This document shows positions 1 through 64,000 of a stretch of 64,000 nt of DNA, piece by piece. The notes below the pieces were generated by a model. It was not told where the DNA came from and did no database searches. It saw nothing but the letters and a program-made list of their open reading frames with translations. Where the stretch lies: contig NC_045696.1 in assembly GCF_009834535.1 (NCBI RefSeq), positions 23,004,001 to 23,068,000 on the forward strand, given 5' to 3'. A program made the translations under genes and the position numbers. This stretch comes from Camelus ferus. Taxonomy: Eukaryota. The first letter of the stretch is position 1. Each line of letters begins with the position of its first letter.

Positions 1-333
1 ATGAAAATGTTCCTTCTTCCCAATGAATTTCTATTCTAGCAAGTGACAAAAGTTCCCGTGGACAAACATTTCCATACTTTCTAACAAAAGTACGGTGAAT
101 TAAATCTTTCACCACTTCCTTAAGCAGAATCTAAAGCCAAATGGGAAAGCAAGTCTTAGTATTTAAGCCAAACATACTCAGTAGTACTAAAAGGAATCAT
201 GTTCTACCTGCATTAAAAAATGTTTCAATTTTTCAATGATGGGTGAATCTTTATACTTGTGTTTGCAAAAATTTTTAAATTATATTCAGTGCCTTACAAA
301 ATTATGGGCTGACGTTACCCCTGCTCCATGTAA

Positions 334-359
<26 letters not shown>
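334..359. repeat. (CA)n microsatellite
   Basis: Perfect AC dinucleotide run of 13 units. Confidence 0.95.
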
Positions 360-365
<6 letters not shown>

Positions 366-821
366 ATACATAACAAAGATTTTAAAGCGTAATCAAACCA
401 TGACTTGCTTAATAAAAGAAAACCATCAAAAAAAAAATCAAATATCTAGGAAACATATCCTGAAAAAGTCTGTGGCCTTTTATGAGCCATGCTTTTGGGT
501 CACTTTCTTTAGGAGTGGTAGGAGTGAATGCACCTAAACACACGTGCCTGGGAAACATTCTGGTGTCCTCCCAATTTGTAATTCAGTATACAAAGAATTC
601 TAAACCATAAAACAAAAATTTACACATGTGCTGAAATTTAAAATGCTTTTTTTTCCTAGATTGCAAAATTCTGGACAACTTTTGCTAACGTCCTAAGCAC
701 ATACATGCCTTAAAGTGGCTGGTGCGGTGTCAAACATAGCAGACACGTGTTCCCCATGCTAAGCACAGCAAGAAGAAAGTAGACAAGTCCTCACAGAAAG
801 AAAAATTTAAATTTTGAATTC

Positions 822-940
822 TCATTCACTTATTCAGTAGATATTTATTAAGTACTAGTATGTGGCCAGGCCTTGTGATAGACACAGGGGAACAGCAATG
901 AATCAAATGGACATGCCCCCATGCTGGAGTCATCTAGTAA
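822..940 (-). mobile_element. L2 LINE 3'-end fragment
   Basis: TCATTCACTTATTCAGTAGATATTTATTAAGTACTAGTATGTGGCCAGG...AACAGCAATGAATCAAA resembles the reverse complement of the L2 3' terminus. Confidence 0.6.
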
Positions 941-1249
941 GAACTTTCAAGTGAGAAAAGCTCACTTCTAAACAAAAGTGTTGTAGGTCTTAAAGGAGCA
1001 TATTAGTGGCAGACTATTCAAGAAACAAACTAATAGGAATTGGAATGTGGAAGTGAAATGGAATTAAAAAATAAATTACAGATAGAGATGCTTTTTGTCA
1101 TCTTGCTGTTTTAAATTTTCTCTTTTTAATAAAAAATATATTAATCAATTTTTCATAATTCTGTTTGACTCCTTAAGAACCTAATTTGAAAACTATATAT
1201 TGCCCTCTCAATTAAAAAACAAAACAAAACATGACAGGAGACATAGGAG

Positions 1250-4200
1250 ATGTTCACTTCCAGGAAACCTGATGAGATGTAGCTTTTTGTAAATCTTCCT
1301 GCTAGGTACAACTAAAAAACCTGGACATTGTACATAAAACAAATGTAAGGAGACAACTCTAAAAGAAGGAGAGAAGGCAGTCCAGTTAGGGACCTCAGGA
1401 CCCAAGGAACAATATAGTGGTGAGTTCCTTGGATTTTAATTTTCCCTCATATATCCAACATTTGGAGCTGAAGAAGCCTGCAACCCAGAGACATCAAATG
1501 GTGCAGAACAAAAAATCCCCAACAAAAGCTTATTCTCTCTAACCAAAAATTAGGAAAGCAGCAGGCTAGAGAGACAGAAAGCACTGGGATAATATCACTT
1601 TGCTCCAGTCAAGCACCACACAAACACCTACACTACGCCACACCTGCCAAAGCAGAGTGGGGAGCTTTGTACCATCCTTGCTAGGTTAGAACAATGTGCC
1701 ACAACGTCCTCTTCCCAGCCCCAGGAAAGTCTGAGTAGGGAATTGAGACGTTCATCCTCGTCAAGGGGTGACACGGTCCCTTTACTCCCACCAAAAGCAG
1801 CATCAGTGGAGACTTCATTCAGATCCTGGACATCCACTCAACCTAAAAGTAATGGGCATCCTTCACAAAGGGGGTCTATTGGAGAATCAGGACATAAGAT
1901 AAGCATTCACAAGATAACCTCATTCTCCTCTAACTTATAAGCCAGCATAAGCCATGACGGGAGCAGTAACAAAGCACTCAAACCCTTCCTAGCCAGGAAG
2001 GTAGTAGTGGAAGCCTACTGAAGAATAGAAACTCTCACCCCCTTCCTGAAGTAACAAAGAGCCCTCCCACTCAGGTGTCAATGGTGGCCACAATGGGGAG
2101 ACCTGGACTTCTACCAAGACCTGGCAGAGACAAAGCTATCCCCCTGTTTTTTGCTAGTTAGTGTTTTTGTTGGTTAGAGGAAGCTAGCTAAAACAGAAGG
2201 TTTAAATAAGATCCAGAGTCTCATAACATCATACCCAAATGTCCAGATTTCAACTGAGAATCATGTTATATACAGAAGCAGGAGGATCTCAAACTGAACA
2301 TAAAAAGACAATCATGCATGTGAACATCAAGATGATAGACATATTAGAACCACCTCATGAAGATTTTAAAGCAGCCATCATGAAAATGCTTCAATAAGCA
2401 ATTATGAACATGGCTGAAATAAATTTTAAAAAGTTAAAATTCTTAGTGAAGAAAAGAAAATATAAAGAATAACCATATGAAAATTTTATAACTAAAATAT
2501 ATGACAGCTGAAACTTTTTAGAAACTGGAGGGGTCAAAGGAAAGAATCAGTGAACTGGAAGCTAGAACAATAAAAATTACCCAATCTGAACTACACAGAA
2601 AATATATATGCTTAAAAAAGAAACAAGTAACAGAGACTCAGGCAACCATAGAACTATAAGAAAAGGTAAAACATTTATGTCACTGGAATCCCAGAAAGAG
2701 AGGATAAAGAGGACAAGGTTTAAAACATGCTCAAAGAAATAATGGCTGGAAACTCCCCAAATTTAGCAGAAGGCATACAGATTCAAGAAGCTAAGCAAAC
2801 CACAAGCAGGAAATGCACAAAGAAATCCACACCAAAACACATTTAGGCAAACTTCTGAAAACTAAAGACAAAGAAGAAATCTTGAAAGCACCAAGAGAAA
2901 AACTTAACTTTACTGACAGGGAAAAAAATTCTGACAAGTGAGTTTCTCATCAGAAACCATGGAGGTCAGAAGGAAGGGGCACAATATTTTTAATGGCTGA
3001 ATTAAAGAATTGTTAACCCAGGATCCTATATCTATAGAAAATATCCTTTAGGAATGAAGGGAAAATCAAAGTAGAATCCGATGAAGGAACACTAAGGTAA
3101 TTTTCAACTGTAAACCTACCCTAAAAGAATGGCTAAGGAAATTGTCTAAACAGAAAGGAAGTGATAAAAGAAGAACCTTGGAACTTTAGAAAGGAAGAAA
3201 GAATTTAGTAATAAAAAATATGAGCAAAAATAATTGGTTTTCCTCCTCTGGAGTTTTCTAAATTATGATTGATAGTGAAAACAAAAATTAAACACTATCT
3301 GATGTGGTTCTAAATGTATGCAGAAGAAATATTTAAGAAAATTATATTACAAATAGATAAGGATAAAGGTACAAAAAAGGAGGTAATATTCATATACTTC
3401 ACCTGAACTGGTAAAATGAAGATACCAGTAGACTGTGATGTGTATGTATAATTTAATACATAAAGCAACCACTAAAAACTACATAAAGAAATACACTGAA
3501 AAACACTAGGTAAGTCAAAATTCTAAACTTTGTTTAACTAACACACATGTGGGTAGGAGAAATGAAAAACAGGGAAAAAAAAACCCCAGAAAACAAAGTA
3601 TAAAATGGCAGACTTAAACCTTAGCATATCAATAACTAAATTCAGTGTAAATTGTCTGAATGTATCAATTAAATTGCAGACATTTGCACAGTGAAGTAAA
3701 AAAAAAAAACATGGCTCAATTATATGCTATCTACAAAGAACTCAATTCAAACAAGATGATATACACAGGTTGAAAGTAAAATGATGGAAACAATATATAT
3801 CATGCAAAAATTAATCAAAGAAAGCAATATTAATGTCAAGTAGATGAGACTTTGAAGCAGAGAAAATTACCAGAGATAGAGATGAACATCACAAAATGAT
3901 AAAAAGAAGACAAAACAACAAGAAGACATAACAACCCTGAATGTGTATCTACCAAACAAAAGGGCTGCAAACTGTGTAATGTGAAAACTGGTAAAATAGA
4001 AAAGAAAAACAGACAAAGCTATGATTATAGTTGTAAACTTCAACACACTTTTCTCAACAATTGATAAAACAACTAGACAGAAAATAAGCACAAATATAGA
4101 ACTCAACAACATCATCAAACAACAGGATCTAATGGACATTTTTAGAACATACCACCCAGCAACAGCAGAATATACATTCTTTTCAAGTGCCCACAACCAG

Positions 4201-7200
4201 ATGCCAAGACAGGCCACATCCTGGTCCATAAAACAAATCTCAACAATTAAAAACAAATGAAATAATACAGTGTGTTTTCTGACCAAATGAAATCAAAGTA
4301 GAAAACAAAAAAAGATAACAGAAAAATCTCCAAACTCTTGGAAAGGAATCAATACACTTCTAAATATCATTAGATCCAAGGGGAAGTCTCAAGGGAAAAA
4401 ATGCATTGGAGTGAATAAAAATGAAAATACAACACAGCAAAATCTGTGAGACAACACTCAGCAGTGCTCAGAGGGAACTTGATAGCACTGACTGCATATA
4501 TTGGAAAAGAGAAAAGTTTCAAACCAGTAGTCAAAGGTCCAACTTCAAAATCAAGAATAAGAAGAGTAAAATCAACCTAAAGCAGAGAAGGAAACCAAGT
4601 AATAAGGGTAAAAACACAAATAAATAAAACTGAAAACAGAAAAATTACAGGGAAGATCAACGAATCCATGAGTTGTTTCTTTGGAAAGATTAATAAACTT
4701 GGCAAACCTCCAGCAAGACTGACAAATAAAAAAGAAAGAAGACACAAATGATCAATTTCATAATAAAATTAGATATGTCACTACAGACCCTTGCGGACAT
4801 CTAAAAACAATAATGGAAAACTACACAAACACTAAACATAGAACCTAGACAAATAAGATGAAACAGACCAATTCTTAAAAAACACAAATTACCACAACTC
4901 ATCCAATATAAATTAGATCACTGGGATAGCCCTATATCTATTTTAAAAATTGACTAGTTTATAATTTAAAAACTCCCTCAAAGAGAAATCTCAAGTCTTA
5001 GACAGTTTCGTTGAATGATTCTAACAAATATTTATAACAGACTTATTGCAAATTCTAAATTTTTTTTGAGAAAATAGAATAGAGAGCAATTCCCAATTTA
5101 TATTATGAAAATGTTATCTTGATAATAAACCCAAAGACAGTAGAAAAAGAAAAGTATAGACTAATATCCCTCAAGAAAATGGACCTAAAATCCTTAATAA
5201 AATAAAAGGAATTATAGGTTATGACAGTTGAGGTTTATTACAGGGATGCAATATTCAAAAATCAGTCAATATAATCTATCATATTTACAGGCTAAAGAAG
5301 AAAGATCACATGAAAATATGAATGGATGCAGAAGATGCAGTTGACAAAATTCAGGCCCCATTCACGATTGAAAAAGCTTTGACAACTAGGAATAGAGGGA
5401 ATTTCCTCAATTTGATAAAGATCTTCCACAAAAAAACCTCCCTATAGTCAACATTATACTCAATGGTGAAAGACTAAAAGCTGTTCCCTAAAATCAGCAG
5501 TACGGCAAGGATGTTCATTCTCACCACCCTTATTCAACACAGTGCTGTAAGTTCTATTCTAGCTAGGGTAATAAAGTTAAAAAAAATAGATACAAATATA
5601 ACAGTAATGAACATCACTCAAAAATTATATATTTAGGTATAGGTTCAAAAAACAATGTACCAAATGTTTATGCTGAAAACTATAAAAATGCTGATGAAGG
5701 AAGTCTAAGAGATTTGGAGAAACATATGTTCACAGATTGCAAGTCTCAACATAGTAAAGATGTTAATTCTTCCCAAATTAATATGTGTAGGTTTAGTGTA
5801 ATTCCTATCAAAATCCCAAAGAGATTTTTTCTAGAGATAGATTAAATGATTATAAACTTTATATAGAATTGCAAAGGAACTAGAATAGCTAAAACAATGT
5901 TGGAAAAAAATATGTTGGGAAAAATTATCCAATTTCAAGACGTATTGTGTAATAATATATTACTTAACATATAGATATATAATCTATATGATAATATATT
6001 ATTAATAATAAACATAATATTAGATTACTATTTGATTGTAATCAAGACTGTGTGGTTATTGGCAAAGGAACAGAAACATCGATCAATGAAATAGAAGAGG
6101 GAATCTGGAAATAGATCATATATACATCCATAATCAATTTTTGACAAAGATGAAAAAACAACTTGATGGAGGAAAGACAGCCTTTTCAACAACAAATAAC
6201 AGTGGAGTAATTAAACATCCACAAACCAAAAAAAAGGGAAAAGAATACTTTGACGTATAACTCACATTGACTCAAAAATTTAAAAATTTATTGATGTAAC
6301 TTATTAATCTATTTTATTATTTGTTTTATTTATTTATATTATTTTAATTAATTAATTAATTAATTAAAAATAACTAAAAAACCTACTTAAAAATTAACTT
6401 AAATGTTAATTTAAACATAAAACTATAAAACTATAAAACTTCTAGAAAATGCAGAGAACAAATTCTTTGGGATTTAGGCATGGGCAAAGAATTCCTAGAA
6501 TTGACACCAAAATCACAATCCATAATGAAAAACTGACAGATTGATCATCAAAATTAGAAACTTTTGTTCCATAAAGTCTCCACTGAGGGGATGAAAAGAC
6601 AAGCTACAGATTGAAAGAAAGTATCTTCAAACCACATATATGACAAAGGACAAGTATGTAGAAGATACAAAGAAATCTCACAACTCACCAGTAAAAAAAT
6701 CAAACAATACAAATGGAAATGGGCAAAAGATAAGAGACATTTTATCCATGAGGATACACAGATGACAAATAAGCACATTAAAAGATGTTGAACATTATTA
6801 GCCATTAGGAAAATGCAAATGAAAACCACAATGACATATTACTACCCCTCTATTAGAAGAGCTAAAACTAAAAAAAGTGACAACATCAAATGTTGGTGAG
6901 GTATTGGATCACTCATATTATTGCTGATGGGAATGTAAAACGGCACAGCAATGCTGGAAAAGAGTTTGGCACATTCTTTTACAAACCAAACATATGTTTA
7001 CCATACGACCCAGCAATTTCACTCTTGGGCATTTATCCCAAAGAAATGAAAATTTATGTTCATGCAAAAACCTGTACATGAATGTTTATAGCAGCTTTTT
7101 TCATAATAACCCCAAACTGGAAACAACCCAGATGTTCTTCAGTGGGTAAGTAGTCAAACAAACTGATACATCCATACTGTGGGATACTACTCAGCAATAA

Positions 7201-7597
7201 AGAGGAACAGACTACTGATACACACAATAACCTGGGTGATTTAAAGAGATATGCTGAATGAGAACAGCCAGTCCCCAAAGGTTAAATTCTTGATGATCCC
7301 ATTTCTAAATTTTTGAAATGATAAAATTATAGAAATGGAAAATAGAATAGTAGTTAAGATGTTAAGGTGGGATGGAAGTGGGAGGGAAGCAGTACAGGTA
7401 TACAAGAGCAACATGAAGAATCCTTTATGGCGATTAAAGTATTCTGTCTTGACTGTATCCACATTCCATATCTAGGTTGTGATATTGTTCTACTGTTTTT
7501 AAGTGCTAATTGGGTACATAATACTTGGTATCTCTTTGTAGTATGTCTTATAACTGCATGTGAGTTATCTCAACATACATGGTTTAATTTTTTTTAA
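1250..7597 (+). mobile_element. Near-full-length decayed LINE-1 (L1MCa-type 5' end, L1MC2-like 3' end)
   Basis: The 5' end CACTTCCAGGAA...GTACAACTAAAAAACCTGGACATT...GGGACCTCAGGACCCAAGGAAC matches the L1MCa 5' UTR as I recall it. ORF1-like A-rich region at ~2400-3200. ORF2 remnants include HPATAEYTFFSSAH and PYDPAISLLGIYPKEMK. The 3' UTR GAGCAACATGAAGAATCC...CTTGACTGTATC...ATAACTGCATGTGAG is L1MC2-like. Many stops and frameshifts. Confidence 0.9.
3605..7200 (+). pseudogene. Degenerate L1 ORF2 (endonuclease/reverse transcriptase) inside the L1MC element
   Basis: ORF 4021-4260 encodes L1 endonuclease motifs (VNFNTLFSTIDK...DLMDIFRTYHPATAEYTFFSSAH). ORF 6890-7081 encodes the C-terminal PYDPAISLLGIYP motif. 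Not intact. Confidence 0.85.
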
Positions 7598-7793
7598 GTA
7601 ACAAATACACTAAGGCAACTGCTTTTAACTGGCTGCTTATACTGTCCTTGTGTGATTGTAAAGAAAACTCTCCTGGAAAAATCTGAACAAACTAGCTGCC
7701 TATTGGTTCATTTGGACTTGAAATTCCAGAGTGCTAGTTAATAAACAAGGATTTCATGAGCTAGGAAAATTAGCTTGAGGAAATGTTCTAAAT

Positions 7794-8106
7794 CAGGGGT
7801 CAGCAGACTTTTCTGTAAAGGGCCAGATATTAAATGTCGTAGGTGCTGTATGTCATATGGTCTATGCCGCAGCTTCTTGACTCTGCTTTGCAGTACGAAA
7901 ACAGTCCAGATAATACATAAAGAATGTGGTAGTGTTCCAATAAAACTTTATTATGGACAACACAATTTTAATTCATCAATTTTCACGTACAAAATAATAT
8001 GTCTGTTTTTTCAACATGAATAAATGCAAAAGCAATTCTTAGCAAGTAGAGTGTACAAAAATAGGTCCCGGAGTTGGCCCATCAACTATTAGTTTGTTGA
8101 CCTCTG
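7794..8106 (+). mobile_element. MER58B-like hAT-Charlie MITE
   Basis: Starts CAGGGGTCAGCAGACTTTTCTGTAAAGGGCCAGATA, has internal GTGTTCCAATAAAACTTTATT, ends TAGTTTGTTGACCTCTG. Degenerate 8-bp TSD TTCTAAAT/AGCTAAAT. Confidence 0.85.
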
Positions 8107-8563
8107 AGCTAAATTACATTTTAAAAAATCTTCTGTTGCCTCATGTTTCAGTTTTGTTTTCTTCTTGAACATCTTTTATATTTCAAAAGATGCTAACTGC
8201 TTACATTTAAGAATTCTCCCTCGCTGTCCTACCATCTATGTTTTCCTTTCTCGTGTTGCCAAGGAATACAAATAGAAGTTTTACTGTTAAAATGTTGAGT
8301 TTGGGACAGAGTAGAAAATCGAATAAAGGTATCTTCTCCCAATACTATCATTTGTTTAATTTTCTTCGTAATTTTAGTGAGAAATAATGCTTCCTTCTAC
8401 AGGGCCTCTCTGATGATGCATACTTTGAGAATCTTTAAAAGAAGACATTACATGAAGCAAACTATTTGAAAGGTTCAAATTTATTTAATCAGAAAATGTT
8501 TAAAAAGATAAGTAAAAGGGCTATTAGAAACAGCATGGCAGGTGTGGTTATAGGTATTACTTG

Positions 8564-9032
8564 TGCAGGAGTTCAGAAAAGACCCTCCCCAAGATGTACC
8601 ACTCTGGCATGTCGATTACTTTGAGCTAATGGCAAATGACAACCTGGTGGCTCAAGAGAAATGATTATGCCTCCCTTAACTTCCTAAGACAATTTAAACT
8701 GGGGAGGTTTTTCCAAAAGAGTTATTACAGGTAAGTGCTATCTTAGTGGCCCCACTTACACGGCAGAGCAAACCTCTAATTATCAAACATCTGCTCTTCT
8801 CATCATCCTGTGAATGACCTTAGAAGCCCATGTCCTCATCCCATCCCTTAGCTCAGGATGTAATACATACCTTATTTTCCCTTTTTGTCTTTGAACTTCG
8901 CATGCATGTGGGGTTCTCTACATACAAAATTAATTTTATTTTCTCCTGTTAATCTTTCTCATGTTAATGTAATTCTTAGAGTACCCAGAAGAACCTAGAA
9001 AGGTAGAGGAAAGTTTATCCTCCTCCTTGACA
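8564..9032 (+). mobile_element. ERV1 solo LTR, MER34-like
   Basis: TG...CA termini with a perfect 4-bp TSD CTTG (8560-8563 and 9033-9036). Start TGCAGGAGTTCAGAAAAGACCCTCCCCAAGATGTACCACTCTGGCAT...TTTGAGCT and end AGAAGAACCTAGAAAGGTAGAGGAAAG are MER34-family hallmarks. Confidence 0.85.
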
Positions 9033-9143
9033 CTTGCATGGTGGTGGTTGGTGGGAGGGGGTGTAGGTAATGATGAGTAGAAATGTAAAAGTAGTAAAAA
9101 GCAGAAAAAATGTAGCTCATGACAATAAAAAGTAAACTGAAAT

Positions 9144-9507
9144 GGTTAAAGGAATTAAACAAAGAGGGTATTAGATGAGGCGGCTTTAAAGCCTTCGTAG
9201 CCTTTGCGAGTAGGCTACAACCTAAGCCTGAAATGCCTCAAGGTTAAGAAATTGAAACCTAAGGACAACCAATCACAAATAGCCAACTAGCCTTTCCCAA
9301 TTTAGGCAACAAATTAAGCTATGACCAATCAAGTAACTTCCTGGTTTTGCTCCTGTGTATTCTCTGTGAAGTCTATACCCTAGTTCCTGACGTGAAGCCC
9401 TTCTGAAAGCACCCAACCACTTTCAGTTTGGCACTGCCAGATTCAAATCAATTTTTGCTCCAATTAATACTTCAAATGTTTAATATGCCTCAAATTATCT
9501 TATAACA
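9144..9507 (+). mobile_element. ERV1-type solo LTR (family uncertain)
   Basis: Begins GGTTAAAG and ends TATCTTATAACA, with a 4-bp TSD AAAT on both sides. Contains two CCAATC boxes and an LTR-like U3/R/U5 composition. Confidence 0.7.
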
Positions 9508-12500
9508 AAATTAAACCTAAGTCAGAAAAAAATAAAGCCACATTAAGCACAACAAGAAATTTAAAAGCAAAGCCTAGATGGGAGTAAGGACAGTAAGTAA
9601 CAACTTGTATATTCTTGAAGTCAAAATACTCCATTTAGGCCATGTGAGTTAGGAGAAGGCTTCTAATGCAATTATAATTTTCATAAAAAATAAGATTTTT
9701 CCACAAAAAATGCTTAAAGACACATTAAAACACAATTATTAAATCAGATAAATGAAGAACATTCTGGAGTCTTCAGACCATATTGTCTGACTTTCTTTAG
9801 AAAATGAGAATGAACAGACAGAGAACAAAGCCTTTAAAAAAATTAACTGACTTCAAATAATGCAGAAAATTAAGTTGCTTATTAATTTTACCCTTATGAT
9901 CAAATCAACATTAAGACTTATTAAGAAATTATGACCATCCATTATCTTTGTATCAGGTGGGAGGTGATGAAAACATTTCAATTGAAATGAGAATTTCTAA
10001 GTAAAAGTGATTTCTCAAAACATTGACCGTAAAGTACAATGAGGTGTCATCATTACTGATATGAGTTAATATGTGTACCTAAAAGTCTTGTTAAAATCCT
10101 TCAACAGATTTGAATACAGAACATTTATTGAGCACTCTCAAATTATAGGTCTGGTACTAAGCAATTTTTGTGAATTGATTTAATTGATGATTCTAAGACT
10201 TCTCTAATTCAGCTTTAATGAGCGTGAAGTTCATACATGTATGGTTATCTTTGCTGGCATAACACATACACATTGGGAAAAAGAGAGTTGTTTTTAAGTG
10301 TGGTAACATTGGTGTTTTAAATGGCTTAGAGTTTTTTAACCATTGCTTTTGCACTAACTATGGAATGGTACATTTCAACTGTTATTTTTCCAAAACAGAG
10401 AAACTAAATAATACGCAATTCTCGGTATATGAATCTTTTCTAAGTAATTTTAAAAATGCCTCTTTTGCTGCTTTTGGATATCTGGACCTTCTCAGATCTA
10501 GAGATCTGGTCCACAAGTAATTAGCAGATTCTTTCAGGCTTTGGTTAGTTTCAGAATTTGGGGGACAAAGATCACCTCCCTGGAAACATATAAACCAGAT
10601 TATAAGTGCCTTAAATGAATTGATTTCAGATTAAGAAAAAAAAATCAAGCCCATAAATTCAGTGTACATCATAAATGCTCTCCTTGCATGGAATTTTTAA
10701 TCATTTCTAGCACTATATTAAGAATTGGAGAAGATGAATCGTATTAAGTTTAAAATGAATAAATTTGGGTAGTTAAAAATGTTGCAGTCTTGTAAAATTG
10801 TTAGTTGTCTTATTAATTTGACTTTTTTAAGAAGAGCATTTATCTTAAATATGCATGATACTTGATTTCTGGCTCACATACAAGTGAGGCTCACATGTTA
10901 AGTATGGTAATCTTAGAAGCCTGGCATCTTTCTTGCCCACTTAGTAGCTATGACTTATATGTTAACTAATTTCAGATTTTATGGAAATGAAGGGCTATAG
11001 GAACATATGTTTAGCAAAGTGGAAGTTTTTATTAGAAGAGTTAAGCAACAAAGTCATAAATAGGCAAGACTTTCCTTCCTACTTAATAGGACACACTTAC
11101 AAAGGCTCTCTCTACTTGATATCAAATATCCACATGGATTCACCAATTGCATCCCCAGAAATAAGTGGTATAGCCTTTGGAAATATACAGAGCATGAGTC
11201 AAAAGTATTCATTCAAAACCCAATCCCAGGACTGAGGCAATATTGGGAGTGCTGCTGGGAAGGGCCTGCCACTCAACTGGGAACACCTGATCATTATATC
11301 TTATTAGCAACTGGATTATTTGATATGAATGTTTTTCTGCAGCCAAATGAATATGCTCAAGTGACGTCCAAGTGTAATGCAAGAATGCTTGATGAATCAA
11401 AAGAGAATAATTATTCATTAACATCATCCCAGAAAGGCAGACGCAATCCATTCTACAATGTATTTAAGTATCTAACTGTACATAAGGAACTGCACCTCGG
11501 TTCTCTGTTCACCACATCTTTTTCCACTGTCTGTTCTCAATTATGGCTAGCATAGTCTACTTTTGAAAAGTCACATATGACCTGACTTCACCCTCATGCA
11601 TGTACTGTCAATTGCTGATACATCAAAATAATTTTGATTTCAGATAAAATTGCCCTCAACCTCCCCACTAACTTGCTGTTATGCTGGTGCAGCGTCATCC
11701 TCTAGGTTCACATATCTGCTCTGTGTGTGATGACAGATTCTCCTTAAAAGGAGTGTGGTTGAACAAGAGTGGGCAGAATTAGCAAAACATGGCTTATTCA
11801 TACACTGCCATCTGTAGTCAATTGTGTTAAATTTATTCCAGATTTATAATGGGAATGCTTCAGATTAGTCCCATATTGATGGCCATTGGCCCAACTACAT
11901 CAGTTTTTACATCTTCTTTATCTCTCTAGAACCAAATAAAAATTCCTTGGGATGCTTACATTTGGAATCATCTAATGGGCTACACAAAGAACTCACTGTT
12001 CATATTTTGCATGCAATCTTTTTTCTATTAGCATACTAGTATGAGTGTATGAGTGACAACATTGGTTTTTGTTTATAAACAACCTTCATTTTGTAAGTAA
12101 TGCAAGAATAATTTTATTCCTGTTAACTTCATGAATTAAGAGCATTTTTAATTTCACAAAACACCATGTGTAACTTTAAAAAATGCAAGTGATTTGTACA
12201 TGTATTGAACCCACTTTAATCAAGTCTTTCTTCTATTGTTCCTCAATTCCTTAGCTATAAAAACATTACAGGACTATATATTTTATATTATATTATCAGA
12301 GAACGGAATATCCCACAAATTATTTTTCACTAATAGAACTTTATTCTATAATAGGAAAATAATTTTTAAGCATAAATATGCATTTAGAATACATTGCATA
12401 TTTTATTTACTAAAAGGAATATATTCTCATAATTTTAGGTTTCTAGGTATATATAGTTCTCTTGGTGTCATTATTACAGGCGTTGATTATTAAACTCTGG

Positions 12501-12562
12501 TTGAATATAGTGTCCCAGTTCTGTAATAGAGCAAGATAGTCATTCACACACACACACACACA

Positions 12563-13374
12563 AAAAGCAACAGAATGAAAAGACAAGCCACAGACTGGGA
12601 GAAAAGATTTGCAAAAGATCTCATAAGGGACAATTATCCAAGATATACAAAGAAACTCTTTAAGTTGAACAATAAGAAAACAAATAATCTGATCAAACAG
12701 TGAGCCAAAAACATTAACAGAAAGCTCACCAAGGAAGACATACAGATGGAAAATAAGCATATAAAAAGACATTCTACATCAGTCTTCTCAGGGAAATGCA
12801 AGTTGAAACAGAAATGAGATACTAGTACACACTTACTAGAATGGCCAAAATTTGAAGCACTGACAGTACCAAGTGCTGACAAGGGTGTGGAGCAACAGGA
12901 CCTCACATTCATTACTGTGAGAATACAAAATGGTACAGCACTTTGGAAGACAGTTTGGCAGCTTCTCAAAAAATTAAACATACTCTTACCACATGATCCA
13001 GCAACCACACTCCTTGATATTTACTCAAAGAAGCTGAAAACACTTATCTCTACACAGCAACCTACACACTTCTGTTTACAGCAGCAGGTTAGCGGGAAGG
13101 GAGAGTGATTAGGCAGAGCACAGAGGATTTTCAGGCCAGTGAAACTACCTAAATCCTAGAATGGTGACAGACTTCATGGACTTTGGGTGACAATGATGTA
13201 TTAAAGTAGGTTCATCAATTGTAACAAACTTACCCCTCTCATGGGGGATGTTGGTGATGGGGAAGGCCATGCATGCGTGGGAACTGGGAGCATGTGGGAA
13301 ATCTCCATATCTTCCTTCCTCTCTATTTTGCTGCGAACCTAAAACTTCTGTAAAAAATAAAATCTATTAAAAAA
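12563..13374 (+). mobile_element. L1MC1-like 3' fragment with internal deletions
   Basis: End of ORF2 (GAATGAAAAGACAAGCCACAGACTGGGAGAAAA; PHDPATTLLDIY). 3' UTR GCAGAGCACAGAGGATTTT...GGACTTTGGGTGACAATGATG...TGCTGCGAACCTAAAACT...AATAAAATCTATTAAAAAA. Confidence 0.85.
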
Positions 13375-13550
13375 TGTGCTCCCTTAACTTGCCACGGCAT
13401 TCAGTGCCTAGATAGCCTACTGCACTTAGAGTAAATATAGTTTTCCAAAGATATAATTTGATTATTTATCCCTAAACTACATGTTGTTTACACTTTTATG
13501 TACTTTATAGTGCATGTTATATTGTATATTTTTTATAATTTGAGTTTCAG

Positions 13551-13558
13551 TGACGTCA
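13551..13558. promoter_or_regulatory. Perfect palindromic CRE motif (TGACGTCA)
   Basis: Exact CREB/ATF/CREM consensus with an intact CpG. Function is not shown by sequence alone. Confidence 0.35.
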
Positions 13559-15184
13559 TTTACTTTTCTTTCTTTGTAGGGATGTCTATGGTCTATTGAT
13601 CAGGGTCTGTGTCAACCTTTTATTTACTGAAGTTAATCTGCTGTGGCAAAAATAAAAACAGATAATCAGGGCCTTAAAATAGTCTCAAAGTTTCCATTAC
13701 TCCTTTAATAATTGATAAATACTGAGAACTGCATATGTGCAAGATGCTCTGCAAGAAATAATACTACGTCTTCGAAAAGCTTAAAATCTTGTAGAAATAA
13801 TAAAACAGGTCAAAAAGTTTTTTAACATAAGACCAAACGGTTTTCTTCCAAGACGTTGTGACAGTTGGCATACGTAGCTTTAATACAAGTGGACTGTGAC
13901 TGAGAACAGGTGTAAAGGGCGAAGGGGTGAAAACAAAATCTAGAAGAGTTTGCTGTGCACCTAGACACTGATGGTTAAGTAAAAGTATCGACATTAAGAA
14001 TTCTGGGACGTATTTCAAAATTCATTCTGTGCTTTAAATATTACAAAAATCATATGCCTGATAGGATGTGTATTGCAAAAGCTTGTCTGGCATTCAGCGT
14101 GATGGTGTCTAGAAGGCACCAAAAGAAGTTAGCGTTTGGTGCAGTATCTATTTTAGTCCACAGGCAATAACATATACCCAACACAGTGCCAAAGATGGAA
14201 AAGAAAAAGATGAATTTCAGGTGTAATGAATGTGCATGAATAAAATCATTGTTATTTGCATATTTGGTTTGAGTAAATAGTTCAAGTATGCTACAAGGTA
14301 GATTACATACCTTGACTATTTTCAAAAATAATTTTGTAATTGACTTCTAATGAGCAAATACCATGCACTGTTTGTTCAAATGCATGTTTTCTTATTTGAA
14401 AATAGGAAATGGTATGAAAAGAGAAAAACGTGTGTGTGTGGGTGTGTGTAGGGTTTTTACTAACAGTTAATAATGAAAACTGTCCTTTGTATTATAATGT
14501 TTTAAATTTCAAAGAACAGAAACATCTTACTATTTGTTATTCTAAGACAGAAAAGAGGAGTAAGATCAACAAAACTAAAAGTAGTATTTCTATGTGCCGA
14601 ATATATGCTTTGGTTAAAAATAATCTAACGATTTAAAACCTGCTTTAGAAAACACAGCTTAGGCTGTAATCAGAGTTGGGTTCAGAGTTGACTATTTAAT
14701 TTCATTTGGTTTATTCATTTCACAAACAGTGCTTCAGTGATCACCATGTTTAACTGCCGTTGTTTGAATTTGATAATGGTGGTTCATAGGAGAAAGATTT
14801 CCAGGGTGTGGAGATTGGATCTATTTAACTATTCCATCTGAGCGTCTGAAATGTTAACACGTGCATGTGTATATGCAAGAATTTCCTACATATGTTGAGC
14901 AAGCATGGTCAATATGTTTCATTTCAAAAGGTTTATTGCTTAGATTATACTACAAAATGCCTTTCCCCATATACATAACAACACGCATCTAACAATGCAT
15001 TTGTAAGGTCCTATCATGATATTTAAGTATTTATTTTAGAACTTGACCCCTCCTACTCCCTTCACTATCATTTGTCAAAATTATTATTGAAATTCCTTTA
15101 TTTTAGTAGGAATAGTGAATTATTGAAGTCATTTTCTTTCTACGGTTCTAGTTATTTATGCTTGCTAGTGATAGGGAAGTAAGT

Positions 15185-15390
15185 ATCAACTTGATTCAAG
15201 GAAGTGTGTTTTAAAGACTGAGGAGCTGCCATGGGCGGAAGTCTCCTCACCACAGTGAACACATCCACATGCCCCATCTCCTTTACTCAGATACATTTCA
15301 ACAGAGGCTGGAAAAGTGTGTGGATGGATCCTACAGAAGATACTGCCTTACTGAGACAGGACAGACCAGATAATCTGAGGCCCCTTTGGT
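15185..15390 (+). mobile_element. Possible L3/CR1 3'-end fragment
   Basis: GGACAGACCAGATAATCTGAGGCCCCTTT resembles the CR1/L3 terminal GATGACCTC..GAGGTCCCTT motif. Highly degraded. Confidence 0.35.
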
Positions 15391-15555
15391 ACTGTGACCC
15401 TGGGTAAAGTCATTCAATCAACCTCTATTCACTTTCCTCTTCTTTGCATAAGGAATAAAGATAATAATTACTCCATTAGCTTGTCGAAAGGATTAAATAA
15501 AGTATTAGAACACGTCTATACATAATGAGCATTAGACAATGTTAGCTATCATAGT
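15391..15555 (+). mobile_element. MIR SINE fragment
   Basis: CTGTGACCCTGGGTAAAGTCA...ACTTTCCTC...GGATTAAATAA...AATGTTAGCTAT follows the MIR core and 3' end. Confidence 0.6.
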
Positions 15556-15649
15556 CATTTTTAAGCCTCAGAACTTTATGCTCAATCGAAAATAACATAA
15601 AGCTATCTAGCAATATTTCCTAGCAGTATTTCTTATAAACATCAATGCT

Positions 15650-15875
15650 GCTACCATTATTATAAGTTTATATGATGCTATGTTTTACATATATCATTTG
15701 ATAATCATCACATCTTTAAAAATTAAGCAAAGCAGGTATTATTATTCTCATCTACACACCAGTGAACTGAAGGTCACAGTGATTAATATACTTGCTTAAA
15801 GTAACATATCAGGGATATAAAACCCAGGAACCCAGGTCATCTGATTCTTATCCAGGGCTAGTGTTTTTCACTAAG
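15650..15875 (-). mobile_element. MIR SINE fragment
   Basis: GCAGGTATTATTATTCTCAT...GAACTGAAGGTCACAGTGATTAA...GAACCCAGGTCATCTGATTC is MIR in reverse orientation. Confidence 0.65.
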
Positions 15876-16189
15876 CATGCTGTTTTTTTTTTTTTTTTTC
15901 AAAGCAAATCTTTAGCTTGCATTTTTTTTCCTTCAAATTTCTCCCTCTCTTTCTGTCTGTCTGTCTCTGTCTGTGTCTCTCTCCCTCCTTTTTCTCCCCT
16001 CTCCCCTGCCCACAATGGGAGTAGTAGAGAGAGGTGGAGACAGAATATAAAATTACTTTTCCAGTATAATTGTATTGAAGATTTTTTAGTCTTGTTTAGA
16101 CCACTAGATGTTTTTTTTTCCTTTTTGAGGGGGGATAAAATTCACTGAAGATAAGTAAAAGCATTATAGGCTATTTACAAAATACTGAA

Positions 16190-16293
16190 CATAATTCCCT
16201 ATGTATGTATAACTGAATCCCTTTGCTGTATACCTGAAACTAATACAACACTGTAAATTAACTATACTTCAATTTTTTAAAAAGTTATAAAAA
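16190..16293 (+). mobile_element. Short 5'-truncated L1 3' tail (artiodactyl-type)
   Basis: TGTATAACTGAATCCCTTTGCTGTATACCTGAAACTAATACAACACTGTAAATTAACTATACTTCAAT followed by an A-rich tail. Confidence 0.8.
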
Positions 16294-17749
16294 TAAGTGA
16301 AATCAAATAGTTTTCAGTTTAGTGAATTCTGATTTTCTGGACTGTTTGCTTTATGCAGAAAACATGAGAAATGTGAGGAACATTTAGAGCTCTGTTTTGT
16401 CATAAGGTCTAAAAAAGTGAATCAGTAAGACTTTAAATTAAATTAGACTGTCATCCAATATTATTAACATAGTAAATAAACATACCAAGTGATGTCTTTT
16501 ATGATTATTTCAACAACAATAGGCATAGTTTTAAAGTATTTTCTTATAGATTTCTGTATACAATTTTGAATCTTCACAATTAAAATTTATTCCTTTCAAA
16601 TACAGTTGAATCAACTTGTTAATAATTTCTCCAAAGATAAATTAAATCTATAAAGAATAATGGGACTGCATGTATTATTAAACAGGATTGCCCTAACTTA
16701 AAATGTCTGTTAATCTCAGATTCCACAAAACTCTGTATACCTACCTTAAATGACAATTTGAAATGGAGATGTAAATTTAATTAATATTTGCATATAAATT
16801 TGGGTGAAACTTTTTTTGTAAGTCACAAATAGTACACAGGATTCTTAAAGATTTTCAAACAAAACATCCATTTTACAATTAAATAAATTTTTATTTACTT
16901 AAAATATATATAGTGTTGCTTGATGTTTCATTTTTTAATATTCATTAATCTGTAATAAAGTTTCATTTAAGGCAAATTAGACATCTAGAAAATTCATAAA
17001 AACCATATAATTATCCTAGTGGACTGAACTGCATGTATTTAAAGAGCATTTACAACTCAGTATTGTAATGGAAAATTACAAGTTTGGATTCATTATCAGA
17101 TTTTTTTCCTTACTAGGGGTATAACCTACTTTCTGTTCTAATCTATATTAACTCAGGTTAGTTGAAAAAGTAAAGAGTTTAGGCAGAAAGTGAAAGTTCG
17201 CACTTAATAGTTATCATGAGAACTCATATTTGGGCCAAATGTCACTTGCATTAAAAGTATTATGACAAGAATAGAAGTTTTGAGAGTTTGAGTCATGAAA
17301 TTAAATACAGTTAATTTAGTCTGTTGTTTTAATGAATGAATATTCAGTTATATTGTCATATGATGCAGATAAATTAGGTAGGAAAAGTGATGAAGATGCA
17401 TTGATTGTTAGAAGTTTTCTTGAGATCAGGAAAAAAAAACAAGAGAAAAAAGTCCCAAGGAGGATCAAAAGAATAACACTGAATCATTTGTTTTCATAAG
17501 AGCTTTCTGCAGGTTCTAAAATACAGAAAAGATTTTGTACTGGTAAAATCTTATAATCGTTTGCCTCTCTGAGGAAAGAGTGAACAAATGTGTTTAAGTA
17601 ACTCAAATCCTCCTCCTACCTCTTTTATATTTTCTGGGCTTATAAATCCACTTGGGAGGTTTTAATCCTATAATGACAAACATTTTTATTTATTTAAATT
17701 TGGAGATGTATTTACTTCAAAATATTTGAGAAGTGGAGGAGGGGTTAGC

Positions 17750-17880
17750 GTCTCCCATTATAATGTAAACTCCATTAGGGCAGGGATATTTGTCTATTTT
17801 GTTGACTGCTATAACACAGGTGCGTTGAAGAGTGCCAGGCACAAAAGAAGTGCTCTAAATATGTGTCAAATTAACTGACA
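17750..17880 (+). mobile_element. L2 3'-end fragment
   Basis: GTCTCCCATTATAATGTAAACTCCATTAGGGCAGGGATATTTGTCTATTTTGTTGACTGCT...AGTGCCAGGCACA is the L2 terminal region. Confidence 0.75.
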
Positions 17881-18242
17881 TTGAATTGTTCTCACTTGTA
17901 TAACCAAGTTAATTTCCCACACTAGTTTTTCTCCTTGGAAAACAAATTGTAGTTTTATGCCAAAGTTTAAACTGAGTATTTTCACTGATCAAAGCGATGT
18001 TCTGAAAAATATCAATGCTCAAAATCACAATTACAATGCAAACATATTGATGGAGTCTTTCTCTATAGATCACAACAGGGTATAAATGCAAAATTGCTTT
18101 TATTAAATCACTCTTTCCATTTGGTATGCCATGTATTTTTTCACATCATAACTCGAGGATAAATTGTCTCTTCATTGTTAGTAATAAACTAGACACTATA
18201 AAATCTTACTACAGAGATTTTGGTTATACCATAATTTTGATG

Positions 18243-18405
18243 AGCGTTCCCACATCTTAAATTTACCAAACACCAGTTACAATGGTATTTCTAATCAAAA
18301 GTATGGGAAACACTGCAATAAAGTTAAACATTAAAGCGCTGAAATGCATTGTGGTGTTGTGAATCCCCAAAAGGGAACATGCCACATAGTGTTAAAAGAT
18401 ATATT
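18243..18405 (+). mobile_element. MER103-like hAT MITE fragment interrupted by the downstream L1
   Basis: TCAAAAGTATGGGAAACACTG...AAAGTTAAACA...TTGTGAATCCCCAAAAGGG resembles MER103C internal sequence. Confidence 0.45.
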
Positions 18406-18408
18406 TTC

Positions 18409-19207
18409 AGACAAATACTGTATAATTTCACTTATATATGGAATCTAAAAAAATGAATAAACGTAATAAAACAGAAACATAGTTACAGATACAGAGAACA
18501 GGCAGGCAGTTGCCAGAGGGGAAGGGTTTGGGGGGAGGAAAGAAATAGGTGAGGGAGATTGAGAAGTACAAACTTTCAGTTGGGATACAGATGAGTCATG
18601 GGTTTGAAATGTAAAGTGCAAAGAATATAGTCAATAATTATGTAATATCATTGTATGATGACATATTGTGACTAGATATATCTTGGTGGTAATTTTAAAG
18701 TGTTTAGATACCAAATTACTATGTTGGGTAATAGGAACTAACATAGTGTTGTAGGTTAATTATACTTCAAAAACAAATAAACTCATAGAAAAAGAGATCA
18801 GATTTGTGGTTACCAGAGAAGGAGGTTTGGGGAAAGGGGGACCTGGATGAAGGTTATCAAAAGGTACAAACTTACAGTTATAAGATAAGTAAGTACTAGC
18901 AATGTCATGTACAGTATGATAAATATAATTAACATGGTTATATGCTATATATGAACGTTGTTGAGATAGTTAATCTTAAGAGTTGTCATCATGAAAAAAA
19001 TTCTATTTCTTTAATTTTGTATCTATATGAGATGATGGATGATCACTAAACTTACTGTGGTAATCATTTCATGATGTATGTAAGTCAAGTCATTCTGCTG
19101 TACACCTTAAATTTACACAGTGCTGTATGTCAATTATATCTCAATAAAACTGAAAGAAAAAAAAAACCAAACCAAAACCAAAAAAATAGTAAAAGCAAAG
19201 AGAAAAA
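18409..19207 (+). mobile_element. L1 3' end (L1MA-derived laurasiatherian type with duplicated 3' UTR)
   Basis: AGACAAATACTGTATAATTTCACTTATATATGGAATCTAAAAAAA...GTACACCTTAAATTTACACAGTGCTGTATGTCAATTATATCTCAATAAAACTG plus an A-rich tail. Approximate TSD TAAAAGAT(A/T)..TTTTCA on both sides. Confidence 0.9.
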
Positions 19208-20362
19208 TAAAAGATTTTTTTCATGGGATCTCAGAATAAAATTATGTTGAGTCTATCATTAATGAAAATGAACCAGGAAAATTCTTTATTTCACCAAGAA
19301 ATTTGCTTTGAATATGATTTTCCCATCATGGTATGTAAATTTTTCCAGTCCAAGCATTTCTTTATGGTCATGTTTATGACCACGATGTGGCACACATCCT
19401 GTGAACCATCCACCCTCGGAAATTTGGGAGAACATCAGGAAGGACCACCATACCACAGAGCTACACTGATTCTCCAAAAGTTTACAGTATTTTTTTTTTG
19501 CCAGAATGTACATACAGTGTAAGTCGTGGTTTCTGGCATTTTCCCTGCTTTTCATCTTACACTGGCCATTTGTTTAATTAAAAAGATTTGATTAGGTGAG
19601 GTGAGGGTGGCAGGAATTCTTTCCCACTCCTGATGATTTTTTTTTTTTCTATGAAACAATCCAGGCCTCTCTCCTCTTACTCAGTCTTCCCAGGGACCTA
19701 TTCTGATTGATATGTTTGCAAGAAAAAAATACCCATGCATCAGTCAATCCCTTTTGCTATTCTATTTTCTTTGGGGTTGACCTTCCCGCAAAAAGAGCTA
19801 TCAGGCAATAAAATGGGGCCTGTCCCACTGAGGAGACCTAGATTTTCTAGTCTGAATGGATGAGTAAGTTTTTCTGATTCTGAGGTTACTATGAAAAAGT
19901 CTGTATATCTCCGTGTCTAAGCTACATCCTCCAATCTAGTCCTGATTCACAACAAATGTGATATTTTGGCCTACCGTCTGCCTCCTCTTCCCCGTGCTTT
20001 GTCTCATTTCACAGCTTGGCTCAGAACTCAAGGGAACCTGCAGCGAATGTTTCTAGCAGAACTCTTAAGGACCATTATGATCTACTGAAGAAAAGTCAAC
20101 ATGCGAAATTTTGCTTCACTTGCAAGTTGAAATAGATTCAATTTTTGGTTATGAATTAGTCTATTTTTATGGTCTCTTTAGATAATTTTTAGTATTATTT
20201 ATTCCTTAATGGGTCCTTTGAGGCCACAGAAAATTTCCTGAGTGTCCCATGGTAGCAGTACAGAGCGCATAATGTATACTTCTCTTCACACATGGGTGTT
20301 ACTGATAAATATTAACCAGCAGATACTGTGTATAGTTGGGGATCTTTTCCAGGCATACTGTT

Positions 20363-20551
20363 GGATTTACTTTCTCTTGCCCAGTTTCCCTCATGGTCAG
20401 TGGCATGCAGCTATGAGACAGTTGGCCTGGATTTGAACTGGAGTCTGTGACTCAAGAAGAGAGAAAACCTCACTGGCCCATCTGGGGATCAAACCCGGGC
20501 TGTGGCCTCATTAGCACCACAATTCAACTCACTGAGCTAATTAACCACAGA
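20363..20551 (-). mobile_element. MamSINE1 (ancient tRNA-Ile-derived SINE)
   Basis: The minus strand reads CTGTGGTTAATTAGCTCAGTGAGTTGAATTGTGGTGCTAATGAGGCCACAGCCCGGGTTTGATCCCCAGATGGGCCAGT, a decayed tRNA-Ile(AAT) head with A/B boxes. A MamSINE1-like body follows (CACAGACT...GGCCAACTGTCTCA...GGGCAAGAGA). Confidence 0.8.
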
Positions 20552-22351
20552 TGTACAGTTGATTCCACTTCTTGAAGAATTACAGGTTGAAAAATTGTAT
20601 CAAAATGCATTTAGGATGAACTTGGATGTGTTATATTAAGTATATTTGCAAAAGTAAAAAAAATAGTTTTCTTTCTTTTTCAGAAATTTTAATACCATTG
20701 TAGTAACTGCATCCAAAAAGAAAGTGAATCCAGAATAAAAAATACAACAATGCTTACCCCCTTCACCCTCTATGCTACACAAACACACAGACACACACAC
20801 ACACAAATGTCCAGTGGCATATGTAAGCACTCCCATGGATATACAATATTCTATGGTTACTTCTACACCACAGTTTTGATCAGTGCTCTTGGTTTTTACT
20901 ACCTACTTCTTTTATTTTATAAAGCAGTTCCCTTCTTCCTTCCCAAAGATCTTCAGACTCTACAGTTCATTCATTCACTATCCACCTTTTATTTCTCTGC
21001 TCTGCATTTTTCCTACTCTACATAGACTGATGGGCACAATTTATTCATGACGGAATATAGAATTTCTTGGGAAAAAAGCAGTGAATGAAATAAATCTAGT
21101 AAAATAATGTTTTCAATAAAGGATTACTAATAGTGTCCTGAGAATATACACCTTGTGATTAGCAAATACATTTTATTATTAATTACATGGTTAAAATACA
21201 TTAACAAGTCAATAAACAAAAAATAGAAAAATTACTGGCTTTTCCACAATTATTAAGCTACTTGCAAGACCTGTACTACACTGTAAGTGCTTAAAGAGAG
21301 GCAAAAAGTGCCATGTACACCCAGAAATTACTTTTTCCTATTTTATTCTCTGCTTATAAGACAATCAGATATTTGTGCCTTTTCGAGCTTAAAAAATGTG
21401 TAAGATTCTTTTCCTCACTTATTCTCTGAACAAAAATTGAAATATAATACAAAATCTTCTAACTTGTGAAATTTAAGTATAGTTTCTCACATGGACTTAT
21501 TGAAAAAATTTATATGAACTTTTCTCAAGGAAATAGACTATTTACATGAGCAATTTTCATATAAACTTCATGCTTATATATTTTAGAGTAAGAATTTCAA
21601 GCCCCTGGTTTGAATTGATCCCAAGTTGACTTGTATTAATTCAGGATAGACAGATTTAAAAAATATACCGATTTTAAGGCTTTATCTCTGTATCTTTTCT
21701 TTTTTGTATGGTGCAATCTGGTGCAATCAAGTCTTGATCTTTACATTTTAACGTCTTAAATATGTTTTACACTTGTCTACGTGTTCATTTCCTGAAGTAG
21801 TCATCACAAATATCAAAACACTTATCAAATATTGCTGTACTTTTTATTCATCATTTGCTATTTTTGGTGTCACAAGAAGCTCGTGATGCCTTCCCACTCC
21901 ATGATTCTGGCATAACTTCACTTCTATCATCTTGATGTTCCCATCTAAACTATTTACAGTTTCTCTTCATCATTAATAAGGAGGTCTTTTTTTTTTCTTT
22001 TTTTTTTTTTAAGTAATTCCCACACTGACGAGTGAGTTTTAATTATCATTACATCTGCGGGAAATGAATGGATAAATTGGCCCAAAACAGTGAACTCTCT
22101 ATATAGTTTAAATTGATTCCCCACCTCCAGCTCCCCACTGCCAAGCTTTCTTAGGCATTTTAGAGCCGAGGGCAACTGGGCTACCTGTCAGGATCATATC
22201 AAAGCTCTAATACAGTTTTTCTTCAGACAAGTACAACTAGAAAGGGAGGTTTCATCGCCCCACCTTTAATAAATGAAAGGCTTGTATTGCCCTGAGCAAA
22301 TTCCTAGAGATTTTCAAATATAGGTGACTAATTACTTTCTAAAAGAGAAAG

Positions 22352-22643
22352 TTAAAGGCATTATTAAAAATCTACATTGTTCTGTCTATACGAAGGTAGT
22401 ACAATACAGTATTATGGATCCACCAAGAGCATGTACTTTGAATTATTTTCGAACAATGGCAGCTGAATTTGCTGAGCCGGATATACGTTCCCAGCATATC
22501 CCCGTTATGAACAACAGCCAGTGCTTTTGAGGTTGATGGCAAAGGTTAGTGATGCAGGGATGGCCTGGAACTGGAGATTGTGTCTGTGGAACAGAAGGGA
22601 ACAGGTACATAATGGATACCATCTCCCATCATACTATCATAAA
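22352..22643 (+). repeat. Left arm of ~292-bp inverted repeat (pairs with 23611-23902)
   Basis: Manual alignment to the reverse complement of 23611-23902 gives 25 substitutions and one 2-nt indel over the first ~270 nt, with a 36-nt perfect core at 22487-22522. Confidence 0.97.
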
Positions 22644-23610
22644 ATAGAAGTTGCAACCACAAGGTTCAAAGAGTCCTAAAAAATGCTTGCTTTATTAAAT
22701 AAAATTCACACAATACTTTATTATAGCTCAAGAATTCTTCCATGACTGAGATGTAGAAATAATATACAGTAATATACATGAGTCATATATATTACATGAA
22801 TATCTGTTATATAAATAACATTCTTTTTAGGGAGGTAGAAATGGCAAAAATAGACTAATAGGTATACAGAGATTGTCATAAAGTTGTATAAATGTCCAAG
22901 GGAAAAATGTGTATTAAAAGCAATCGCTTGAACTATCTAAACAAGTTACTTGGGTCACTTAATTGTCAATTTGTTGATATGAAGAAATCAGTTGTTAAAA
23001 CAGCAGGACAAATGGAATTGACCAAGTTGCAGATGCAACGTGTTTAGCATTGATATGTCAAAACCATCCTGTATTGACCCCCTTAGACAGGTCAGAGGCT
23101 ATTTAGAAAAAGTCAGTATAAAATGGTTTCCATTCTAAAATCAAACAAAACAGCAGCAGCAATGACAACAGTAAAACACTGTTTATAATGTTCACCCTCT
23201 AATTACAAAATAGACCTTATCTTTCCAATGGGCAAGAAAGAAAATTTCCCACATTATGGAAGGAATCCTCATGCTTGTATTGCTGAACTCTGTCTCATAA
23301 ATGACCTCTAAATGGCATTCTAATTGACAAGCACAGTATGAATTACTGCTTTAAAAATGGAAAATGTACTCCTTTGTTATTCATAAGATTCATATAAGCA
23401 TCAAGCTCATGTCTTCATCAAATATGCTATTAGTTTAATTTGGAGCCTGCATTCTGATAATTTACAGAATTAGTGAAAAGTTAAAAGGCCTTCTTAGACA
23501 TAGAGCTCAAAAAGAAATTCTATTAATTTAACTTTTTGCCATCTTTCTTGCAGCTAGCTTATTCTCCATGTTATGCATGGTGGATTGGTTCAGCTTCTCA
23601 GTAAATGGCA

Positions 23611-23902
23611 TTTATGATACCATTGGGGGGTGGTATGCATTATGTGTACCTGCTCCCTTCTGTTCCACAGACACAGTCTCCAGTTCCAGGCCATCACTGG
23701 GTCACTAACTTTTGCCATCAACCTCAAAAGTACTGGCTGTTGTTCATAACGGGGATATGCTGGGAACATATATTCAGCTCAGCAAATCCTACTGCCACTG
23801 TTGGAAAATAATTCAAAGTACACACTCTTGGTGGATGCATGATACTATATTGTACTACCTTTGTATAGCCAGAACAATGTGGATTTTTAATAATGTCTTT
23901 AA
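23611..23902 (-). repeat. Right arm of ~292-bp inverted repeat (pairs with 22352-22643)
   Basis: Its reverse complement reads TTAAAGACATTATTAAAAATCCACATTGTTCTGGCTATACAAAGGTAGTACAA...GTTCCCAGCATATCCCCGTTATGAACAACAGCCAGT...GTATCATAAA, collinear with the left arm. Confidence 0.97.
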
Positions 23903-24089
23903 ATAAGAGATAAAGAATGCATTAAAGAAAACACATTTTGTTCACAGGACTAAGCCAGCAACCTTCAGACCAAACATACGAGGGCAGTTATAAGATCAAA
24001 ATATAGATACTTGGTGTTATTGTAAATTAAATGCCTCAGGTAGCCTCCCTTTTCTAATTGCCACCACCCGAAGCTAAAAGCTTATCTCT

Positions 24090-24780
24090 CCCTCCACACC
24101 TGCACAGCAGCAACTGCTTCCTGCGGACTTTCCTGACTCCAGGCTGCCTCTCACCTTTCTTTCCACACTTCACCTGTCACCCACATACTGCATACCAGTT
24201 CCAGACTAATCCATCTTAAATGCTACTTTCATCATGTTATAACACTGCTTAAAAATCAACTGTGGAGTTCTACTTCAAACCATCCCAAACACAAACTTTT
24301 CTACAAAGCTGTCAAGGCCATACATAAACTGCTTGCATCATTCTCATTTAAATGTATTTACTGTGATTCACCAGCTTCTCGATCGCCTTCTTGCTGTCTC
24401 ATTAACAGTCACATTCATTGGACACTGCATTCTTTCATGCCTGAGATGCACCTCATATAAAATGCCTTCCACTTTTACCCTAGTTTCATGAACGAAGTGC
24501 TGCAGAGTCAACACCATACTCCTGATGCTCCCAGGAAGCACTCTCCTGTTACCGCCGCCATCCTTAGATCCCATCTCCTCTCAACTCCTCTGTCCCTGAA
24601 TACACTTTCCGGGGATGTAGCTTTCTGTTATTCAAGATTCTTCCATGTGTTTTAGACACATTTCCATAATTATATCATAACACATTTGAAGAGAAGTACT
24701 ATGCTAATTACTTCGGTATCTTTTACTTTATGACAAAAACTGTACTAAAATACAGCAAGCTCTTAAAATTATTGATCAAT
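24090..24780 (+). mobile_element. Degraded L2 fragment
   Basis: Pyrimidine-rich L2-like phrases: CCAGACTAATCCATCTTAAAT...TCATGTTATAACACTGCTTAAAAATC...GTCAAGGCC...AAATGCCTTCC. Boundaries approximate. Confidence 0.55.
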
Positions 24781-27700
24781 TGTAGTGCATTTCCACACAG
24801 CAGTAACAAATTACAGCATTATTTTCCTGCTCATTTCAGAATTCATAAAGCATTTTCTTCTTGCTTTTCCAGTAATGGAAGTGGTTTTTAAGGCATAACA
24901 AAATTTTTTTTCTTTGCTATGGAAGTTAAAATTTGTCACATGGTACTACTAATTTTAAAAAGGTAAAACACTTATATATAAAAACTTTTGAATTGCCATA
25001 CATATAGGGAGCACAGTGATTCAGAATCATGAGAAGACATGTGAATAACAATTTCTGCTAACCTGAAAGTATACACCTGCACAAAAATGTAGACACTAAC
25101 CCCCAAATATTACACACTACTTAAGGTTTTTGCTATTTCCTCAAAAGTCAGCACTTGTGTATTAATGATATAAGGAAGTCTGGCAATAAATGTACCTTAA
25201 ATAATTCTTTATTAAAGTATTATTCTTGGATTTCTGAAGAAATTTTATTTTCTTTCTTATTCTTTTCATTCTTTTAAAGTAAGTAATCTAGCATAATCTG
25301 GTAATTAAAGTTTTTTAAGCTCTGTGACCAGTAACAATGACACACACCTCAGGGGTGATCAATTATTGTTAAACTGCACTAATGAGTATTGGCTAAATTT
25401 AACCATTTTGAAAGGCTTTTATCCTTTTGTAAAAAAAAAAAAATTCAGTCTATTATTTCATCTATTTCTTTAAATACCATTTTAGAAATAAGCTCCCAAT
25501 GAAATCCTTGTGGAATTTTATAGACTTAAAAACAAGTGACATTCTAAAATTAGAAGGTACAACAATTCTATTTTGTAATTAGTACTTTAAAAAAAAAAAC
25601 AGGGATTGTTGGTAAATTATCCCAACCAACCAAAACAATAAGGGCTTTAATAGAAGCTCTCCTACATGAGATTTCTAATTTCTCTGGATCTCATTTTTTC
25701 CTTATGTTCACACAGATCTATCTTGTCCCTTCTTATTCAAGGGGCTAAGCTGCCTACTCTAATACCTTTGTGTATAGATTATCTTTGAAGAGGGGCTCAT
25801 AATAAATATTGATATTATACAAATAATAACAGTGTTAATAATATTTTGTGAGATTGAGAATACATATTTTATTAATATTTCTAACAATAGTAAGATGTCT
25901 AGTGCTCTGAAAAGAAAAGCAGTTTAACTGCTAAAAAAACACACAGGGGTAGGAACTGAGAAATCTGAGAGCTTGTAGGATATTGACTGGAAAGGTCAAA
26001 GTCATGGGATGATGGGGGGAAGCCAGTGGGGGTATGTTTTCCTGGTGTATGTAATGTAAGTGTGCAAAGTATAGAGGAGAGCTGTGATAACCAATATATA
26101 TGTGTTCATTTTAGCACTGTAGGATTATTTGCAGAAATATGAAATTTTTTTCACTTCAAATTCAGATAAAGCATTTTCAAAGAACAATAATCAAAAAAGG
26201 CATATTGTCTGTTTTCTTTGTAGAATACAGGACTACTGTTTATTTTTTATACAACTCTATTGCATAGGAAAAGCTCAGCAAACACAGAAATAAATCAAGA
26301 AAACTCCACAATCTATAATATGTCTTCGCTTTACTTCTTCAAATTACTTTGGTGTTAAATTTAAAATTCTATTCCTATTTTTTCTGCTCTAAATTTTCTA
26401 AAATAACTTATTTTCAAATCAACATCAAAGAGAGTAGAACTTATACCAGTATTTCTTTGTTTCATCTGCCTTGAGAAAAATCTCAACAATTAATGATGCA
26501 ATGCTTAACAGTCCCCTTTCTTAACCTGTTTTCAGCTCAGCAGCTTTTCAATGAAAGCTCCAGTTCAGTCATAGCAGGCATCTATTTCCCTGGAATTGAC
26601 TATACCGAAAGCATTCTTTTAATAAATTAAACGTACTGGGCTCTGAAACTCAAATCATCTACTTAATAAAGTCATGAGTCTGTTTTCTTTTCTCCAGCAA
26701 TATTACAACATAATTATATTCATGAATTCCAGTTTGTGAGCTCTATTTCATAGTCTCCTCACATTAAAAAGGGCAATGTTTAGTTTTATCTTATGAATTC
26801 TGTTACCATTCCCAAGTGCCAGAGCAAAAAGGATAGTAAATTTGACTAAAAGACACTGTCCTTTGAGATGAGTAAATACTGGTCTCCTTGCCACAGTGTC
26901 TGCACGAATGCCCTGTTCATTTTGAGAACTTTCTTTATTTGCTTTGCTCCGGTTAGTTGGCATACTCTATCCCCTGTAAGAAAGTCATTTCTATGATTAG
27001 AGTTTATGCACTTGATGCCAAAACTAGCAACCAAAAAGTTAAAAATTAAAAGATTTTGGTGGGTTATGTTTTCTTTTGTTTTGGGCTATAGGATTAAAAG
27101 AAATGGCCAGTTTAACTGAAGTGTTGATGAAGTACATTGTGTGGTCTGAAGTACTGTGGTTTGGTACCACCCAGACAGAGCACTTACTAGAATACTTAGA
27201 ATCTCAGGCTTGTCTATATTCTGTGACTCCCACACACATTTCCTACACAATATCTCTCTTCTTCACAAAGCAAAAGTAATTCATAGCAGTATGAGATGAA
27301 AGCACTGGAAAATTTTGAAAATGGGAGCTATCACTTCTCTGAGAAGTAGAAAAAGATTCTAATAATCAGGACCCTCCCAAAGGTAAAGATATAAATAATC
27401 CTCCAAATCGGTACTGAGAATTGTAAGAGACGGAACTTATATGTTGAAAATACTATCTCAAATTTCATCTACGATAGCTTCATAGATGATGAAAATGGTG
27501 GAAGTGGGGCAAAAGTATCAAGAAAGTTTCACAGTGTTGTTCATGCATGCTTATTGCAAGCAGACAAAAGAACTCTATTGCTATCAGGTCTAATCATTAG
27601 ATGCAATTACGAAGATTTAGAGGATGAAGAGAAGGGGTGACAGAAAAGAGACTATGAGACTATGTAAAAAAGAGGTAAATTAAAAGAGAACAGAGATCAA

Positions 27701-29779
27701 AGAAAATAATGAAACCAGGAGACAGGCTGATTAAAAAGAGAAATGCTGTTAACAAAGAAACCAAAAAAGCTAGCAACACATAGCACTTAGGTTTGTTTCA
27801 AATGGGAGCAAAAGCAAAAAAATTGAGGTTTGAACTGTTGAAAAGCCAACCTATGAGGCTTAGGATTTAATTTCAAACTCAGCTTTTCTCCATTTTTCTA
27901 GCATGGAGGTTTTCTTTTTTCCTTTTTAAAAAACAGTCTTTGATCTTTTGCCTTAACGAGTCCAGTCAATATGTAAAGAATCAAAATTGTGAGTGCTAAT
28001 GCCCCTATTTTGTTAAACCAAGTATTAAACATTGTGCTATTTGTGTGGTCTGAAGACTATTGGAATAGTACTTTGTGTGACTGAGGTGTTTGAAGATGCT
28101 GGAAACAAAATGGCTAACCAGGAAGCCAAAGTAATTTTTTTTTTTTTTTTGCCAGAAAAACACTTATTTATTTTAGATGAAGCAAGCTGAATAACATAAA
28201 AACATCAATTCTCTCCAATAGAAAGTTAATTGACAATTACATTTAAGTCAATGTCATTAATTAATGTGGATCCTGATAATTCGATGTATGATCTGAGAAT
28301 ATTATCTATGCTACTTTTCACTCTAATTTCACTTAATGCAATAACTATACTTTATTTGAGTCCACAATCATAAATTAATAACACTTCAAAAAATTTTAAT
28401 TCTATCTAGACTAGAGCATTAGCAAGTGTATTTCAGAGAAGTGCTTAAAAAGAACTTAAAAATTAAATTACTGATAGATTTCCTGCATATAGTGTTATAA
28501 TTGGACCTACCACTGGTTATTAAAAGGACTGTCATTATTTCCTGATTACCATGTGCAACTACTATGTTAAGTAAGATATAAATGTACATATAAATGCAAA
28601 TGTAAATATAAATATATATCCAAATGAGACAGGTGATATTAACAGAAGAAAGAAAAAAATCCCTGATTTATTTGAAGTTACAGCCCTAAATACAAGCCAA
28701 TATAGAACTGATTATTAAATCAATTGGTCTATTTTTCCAGATTAATTGACTTGTAAACTGAGTGCATATCTTGATTATCATGTTCTTATTTTTTTCTTTG
28801 GGAAGAAACATGTGTTTGGCTGAATGGAAGGCAGATTATCAAAAATGAAACACATGTATCCCAAAATAAATAGGATTTAATGACCACCATTTGGTGACAA
28901 TTACACAAAGTTAGTTTGCATAATTTTTGAATTAAACTCAAATGTGTACTTACATAGAACATAACCACCATATGTAAATTATTTTAAATTATCTTAATTG
29001 GTTCAAAAACTTATTATTTATATATCTTTAAGCAATTTTTCAAAGACTCAGCAACCAAAATTTGACAAACTTTTTTGGGAAATTCTAGATATGTAGGCTT
29101 GAGGTTATTTTAAAACACAAGATTTAAAAAAAGGTCTACTGTTTTGTAATTATATCTTACAACAGTAGAACATGCTCTCAAAGGTCTTTTAAAATGTCAG
29201 TATTGGAACTTTTCCGTAAAATTGAATACCAAGGACAAGAAAATGGAAAACAAAATGCTACATTAGATAGACACAGCGATCTTACATAAACGTTAAGGCA
29301 TATTTACCAAATATTAAACCATAGGTAGGATGTCAACTGGTAGAATTGGGAGGATAAAAATTATAGGAGGAAGGGGATTGAAAAGTATACCACCTGGACA
29401 CAATTACAGGGTGTATGAGGAAGAAAGAAGAAATTTAATGGGGAGAAAGCAGATTGGGACTAGGCTGTAAAAAGGATAGCAATCTGGACCACCACTTTGG
29501 AAGTTATTTTGTGAGTAACTTGGAATCCCTGGTATTCTTTGCACAATGTGGGCAGGACTGAGCTATATGAATAGCATTGGGGTAGTAGTGGATTAAAAGT
29601 AATAAGCGGCAAGACCGGAAGCCAGAAGATTCTTATGAAAATCGTGTTCAACATTTAAAAACTTTATCTGCTAACTAGCATAAATGAAAGAAATCTAGTT
29701 TAAATGATAAATCACAACTTTTTATGCAAACCATTTTATCATAGGACTTTCCAATACTGATGAGAGAAGTATGTTTGGA

Positions 29780-30170
29780 AGTTTCAGAAATCTTTCACAG
29801 TAATATAAATTGGTACTCTCTCTGGAAAGCAGTTTTGCAAAATGAATCAAAAGCTCTAAAATTTCAGGATTATAATAATTTAATTTCTAGAAATATATCC
29901 AGAAGAAAAATTAAAAGACAGATAAATGTGTCTATAAATGATAAATACATACATGAAATAAAATATTGAACTATGGTAACATTTTTACATACAAAGAAAT
30001 TTGATTTTCATGAGAAAACACTTATTGAATTAACACTAGAACAGTGATAAAACCAGGCAGAACGTGTTTAGTTGTCAGCCAAAAAAATACTGCATGAATA
30101 CCAAATATATATGAAGGAACTAGTTTAAAAACATAAATAAGAGGTTTTTTTTTTTTTTTTCCTGGATGAT
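29780..30170 (+). mobile_element. Old L1 (L1ME-like) 3' fragment
   Basis: TATAAATTGGTACTCTCTCTGGAAAGCAGTTTTGCAAAAT...TTCTAGAAATATATCC resembles the L1 ORF2 end. Confidence 0.45.
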
Positions 30171-32786
30171 GGAATTATTCATTCATACAATAAAAAAACG
30201 ATTGAGGATCTAGAACATATCTGTCATCATTTAGTATGGTTCTGGGAATATAAAAATAATTCAGTTAATAAAGTATTAAGGAGAGTTTGATAACAGGTAA
30301 GTGCAAGGCATTGCTCTGGTTACATTTTTTCATAGGTTGGGGGTTCCAGAGGAGAGTGTGGGCATGCCTAAGGGGGTCCCTGATCAGACAATACTGAGGC
30401 AAGGGTTGGGGCATGCAGAGTGGGGCGAGCATGGAGAAGGTCGAAAGAAGACCAAAGAATGAGGGCTATGTTGCAGAAGGTGGTGAGGCCAATTTTTGCA
30501 AGATATGGAGTGAAGAAAAATGTCGGGGGGAAAAATAAAGGATATATTTTCATTAAAACAATGGAAATCTCAAATGGGTAAGGAGAAGCTAGTCACAGAT
30601 TTCTGTAAGAATGAGTTAGATCAAGTTGGATGGAATGAAAGTATCAAAGAAGAAAGATGTGTATGTAAGTTGATAAATGAGAAAATAAACCTCTCAAAAA
30701 TGCCTTTCTTTTTTTTTTAAGTCAAGATCTGATTAAATGGGTTATTAAGAGGAAAGTCTAATTGTTACAAGGAGGAGATTTCTTTTTCTTAATGTAGCTT
30801 ATTGTCAAAAGTGTTATTAAAAATTTTTTTACCTCTGTGAATACATAAATTCCTTACTTAAAACCTAAGGTAACAAAAACTTTTATATTCTAATGGGTTA
30901 TTGATGCTAAAAATACAAACTTTTTTTGGTCATGAAATTCTAAGCTGGAAAAATATGTTAGTAGTTAAACTTAAGAAGTGATTTATTTGTAGATACTAAA
31001 TTAAAGATGTATTCCATAAAATTGAATACAACCCTCTTGTTAAAAATAGATTGGAGCAATATTAAAATAAGCAAACACTTATTTTAATTGTACATTACAT
31101 CAAAAAACTCATGAAAATACCAGTCTTGGGTGATATAATTTTTCGACAGTCCTTCAAACAACCACATTGTCCCATGTTCCCCTAACCTCTGCCCTGTCCT
31201 CCTGTAACCCTCAAAGTTATGCTCTTACAATGTATGATAGTTTAGAAGGTAGGAAGAGAGGTTTTTTGGTTTTGTTTTTTTAATCTCCTCTTTAGAAAGT
31301 TAAAAAAAAAGTTCTTCTTTGGACACCTTCCAAATTTTTGTGCTATTTATTGACCATACACAGGTCAGAGTTACATGTGGCTCTGTCGGGTCACAAAAAT
31401 ATTCCACCAAAGACAGAAGAGAGATGGGACAGGAAGGGGGACAAGAGGTGAGACACTGGGTTAACAAAGGATCCACCCATCCAATGGGTTCATGAATAAT
31501 GACTGATCTTCAAATTACCTCAAATGATAATATATTATTTTTGCTTGTTAAGCAAATTTCTTAAAAAATCAGTTTTTTAGTATGAATAAAAATGACTGCT
31601 ATAAATGATAGAGGCTTTATCTGTTTATGACTTGGACATGCATGGCTCTCTATATATACATTTTAAAATGATGATAATGATAATATGAAAATGATATAAA
31701 TTTTCTGACAATAAAAATTTTAAAAAGCTATTATCAAATTAAATAATTAGGTTTTATATCTGGTTTTGATAAAAGTTAACTGATTTGCTTGAATAATATC
31801 TTAACAATGATAATGAAATATAGTAAAATCTGAGTAATAATGAATCCTAAAAATGTTAAGACTATGGAATTGATTCATCTTTATGATATTTAACCTGATG
31901 TTCTTTTACTAATATTGATCCCACAGAGATCTCACTAATGTGTATAGGAATAATTAGAAGTTACATATTAGCTTGACTAAAATATTACCTTAAAATACAT
32001 TTTATAAGATTTAATAGCTGTCTAAAGCCTATTTAATTCACAAAGAAAAAAAAAGCCTTCTCAGACTATCTTTCTTTCTGTGGCCATTTAACCTTTCTGT
32101 AACATTGTTTTACAGGGTAGAAAATGAAATCATTCTTTTAGATTATGCTAATTCATATGAAGGTGACATTAAACAAATAGGAGTTAAGCAATATGTTATT
32201 AAGGTCAAATATTTAATTTATTTTTACTCCCATTTATTTTTATGTCATTGGCATTCTTTCTAATGAGCTAATGGAGGAAAATATTGCCATAGCTAAGTGA
32301 ATTAGATCATCGAAAACTTCACACTTTGAGAAGGTTGTTCTTCTTTAAGTGAGTTGGGTGCTATAAAATTAAAAAAAAAAAAAGATCTTGTAGGAAAAAG
32401 TGGGATCCTGAGTGCTGAGTAATCTTTGATTATGTTTTTGTGCTCATACTTGAACAGGATGGGTCTGACCACTTGTGAGTTAAAACATAAAGTGGACTGT
32501 TTGAAAATAAGATTTGCAGAAATGCAACACATTTCAAGACCGGGGTGCACTTCCTTTTATTTTAGAAAGATTTTTCCTAGAATTTGGATTCTTGTTTTTC
32601 AAAATACAAGGCATCTTTCAAAAGAAGTCATCCCACATTAATATTCAAAGATTTTAGGATTTTGGATGAGACTTTTGTCACATCAGCCCTGCATCTGTAA
32701 TTTCACGCACTCTACTGGCTCATCATGGTTTGGAGGTTGGTTCACTTCCTGCCATAGATGTACATCTGGACTACTCCATTTACATC

Positions 32787-33479
32787 TTTTTTAAAATTGA
32801 AGTATAGTCAGTTACAGTGTGATAATTTCTAGTGTACAGCATTATGTTCCATTCATACATATACATACATATATTCCTTTTCATATTCTTTTTCATTATA
32901 GGTTACTACAAGAAATTGAATATAGTTCCCTGTGCTACACAGAATAAACATGTTGTTTATCTATTTTATATATAGTAGTTAGTATTTGCGAATCTCGAAC
33001 TCCCAATTTATCTTTTCCCACTCCCTTCCCCGGTTACCATAAGTTTGTTTACTATGTCTGTGAGTCTGTTTCTGTTTTGTAGATATGTTCATTAGTGCCT
33101 TCTTTATTTTTTTCTTTTTTAGATTACACATATGAGTGGTATCATATGGTATTTTTCTTTCTCTCTCTGGCTTACTTCACTTAGAATGACAATCTCCAGA
33201 TCCATCCATGTTGCTGCAAATGGCATTATTTTATTCTTTTTTAAGGCTGAGTAGTATTCCACTGTATAAATATACTACAGTTTCTTTATCCAGTCCTCTC
33301 TTGATGGTCATTTAGGTTGTTTTCATGTCTTGACTATTGTACATAGTGATGCTATGAATACAGGGGTGCATGTATCTTTTCAAATTACAGTTCCCTTCGG
33401 ATATATGCCCAGGAGTGGGATTGCTGGATCATATGGTAAGTCCATTTTTAGTTTTTTGAGGAATCTCCAAACTATTTCC
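32787..33479 (-). mobile_element. Young 5'-truncated L1 (artiodactyl/camelid-type)
   Basis: Poly-T then AATTGAAGTATAGTCAGTTACAGTG...ATATAGTTCCCTGTGCT...CCATCCATGTTGCTGCAAATGGCATTATT...GGAGTGGGATTGCTGGATCATATGG. TSD CATCTTTTT at 32783 and 33480. Confidence 0.92.
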
Positions 33480-33489
33480 CATCTTTTTA

Positions 33490-34420
33490 CTGATTATACA
33501 CAAATAACTCCTTCTAGTCTATCTTTAGTCTAAGTTTCTGTCTTAAGGGACAGATCTACCTATTCAACAGTCTACTTATGTCACTAACAGACTACCTCAA
33601 ACACATCAACCTCTCAACATGTTCATAATTGACCTCATTGTCTCCCAAACCTTTTCCTCTTAGCCAGTTATTGGCACTGAAATACATACCCTTTCTTGCA
33701 AACTTAGAGAGCCACACAAGATTTCCAGCTCATGTTAACCTCCCACACAAGAATGGTGAAGTTCTTGTCAACTTGATATTGAAAATAGCTCTTGAATAAC
33801 CTGCACAACCTTCTTCTCACTCTTCTATTCACTGGTCACTCTCCTCTTTATTGACACTTCTTGCTTGATCAATTTACTTAGCTTTCATAGTTGCAGAAAT
33901 TTACAGAGATTGTTCTAACAAGTAAATCTGGTCAATTCGTGCCCATTCTTATATTCATTCATTTGTTCTTCACCATCTTCAGAACTTAATTCAAAGTTAC
34001 CAGCATTGCATTGAAAGCTTTTGTGATTTAGCACATGTCGACTTGCCTGGCCCCTCCCCCATGTATTCTCTGTGTTCCAAACATCACATTGTCATTCCTC
34101 AAGTGGGTTTTCCTTGCCATCAATATGTGTGTAAGGTAGCTGGGACTCCCTTATCCATCTTGTCAGTCTGCCTGACTCTTTGAGTCTCTACCTTCATATC
34201 CTCTCTGGGAAGCCACACCTGAGGCTTTTGGTCCAGATTAGGGTTAAAGCCTGTCCTCTGTGCTCTTAGAACTATATGCATCCCTCTGAGGACAGACAAT
34301 CTGACTTATGCCTACAAGTCTGCAAAGCCTAATATCTTGCCTAGTACAGAGGACATGCTCAATACTCATTGATGAAATCTACCAGTGAATAAACACTTGA
34401 ATAGATGAAAATAAATGATG
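33490..34420 (+). mobile_element. L2 fragment
   Basis: CAAATAACTCCTTCTAGTC...TATTCAACAGTCTACTT...CTCAAAC...CATGCTCAATACTCATTGATGAA follows the L2 3' region. Boundaries approximate. Confidence 0.6.
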
Positions 34421-34882
34421 AGAGGCTACCTGCATGCTTTATGAATTTTGACTGTTAAATATTTCTGAGTTTTAAAACACTAAACTTAGATTTATATATT
34501 TTGGAGTCTATATATTTTAGTACATGAAATTGATAACCAGAAACTTTACATTTGTTCTCACCCACTGTGTTCACGGGAAAAGGAGTGGCATTACATAGAT
34601 TTTTTCTACCTCTTCCATATAAGATAATCCAGAAAGGAAATTTGAGAGAATCATAATTTATTCATGCACTACCTGATCATTCTGGCTTTTCCATTAACTG
34701 GGTTGAAAAAAGTTACTGAGTGAAAGATTAGGGATATAATGACAGCTGTGCTGTCAATGTCTCCAGTTGGTAGAAATCCTTGGGTTTTGGACTGCTATAT
34801 GGAAAAGCTGAACTTGTGGTTGAGAGACTGAAGTGTAAGCATTCTCTTTCCATTGACTAATCCAGTTTGACTTTCACTGCAG

Positions 34883-34934
34883 GTGCATGAGTTGCCTGGA
34901 GACCTAACCTTTACAACACTGACGCAAACATATG
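34883..34934 (+). other. Candidate 52-nt internal exon (probably non-coding)
   Basis: Branch-like TGACTAAT, then TTTGACTTTCACTGCAG acceptor and ATG|GTGAGT donor in unique sequence. One frame is open (VHELPGDLTFTTLTQTY) but the peptide is not recognised. Confidence 0.3.
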
Positions 34935-35679
34935 GTGAGTTCAAGAATCTGTTTGGTCTCTGGACATCTTAAATTAGGAGATGCTCAAAGGTGACTACTG
35001 ATAAGACTGAGTCATTGAGGTTTGTTGTAAAAAACAGTAAGAGGTAACTGAACTGAAGACACGATGACCATGAGGTGACTACTGGTCAACTGCTTTCCCT
35101 TTATTCATTATGTTACTCTCTAAATACAGAGGCTAATAAAATGTTAATTCTCTGAACTGTAAAGTATATTTAAAATTTTTTTTCTGGAGCCACCAGTAAA
35201 GGAAGCTAATTTTTCTTTCCAATAACAGTAGAACATAGAAATGCACCCACGAGAAAGGTAAAGCAGAGAACTAAGACAATTACAAGGGTCAATTAAGCAC
35301 AAAGGTTGTTTCTGCCTCAATAATCCAGGTAATTGAAACTGAAACAGGTTCAGGCATGTAATTGGCACAGTTCTCCTCTTGGCTTTGGTAGTGGAGACAC
35401 ATGATGTTTTCACAAGTCTGGAACTAGTTTTAAGCTACAGCATTTTCCCTCTGTGGTATGTTTTAAAATATGGACTGAATTACTAGAATTTCAAATGATA
35501 TATTTAAGCAGTAAGTTAATCTGACAGCAATAAATTAATGAGAAAGTAAAGTTTTACATGACTCTCTGAAGACAGAATTGACAAATGAAACCCTTGCTAT
35601 ATATGCATACCATAATATTACATATATATATAAAAATATACATATATTTCTCCAGCTTTGATCTTTTCTCTTCCTCAAA

Positions 35680-36720
35680 AAGCACCTCAATTTAATGTCT
35701 GAAACTGGATTCCTTTTTGTATCTTTCCCTATTTTCCACTTATTTGTCCTCCCATATATATACCTCAGCTTGATCTAGAATATCATCATTCATCTAGGCA
35801 CCCAAATCATAAAAACAGAAATTGCCCAAGCTTTCATCTTTATCCTTCACACTGTGATTTACCCCACCTCTTCCACTATCCACTGAATCAGTGAGATATT
35901 CCACTAATTCTACTTCTCAAGTGACTCCTGAATCTGTGTACCTGCCCCTCCACCATTCTTCACCACTCCTTCATTGCCGTCTGTTAGATCTTCGTCTTTT
36001 CCTGTCAAGACTAGTGAAATGGCCTCTTAATTAGTATTACTGTGTCTATCCTGTCTCCCCACACTTAGTCATGTACAATCAAACTACACTACACACATCA
36101 CAATGTCACATCCCTATACCCACAGAAAAGGCCTGGGGCCTTAGCATTGCAGGGAAATTACCTGTCTTCTACTTAAGCCTCCATCCTCAGCTCATCCCTC
36201 TCTGCCACACAGATTTTACTCCAGCTCGGGGGGCTGCAGCTTTTCCCTCTGCCCGGCGCACCGTTGCTGTGTTATGCTTCCATGCCTCTTCCTAGTTCCT
36301 CTTTCTAGCATTGCACTTCCCTCCAGTTGGTCAGCTAATTCTAATTAATCAAACCGTTCATTCATTCAACAGACATTTATTAAGCACTAACAATGTACCA
36401 GTTCCTCAACTGAATGCTGACTATCAAATTGTTCTTCTTCCCTATCCTGTTTTTTTCAATTTAGTTTCATTTTCATCAAGAACCTTCACGGGCGTAATCT
36501 CCTCAGAGAAGCCAGGGAGGCTGGACTGTCACCTTTCCCCTGAGCCTGTGAACACCCCAACGAGTGTCCCAAACACTACCTGGAAATCATATTTGCTTAT
36601 CTGTCTTACCCAAAACACTACAGTCATGCTAGGGTAAGTTCTTGTGCCTTATTCTTCTTTTTATTTACCGGGTCTCGTGTCTGGTCTATGACAGTTTCTT
36701 AATAAGTATGTTTTGAACTG
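35680..36720 (+). mobile_element. L2 fragment cluster
   Basis: GCACCTCAATTTAATGTCTGAAACTG...CATCATTCATCTAGGCACCCAAAT...CTCCTCAGAGAAGCC...TAATAAGTATGTTTTGAACTGAA. Includes a short reverse L2 end (TTCATTCAACAGACATTTATTAAGCAC) at ~36357-36420. Confidence 0.65.
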
Positions 36721-38029
36721 AACTTAATGTTACTGCCCTTGAAGGCTGCCAGGGTAAGTCAAACTTGATGCAGTCATGTGTTTCCTTCCTGTTATGTTCT
36801 TTTTCCCCTATCATTATTTCTTATGCTTATTCTATTCTTTCTCTCATCATTTTCCCTCTTTTCTAACTACTTCTTTTTTCTTGCCATTTAAATATTTGGA
36901 AAGTTGTGCATAAGCTCTGTCATCTAGAAGTGGTCATAGCAGCGCTGGCCACTTTCTTGATCAGAGGAGCTTATCAGTGTTTTGTCAGCAATGGGAACTC
37001 TAGGACTTTGGTGGTCAAGGGAAAGAATGTGTTCAGAATGAAAGGGAACACAAGAATGTTCGACAGAAGGCAATGCTCCTGGAACTAATGTTTCGGGATG
37101 CAATGCAATCAGATGTGGGAAGAGCTGGCATTACCCAGGATGTGAATTATGAGGTCTTACTGTCTTTTGAGGTTCCTGTCTTCTGATACCCATCCAACAT
37201 GCACAAACATGCAAACAAATGCACATTTGCACATGCATGATACACACACACACTTACTCTTACACTTTGTTATGCCCGAATTGTCCATTTCTCTAGTTTA
37301 TAAACTAGTAAGAGTTTACCCATGCTTCAGGTGCAAGGTCAAGTGCCAGCATGTTCTAGTTCAAAATTATCCCCCTTTACTCTGATGAGAATGACCACAA
37401 ACTGTGGTAAGTGGCCCATCTTCAGTCTCTAATCCATTGTGGATCAATAATACAGCAAACAATGTAAACTAATTACTAGATAAATAGGTTAAAAAAGAAA
37501 AAGAAAATATTAGATAAAATATATCTAATATTTCACTTCAGAATAATTAGATTCAGCAGAAATAGAATCACTCTGTCAAAATGCTAAGAAGGTTTTCTAA
37601 ATGCTTATCCTCAACTTCTCAACTTACGTCATCATGAACCAGAAGCAGTGTGTAACCTGGAATAGTCCAGACCATGCTTTGAGGAGCACTGCTCCAAAGA
37701 AACTGGTATTAACTTACAAAACAGCCAGTGTATGAATGCCCACGAAATGAGTTAAAGAACAGATCTCAACATCATTACCAGAATACATCAGAGTTTGTGT
37801 TCTTTTTTTATTTGTGGACATGTTTTATATTTTTATCTTTATAGTTTTGAAGTTCTTGATACTAGCATTATGCAAGTGATTCAGGGTTTCTCAGTAGAGG
37901 TTTTCAATCACTAATTTATTCCTCAACTAGAGTTTACTGAACATCATCTATGTGCCAGACACTGTCCTAGATGTTAGGATCCAAATTTGCATAAAATATG
38001 ATCCTTGCATCAATCAAACCCAAATTAAA

Positions 38030-38439
38030 GGCATGCTATGAAACAACTGGAATGTAATCTTCAAAAGTATCAGGGTTATGAAAGTCAAGGAATGTCTGTG
38101 GACCATTTCTATACTCATGGAGCCTAATAAAATGAAACTACTAAATGAAGATCATTTGAAAACAAATTCTTACACGCTAAAGGACAGTAGCTGGAATTTA
38201 TTCAGACAATTGAAAATTCAATGGCATCTGAGGATTAGATGGTAGTAATATATCATTGTTAACTTCCTGATGTATTAGTCAGCTCCAGCTGCTTTAACAA
38301 AATATCCTAGCCTGGGCAGCTCAAGCAACAGGAACTTATTTCTCACATTTGGAGGCTGGCAAGTCCAAGATCAAGGAGCTAACCAATTCCATTCCTCAGT
38401 GAGAATTTTCTTGCTTGCTTTTGCTCTCACATGGCAGAG

Positions 38440-38470
<31 letters not shown>

Positions 38471-38841
38471 TGGGAAAGAGAAAGCAAACTCTCTAGGGTA
38501 TCTTCTTATAAGCACACTAATCCCATTATGAGAGACCCATGCTCATTACCTCATTTAAATCTACTTAGGTCCCAAAGGCCTCTTCTCCAAGTACCATTAC
38601 ATTGTTAGGGCTTCACTATATGAATGGAGAGGCACAATTCAGTCCTTAGTATTTGATATTATTTTACTGCGGTTATGTGGAAAATGTCTTTGTTTGTAAG
38701 GAAACACATGCTAAAAGTACTTGAGGGTAATGAGGCATTAGGTTGGCAATTTCCTTTCAAATAGTTCTGTGGAAAAAGTTCTCTGTGCTGTACTTGCAAA
38801 TTTTCTGTAAGTTATGATTTTTTTTTAAAAAAAGTTTTAAA
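38030..38841 (+). mobile_element. L1MC4-like 3' UTR fragment split by an MLT1A LTR
   Basis: TGTAATCTTCAAAAGTATCAGGGTTATGAAAGTCAAGGAA...GGATTAGATGGTAGTAATATATCATTGTTAACTTCCTGA, resuming TTTGAT...GGTTATGTGGAAAATGTCTTTGTTTGTAAGGAAACACA...TTTTCTGTAAGTT. Confidence 0.7.
38271..38651 (-). mobile_element. MaLR solo LTR, MLT1A-type, with internal (GA)n
   Basis: TGTATTAGTCAGCTCCAGCTGCTTTAACAAAATA...TTATTTCTCACA...GGAGGCTGGCAAGTCCAAGATCAAGG...CTTCTTATAAGCACACTAATCCCATT...ACAATTCAGTCCTTAGTA. Confidence 0.9.
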
Positions 38842-39381
38842 GATATTATCTCTGACCTTAAGAGTCTCAATTCTACTTGGGAAGAGAGACATGTGAGCAA
38901 CTGTAATTAGGTACCATTAAATGCAGTGAAATATGTAGTGATATAATAAAGAATTCAAATAGAAGAAGGGAGGGTGAATCTGTCCAGAGGAAGTCAGGAG
39001 AGGTCTCAGAGAGTAAAATATTAAAGGTAAAAATGTAAAACAAACCAGGGTCCACTGACCCATGTTTATTCATTAATGATTATGTGACAAGATTTGCATG
39101 TTTGATTTTTATTTTCCCCATGGGCTTGACTTCCCTTTGATCCATTATCTTTAGTCATCATTTTCTTTTAAGATTAATAAAAGACCAAAGGTTTGCAGAA
39201 AGCTTGAGTAAAACAAAAGATGGTAATAAATTAGTAGTCAGGGGTTAGAAAAAATATATGTTCAAAAAATGATGTCTCTTAACCATAATTCTTTTGCACT
39301 TCATAATATATTTTAATTGGTTCAGTCTTGCTTTCCTCTTTCTGGAATCCAGAGATAGACTGAAAAGGCTTATCTGATAAG

Positions 39382-39548
39382 AAACAAATTTCTTCTGTAT
39401 AGCCCAGGGAACTATATTCAGTATCTTGTAGTAACATATAATGAAAAAGAATAAGAAAACAAATCTATGTATGTATATGTATTACTTAAACATTATGCTG
39501 CACACCAGAAATTGACACATTGCAACTGACTATACTTCAATTTTAAAA
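39382..39548 (+). mobile_element. Short young L1 3' tail with 17-bp TSD
   Basis: TGTATAGCCCAGGGAACTATATTCAGTATCTTGTAGTAAC...CTGACTATACTTCAAT. TSD AAAAGGCTTATCTG(A/G)TA at 39363-39379 and 39549-39565. Confidence 0.92.
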
Positions 39549-39729
39549 AAAAGGCTTATCTGGTAGGTCTCCATATTTGTTGCTAATGACTTGTGGCTCC
39601 TGCCTAAATTATTACACAAAATTTCCAAAGGACATGGGAGAACAAGGGTTACAGTGCTCTTTAATTTCCCTATTTCTTAGTGATCTATGATTCACTCATG
39701 GATTGAGCAAGTATGCATGGCATCCATGA

Positions 39730-40070
39730 AAAGGTAGTAAACTGCCCACCTAAGGCATGTCATGACCCCTTTATATGGTTTTCTTGTTTTTTTCCCCCCA
39801 ATATTTAAAATTTGAGTGCACATTCAAAAACTGTGAGACTTCACACAAAAATTCCAATATTCAATTCCACCTTCAGAAGTTATGGTCACTGGAACATACG
39901 ATCAGCTAGAAAATTGACTGAAGTGAGTAGAAGCAGCCCTTGTATGTTGTGCATATGATCATCTATCTGTTCCTCAGTCCACACCACTCCTTATTGTATA
40001 ATACTGGTCTGTTACACCCACTTTTGTTGAATACATGGATTCTTAAAACACTTGCATTTGCAACCTTGGC
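39730..40070 (-). mobile_element. MER102-like hAT element
   Basis: GAGACTTCACACAAAAATTCC...GAGTAGAAGCAGCCC...CAGTCCACACCACTCCTTATTGT...TTTGCAACC matches the MER102 reverse complement as I recall it. Confidence 0.6.
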
Positions 40071-41589
40071 CAAATAGATAACAATGACTGGGAGAAGTTT
40101 GAGAAAAAAAAAACGCATCAGTTTGCATCTGAAATACTAAATTTCAAGCTCTAGTCAAGCAAAGGTCAGCAACAAGCTCAGAAATCTATTTAGAGAAGTC
40201 TGACCAAGATCCTTTCCTCCTTCCTGATTTGCCCAGTAAAATGTATGTGCAATCAGTTGGAGCTAGTGACTTCTGCAAGTAAGATGAAAAGAAAAACCAT
40301 TATGCACCAGGCATTACATTCAGTTTCAAAAGAGACTTTTACACCCACTAATTTTTCACTTTTCTGTAAAAAAAGAAAAAGAAATCGGTGCATCTGTTCA
40401 GATATTTTAAACTTATACTACCATTGAGTTCAGACTAATGTGGAATCAGAGATTCTTTCAGTCATGATTCAAGTTATTAATAAGTCTACTTTTGCTGGTT
40501 GAGATAATGTCAAAGATTCATCTAAATGGCATGAGCAGCAACTTGTATTATGTAAAAGTGCTAAAAACAATATTCCCTTTCTTCTAACTGAATTCACATG
40601 AAGAATTGCTTCTTTTATGTATTACTTCTATTTTGTCAATAATCATCCATACTTTTAATTCACAGAGCCAACTTTGTTACTGTGTTAACAGCAACAACAG
40701 TGTCTTATGTGTGCATAATGCCTTAAGACTGACAGTGTTTTTAGATCCATATGAGGTAATATATAAATATCTTCAGTACCATACAAATATGTTTTTTTAT
40801 AAATTTATAAATATTTTACTGAAATACTTAACTTGTAGGTATGATTTTAAGCATGGATGCCACTAAGAATCATTAGAATTCAATTTTAAATAATTTTTAT
40901 TTTATATCAAAAACATATGTTTATATCATTTGTATCTCACTCATCCGAAAAAAATGATTATTACTGTATTTACTCCAGAGAAAACAGACAGGCAAATAGT
41001 GGCATCTTATAAAATTTTCATAGGATCAAACATTTCCACTTGATTTCTCCCTATGTTCACACTTTAATTCACTTTAACTGAATGACCATTTATTCAGCAC
41101 CTACTAGGTTCAAAGATAAGTAATGCACAGTCATTATCCGCTAAGATTCAACAGCCTAGGTGAAGAAAAAAGACAAATGCAAGATAAATTTTTATATGCA
41201 GCAAATGTGATGAGATCTATTTTTTCCCAATGTCATGAAGATGTAACACAATTGGTGAGAATGAGGATGAAGGGGAATGTCTGTTTGAATGCTTATGGAG
41301 GAAGGTGCCACTTGGTATGAGCCTTGAAAAAAATGGAATTTTAGTTTTACATTCCCACAACCCAGTTATATGAACATCTATGTTACTAGCTTTTCTTTCC
41401 CCTGACCATTTATGTACACTTACCTAAGAATTTTTTTTAATGCCTCGTTACTATAACACTTTTCCTTTGCTCCTTAATTTCCTAATTCAACGTACAAACA
41501 AGAATTATTCTTTTGTATGCTTGCCAGAAATGTAATTAAGGAAGACTTGCTTTCATTCTATTTTAAAGTTCTATTAAAAAAAAAATTCC

Positions 41590-41910
41590 AAGAGCTATTA
41601 ACTAAATCATGGTACACCAAAAAAAGTTGTTCAATATACAGCTATTAAAAAGGGTGAAATAGATAACATATATTGACTTAGAAGGATGTTCATAATTAAA
41701 ATGTTAAAAAAACACAGAATCATGCATATGGTATGAAAGCACTAGGTGCGCAGATTGATACTGATGTTTATGTATAGAAAGAAAAGAATCTGGAAGAATA
41801 AACACCAAAACTTCAGCAGTAGCTAACTTTGAGGGAAATACCACATCCTACTTAGTATACTTCTCAATTTTTTAATTTTAAATAATTCAAACCATAAAAG
41901 TATTTATATT
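41590..41910 (+). mobile_element. L1ME-like 3' UTR fragment
   Basis: TAAATCATGGTACA...CAGCTATTAAAAAG...TATTGACTTAGAAGGATGTTCAT...TCTGGAAGAATAAACACCAAAA. Confidence 0.55.
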
Positions 41911-42589
41911 AAAAGAAATAAAGTATATACCATCTATTTTCCCCATTCAAAGAATTAGAAAATCATTCTAAGTCAGTAATTTAATTCAACAATTCTTCCA
42001 TAATTATTCAAGAACAAAAAATTTAACCTCAAAACACATTTTAGAAAATGGTAAAAATCATAATTTATATGAAAATATAAATTCAAATTCTTAAATAAAA
42101 TTCCAGTAAAGAAAGATAATTTAAAAAATCATTTACAGTAAGGCATAGAATCTAATTTTATTAATATAAAGTCCAATATAGTTTTTTGTCAATAACCAGA
42201 AAGGCTCACTATTTTCTGTCAATATACCAAAAACATCGGCGACAATTACCTAAAGATAAAAGACAACAACTGTAACAAACTCCTGACTCTGCTTTATCAT
42301 TTTTTGATACTTTAGAAACTGGAAATAAAAATTTTTCTTTCAAAGTATAGTAGACCACCTATAAAGATTTAGCAGAAGCATAAAACCTCCTCTGTTCATC
42401 AGAAAGTGATACAATGACTCATCACAAAGGCAAGCAGAGGTTAGAACCAGAATGCAGCAGCCAGAAAAATAAAGGATTCCTATCCCTTCTACAACTGCAG
42501 TACATCTCCGCTGGCCTCCCCCAGGGCTACACAAGGTATTCTGTCCCGTTCATGAGGCCCACCTGTGCACTTATCCAGATCACCGAAAA

Positions 42590-42680
42590 TAAGTACAGAT
42601 GAGGAAACAGCATCCTAGAGGCACTGTGATTTGCCAACAACAAATCTCATGAGCAGTGAGCAAACCGTCGTGCACACACA
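42590..42680 (-). mobile_element. MIR core fragment
   Basis: TACAGATGAGGAAACAG...AGAGGCACTGTGATTTGCC is the MIR core in reverse orientation. Confidence 0.55.
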
Positions 42681-44589
42681 GCAACCATAAGAGGCCATCG
42701 GCAGAGGTAAAATAAATGCAGCCGCCCGTGCCTTTTTTTCCGACTCCTGGCCCCCTGTTGACTTTTACGTTACCGTTGTTTGTGTTTGTCTTATGTCCTT
42801 AATCAGTGGTGTTCTGTCTCTTTTAGGCATTGAGCAGCTTTCCTGAATTAGAAAAGAGGTGCTGGAACGTGGGAGTGGGAGGTTGACCTACATCTGAACA
42901 ATCTGCATATGATTCACCACAATTAAACAATTTGGTTTGAAATAGCTGCAATTAAGCTATTATCAGAGAAGTATTTACTAGACTAGAAATTCTAAATTTA
43001 TCTTCACATACATCCCAGCCAAGAAAAGGGCCACATTTTCTGGCACTTTTATTAAGTAAAGCTAATACTGAAGTAAATTCTTCCAAACTAACATTTATTT
43101 TACTAAATCACTGATAGCTAATTATCCGTATGGCTACTTTGGTTGGTTCTTTAAAAATTACAGTTTTAAAATAGAAAGAAAAATATGTAATTATGGTAGG
43201 CCAGAGAATCTCGATTTCTAACAATATATTGCATATATTAATATACATAAGTGTATATATTATAAACTTATCTTCCTAATATATGGAAATTGTATATACT
43301 AATGTCAGACTACCCTAAAATTATGAAGAATGTAATACAAAAACGTAAAAGGATGAATAAATTCAGTCCACAGTAAAACATAAACTATAAAAGTTATAAT
43401 AAACTCTAGTAGTTCATAATCATATGGAAGAAAAATTCAAAACACATCTAACCATGTGTTAGATGATTTCAAGTTTAGCAAGTAAGTAGACATAACCTAT
43501 TTTTCAGTTTTTTAGAATAAGCAACATCAGTTCTGTCTCTATCTAAAGAGGAGTAAATTACTGAAACAGCTAAAACAAATACAACATGTAACCAAAAAAG
43601 TGTTCTTTTTTTCCTACCTTTATAAGTGCTTGAAAGGTTCTCTGATTAATCTTCCAGGATACCCTAGAAAACAAGTGGAAAATAGATGACATAGAGAATA
43701 ATAAAATAGCAGGATTGTTTTAACATTATTATCGACAACGAGTGTCAGTGTCAGTGGTCTGTCTGCCGGGGGTTGGGGGGGGAGTCTATTTACTGTGTGA
43801 GGCATTGGTTGCTCCACCCACAAATGAATCTGGCAACCCTGAAGGACACACAAGCACTGGAATAGGAATATATATGAAATGGGCATTTTTGCTGTCTATA
43901 GCACATGGATATACTGAGTAAGACTCTTAATATTCACAGCTATTAGCCAATTTCATAATTTTACTATTGACAGTTGGTAAAGGTGGAAAGGAAAAAGTAA
44001 AATTATGCCATATTGCTAAAATGAGGCAAAACACCAACTTAAAAACAACAAAAATTACAAAGACTTCCAGATTTAACAACATTTTTTATATCATTAAAAA
44101 TATAGGTAGTAAAATTGTCCATTTTGTGGCTATGATCACAGGATTTCAGCTTGGAGTGAAATCAAGTCCTACATTCCAGTTTTAAGAGAGCTATTACCTG
44201 ACAAAGGGAATTCCTGTAAGGAAATCTAGTGCTCTTCATTAGCAAAGAATTACTTTTAGAACTAGAAGGTAATTTAATAATCAACTGGTCCAACATCCTT
44301 ACTGTACAAAGCAAAGCAAAGTCACATAGCTAGCTCATGACAGAACCAAGAGTAGAATTTCCATCTCCCAGTCTCATACTTATCCCACAGTATTGTTAAT
44401 TATTTGTAACTTCCAAATTGGAAAAGGAGTAGAGAGAGTGGAATTGTGTACTCTGCTCTTGATAAGTTCTATCTTCTTGATGAAGCTTCATACTCCTCCC
44501 TGAATAATGACCTGTGTCACTAACACTTATCGTATCTACCTCATTCAAAACTCTTTTCCTTGGTGGAGGGAGACATATACAACACATAG

Positions 44590-44996
44590 CAATGTAAATT
44601 CTATTTATCTGTTGTACATGACATCCTCAGTACTTCTTTACCTTGTGACTGGAAGTTTGTACCTTTTGACGGCCTTCTTCTAATTCCCCTTCCTCCACCC
44701 TAACCTTTGGTAACCACAGATCTGATCTCTTTTTCTATGTGTTTGTTTGTCTGTTTTTGAGGTATAATTGACCTATAATACTATGCTAGTTCCCGGTACG
44801 CAACATAGTGATTCAATATTTCTATATATTTCAAAGTGATCACCATGGTAAGTCTAGTTACCATCTGTCACTATACAAAGATATCACATAGTTATTGACT
44901 ATATTCTTCACACTGTACATTTCATACCCGTGATTCATTTATTTTGTAACTGGGGGTTTGTGCCTCTTAATCTCCCTCATCTATTTCTCTCCTTCC
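44590..44996 (-). mobile_element. L1 3' UTR fragment (same type as 18409-19207, opposite orientation)
   Basis: GGAAGTTTGTACCTTTTGA...GGTAACCACAGATCTGATCTCTTTTTCTATG...TATTGACTATATTCTT is the reverse complement of sequence seen at 18550-18900. Confidence 0.88.
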
Positions 44997-45186
44997 ATAG
45001 ACTTTAAATCATCTTTAGGTCATTTATAATAACTAATATAATGTAAATGCTACATAAAGAGATGTCTGTGCAGCAAATTCAAGTTTTAGTTTGTGGAACT
45101 TCCTAGAATTTTTTTTCAAATATTTTCCAAACCCTGGTTGGTTGAATCCATGGATGTAGACTCTGTGGATGTGGAGGGTCAACTGT
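44997..45186 (+). mobile_element. MER2/Tigger2-family 3' half
   Basis: ACTTTAAATCATCTTTAG...AATGTAAATGCTA...GGTTGGTTGAATCCATGGATGTAGACTCTGTGGATGTGGAGGGTCAACTG, including the terminal inverted repeat. Confidence 0.85.
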
Positions 45187-45485
45187 GCCAAAGAGTTAAA
45201 TGACAGGATTCCAGTCTTAAGCTGCTTTCAAATCAGTGAGACAAAACAGGAAAAGCAAATAAAAGGAAACAGCACAGGGGCTACAAAGTGGACAAAACCA
45301 TCACGAATGGATGTTTACTAGTTGGATATGAGAGAAGTCACACAGTAGTATTTTCACACAAAGTCTGCTTTCTGGGCAATATTCAAAGAAAATCTAACAT
45401 TGCTCTTTAACAAATGCTTTCCCTTTCTGCATTGATCTGTACTATTATAAGCAGTAATGAAATTATCTGTTTCTGGCTACACTTC

Positions 45486-45488
<3 letters not shown>

Positions 45489-45535
<47 letters not shown>
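45489..45535. repeat. (CA)n microsatellite
   Basis: Perfect run of ~23 AC units. Confidence 0.97.
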
Positions 45536-45537
<2 letters not shown>

Positions 45538-47475
45538 AAATTATGATTCTTAATTAATAGAATGTAATTTTTGTAAGAACAATGGCTTATTAAGCCATTT
45601 CCTATAAATACTTTCAAAAGACACACAGTAACCTCTGGCCCAGTTTGTTTTGCTGTTAACAGTAACTTCTATGTTTTCATAAAGTGCAATAACAGAATCA
45701 ACTTTACATAAGCATAGAATCCTCCCCTGGACTATCAAAGTCTAGAATTTTCAGAGTGGGAGCTGAGCAAGGAGCCGTGCAATAGCTGTGGGGATGTTTT
45801 CTTGTGCCGTGATCTCAGGAACAGCTTGTGTGGGCCACGCTGGAAGCTCACAGTGTCAGCTTAAGATGCCTATCCTCTTGTTGGACAAACTCAATGATTA
45901 ATTCATGTTTCCTTTGCAGAATGTCAAAGGATGAGTGTCATAAGTTTAAAAATTACATCAGATATACAAAAAGATAGTAGATTAAAAAGTGTTTCCATAT
46001 TGTGAAATTAAATAATTTGAGAGTTTGGAGTGTATCTAGCCAAAGTAACTAGAGTACCTAAGAAGATAAAGCACTATTTAGTAGTAAGATGTATTTGATG
46101 GCTTTTATTGCTCCAATTTTTCAATTCTGCTTATAACATGAAGAAAGAATGCTGACTGAGAAAATTTTGTCTGTCTGTGCCGAAGTTTAAGCAACTTAAT
46201 CTAACCGTATTTGAGAGAGAGAAAAGACAGAATGAATTACAAGGAAATATGTTCTTTGAAATTTCAGTGAAGTAAAAAGTATTTCTATATTTTTCTGCAA
46301 GAAGTCATATGATTATATAGTTCAGCACTCTTATAGATATATAAATATAAATATGCATTATTGTGGGCAAACACAATTCTGTTATATATAAGCAAATATA
46401 GTTAAATACTGATATATACATACTTCTAATCCATTATGTATTTTTTATTCTCAAATATCCTTGACTAGAGACTAGAGTATTGGCTTTTTAAATATCTCCA
46501 ATATCAGGGTTATGGTAAATAAACATGTCTACAAGTTTCAAAGTGACATACATGGTACAGATGACTGCCAATTTAAGGCAAGATTACCAGACTGTGAAAG
46601 GCAAGATTTTAAAGACAGTTGGAGAAGGACAACAAGTGAATGTCAAGTTACTATTTTTAATATAAAATTAATTAGAAACTCTCTTGCTCTTTGCTCTCCT
46701 CTTCCACTGAGGAGACAACTGCTCATTAAGATGCAAACAAAAACACCAAAGAGATACCCTGTTCTAGAAGAATGCAATTTGAACAATCAAGAGAATTTTA
46801 AATAATGTATAAATGTATCTAAGTTTTCATCCATAAAGGCTTTAGTTCTTTCATTAGAATGAGAAGTCACAAATGTACATTCTACAAAGAGAGAAAGTCG
46901 TTCAATGCTCTTGAAGAATAAGAGCAAAACCAGAACTTAGCATGTCTACAAAACTACATCATAACAACCAACTTTATAATGTCTACACTTCACGCCTCTA
47001 ACCAAAATGTGCATGCTTTTTATAATAAACATATAAAGAATTACAGTTCACATGCTTATTAAAATCCAATTTGAAAGTATATTAGTACCTATAGGCCAAC
47101 TGGGTTTGATTGTCTAGATAAGTTTTCATACTTTCTGGGTATATAAGTGAATTAAGACGTATACTATCATATTTATGAGTAAAGCCTGATTTTATTATCA
47201 CAGCATATACTTTCCTTTGATTTCCACTAAGCAGAGTATTGCCATTTTAGGAATAATGGACATTAAAACTTTCCCATTTTTAGCTTTAAGTTTCGTTTCC
47301 AGTTTTTTTCAGAGATTCATATTAAAAAATATCTACCTGTAGTATATTTTTACTCGAAAACCCACATCCTTCTATTTGATCAACACAGAATATAAACACA
47401 ATTAAAAAATAAAGCTCCCTTTTACAATACTAAGTTTTCTGACATTACTAACAAGGCATAAAATTTTGTGCAAAA

Positions 47476-48156
47476 TTAAAAAAATCTAGTGTTTCCGCCT
47501 AGCCTTTTACACACCTTGTTCTCGCTTCTACACCTCACAATTTGAATAACCAATTCTACACCTTGAATCCAAGTCCAGGGGAGAGTAAGGGTTACTGTTG
47601 GTCTCTTAGTTTTGGTCTCTTCAACATCAGGAAGTTGTGGTTTAGTTAATGGCACACAGATTCTTCTCACAAGAGTAGAAGACCCAAAGCTTTTACAGTA
47701 TTATAACCACATTTACTTCCTATAACTCTTAAGATGGTCTAAATCATCATAAGCCTCCTCCTGACCTTTCAAAAACTGCAGCTTCCTTGCATGGTGAGAA
47801 CATAGTTTGAGAGTAGTCCTAACAGTAACTTCATGTCCAAGGAATCTGATGAGGACTTCTTCCTCACAAAGGCGCTATTGGAGAGGCTGATATGACTGGT
47901 TTTCTGCCAATAGACCCGCTGTAGAGATTGGTCTCCAGTGATCATTTTTCCCCCAAATGGCAGTTGGAACATGCCCATTAGGATGGCTCTGGAAGTATTC
48001 TTCAGTAACTTGCAGAGGCCCAGCCGAGGTCTTGTCAGATGATCTGAGAAAAGCAGTGAAGGCACCCCAGTGACAGGCTGTCAGATTGTCATGTCTGATA
48101 TCTTTCTGCAGTAAAAATCTCCATGCGTTTAAAATACGCTGTATTTTAAAAATCAC
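47476..48156 (-). pseudogene. Putative fossil non-LTR retrotransposon reverse-transcriptase segment (or other decayed coding sequence)
   Basis: One frame of 227 codons with only three internal stops. Motifs WRPIS, RL, QEEAYDDLDH, FG..LVRRI and QG appear in the order expected for LINE RT. Confidence 0.4.
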
Positions 48157-48779
48157 ACAGACCTAGATGTGTAATTTTTAGCTATGTTTATTATATACAA
48201 TACAAGTAAGTTTAACATCATTTATTAAAAAGACACACACTCTCTTTAAATGAACTTTCTTTTGCAATAAATGAAATGCGCAGCATTTTATTCCTAAAAT
48301 ATTCCAACTTTTATTTTGGAAAATTTAATAAATTAATAATTTTAATTTAGAGAAGGTTACATCCAAAATAAGAAGTTCTTGTCCATACAGAGGTTATATA
48401 CTATCAAAAATAATAAACTAATTTATAAATAAATATGTAACATGACAAATGATGGTGAGTGCTATAAAGATAAATAAGGCAGGGGAATAGGGAAGCGAGG
48501 AGCTGGTGTTCAGATTTTAGAGAAGGTGGGAAGATTAGGTAGATGAGGGAGGCAAAAAACAAAAGGAGGAGGTCACAGTGATTCTTGAAGACTATCAGGT
48601 ATCACCCTTGGCTCTGCTACTGTGGTATTACGGGCATTTGAACCTGAGATTTTCCTTCATGTCACCATTTGATTTTTCTGTAAAATAATGACTTACACTT
48701 CTCAAATTTTAACACATAATTGACTGCAAAAATATTATTGGTAAATATCTGAAAAGAACACAGTGATTAAAGTGAATGC

Positions 48780-48975
48780 ATCAGAAAGGAACTTAATGAG
48801 CTCCATTTAACTTCAGATATCAACCTAGGTCATTTACCCTTATTAGTTAAAACTCATAATTATTATTTCCATTTATGGATAAAGAAATGGATACTTAAGA
48901 GGATTAAATGACTCCCTAACATCAGAAAGACTGTAAGTGGCAAAGGTAGGGTTTTGATCTGGGTTCCTGACTGAG
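48780..48975 (-). mobile_element. MIR SINE fragment
   Basis: ATTATTTCCATTTATGGATAAAGAAATGGA...AGAGGATTAAATGACT...GTAAGTGGCAAAG...CTGGGTTCCTGACT. Confidence 0.65.
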
Positions 48976-49579
48976 ATTATTTAATAGTCTACCAAGCTCC
49001 AGAAAGAAACTGCTCTTGTTTTACGATGAATATAAGGTAGCTTATTCTATATGGTGTCAATTTGTGTTACTTAAATAAAATCTAATTTGCTGTGAAATTT
49101 ATGCCTAGGTCCATAAATCACTTGAGACAACGGAGAAACGCGGTAGCCCTGTTCTCTACACAATTAAAGACCAAGTTTCACTAACACCAATTTTCCCTCT
49201 GTGGCAAACAATGAAGCTCATTTGTCTTGAGAAGTATATTAATAAACTTTTGTGGAAAAATGATACAACATCTGAGAAATGATATCAATCTGTGGGAAAT
49301 ACCAAAGCCAGAGGCAAGTACTCAAAAGAAGATCTTAAACCAATCTTTTGAATTGTTTGGCATCCTTTCATATACACATATATTCTCATCAAGAGTCAGT
49401 CTTGATTATCTCCTCAGGCCTTTGACAGTGGTGAGTCACTTATACTATGTTTCTTGGACAGAAGACAAGAATACCTCTAAAACACTAAAAGTTCACTTAT
49501 CATTGATACTTGAATTTTAAATCCCCTTTTGGCAAAATCTGTTAAGTTCCAATCCTCAAATGACACTCCAAAGGGGTGA

Positions 49580-49614
49580 TTTTGTTTTGTTTTGTTTTGT
49601 TTTGTTTTGTTTTG
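49580..49614. repeat. (TTTTG)n pentanucleotide repeat
   Basis: Seven perfect units. Confidence 0.95.
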
Positions 49615-49989
49615 CTTAAACAATGAACAAGACCCTTATGTGGTTCTTCTGTCCTTTACTCAGGATTTCTTGACCCTGAAATATTAGAAGTCTCAAATTT
49701 GGAAAAGGATCATATTTTTGCATGGATACAATAGAAAACTGGTAAAATGGTATACAGAAGCTACTTGATTACACTAAAATAAACTTTTCTCCCCAATAAA
49801 AGAACTAGGAAGTTACCAACATTCTCAAAGCTATTAAAATCAAAGTGATTGACTAACATTCGTATAACATGTGGTTTGCTGAAGGTGTAGAATAAATAAC
49901 TTACATGGAGATCCCAAAATATCTAGTGAGTTCATCTGCAGATGACAGCAAAAATTTCACCCACCTCTAGACTTCAAGTTCTTTAATTG

Positions 49990-51150
49990 TAAAAATCTAT
50001 CACCACTATGTCTCTGTATCTAGCACAGAACCCGGCAAATAATAGATGCTTGCTTAAAATGTCTTGACTAAATGGAAATTTCTAAATCATTCAATATACA
50101 GATCCAATCCTATCACTCCTACCCATGCTTAAAATCCTTCAATGTTTTCCCATTGCTCTTGGAATAAAGACTGAAATTCTCAACAGAGTCTGCCAGGACC
50201 TGCTGGTTGAGCACCCACTCACTTCTCCAGGCTTGTTTCACATGAAACTCCTACCTTACTGTTGCTGCTAACTTAGATTTTTCCTGGACCTTGGAGACAC
50301 CATCCTCCCTCCCACAGAGTAAAACATATACATTATATAATGATTTTTAAAATACTTCCAAATACAAATGTACAGAAGTATCAAGATTATAAAATAGGCT
50401 CTAAATATCTAACCCAGATTAAATCAGCAATACTATTCGGCTAAAGTCATCTTTTTCTCTGGCTCTTAAAAAAAAAAAAAAAAAATAGGGCAGAGCTCAC
50501 TATCTCACTTCATTCAAGGGTCTGCTGAGAAAGGTCTTCGCTTACCACTGCCCGGAGATGACATCCCTCCCTCACCTTTCCATCTTCTTCTTTTGTTTTA
50601 TTTTTCATTGCATTTTTTAACTACCCAACATATTATATATTTATTTGCTAAAATGTTTGTTATCCCCCTTTTTATTCCTTGTTATTTCCCTTTTTAGAAT
50701 GTAAGCTAAACAAATATGTTGCTGTAGCTGAAGGTCCATCCAACACATTTCATTTCCCCTTCACCCCACTTCAGATATCAATAAGGCTCCAAAGTTCTAT
50801 GTGTGGCATTTCCTTTTTCTAAGAACATGTGTCTTGATGACAAAGATACTACATAGTCCTCTTCCCCCCTATTTTTTTTGCCCGGTTAATATCTATCCAT
50901 CCTCCAAATTTCAACTGATGTGTTGCTTCCTCAGACAGGCTTCCGCACTACCCTGTTTATTTCTTTGTACTCCTTCTTCTCTGCAATTGTGACAGTTATC
51001 ATTTCACTGTTGTTTGTGTGAATACTGAATAGTCTGCCTCTCTCTGCCACTAGACTGGAAGCTCTATGAGGTGGGGTCGATTCTGTGTTTGCTTATCATC
51101 CCTGACACGTTGCAAGTGCTCAGGAAATGTGGGGGAATGAATGGATTGAG
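49990..51150 (+). mobile_element. Cluster of L2 fragments
   Basis: ATCACTCCTACCCATGCTTAAAATCCTTCAATGTTTTCCCATTGCTCTTGGAATAAA; TTAGAATGTAAGCT; CCACTAGACTGGAAGCTCTATGAGG...GTGCTCAGGAAATG...GAATGAATGGA. Confidence 0.65.
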
Positions 51151-52569
51151 CTGTAGCATCATTCAGACGAAATGATTCCTGTCTGAACTCCTGCACATGA
51201 AAACCCGGACTCACTAAGGCCAGGAATCAGTCATTTCCTTGGCCAGATTTCCCTTCTCCATTTTCCTACAAATGAAGTTGGTTTGCCTGGCTGACATGAA
51301 CCGAGGATAAAAAGGGAACAATTTCTATTTGTCATACAGATATTTTTTCCCGCAATTTTTATTATACTTCTGGAGAGCCTCCCATTCATCTCTGTGAATT
51401 GGCCAGTGCACATACTGTTTCATATTTTAAGACAAACAATTTTATTTCAAAACATTCCAGATCTAGGAGTCACCAAATTATATTCAGACACCAAAGAGAA
51501 AACTACTTCGCGCTATTTACTGATGTTTCAGTGAATCAAGTGGAAAGATTTCATATTGCTGCCTCAGGACTCTCAAAAACCTTCCATGTGAAATATGAGA
51601 CCCAGTTCCCTGAAGTTCCTGCTCAAAGCTCATGTATTATTGGATCAAATTACACAGCATTTGTATTTTGAAACTGAACCCTTTTTCCTCTGCCTCTATC
51701 TTCTCACATTTTCTCCAAACAATGTGTACATACACACCTACACAAACACACACACACACACCCCTGGATCAATAATTCAGACTCAGACACTTTCTAATTT
51801 TTCATCAACAATATGGAAATACTTAATCCTATGCCTATATTAGCATACAATCATTTGTTTAATTTTACAAAAAACACACAAGTAAAAGCTCAAAAAAACT
51901 TAAAATTTTTTGACTGAGGACTCTAAACATATATTGCTACATAAAAGTAGATTTCAACAGAAAATTTCTTCAGGCCACATAGAACCCTTATACCTACTTT
52001 CACTGAAGGCACAATTATGTCTTCAGTTTATGACTAAGAAGACCAGAAAAGTAATATAAATTATGTTATAAAAACGATCTTAAAAGTTTTATTAGATGTT
52101 CTGCAATCATATAAAGGGAAAACATGTTTTTGAGATGAATAAATAGTGCTTACATTGCACAGATCATCAATTCAATACGTATTCTTTTAAATATGGGCAA
52201 AGATAAATCAATATAAAGTATATATAACTTTGATATATAATGTATACTAACAATTCATGACAAAACCCCAGAATTTAGATATTTAGAAGCAATTTCCCAA
52301 AGTGTTTCTCTGAAGTCATTAACTCAGTCATTATTTAAACATACATTTTTATGGAAAATGTATTTAGTGTTTCTGGTATTTATCCAGATGTTTGAAACTC
52401 TAATTCCTATAGCAACCTGACAACATGGATTAATTATGTGAACTAGGGTGGACTGTATTGGGCTGGAGGGTCCATGGCAGAAGTTTGTGACTTTTGCTTT
52501 AAAGAAAGATGAAAACCTCTCCTACATATACCATTTTTCCCCCTTTGTGGCAATACTTTTGAAATTAAT

Positions 52570-54030
52570 TAATTCACCTTATACAGCACTGTGCTAGGTT
52601 ACGTGTTAGGTACTATTTAAGCTGTCCCCAAAGTGCAAAGAATAACAAAACTGTGTTTCTGTTTCTAGGCACCTATCATCTAGTGGGCTAGACAGTCACA
52701 TAATTGGAAAAATGATAAGCGAGAGTAATAAGAGCAATGACAGACATTGACAGAAGTACGCCCAGGATATCACAGGAACATGGGTTAGAGTCACATCGCT
52801 CACTGGAGTCAGGAGCTCTACAAGACAGGTAAGAATTAATGGGAGTCAGAATTGGCAAAAGGCTGGGGATGCGAAGAGAAAGCCTCCAGACAAAGAGTTC
52901 AGCAGAAGCAGAAGCCCTGAGAGAAGAAACAGCTTAGTGTCAGAAAGAAACGACTATCGCTGAAGTGTTACATAGAATATGAGACATGGAGTGGCTGGAG
53001 GTGAAACTGAGAACTTGACAAAGGCCAGGTCATGGATGAACTTGTGGCATACTAAGGGGTTGAATCCTAATCCATATGCCAAGTGAATTTACTCTTATCG
53101 CCAAATCTTACATGATGTAGCTGGTGGCTCAGTTTCTGTTTTGAGAAAGATTCTGAATGAATATTAGGATTTATTAAAATAGAATACTTTTGTTACTAAA
53201 TTTTCCATAGATGCAAGGGAGTCGTGGCACTGATGCTGTATTTGCTATTCCCCTTACACAGAGTTGATACCTTTCAGGGTATGTGTGGGGCACCATGTTA
53301 AGAGTTTTATTTAACTGTAGATTGCTCAGGCAAGACTTGGAATGGAGAAACAAACTCAGAGGGTTTTGTGCAGTTCACAAGGAGAGCTGATGAGAGTCCT
53401 AACCTGGAGCAGTGGGAATACACAGGGAGAGGAAGGAAGGTTTCAAGAAAAGTTTAGAAGGCTGTATTAGGAGGAGTCAGATATGGGTGACAATGTTGAG
53501 GGAGGAGGCACAGATGACTCAAATTTTAGCTTGGAAAACTGGTTCATTCTGATGCCATCACCTTGGAGAGAAAGAGTAAGAGTAACAACAATTCAAAGAG
53601 GAAAACACTGAGATATGGCTTTGAGATTTAAGATACTGGTAGAGCCACCGAGAGAGCAGGGGATTTGTGGCTCAAGTGAGAACTCATTTTGTGGGAGATG
53701 AAAACTGGGGAAACTCCTACAGTAAGAATTGATATTACGGGAATCAGTTTGCTCACCTAGAAACACTGTGTAGAGTGTAGGGAGAAGAAATTCAAGGATG
53801 ATAGAAAATAGTGCTCCTGGGGACTTAGAGGAGGAATGGTGAAAGATTAGAATGGAAAGAATGGGGAGAGTACAGAAGTTAACAGAATCTCAAACTGGGT
53901 GGTTGTCCAAGTCAAATGTGTGAAGAAGTCCAATAAAGAGCTACATATGCCCCTTGGATTTGCAACTAAGAGCCCACTAGGTGTTCACAGTAGCAGAGTA
54001 GTTTCAGCAGCATTATAAAGGCAGAAATTA
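52570..54030 (-). mobile_element. L2 fragment(s), purine-rich on the + strand
   Basis: GGAGTGGCTGGAGGTGAAACTGAGA...GGCCAGGTCATGGA...CCTAACCTGGAGCAGTGG...TTGGATTTGCAACTAAGAG...AGCAGAGTAGTTTCAG. A possible hAT fragment is nested near 53075-53330. Confidence 0.65.
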
Positions 54031-54702
54031 TTTCTTAAATTAACTTTAAAGCTTTCCGTATGTTTATTCAATAAATGAAAGCAAGGTTATGATTTCTTCC
54101 TTGTACATATAAGATACAAATAAAATATTAATTTGAAAATAGGCCATGCCCATACTATTTTAAATATACAGAGGATGAATTACATTTTAATTAAAATATG
54201 TATGAGCTTCAGGATGCCTATAGTCTAACAGGTTAGACACTAGATATAAAGGTGTTCTATAAGGAAAAACTATTTTACATTTATTTATTATTTACTTACT
54301 TATACATATGTTTATTTCATTATCATTGCCTTTTGCAAATATTTCTCTAAATTATTATTTCTCAAAGAAGCATACAGGGTTTATTAATACATATTACTTA
54401 AAAAGGATTCTTTTAAAATAGATTAGCAGTTGGAGATATTTTACATTATATGAAATTATCTTTGAAATATTATTTAAACATGTGCAAACAAATTAGGGCT
54501 TTGCTTTTGAGCAAGGTGTGAATCATAATTTAAAATGGGAAGTGGGAAGAAAAGCAGGGCAAGTTAAGTTAGTCTACTTCCCAGACTCATAGGGTGGCAG
54601 GTCCTTGTCCTAATGAATGGAGTCTTTTAACATCATGTCCAATAGGGAACTCTCCAAATATTAGGGACCCTCATAGCATGACGGTGAGGAAAGGTCTTAG
54701 AT

Positions 54703-54880
54703 CTGTGATTTCTAATCCAGAAACTACACTGGGCTTACCTGGGAGTCTTTTCAAAATACACATGCCAAGCCTCCACTCCAGACCTACTGAGGCAGAATAT
54801 CCAGGAATGGGTCCAAGGCAAGTGTGCTCTGAAAAGGCCCCTGGGGTGACTCCGATGCTGTACGTAGCTAAGAATCGCTG
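54703..54880. mobile_element. MER5-family hAT MITE
   Basis: TTACCTGGGAGTCTTTTCAAAATACACATGCC...CCAGACCTACTGAGGCAGAAT...GGTGACTCCGATGC. Confidence 0.75.
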
Positions 54881-55709
54881 TCTTACTTACATGGGAGTGA
54901 GAATTGCTCAACCCACAGATTATGGCCTCCAGTCTTGATTTTGTCTACTTCAATAAAATGTCATGATGCAGACAGAATTACTCCTGAAGTTCCTCCATCC
55001 ACCAGAAAAATGTAACTTCACCTGTACCAGAAAAGCTTCACGGTGGGCAACAGATTGTTATGGGTTTTCCATTTCTCCACCAGGGCATGGAGAGAGATCC
55101 TATGAGTGCCTCTGCCAGGTTTCAGCTCCTTTTTCTAAAACTTCAGTTTATGAGTCTATGTTTTTCAGTTAAACCAGAGTGTAAAGGGTGGTACACCCAG
55201 ATTTAAAAAATTACAATTTTAAAAACTGAACTTGAGGTAATTGAATTTTGTTTATTATATCAGCTATTTAGATACATAATACAACTGTACAAACCATACA
55301 CAAGCATAAAGTGGCACATTTTCAAAAATAAGAATATTGGATATAACATGAAGGTCTGATATTAAATGGTTAAAGTATTTAAACAGTTTGTTAATTATGC
55401 TTGTTTCTTACCTACACTCTCCCTTTTTCAGTTAATAGGATGGAACCTGAAATGAGTAGAGGGGAACACTCAGCTGCATGCCCCCTCCTCCCTCCCTTCC
55501 TTCCTCACTTACACTCCCATGTATGGCCAGACATCCCTCTGCCTTCAAAGAGGGCTACTACTGTACCCTTGGGAGTAGCAACTGACAAAATATGTGTGTA
55601 TGGGTGTGTGTGCACGTGTGTGCATACTAGGGCATATTTTCCTTCATGATGAAGGAAAACTACAGTTCCAGTAAACACGGATGGAATGAACTGCTTAGAG
55701 TATATTATT

Positions 55710-55759
55710 AGAGAGAGAGACAGACAGACAGACAGGCAGACAGAGACAGAGAGAGAGAG
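55710..55759. repeat. Compound (GA)n/(GACA)n repeat
   Basis: AGAGAGAGAGACAGACAGACAGACAGGCAGACAGAGACAGAGAGAGAGAG. Confidence 0.9.
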
Positions 55760-56543
55760 CTTCTAATATGTTGGTGCTTTTGCTGATCCATAATATGTTT
55801 TAAATTTTCACAAGTGTAATCACTATCAGTCTTATTTTTACCAGGTATAATTCACAAACTGTTTAATTCTTTCTCCATTGCTAAAGAAGAACGGAAAATA
55901 TTTATAATGTAGGCATCATTAGAAAGTAATGTTCCACTTTTCTGGTTGGATGCAAATGGCAGGAATAGATGGTTGTGCAGCTTTTTTGAAATAATCATCC
56001 TATTTCTGCTCCAGCATCTTACCCACGCCCCAAGAACTACAGCTCTAAGGAACTAAGTCCCTCTCAGAGTTATCTGTTCTTAACATACAAAATTGTCTAA
56101 GTCATTAAATGATTCTTCTTTGGTGCTCTTGATCTAGATCACAAATCTGAGAACTTGGAAAACAGAAATTAGCAAAGACAAAAATGATAGGCTGAGTATA
56201 TTTTAGACTTCTTTGAAAAAAGAAAAGAGTTGGATTTACTTAAACATGTATAACATGTTCTTCAATGAGAACAGAACAAAAAGAAACTATATGAAATTTC
56301 AGGAGAAACAATTTAGATTTTACGTACAAAGTGATTGAGATTTGCAAATAGATTTTAAATATCTATAAGCCCATTCTCATTGGTTTTCTCTGTGGAACCA
56401 TCCTCTTGCTTGCTTTGATTCCAGACTCACTAGCCTCCTTTCAGCTCCTACTTACTCTAAGCCCAGACCTTTGAATATGCTATTCACTTTTTCAGGTTGT
56501 TACTCACAACAAATTCATTTACCCTACCAATATTCATGAAATA

Positions 56544-56756
56544 GAGTTGATCCTCTGTAATCATGGGTACCACACCCATGGATTTAACTAACTGCATAGT
56601 ATGCTCACGATTCTTGGTTGGTTGAATCCAGGGATGCAGCATCCGCCCATGCAGAACCCATGGATGTGGGGTGACTACGGGACCTGACCGTCCATGAATT
56701 TTGGTATCTGTGGTGGATCTTGGAACCAGTCCCCTGTGGATACTGAGGGATGCCTG
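56544..56756 (-). mobile_element. MER2B-like Tigger MITE inserted in an L2 end
   Basis: Both termini present with flanking TA. End TTTTGGTATCTGTGG...TGGAACCAGTCCCCTGTGGATACTGAGGGATGCCTG. Internal GGTTGGTTGAATCC. Confidence 0.8.
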
Positions 56757-56868
56757 TACCTATTATATGACAGACACATTTCTAGGCACTGGGGATATGT
56801 CAGTGTAAAAAAGAGAGCCACCTTTGCCATCATGGACTTGTATTATGTAAAGGGTGGTGGAATTACTT

Positions 56869-57084
56869 CATGATTTCTCAAACTTGGCACAGTGGACATT
56901 CAGACCCAGATAATTCTTTATTTTGGGGTCCTATACTATGTCTTGTAGGATGTTAGGTAGCATCCATGCCCTCTACCCATTAGATGCCAGTAGCACTCCT
57001 TCAGCTGTGACAACTCAAAAATTCTCCAGACATTGCCAGTTGTCTCCTGGGAGGAGCAAAATCACTCTCAGTTGAGAAGCACTG
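56869..57084 (-). mobile_element. MER20 hAT MITE
   Basis: TTTCTCAAACTTGGCAC...GATAATTCTT...CTCTACCCATTAGATGCCAGTAGCAC...CTCCAGACATTGCCA...GTTGAGAAGCACTG. Confidence 0.9.
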
Positions 57085-58262
57085 GGTTACTCAGTAGCAA
57101 CTGTTACAGTTGTGACTTTATGTTTATTGTAGTAATTATTAGAATACTCTCTTCTCCCACAAAATGATACCTGTTCCTGCAGAACACACAGTATCTGTTT
57201 TTCTTGGACAATGACTAGTATACAGTAAGCACTAAATAAATACTTGTTAAGGGATGAATGATTAAACCAATACTCAGCTCTCTTAAATCTGAGTCAAACA
57301 TTTTTATGTTGTTAGCTCTTTCTGCTTACCCTTCAGCCTACTCACTAAAACTGTATTGTAATTGCCTAACACTTTGGTCTGTCCCATCTCTCTCTCATCC
57401 ACCATGTTGAACATTCCTTAAAGGCAGAGAATGTGTCTGATCCATCTTCATGTTCTCACTTCCTAACACAGTACTTGATGGAAAAATACCTAAAGAATGG
57501 ACGGATGAATAGCAACCCTAATAATTTCTAAGTATCCAGCAAGGGGTAGGCATCAAGCTAGTTCATTTGTGTGACACATATCCCTTTTCTTCTTTACAAG
57601 AAATTTGGAAAGAAATGATATAACCTCTACTTTTATAGAGCAGGAACCTTAGAGATAAAATAACATGCCCTAGGCATAATGTGGTACAGTTAGAAGCTGA
57701 GCTTCTTAGGTCTCATGCTAAAACCCAGAGAATTACCCTGACTATACAGGTGGAAATTTCTTTGCTTTGTCTATGAGACCCAGTAAGTGATAGAGTTAGG
57801 AAATGGGAAATTTAAAATAACCCCATATTTTTCAATTCACAGATGAATATTATTTCAAATTACTATTTGGACCCAAGTAACTTAAGAAGAAATGAATAAA
57901 TCATGTTGTGAGTAAGATGAGTTCCTAAACCTAGGTTTTTTTCGGGTGGCCAAAATTTCATTTGAAAACTAAATATACAGTGCATGGACACTGACAATGG
58001 AATGTCTATTTAGTCAAAATTAAATTTTTAGTCAAATTTATGTTTATTTAACTAATAATATATCTGCCATGTAACACTTTATTGTGGAATCAATGGTAAG
58101 TTTTAAATATAAAATGATTTTTAAATCTTAAGATATTCGATCCTCAACCTCTTCAAAAGACTTAGATTTTAAGAAATAACATGGTTTTGGAATACAGTGC
58201 TCAATAAACTATCAAAAAGCTCACACGTTACATTTCTAGTGACAGATTTTATAATTAGTTTA

Positions 58263-58455
58263 TTTCTTTCTTATCTTTCCAACTTTTATTTATCTTCTTG
58301 TTTATTTAGTTTGTGGGGTTTTTTTTGGGGGGGGGAGGAAATTAGTTTTATTTATTTATTTGTTTATTTATTTATTTTAATGGAGGTACTGGGGATTGAA
58401 CCCAGGACCTCCTGCATCCTAGGTATACACTCTACCACTGAGCTATACCCTCCCC
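58263..58455 (-). mobile_element. Camelid tRNA-derived SINE (Vic-1-type)
   Basis: The minus strand reads GGGGAGGGTATAGCTCAGTGGTAGAGTGTATACCTAGGATGCAGGAGGTCCTGGGTTCAATCCCCAGTACCTCCATTAAAATAAATAAA...CTAATTTCCTCCCCCCCCC then an A-rich tail. TSD approx. TATAATT(A/T)GTTTA. Confidence 0.9.
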
Positions 58456-61400
58456 TCTATAATTTGTTTAAATATGCCTTCACCTTTCCTCCAGCCACAG
58501 ATTAAAATAATAAATTTATATATCAGACAAAATTTTAACCAACTTTATAAGAGGAGAAAAAAACTTCAGAAATGCAATTTCTGCCTACAGGAAATGTATT
58601 AAAAGGTAGAATTTAAAACATACTCACTCCTGACTATTTGAACATTAGAACAGAAGTATCATAGAACAAAGCAGGTAATATTACAGTAATGCCAATGTCT
58701 CAAGTGTGGGCTTCACCATTTTTAGAGCAATCTCATTTACTTCGTGCAGAACCCTCACAATTCTAAAAGATAGGTTTGGTAACAATTATTACTTTACATA
58801 TTGTTCTGAGAAATTGGAGATTTATATGATTTAAAACACATTTTCAAGTTTACTGAGAGGGTAAAAATGGACTAATTTAAAGCAATTCACACATGAATGT
58901 TGGTTCCAACCTAACATCCTGCTTACTCAGACAGATGATTATGTAGATGGTAACTAAGAAAAATGGGAAGACGTAAGGGCTATTAGGTTAACATTTTATC
59001 CAAGTTCCAGTCTAAAGGTGCTGTTGTATTTCCTTGGTATTTATTAATATTCTTTTTTCTTGAAATACATTTAATTCCATGACTGGTTTTAAAATTTCTA
59101 AATAATATTTGTTACTAATTTTTACAGGGTGTAAGTCTGGCAGTTTTCTTTGACAGAAATCAATTGACCCTACTGAAGAGTAACTCAGGCTTCCCTCCAG
59201 AAATGCCTTTATAGAACTAGTTTTCTAACTTAAGGTCATACCTACAGGGTATTATTTGTATCTTCTGAATGGAGGGTTTTTCTCATGTTATGATAGTAAA
59301 ATTTACTGTAATCTACCCGTTGCTCCAGGTTCAGTCACTTTTTATTAAGTGATTATCTGCGCAAATTGTTTCAACTACTTTCATTGCTTGGAGCAGTGGT
59401 TTTCAACTTGCATCTGTTAAAAATGCACTGAAGGGCAAATTTATCTTGAGAGTTTTCTCTCATTAGAAAGTGGTGCCAGTATTGCCTAGTTACAAAGCCA
59501 GGACTTACGTAAGTTCCTGGTCTCTGAACTTCCAAAGGACTTCTTATACCTTGTCACTCATTTGGCATTCATGTACTTAAGACCATAAATTGGTTAACTT
59601 TTCAATGATTTAATATTATTTCTCAACATAACTATAAGCCATCATGTCTGAAACTTTGTTATATTTCCTTTCATCTTAACAAGACTCAAAGCTAATGAAT
59701 ATAGTTGGTGCTCAGTAAATATTTGTTAAGAAGATTAGCCAATTTGACCATAAACTGATTTAACCAAAATGAGCTTAAACCATCCCCACTTAAGATCAGA
59801 ACCAGAATTAAAATGATCAAAGCACTGCACTGTTGCTGTAAGTGGGGTTCAATTTAATTCAAATCACTAAAACAAACCTAATAAATTCAGCTCAATTTCA
59901 AATAGATTGGAATCAAATAGTTATTTACTAAAACATACTACTTTAGGACATAAGAGAAACAGTGAGATGGAAAATGAAAGAGTCTGGGACGCTCACAACA
60001 TCCAGTTCCCCCTGAACGTGCTTGGCAGCAACAATGGCAGGATGGAATTCCATCCAGGGCAATTCTATTCAAGGAAGAGCTCCCCACTAATATCCCTTTA
60101 ATAGCCTTTGCAAAAATTATGAGAAAAATTATGTTTGATTTTCTTCTCACTCTAAATTCAAACAAAACACTTCTCTCTCTTTGTTCTCTTTTCTTGTTTG
60201 AGAAGGAAAATTAGGGGAAAATGTTGACAGAAAAAAAAAGATTTGAAGTCAGGAAAAAATAATTATTGTAACATTCTTTTAAGTTCTTGTGTTCCCTTAA
60301 CTTGTTTACATGCATTCATGCATGTGCACAAACATGAAATATATTCATTTGATATATACACATACATATATATCATTGATACATATTTCATAAACATTGC
60401 CAAAATATTGGTTTGAATATTTGAGTTATAGGCTAGAAAAGTAGAAAATACAAGAATCTATTCAAAAGCATTTGAATACTATAAAAATGCCTTTTTATTG
60501 ATGATTTAAATATCTAACATTCCCATCTCTCCATCTTCTCCAATAGCTGAACTACAGAAGCAGATATTATAAGAGAGTGCATAATCCCCAAATCTTGCAT
60601 TTATCATGTACTTAATATACATTTACATTCTTTTTATGTGTTGATTAAATTATTATAAGAATTATTTTCCATTCCAACACTAAAAGGAAGCTAAATATGG
60701 AGAAAATGCAAGTTCTCCCCCCCAAAAAAAGCCCTGCTGAAATTAAATTTAGAGCTTAGACTAGCCAGTTAAACGCAAATAACTTATTAATATATAAATA
60801 TCTAGATATAGATATCTAAACATCTAGATATGCTTTGTGTCCTGAGAACAATTACCTACACATAGGTTATATAATTGGTATACACTGAAATCAGCTACTT
60901 CTAGCATTTTGTTTTGTATTCTGAAAAAAATAAAAATAAAAGTATTATAAAACAGAAGTCCCTGGAAGAGATTACATTGGTTACTTGGTTCAAACCCTTA
61001 CTTTAGGAATGAAGGAACGGGGATCTAGACAGTTTAACTGACCTCTTTTTGAAACCTGAAATATCACCGTGGATTCCATTTCTACTAAGTGAGGAGTCTG
61101 GTTAGCAGTTCTTCAAATAGTGGCATTATTTACAGCATCCGTTTCACTGAAAGGGGTGTCTTTTGTCTGTTTGGTAACTTGTTTTGCAGAGTCATACAGT
61201 TTCACCGGCGCTCTCCCCTGATTGCAGTTCCTGCTTAGTTGCTGAGCCTGTCCTTCAACGGCTTTGCTCAAATGTTACTCCTTCTTAATTTATGGCTTCT
61301 TTGGTCATCCCAGCTGGAAGTGATCTTTACCTCCTCTGATCCACTACAGCAATTACCACATTTTGTCTTGTAATTCAACATGGCTTAGCGGAAGTGAATG

Positions 61401-63719
61401 GATGGATTCTGAAGTTAAGCAGATAGGGGTCAAATTTTGGTTTTGCTGCTTATAAGCAAACAAAATGTGGGCATGTCAGTCAGCTTCTCTGAGCCATAGT
61501 TATGGACAATTATAACTACATTAACTCTATTTGTTTTTACCCTTCCTGCAATATGGTAACCAAACATATTAATCAGCTAGAAAAGTTTAAAATCAGTATG
61601 TCATATACACTTTTCAAATATTTACTAAGTATCTTCAACATGCCAAATCCCAACTAGATTCCTTCAAAATTTGAAAGTCACATGGTCATTTATATAACTC
61701 TATTTCCAATCTTCCTAACTGGAATACTCACATCTTCTTAACAGGGACTAAAGAAAAAACTATATATTATTTTATATTCCATAGTACTACAGTACGTATT
61801 TGACAGATAGTTGAAAAAATGAATGAGAAATTAATTGATAATTACTCTTATTGGTAACTTGATTGACAAGTTGTCAGAAAATGTTACAAACTGATTAAGC
61901 GCTAAGAACGCATTCTACACAAGAATGAACTATTTTTATTACTAATGTTAATCTATCTAAAAATGAAAACTAGATTTGCTCTTTATATGCAATTAATGCA
62001 TACCTTTGCACGAAGAAATATACATTTGATTCATTAATATATTTCATAGGAAATTTTATTAAGCGAAATAAAGCTTCTATTAACATTTCTACATGGCTTG
62101 AATGGTTGACAATATAAAGATATCTGAACCCTCTGCAAAAATTGTTAAATCAATGGGAGAAAACATGATTTCTACTTATTAAATACATCTATGATTTATT
62201 TTTTCATATCAGCATATTATAATTCCTTCAATACCCAAAGCCATCAAAGAACTAGGGCTAAATTACAAATGTCTGCCAAAGCATGGCACAATGGTTTGCA
62301 TACTTAAATGCTTCAACACTCAAACCCTACAACTAGAAAGAAGTATGGTCAACACAAGCAAATTCATCTTTATTTTATTCTCCAAAAGGGTTAATGCTCA
62401 AAGAATCCTTTGTTTTATGACAAGTGTAATGTGAGGACCCTCAGAATCCTGATTTATCATTGCTCCTTTTTTTTTTCTCTTTCTTTCCTTGTGTAATTTT
62501 TAAGTGCTTGCGATCCACATTGGATAAAAAAGACATTTGAGGTTGAGAGCTGGGGAGGTTCAGGGTGGGAGGGAGAGGGCTATTTTGAATCTTGTGACAG
62601 TGAGGTTTCGTTCAACTAAGGAGCTCTCTGTGGGTTTCTGGCATTGTAAGTGTTTTGTCTGCTTGCAAGCGAGCAGCTGATGGATGGGGAAAATGTTCAT
62701 TGATTTGTAGTGCCTGCACTGCAGCCAACCAGCACTAGAATGAGGTGGCACCATCATGAATCTCTCAACTATGCATATTTATATGCAGCTGCTGTACTTC
62801 TAAACCTCCAGTGAATACAAAGTACTTGTGTGGCCACCAGTTCACACAATGCGGTCCTGCCGCATGCTCTGATTTAACTACTGTATGGAAGAATAGACTT
62901 GGGGGGGCTCGGTGGGATACAGAATGGAGAGGTAAGCATGGAGAGAGAAAAGACCCCTGCACAATTCCTTTTTCTTAGATAGTCAAGAGAATGAAATGAA
63001 TGTGGGAACAAGTAAGGAACATTGTAATAAATGCTTTACGTGCTTGAATCTCAAGTTGCAAAATTGATTAATGGAAATGAAATCCTTTTAAAGATGGTGT
63101 TTTCAGTGAGAAAGGCTTTGGGACTATATGATAATGATGTGGTTAAAATATGCTGGCACCATTGAAATCATCACAGCACTGAGCTGCATGCATGAGAAAG
63201 TCCCTCCCTTGGGTAAACCACAGCTTCATATAGAGAAAGAGATGAGATGCTACACTTGGGTAGCGGTAGGGAGGGGTGAGGAGGAAAGGAGAAATAAGAA
63301 TCTTTAACAGCACTGGGAAGAAAATTTAAGTGAAGTGAAAATATGAGGTTATTTAAAAAAGACAGATGAAAGAGAATTCATTTTAGAATAGAAAATGGAG
63401 CAGGAGGGGTGGTTTAGAAGCATGAAAGCTATTGGGTGAGGTTGAGAGCCGAAAGCTTAGAAGAAACGAAGAAATATAATGTGAGCAGGAAAACAAATGA
63501 AAGGGATAAAAGAAACAGATAGGAATTGTCAGGTGAGAATCCTCTCTTACAAAAAACCCAAAATATTTATTTGAGATATGCACCCATATATTTAGAATTA
63601 GAGAGTGTACATAGTTTTATAAAAATGTCATTATTTTACTGGACTGCAAAATTTCAGGCACAGTAAATTTGTAAGGCTGGAAATTTTTAGACTTGAATCA
63701 GTTATTTTCTTTTTCCCAG

Positions 63720-63840
63720 CATCAGAAACAAAGACTTGAAGAGACAAGAGAGGAATGGGGGAAATTGAAAATCACACAGAACCAACACCTACTAACTATG
63801 AAATCATTCTCATTCATAAAGTTCTGAAGACCAAATTCAG
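63720..63840 (+). other. Candidate 121-nt exon (unknown transcript)
   Basis: Strong acceptor TTATTTTCTTTTTCCCAG, purine-rich body and CAG|GTAAAC donor. All three frames contain a stop, but an internal ATG reads open to the donor (MGEIENHTEPTPTNYEIILIHKVLKTKF). Confidence 0.25.
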
Positions 63841-64000
63841 GTAAACACTACCGACAACAATAGTCCCACAGTGCATCTGACAGTTCATTTTATTATCAGA
63901 TTAGGGCTCATCTCCAAGATAAACTGTATCAGAGCAACATCAAATGTAAAGTCAAATTCAGTATCTGGGTACTATTTGATTCCATTATCAAAAATAAGCT

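Follow-up and report, generated by a model that had tools for sequence, protein, structure and literature searches.

Introduction

In two studies on template-switch mutations and the four-point model, template switching is described as writing reverse-complement copies of nearby sequence and as making new hairpins (Löytynoja & Goldman 2017, PMC5453318; Mönttinen & Löytynoja 2022, PMC8794818), and the published events referred to in the first of these are mostly tens of bases long and very local (PMC5453318). Non-transposon, species-specific long inverted repeats have been reported from the introns of primates (Wang & Leung 2009, cited in PMC5414712), and the citing text characterizes them by arms of unique sequence, spacers reaching ~2 kb and a location in non-coding DNA. 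Small inverted triplications (DUP/IN/DUP), for which the corresponding section of a further article gives an origin in replication errors, contain inverted fragments of ~150 nt up to kilobases and are made of three copies with ~30-nt spacers (PMC13334657).

The locus analyzed here lies in a stretch of 64,000 nt of the Camelus ferus genome (hereafter the window, meaning the whole stretch of DNA that was analyzed), which belongs to a 122-Mb contig in an assembly of 2.09 Gb, and consists of two arms of 292 nt in reverse-complement orientation, separated by a spacer of 967 nt. It is a further example of an already known kind of structure. The likeness to the template-switch events described in the cited passages lies in what appears to be a reverse-complement copy of nearby sequence made in one event, resulting in an inverted repeat capable of forming a hairpin, while the present case is longer and wider (292 nt, at a range of ~1 kb) and shows no visible microhomology at its junctions (PMC5453318; PMC8794818). 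With the primate repeats, as portrayed in the citing text, the locus shares the arms of unique sequence, a spacer within the same size range and the non-coding context; those repeats are intronic, whereas no exon was found here within 264 kb (PMC5414712). The DUP/IN/DUP structures, as outlined in the section cited, differ from it in their three copies and short spacers, against two copies and 967 nt in this locus (PMC13334657), and two direct copies flanking an inverted one were not found here, either by self-BLAST of positions 22201-24100 or by genome searches.

The best explanation for these features is, with rather more confidence than doubt, a one-off local inverted duplication, probably produced by template switching or break repair and now decaying. 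The locus is probably an old rearrangement scar, that is, a neutral relic, rather than a maintained RNA hairpin gene.

Structure of the inverted repeat

A sequence-only reading of the window had described an inverted repeat with arms of about 292 nt, and both the existence and the placement of this repeat were confirmed by repeat search, gapped BLAST and global alignment. The whole arm-loop-arm unit measures 1551 nt, and its parts are as follows (positions on the forward strand of the window):

Left arm: 22352..22643, 292 nt, GC 41%, 5 CpG, delimited by alignment
Right arm: 23611..23902, reverse complement of the left arm, 292 nt, GC 41%, 1 CpG
Spacer or loop: 22644..23610, 967 nt, GC 32%, single-copy and without internal inverted symmetry
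Perfect 36-nt core in the left arm: 22487..22522, partner 23732-23767, found by genome pattern search
Perfect 36-nt core in the right arm: 23732..23767, partner 22487-22522, found by genome pattern search

Gapped BLAST, the check that had been proposed for the arms, recovered them as reverse complements of each other with 88.8% identity over 294 columns (E 6e-106; 29 mismatches and 2 gap openings), and the repeat search of the window returned an ungapped pair of 258 nt that was 91% complementary (22352-22609 and 23645-23902). When positions 22201-24100 were compared by BLAST with the whole 64-kb window, the inverted pair was obtained and no further match was found. The global alignment of the arms comprised 290 aligned columns with 29 mismatches, corresponding to 21 transitions and 8 transversions, and two 2-nt indels. 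The overall picture of the substitutions given by the sequence-only reading was correct, whereas its exact numbers (25 substitutions, 18 of them transitions, and one 2-nt indel in ~270 nt) were a little too low. Its perfect 36-nt core at 22487-22522 was found again by genome pattern search, and the unbroken 67-bp helix that it had proposed for + strand RNA at 22487-22553 was reproduced by alignment and by folding, with three G·U pairs located at positions 22523, 22544 and 22553.

Edges and flanks of the arms

In the global alignment, similarity ended abruptly at all four arm edges. The inverted Smith-Waterman alignment of the 1-kb outer flanks scored 13, with a mean of 13.1 and a maximum of 17 in 100 shuffles, and that of the two halves of the loop scored 15 (shuffle mean 13.2, maximum 20). 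Since the scores of both flanks and loop were at the level of the shuffles, the structure consists of a delimited pair of 292-nt arms on either side of a 967-nt spacer, and no larger decayed palindrome surrounds it. A larger and more decayed palindrome had been considered because positions 22120-22195 and 24036-24110 looked faintly alike by eye, and was rejected when Smith-Waterman scores against shuffles turned out to be at chance level. The flanks were also considered as the two halves of one interrupted older repeat; this candidate was discarded, given that their best direct alignment scored 18 and was located ~900 nt off the junctions in low-complexity DNA, and that the flanks are single-copy.

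Inspection of the four junctions by eye revealed no microhomology of 2 nt or more, a result that ~5% decay per arm and a boundary uncertainty of a few nucleotides could mask. The TTAA and TA motifs at the edges are uninformative, as they are palindromic and part of the repeat itself. Immediately outside the arms, two similar A/G-rich 12-mers were observed in direct orientation:

A/G-rich 12-mer TAAAAGAGAAAG: 22340..22351, adjoining the left arm, 10/12 match to 23904-23915
A/G-rich 12-mer TAAGAGATAAAG: 23904..23915, one base past the right arm, 10/12 match to 22340-22351

The probability of this match was 0.007 with respect to 5000 random position pairs, and 0.055-0.058 when shuffled flanks or composition-matched positions were used, both flanks being A/G-rich. 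It was therefore taken as a hint in favor of a transposon and not counted as a TSD. The absence of a TSD stated in the sequence-only reading thus holds in the sense that none is significant after composition matching (P ~0.055), but a 10/12 direct match does exist at the outer edges.

Copy number in the genome

The left arm was searched against the 2.09-Gb assembly, in which all counts are lower bounds (very common words were skipped), and gave two candidates, both scored, at E<=0.001 as well as at E<=10; these were the two arms themselves. When as many as 3 mismatches were allowed, the 36-nt core had one forward and one reverse match genome-wide, and the reversed control pattern had none in either orientation (0/0). 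A six-frame search with two ORFs that jointly cover the arm recovered only the two arms, plus one chance match (E 0.58). Thus, no third copy of the arm was found in the genome searches, nor in the self-BLAST of 22201-24100 against the window. The loop had a single candidate genome-wide, which was itself, and the flanks (19300-22351 and 23903-27000) were single-copy with the exception of eleven low-complexity matches of 30-43 nt. Exact-pattern scans of metagenome contigs yielded 0 matches.

Two other repeats of the same window served as controls. One arm (175 nt) of the other close inverted pair (32787-32961 and 39376-39550) gave 2214 first-look candidates, and 40 out of 40 scored matches showed 87-100% identity; the 760-nt repeat at 18409-19166 gave 8601 candidates genome-wide. 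As these controls show that real interspersed repeats are detected, the arms of the locus are not an interspersed repeat. The earlier description of the arms as non-transposon sequence holds so far as copy number shows, with only two copies in the genome of origin. The same counts (2 candidates in the genome vs. 2214 for a real repeat from the same window) distinguish the locus from inverted SINE pairs, the source of IRAlu-type dsRNA, whose arms are interspersed repeats and to which it would be similar, if transcribed, in forming a long imperfect intramolecular duplex.

Long-TIR non-autonomous DNA transposons, such as IR/DR-type Tc1-like or Mutator-like elements, have a TIR-interior-TIR layout that the locus resembles, also in its size (~1.5 kb) and in the possible flanking direct repeat. 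According to this alternative, which we regard as unlikely, the locus would be a solo or very low-copy element with 292-nt TIRs, inserted once as a 1551-nt unit with a TSD of ~12 nt. The long TIRs (292 nt, 88.8%), the AT-rich interior and the total length of ~1.55 kb are consistent with it, and so is the agreement between TAAAAGAGAAAG and TAAGAGATAAAG at 10 of 12 positions (P 0.007 vs. 5000 random position pairs), two mismatches in 12 nt being approximately what the 11% arm divergence predicts. However, no other copy was detected in 2.09 Gb by DNA search at E<=10, with the 36-mer at a tolerance of 3 mismatches or in six frames, while the same search yields thousands of candidates for a real repeat, and the TSD-like match only reached P 0.055-0.058 with composition-matched controls. 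Moreover, no Pfam family was found at E<=10 when the 1551-nt element was translated in six frames with stops as X, and hence there is no transposase trace. The termini (TTAAAGGC...) are, to our knowledge, unlike those of the transposon superfamilies, and no canonical ends were recognized.

Divergence between the arms

The arm-to-arm K2P distance was 0.109, with a transition to transversion ratio of 21:8. Mismatches were evenly spread along the arms (4, 5, 8, 2, 4 and 6 per 49-nt bin), and the longest perfect run, 36 nt, was very close to the mean of 36.2 simulated with the same number of differences (P(>=36) 0.45). A G·U-tolerant helix of at least 67 on either strand had a probability of 0.15 in the simulation. 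The even distribution of mismatches and the chance-level runs indicate that there is neither a maintained core nor a conversion tract, and the divergence pattern of the arms is as neutral decay predicts.

The arms differ in their CpG content, with 5 sites in the left and 1 in the right one, four of them left-only and none right-only; the observed/expected ratio was 0.42 in the left arm and 0.08 in the right arm, the background in the window being 0.17. Such an asymmetry is not expected from symmetric neutral decay and in that respect counts against the duplication; given the small numbers, it is a curiosity only.

Gene conversion can occur between inverted repeats that lie close together, and the 89% identity of the arms, taken alone, fits a younger origin as well as an older one with conversion. 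The sequence-only reading had accordingly offered, as one of two possibilities, a local fold-back duplication homogenized by gene conversion. The first part of this proposal is supported, since the arms are unique to the locus, sharply bounded, non-coding and without match to a known RNA family. As for the second part, tracts of conversion are expected to produce long perfect blocks next to clusters of differences, whereas the longest run equals the random expectation and the mismatches are even, so that the internal evidence gives no sign of gene conversion. An older fold-back duplication with arms kept alike by intermittent conversion is therefore improbable.

Selection on one RNA strand predicts that transitions giving G·U pairs outnumber those giving A·C pairs on that strand. 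The ratio of G·U to A·C was 11:10 on the + strand and 10:11 on the − strand, and from such near-equal values the transcribed strand cannot be inferred, in agreement with what had been said from the sequence. In this one genome, an excess of pair-preserving over pair-breaking changes was absent on either strand, and 8 transversions and 2 indels break pairs.

Coding content and genomic surroundings

Both arms carry ORFs of 61-68 aa in three frames, and a homologue of the 68-aa arm ORF was not found in a large protein collection. A coding function of the arm was considered and rejected: there was no Pfam match, the one ORF searched had no homologue, and the substitutions, which fell 14/7/8 over the three codon phases, showed no clear bias. 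At the level of the window, none of the 175 stop-to-stop ORFs of at least 60 aa reached the Pfam gathering score, and four sub-threshold matches were recorded. The Rfam search (Rfam 15) gave 0 matches at E<=1 in positions 22100-24150, and the only match at gathering score in the whole window was a tRNA-like one at 58381-58452.

The 264 kb centred on the window have a GC content of 31-38% and are gene-poor and AT-rich; within the window, GC in 2-kb bins never exceeded 0.40. An explicit scan of the two 100-kb flanks found no CpG-island-like stretch (best 500-nt window: GC 0.53, observed/expected 0.59). Among 116 flank ORFs of at least 85 aa, the sole Pfam match above the cut-off was a C-terminal piece of Ribophorin I located ~1.1 kb before the window (27.0 bits vs. 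a cut-off of 25), which is probably a processed pseudogene, as ~70 residues are contiguous. With the exception of this piece, no Pfam-supported exon was found in the 264 kb. Inverted pairs of at least 100 nt situated within 10 kb of each other were present four times in the same region, the pair at 22352-23902 being the longest and the most similar. A scan for bacterial-type promoters returned 13 promoter-like sites vs. 11.4 expected, with a model that is not meaningful for this genome.

Predicted RNA fold and public sequencing runs

When the element was folded as RNA, 269-270 arm-to-arm pairs were predicted on either strand, with predicted minimum free energies of -654 and -652 kcal/mol, compared to a mean of -354 kcal/mol with the right arm shuffled. 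This strong predicted fold follows from the repeat itself and is thus not evidence of function. If the locus were transcribed through, either strand would be expected to form an imperfect duplex of ~270 bp, as a by-product rather than as a selected function.

Among public runs of DNA type, 14 rows contained 0.97 of the sampled words; 9 of these were flagged as possible source and set aside, which left 5 rows, from 3 studies, each with 0.97 of the sampled words. The RNA-seq rows contained 0.74 and 0.69 (both from one study), 0.30 and 0.12 of the sampled words, and the rows guessed to be RNA contained 0.82 and 0.70. These values are shares of words and may stem from DNA, in rows that carry 210-939 million letters and may include much of the genome. 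The use of these rows as evidence of specific expression or of a particular tissue was set aside for the same reason, namely that large runs may contain much of the genome. Much of the stretch is present in some RNA-seq assemblies, so that transcription of the locus is possible.

Hairpin endo-siRNA loci, such as the Drosophila hpRNAs and the mouse oocyte hairpin siRNA loci, arise from another gene, which they also target. The locus resembles them in being a long inverted duplication of unique sequence, and the second possibility raised in the sequence-only reading was that of a maintained RNA structural element. Stated as a long-hairpin RNA locus (an hpRNA, an endo-siRNA precursor, or a substrate of ADAR, Staufen, PKR or MDA5) with its pairing under selection, this alternative would be in line with the 269-270 predicted pairs and the difference in folding energy with respect to the shuffled arm, with arms of unique sequence as in gene-derived hairpin loci, and with the two RNA-seq rows from one study whose shares of the sampled words are 0.74 and 0.69 and for which a DNA origin is possible. 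In contrast, structure-preserving changes showed no strand asymmetry (11:10 and 10:11), pairs are broken by 8 transversions and 2 indels, and the longest helices were within chance (P 0.15 for the 67-bp helix). No third copy that could act as a trans target, or homologous gene elsewhere, was found in the genome by DNA and six-frame searches, while the known loci target another gene, and no Rfam family was matched. The setting is gene-poor and AT-rich, with no CpG-island-like stretch in the flanks scanned and no Pfam-supported exon in 264 kb bar the one probable processed pseudogene. Positive evidence for a maintained element was absent from these analyses, and we consider this alternative quite improbable; judged by the internal evidence, a neutral relic is the likelier of the two.

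A more specific variant, a lineage-specific long-hairpin RNA locus born of a single template switch, with transcription in reproductive tissue and endo-siRNAs or unique-sequence dsRNA relevant to ADAR/MDA5, is a long shot. If it were true, the CpG retention of the left arm (5 vs. 1) would reflect germline hypomethylation of an active element, and the locus would be among the rare equivalents, in mammals, of the hpRNAs of flies.

Some long-read assemblies are known to contain inverted duplications that are artefacts, but a palindromic chimeric read or mis-join is very unlikely here, because the arms differ by 11% (29 sites and 2 indels), whereas artefactual palindromes are near-identical, and because public DNA rows (14 rows with 0.97 of the sampled words, 5 from 3 studies after dropping the 9 flagged) contain the stretch.

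Discussion

One arm is a sharply bounded reverse-complement copy of unique sequence close by, which is what a template switch or fold-back event leaves. In the proposed one-off duplication, a unique non-coding stretch of 292 nt, corresponding to one or the other of the present arms, would have given rise to a single reverse-complement copy at a distance of ~1 kb. Either a template switch during replication (of the four-point type or of the longer-range FoSTeS/MMBIR type) or templated break repair would be the likely cause, and both copies would afterwards have decayed independently and neutrally to a divergence of ~11%. The mammalian neutral rate is 1-2.2e-9 per site per year, and K = 0.109 over twice this rate suggests an age of roughly 25-55 Myr, assuming no gene conversion, which is not visible in the arms.

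Besides the CpG asymmetry described above, other observations count against this duplication. No microhomology of 2 nt or more is visible at the four junctions, 292 nt at ~1 kb is at the long end for template-switch events, and the 10/12 match at the outer edges, though not significant once composition is matched, would fit the insertion of the whole 1551-nt unit better than the copying of one arm. The possibility of transcription, given the word shares of some RNA-seq assemblies, is a further point on this side.

If the locus were transcribed and processed, it would be one of the few mammalian sources of long dsRNA that are not built from transposons, and a tractable one for self-dsRNA sensing, editing and RNAi; nothing found here points toward such a locus. 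If the duplication reading is true, there is no functional implication. The locus would then represent a clean natural case of a fairly large inverted duplication (292 nt, in the ~1 kb range) of unique sequence, in which the repeat would have persisted for tens of millions of years, as its divergence suggests, and it may be used as a data point on how template switching seeds potential hairpins and on the tolerance of diverged, widely spaced inverted repeats.

Genomic surroundings of the unique arms

A search of the Camelus ferus assembly detected no multi-copy sequence in the 7.7 kb around the unique arms (19300-27000). Within the 264 kb examined (the window and 100 kb on each side), neither CpG island-like stretches nor Pfam-supported exons were found, with the exception, for the latter, of a pseudogene-like piece of Ribophorin_I; 19300-27000, together with the flanking 100 kb in either direction, is either a gene desert or part of a very large intron. 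The Ribophorin_I piece is located in the flank before the window start, on L013:

L013:8617-8931, + strand: ORF matching the C-terminal end of Ribophorin_I (Pfam), ~1.1-1.4 kb before the window start

The match covered profile positions 362-432 of 437 (27.0 bits vs. a cut-off of 25) and, since it was contiguous across ~70 residues, the sequence probably represents a processed pseudogene fragment.

Across both arms (ORF stretches 22324-22676 and 23593-23921), three frames ran for 61-68 codons without a stop; Pfam profile searches assigned these reading frames to no protein family, and a homologue search with one 68-aa ORF yielded no match. Five CpG dinucleotides were counted in the left arm (22352-22643; observed/expected 0.42) and one in the right arm (23611-23902; 0.08), with a window background of 0.17. 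Four were present only in the left arm and none only in the right, an asymmetry that could be due to differential germline methylation or to chance.

Near the window end, a tRNA-like sequence was identified:

58381-58452, - strand: tRNA match (Rfam RF00005, 43.3 bits, E 6.8e-06)

It is immediately adjoined by a (TTTA)n microsatellite (58347-58377), and could correspond to a tRNA gene or pseudogene, or else to the head of a tRNA-derived SINE. The overlapping ORF 58173-58502 (+ strand) showed a below-threshold match to Pfam EXS, probably by chance.

Other inverted pairs in the window

Further inverted pairs in the window were formed by multi-copy sequences:

18409-19166: high-copy interspersed repeat, ~760 nt, matched in inverted orientation by 44613-44689 and 44821-44996
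32787-32961 / 39376-39550: second pair of inverted repeats (arms of 175 nt, 86% identity, 6.4-kb spacer)

The repeat at 18409-19166, which forms the distant inverted pairs I3 and I5, had at least 8601 first-look candidates in the same assembly, 39 of which were scored (76-81% identity). The second pair consists of a multi-copy repeat with at least 2214 candidates in the own-genome search (copies at 87-92%). Pairwise divergence among its copies was close to that of the unique arms, suggesting that the second pair and the unique arms may be of similar age.
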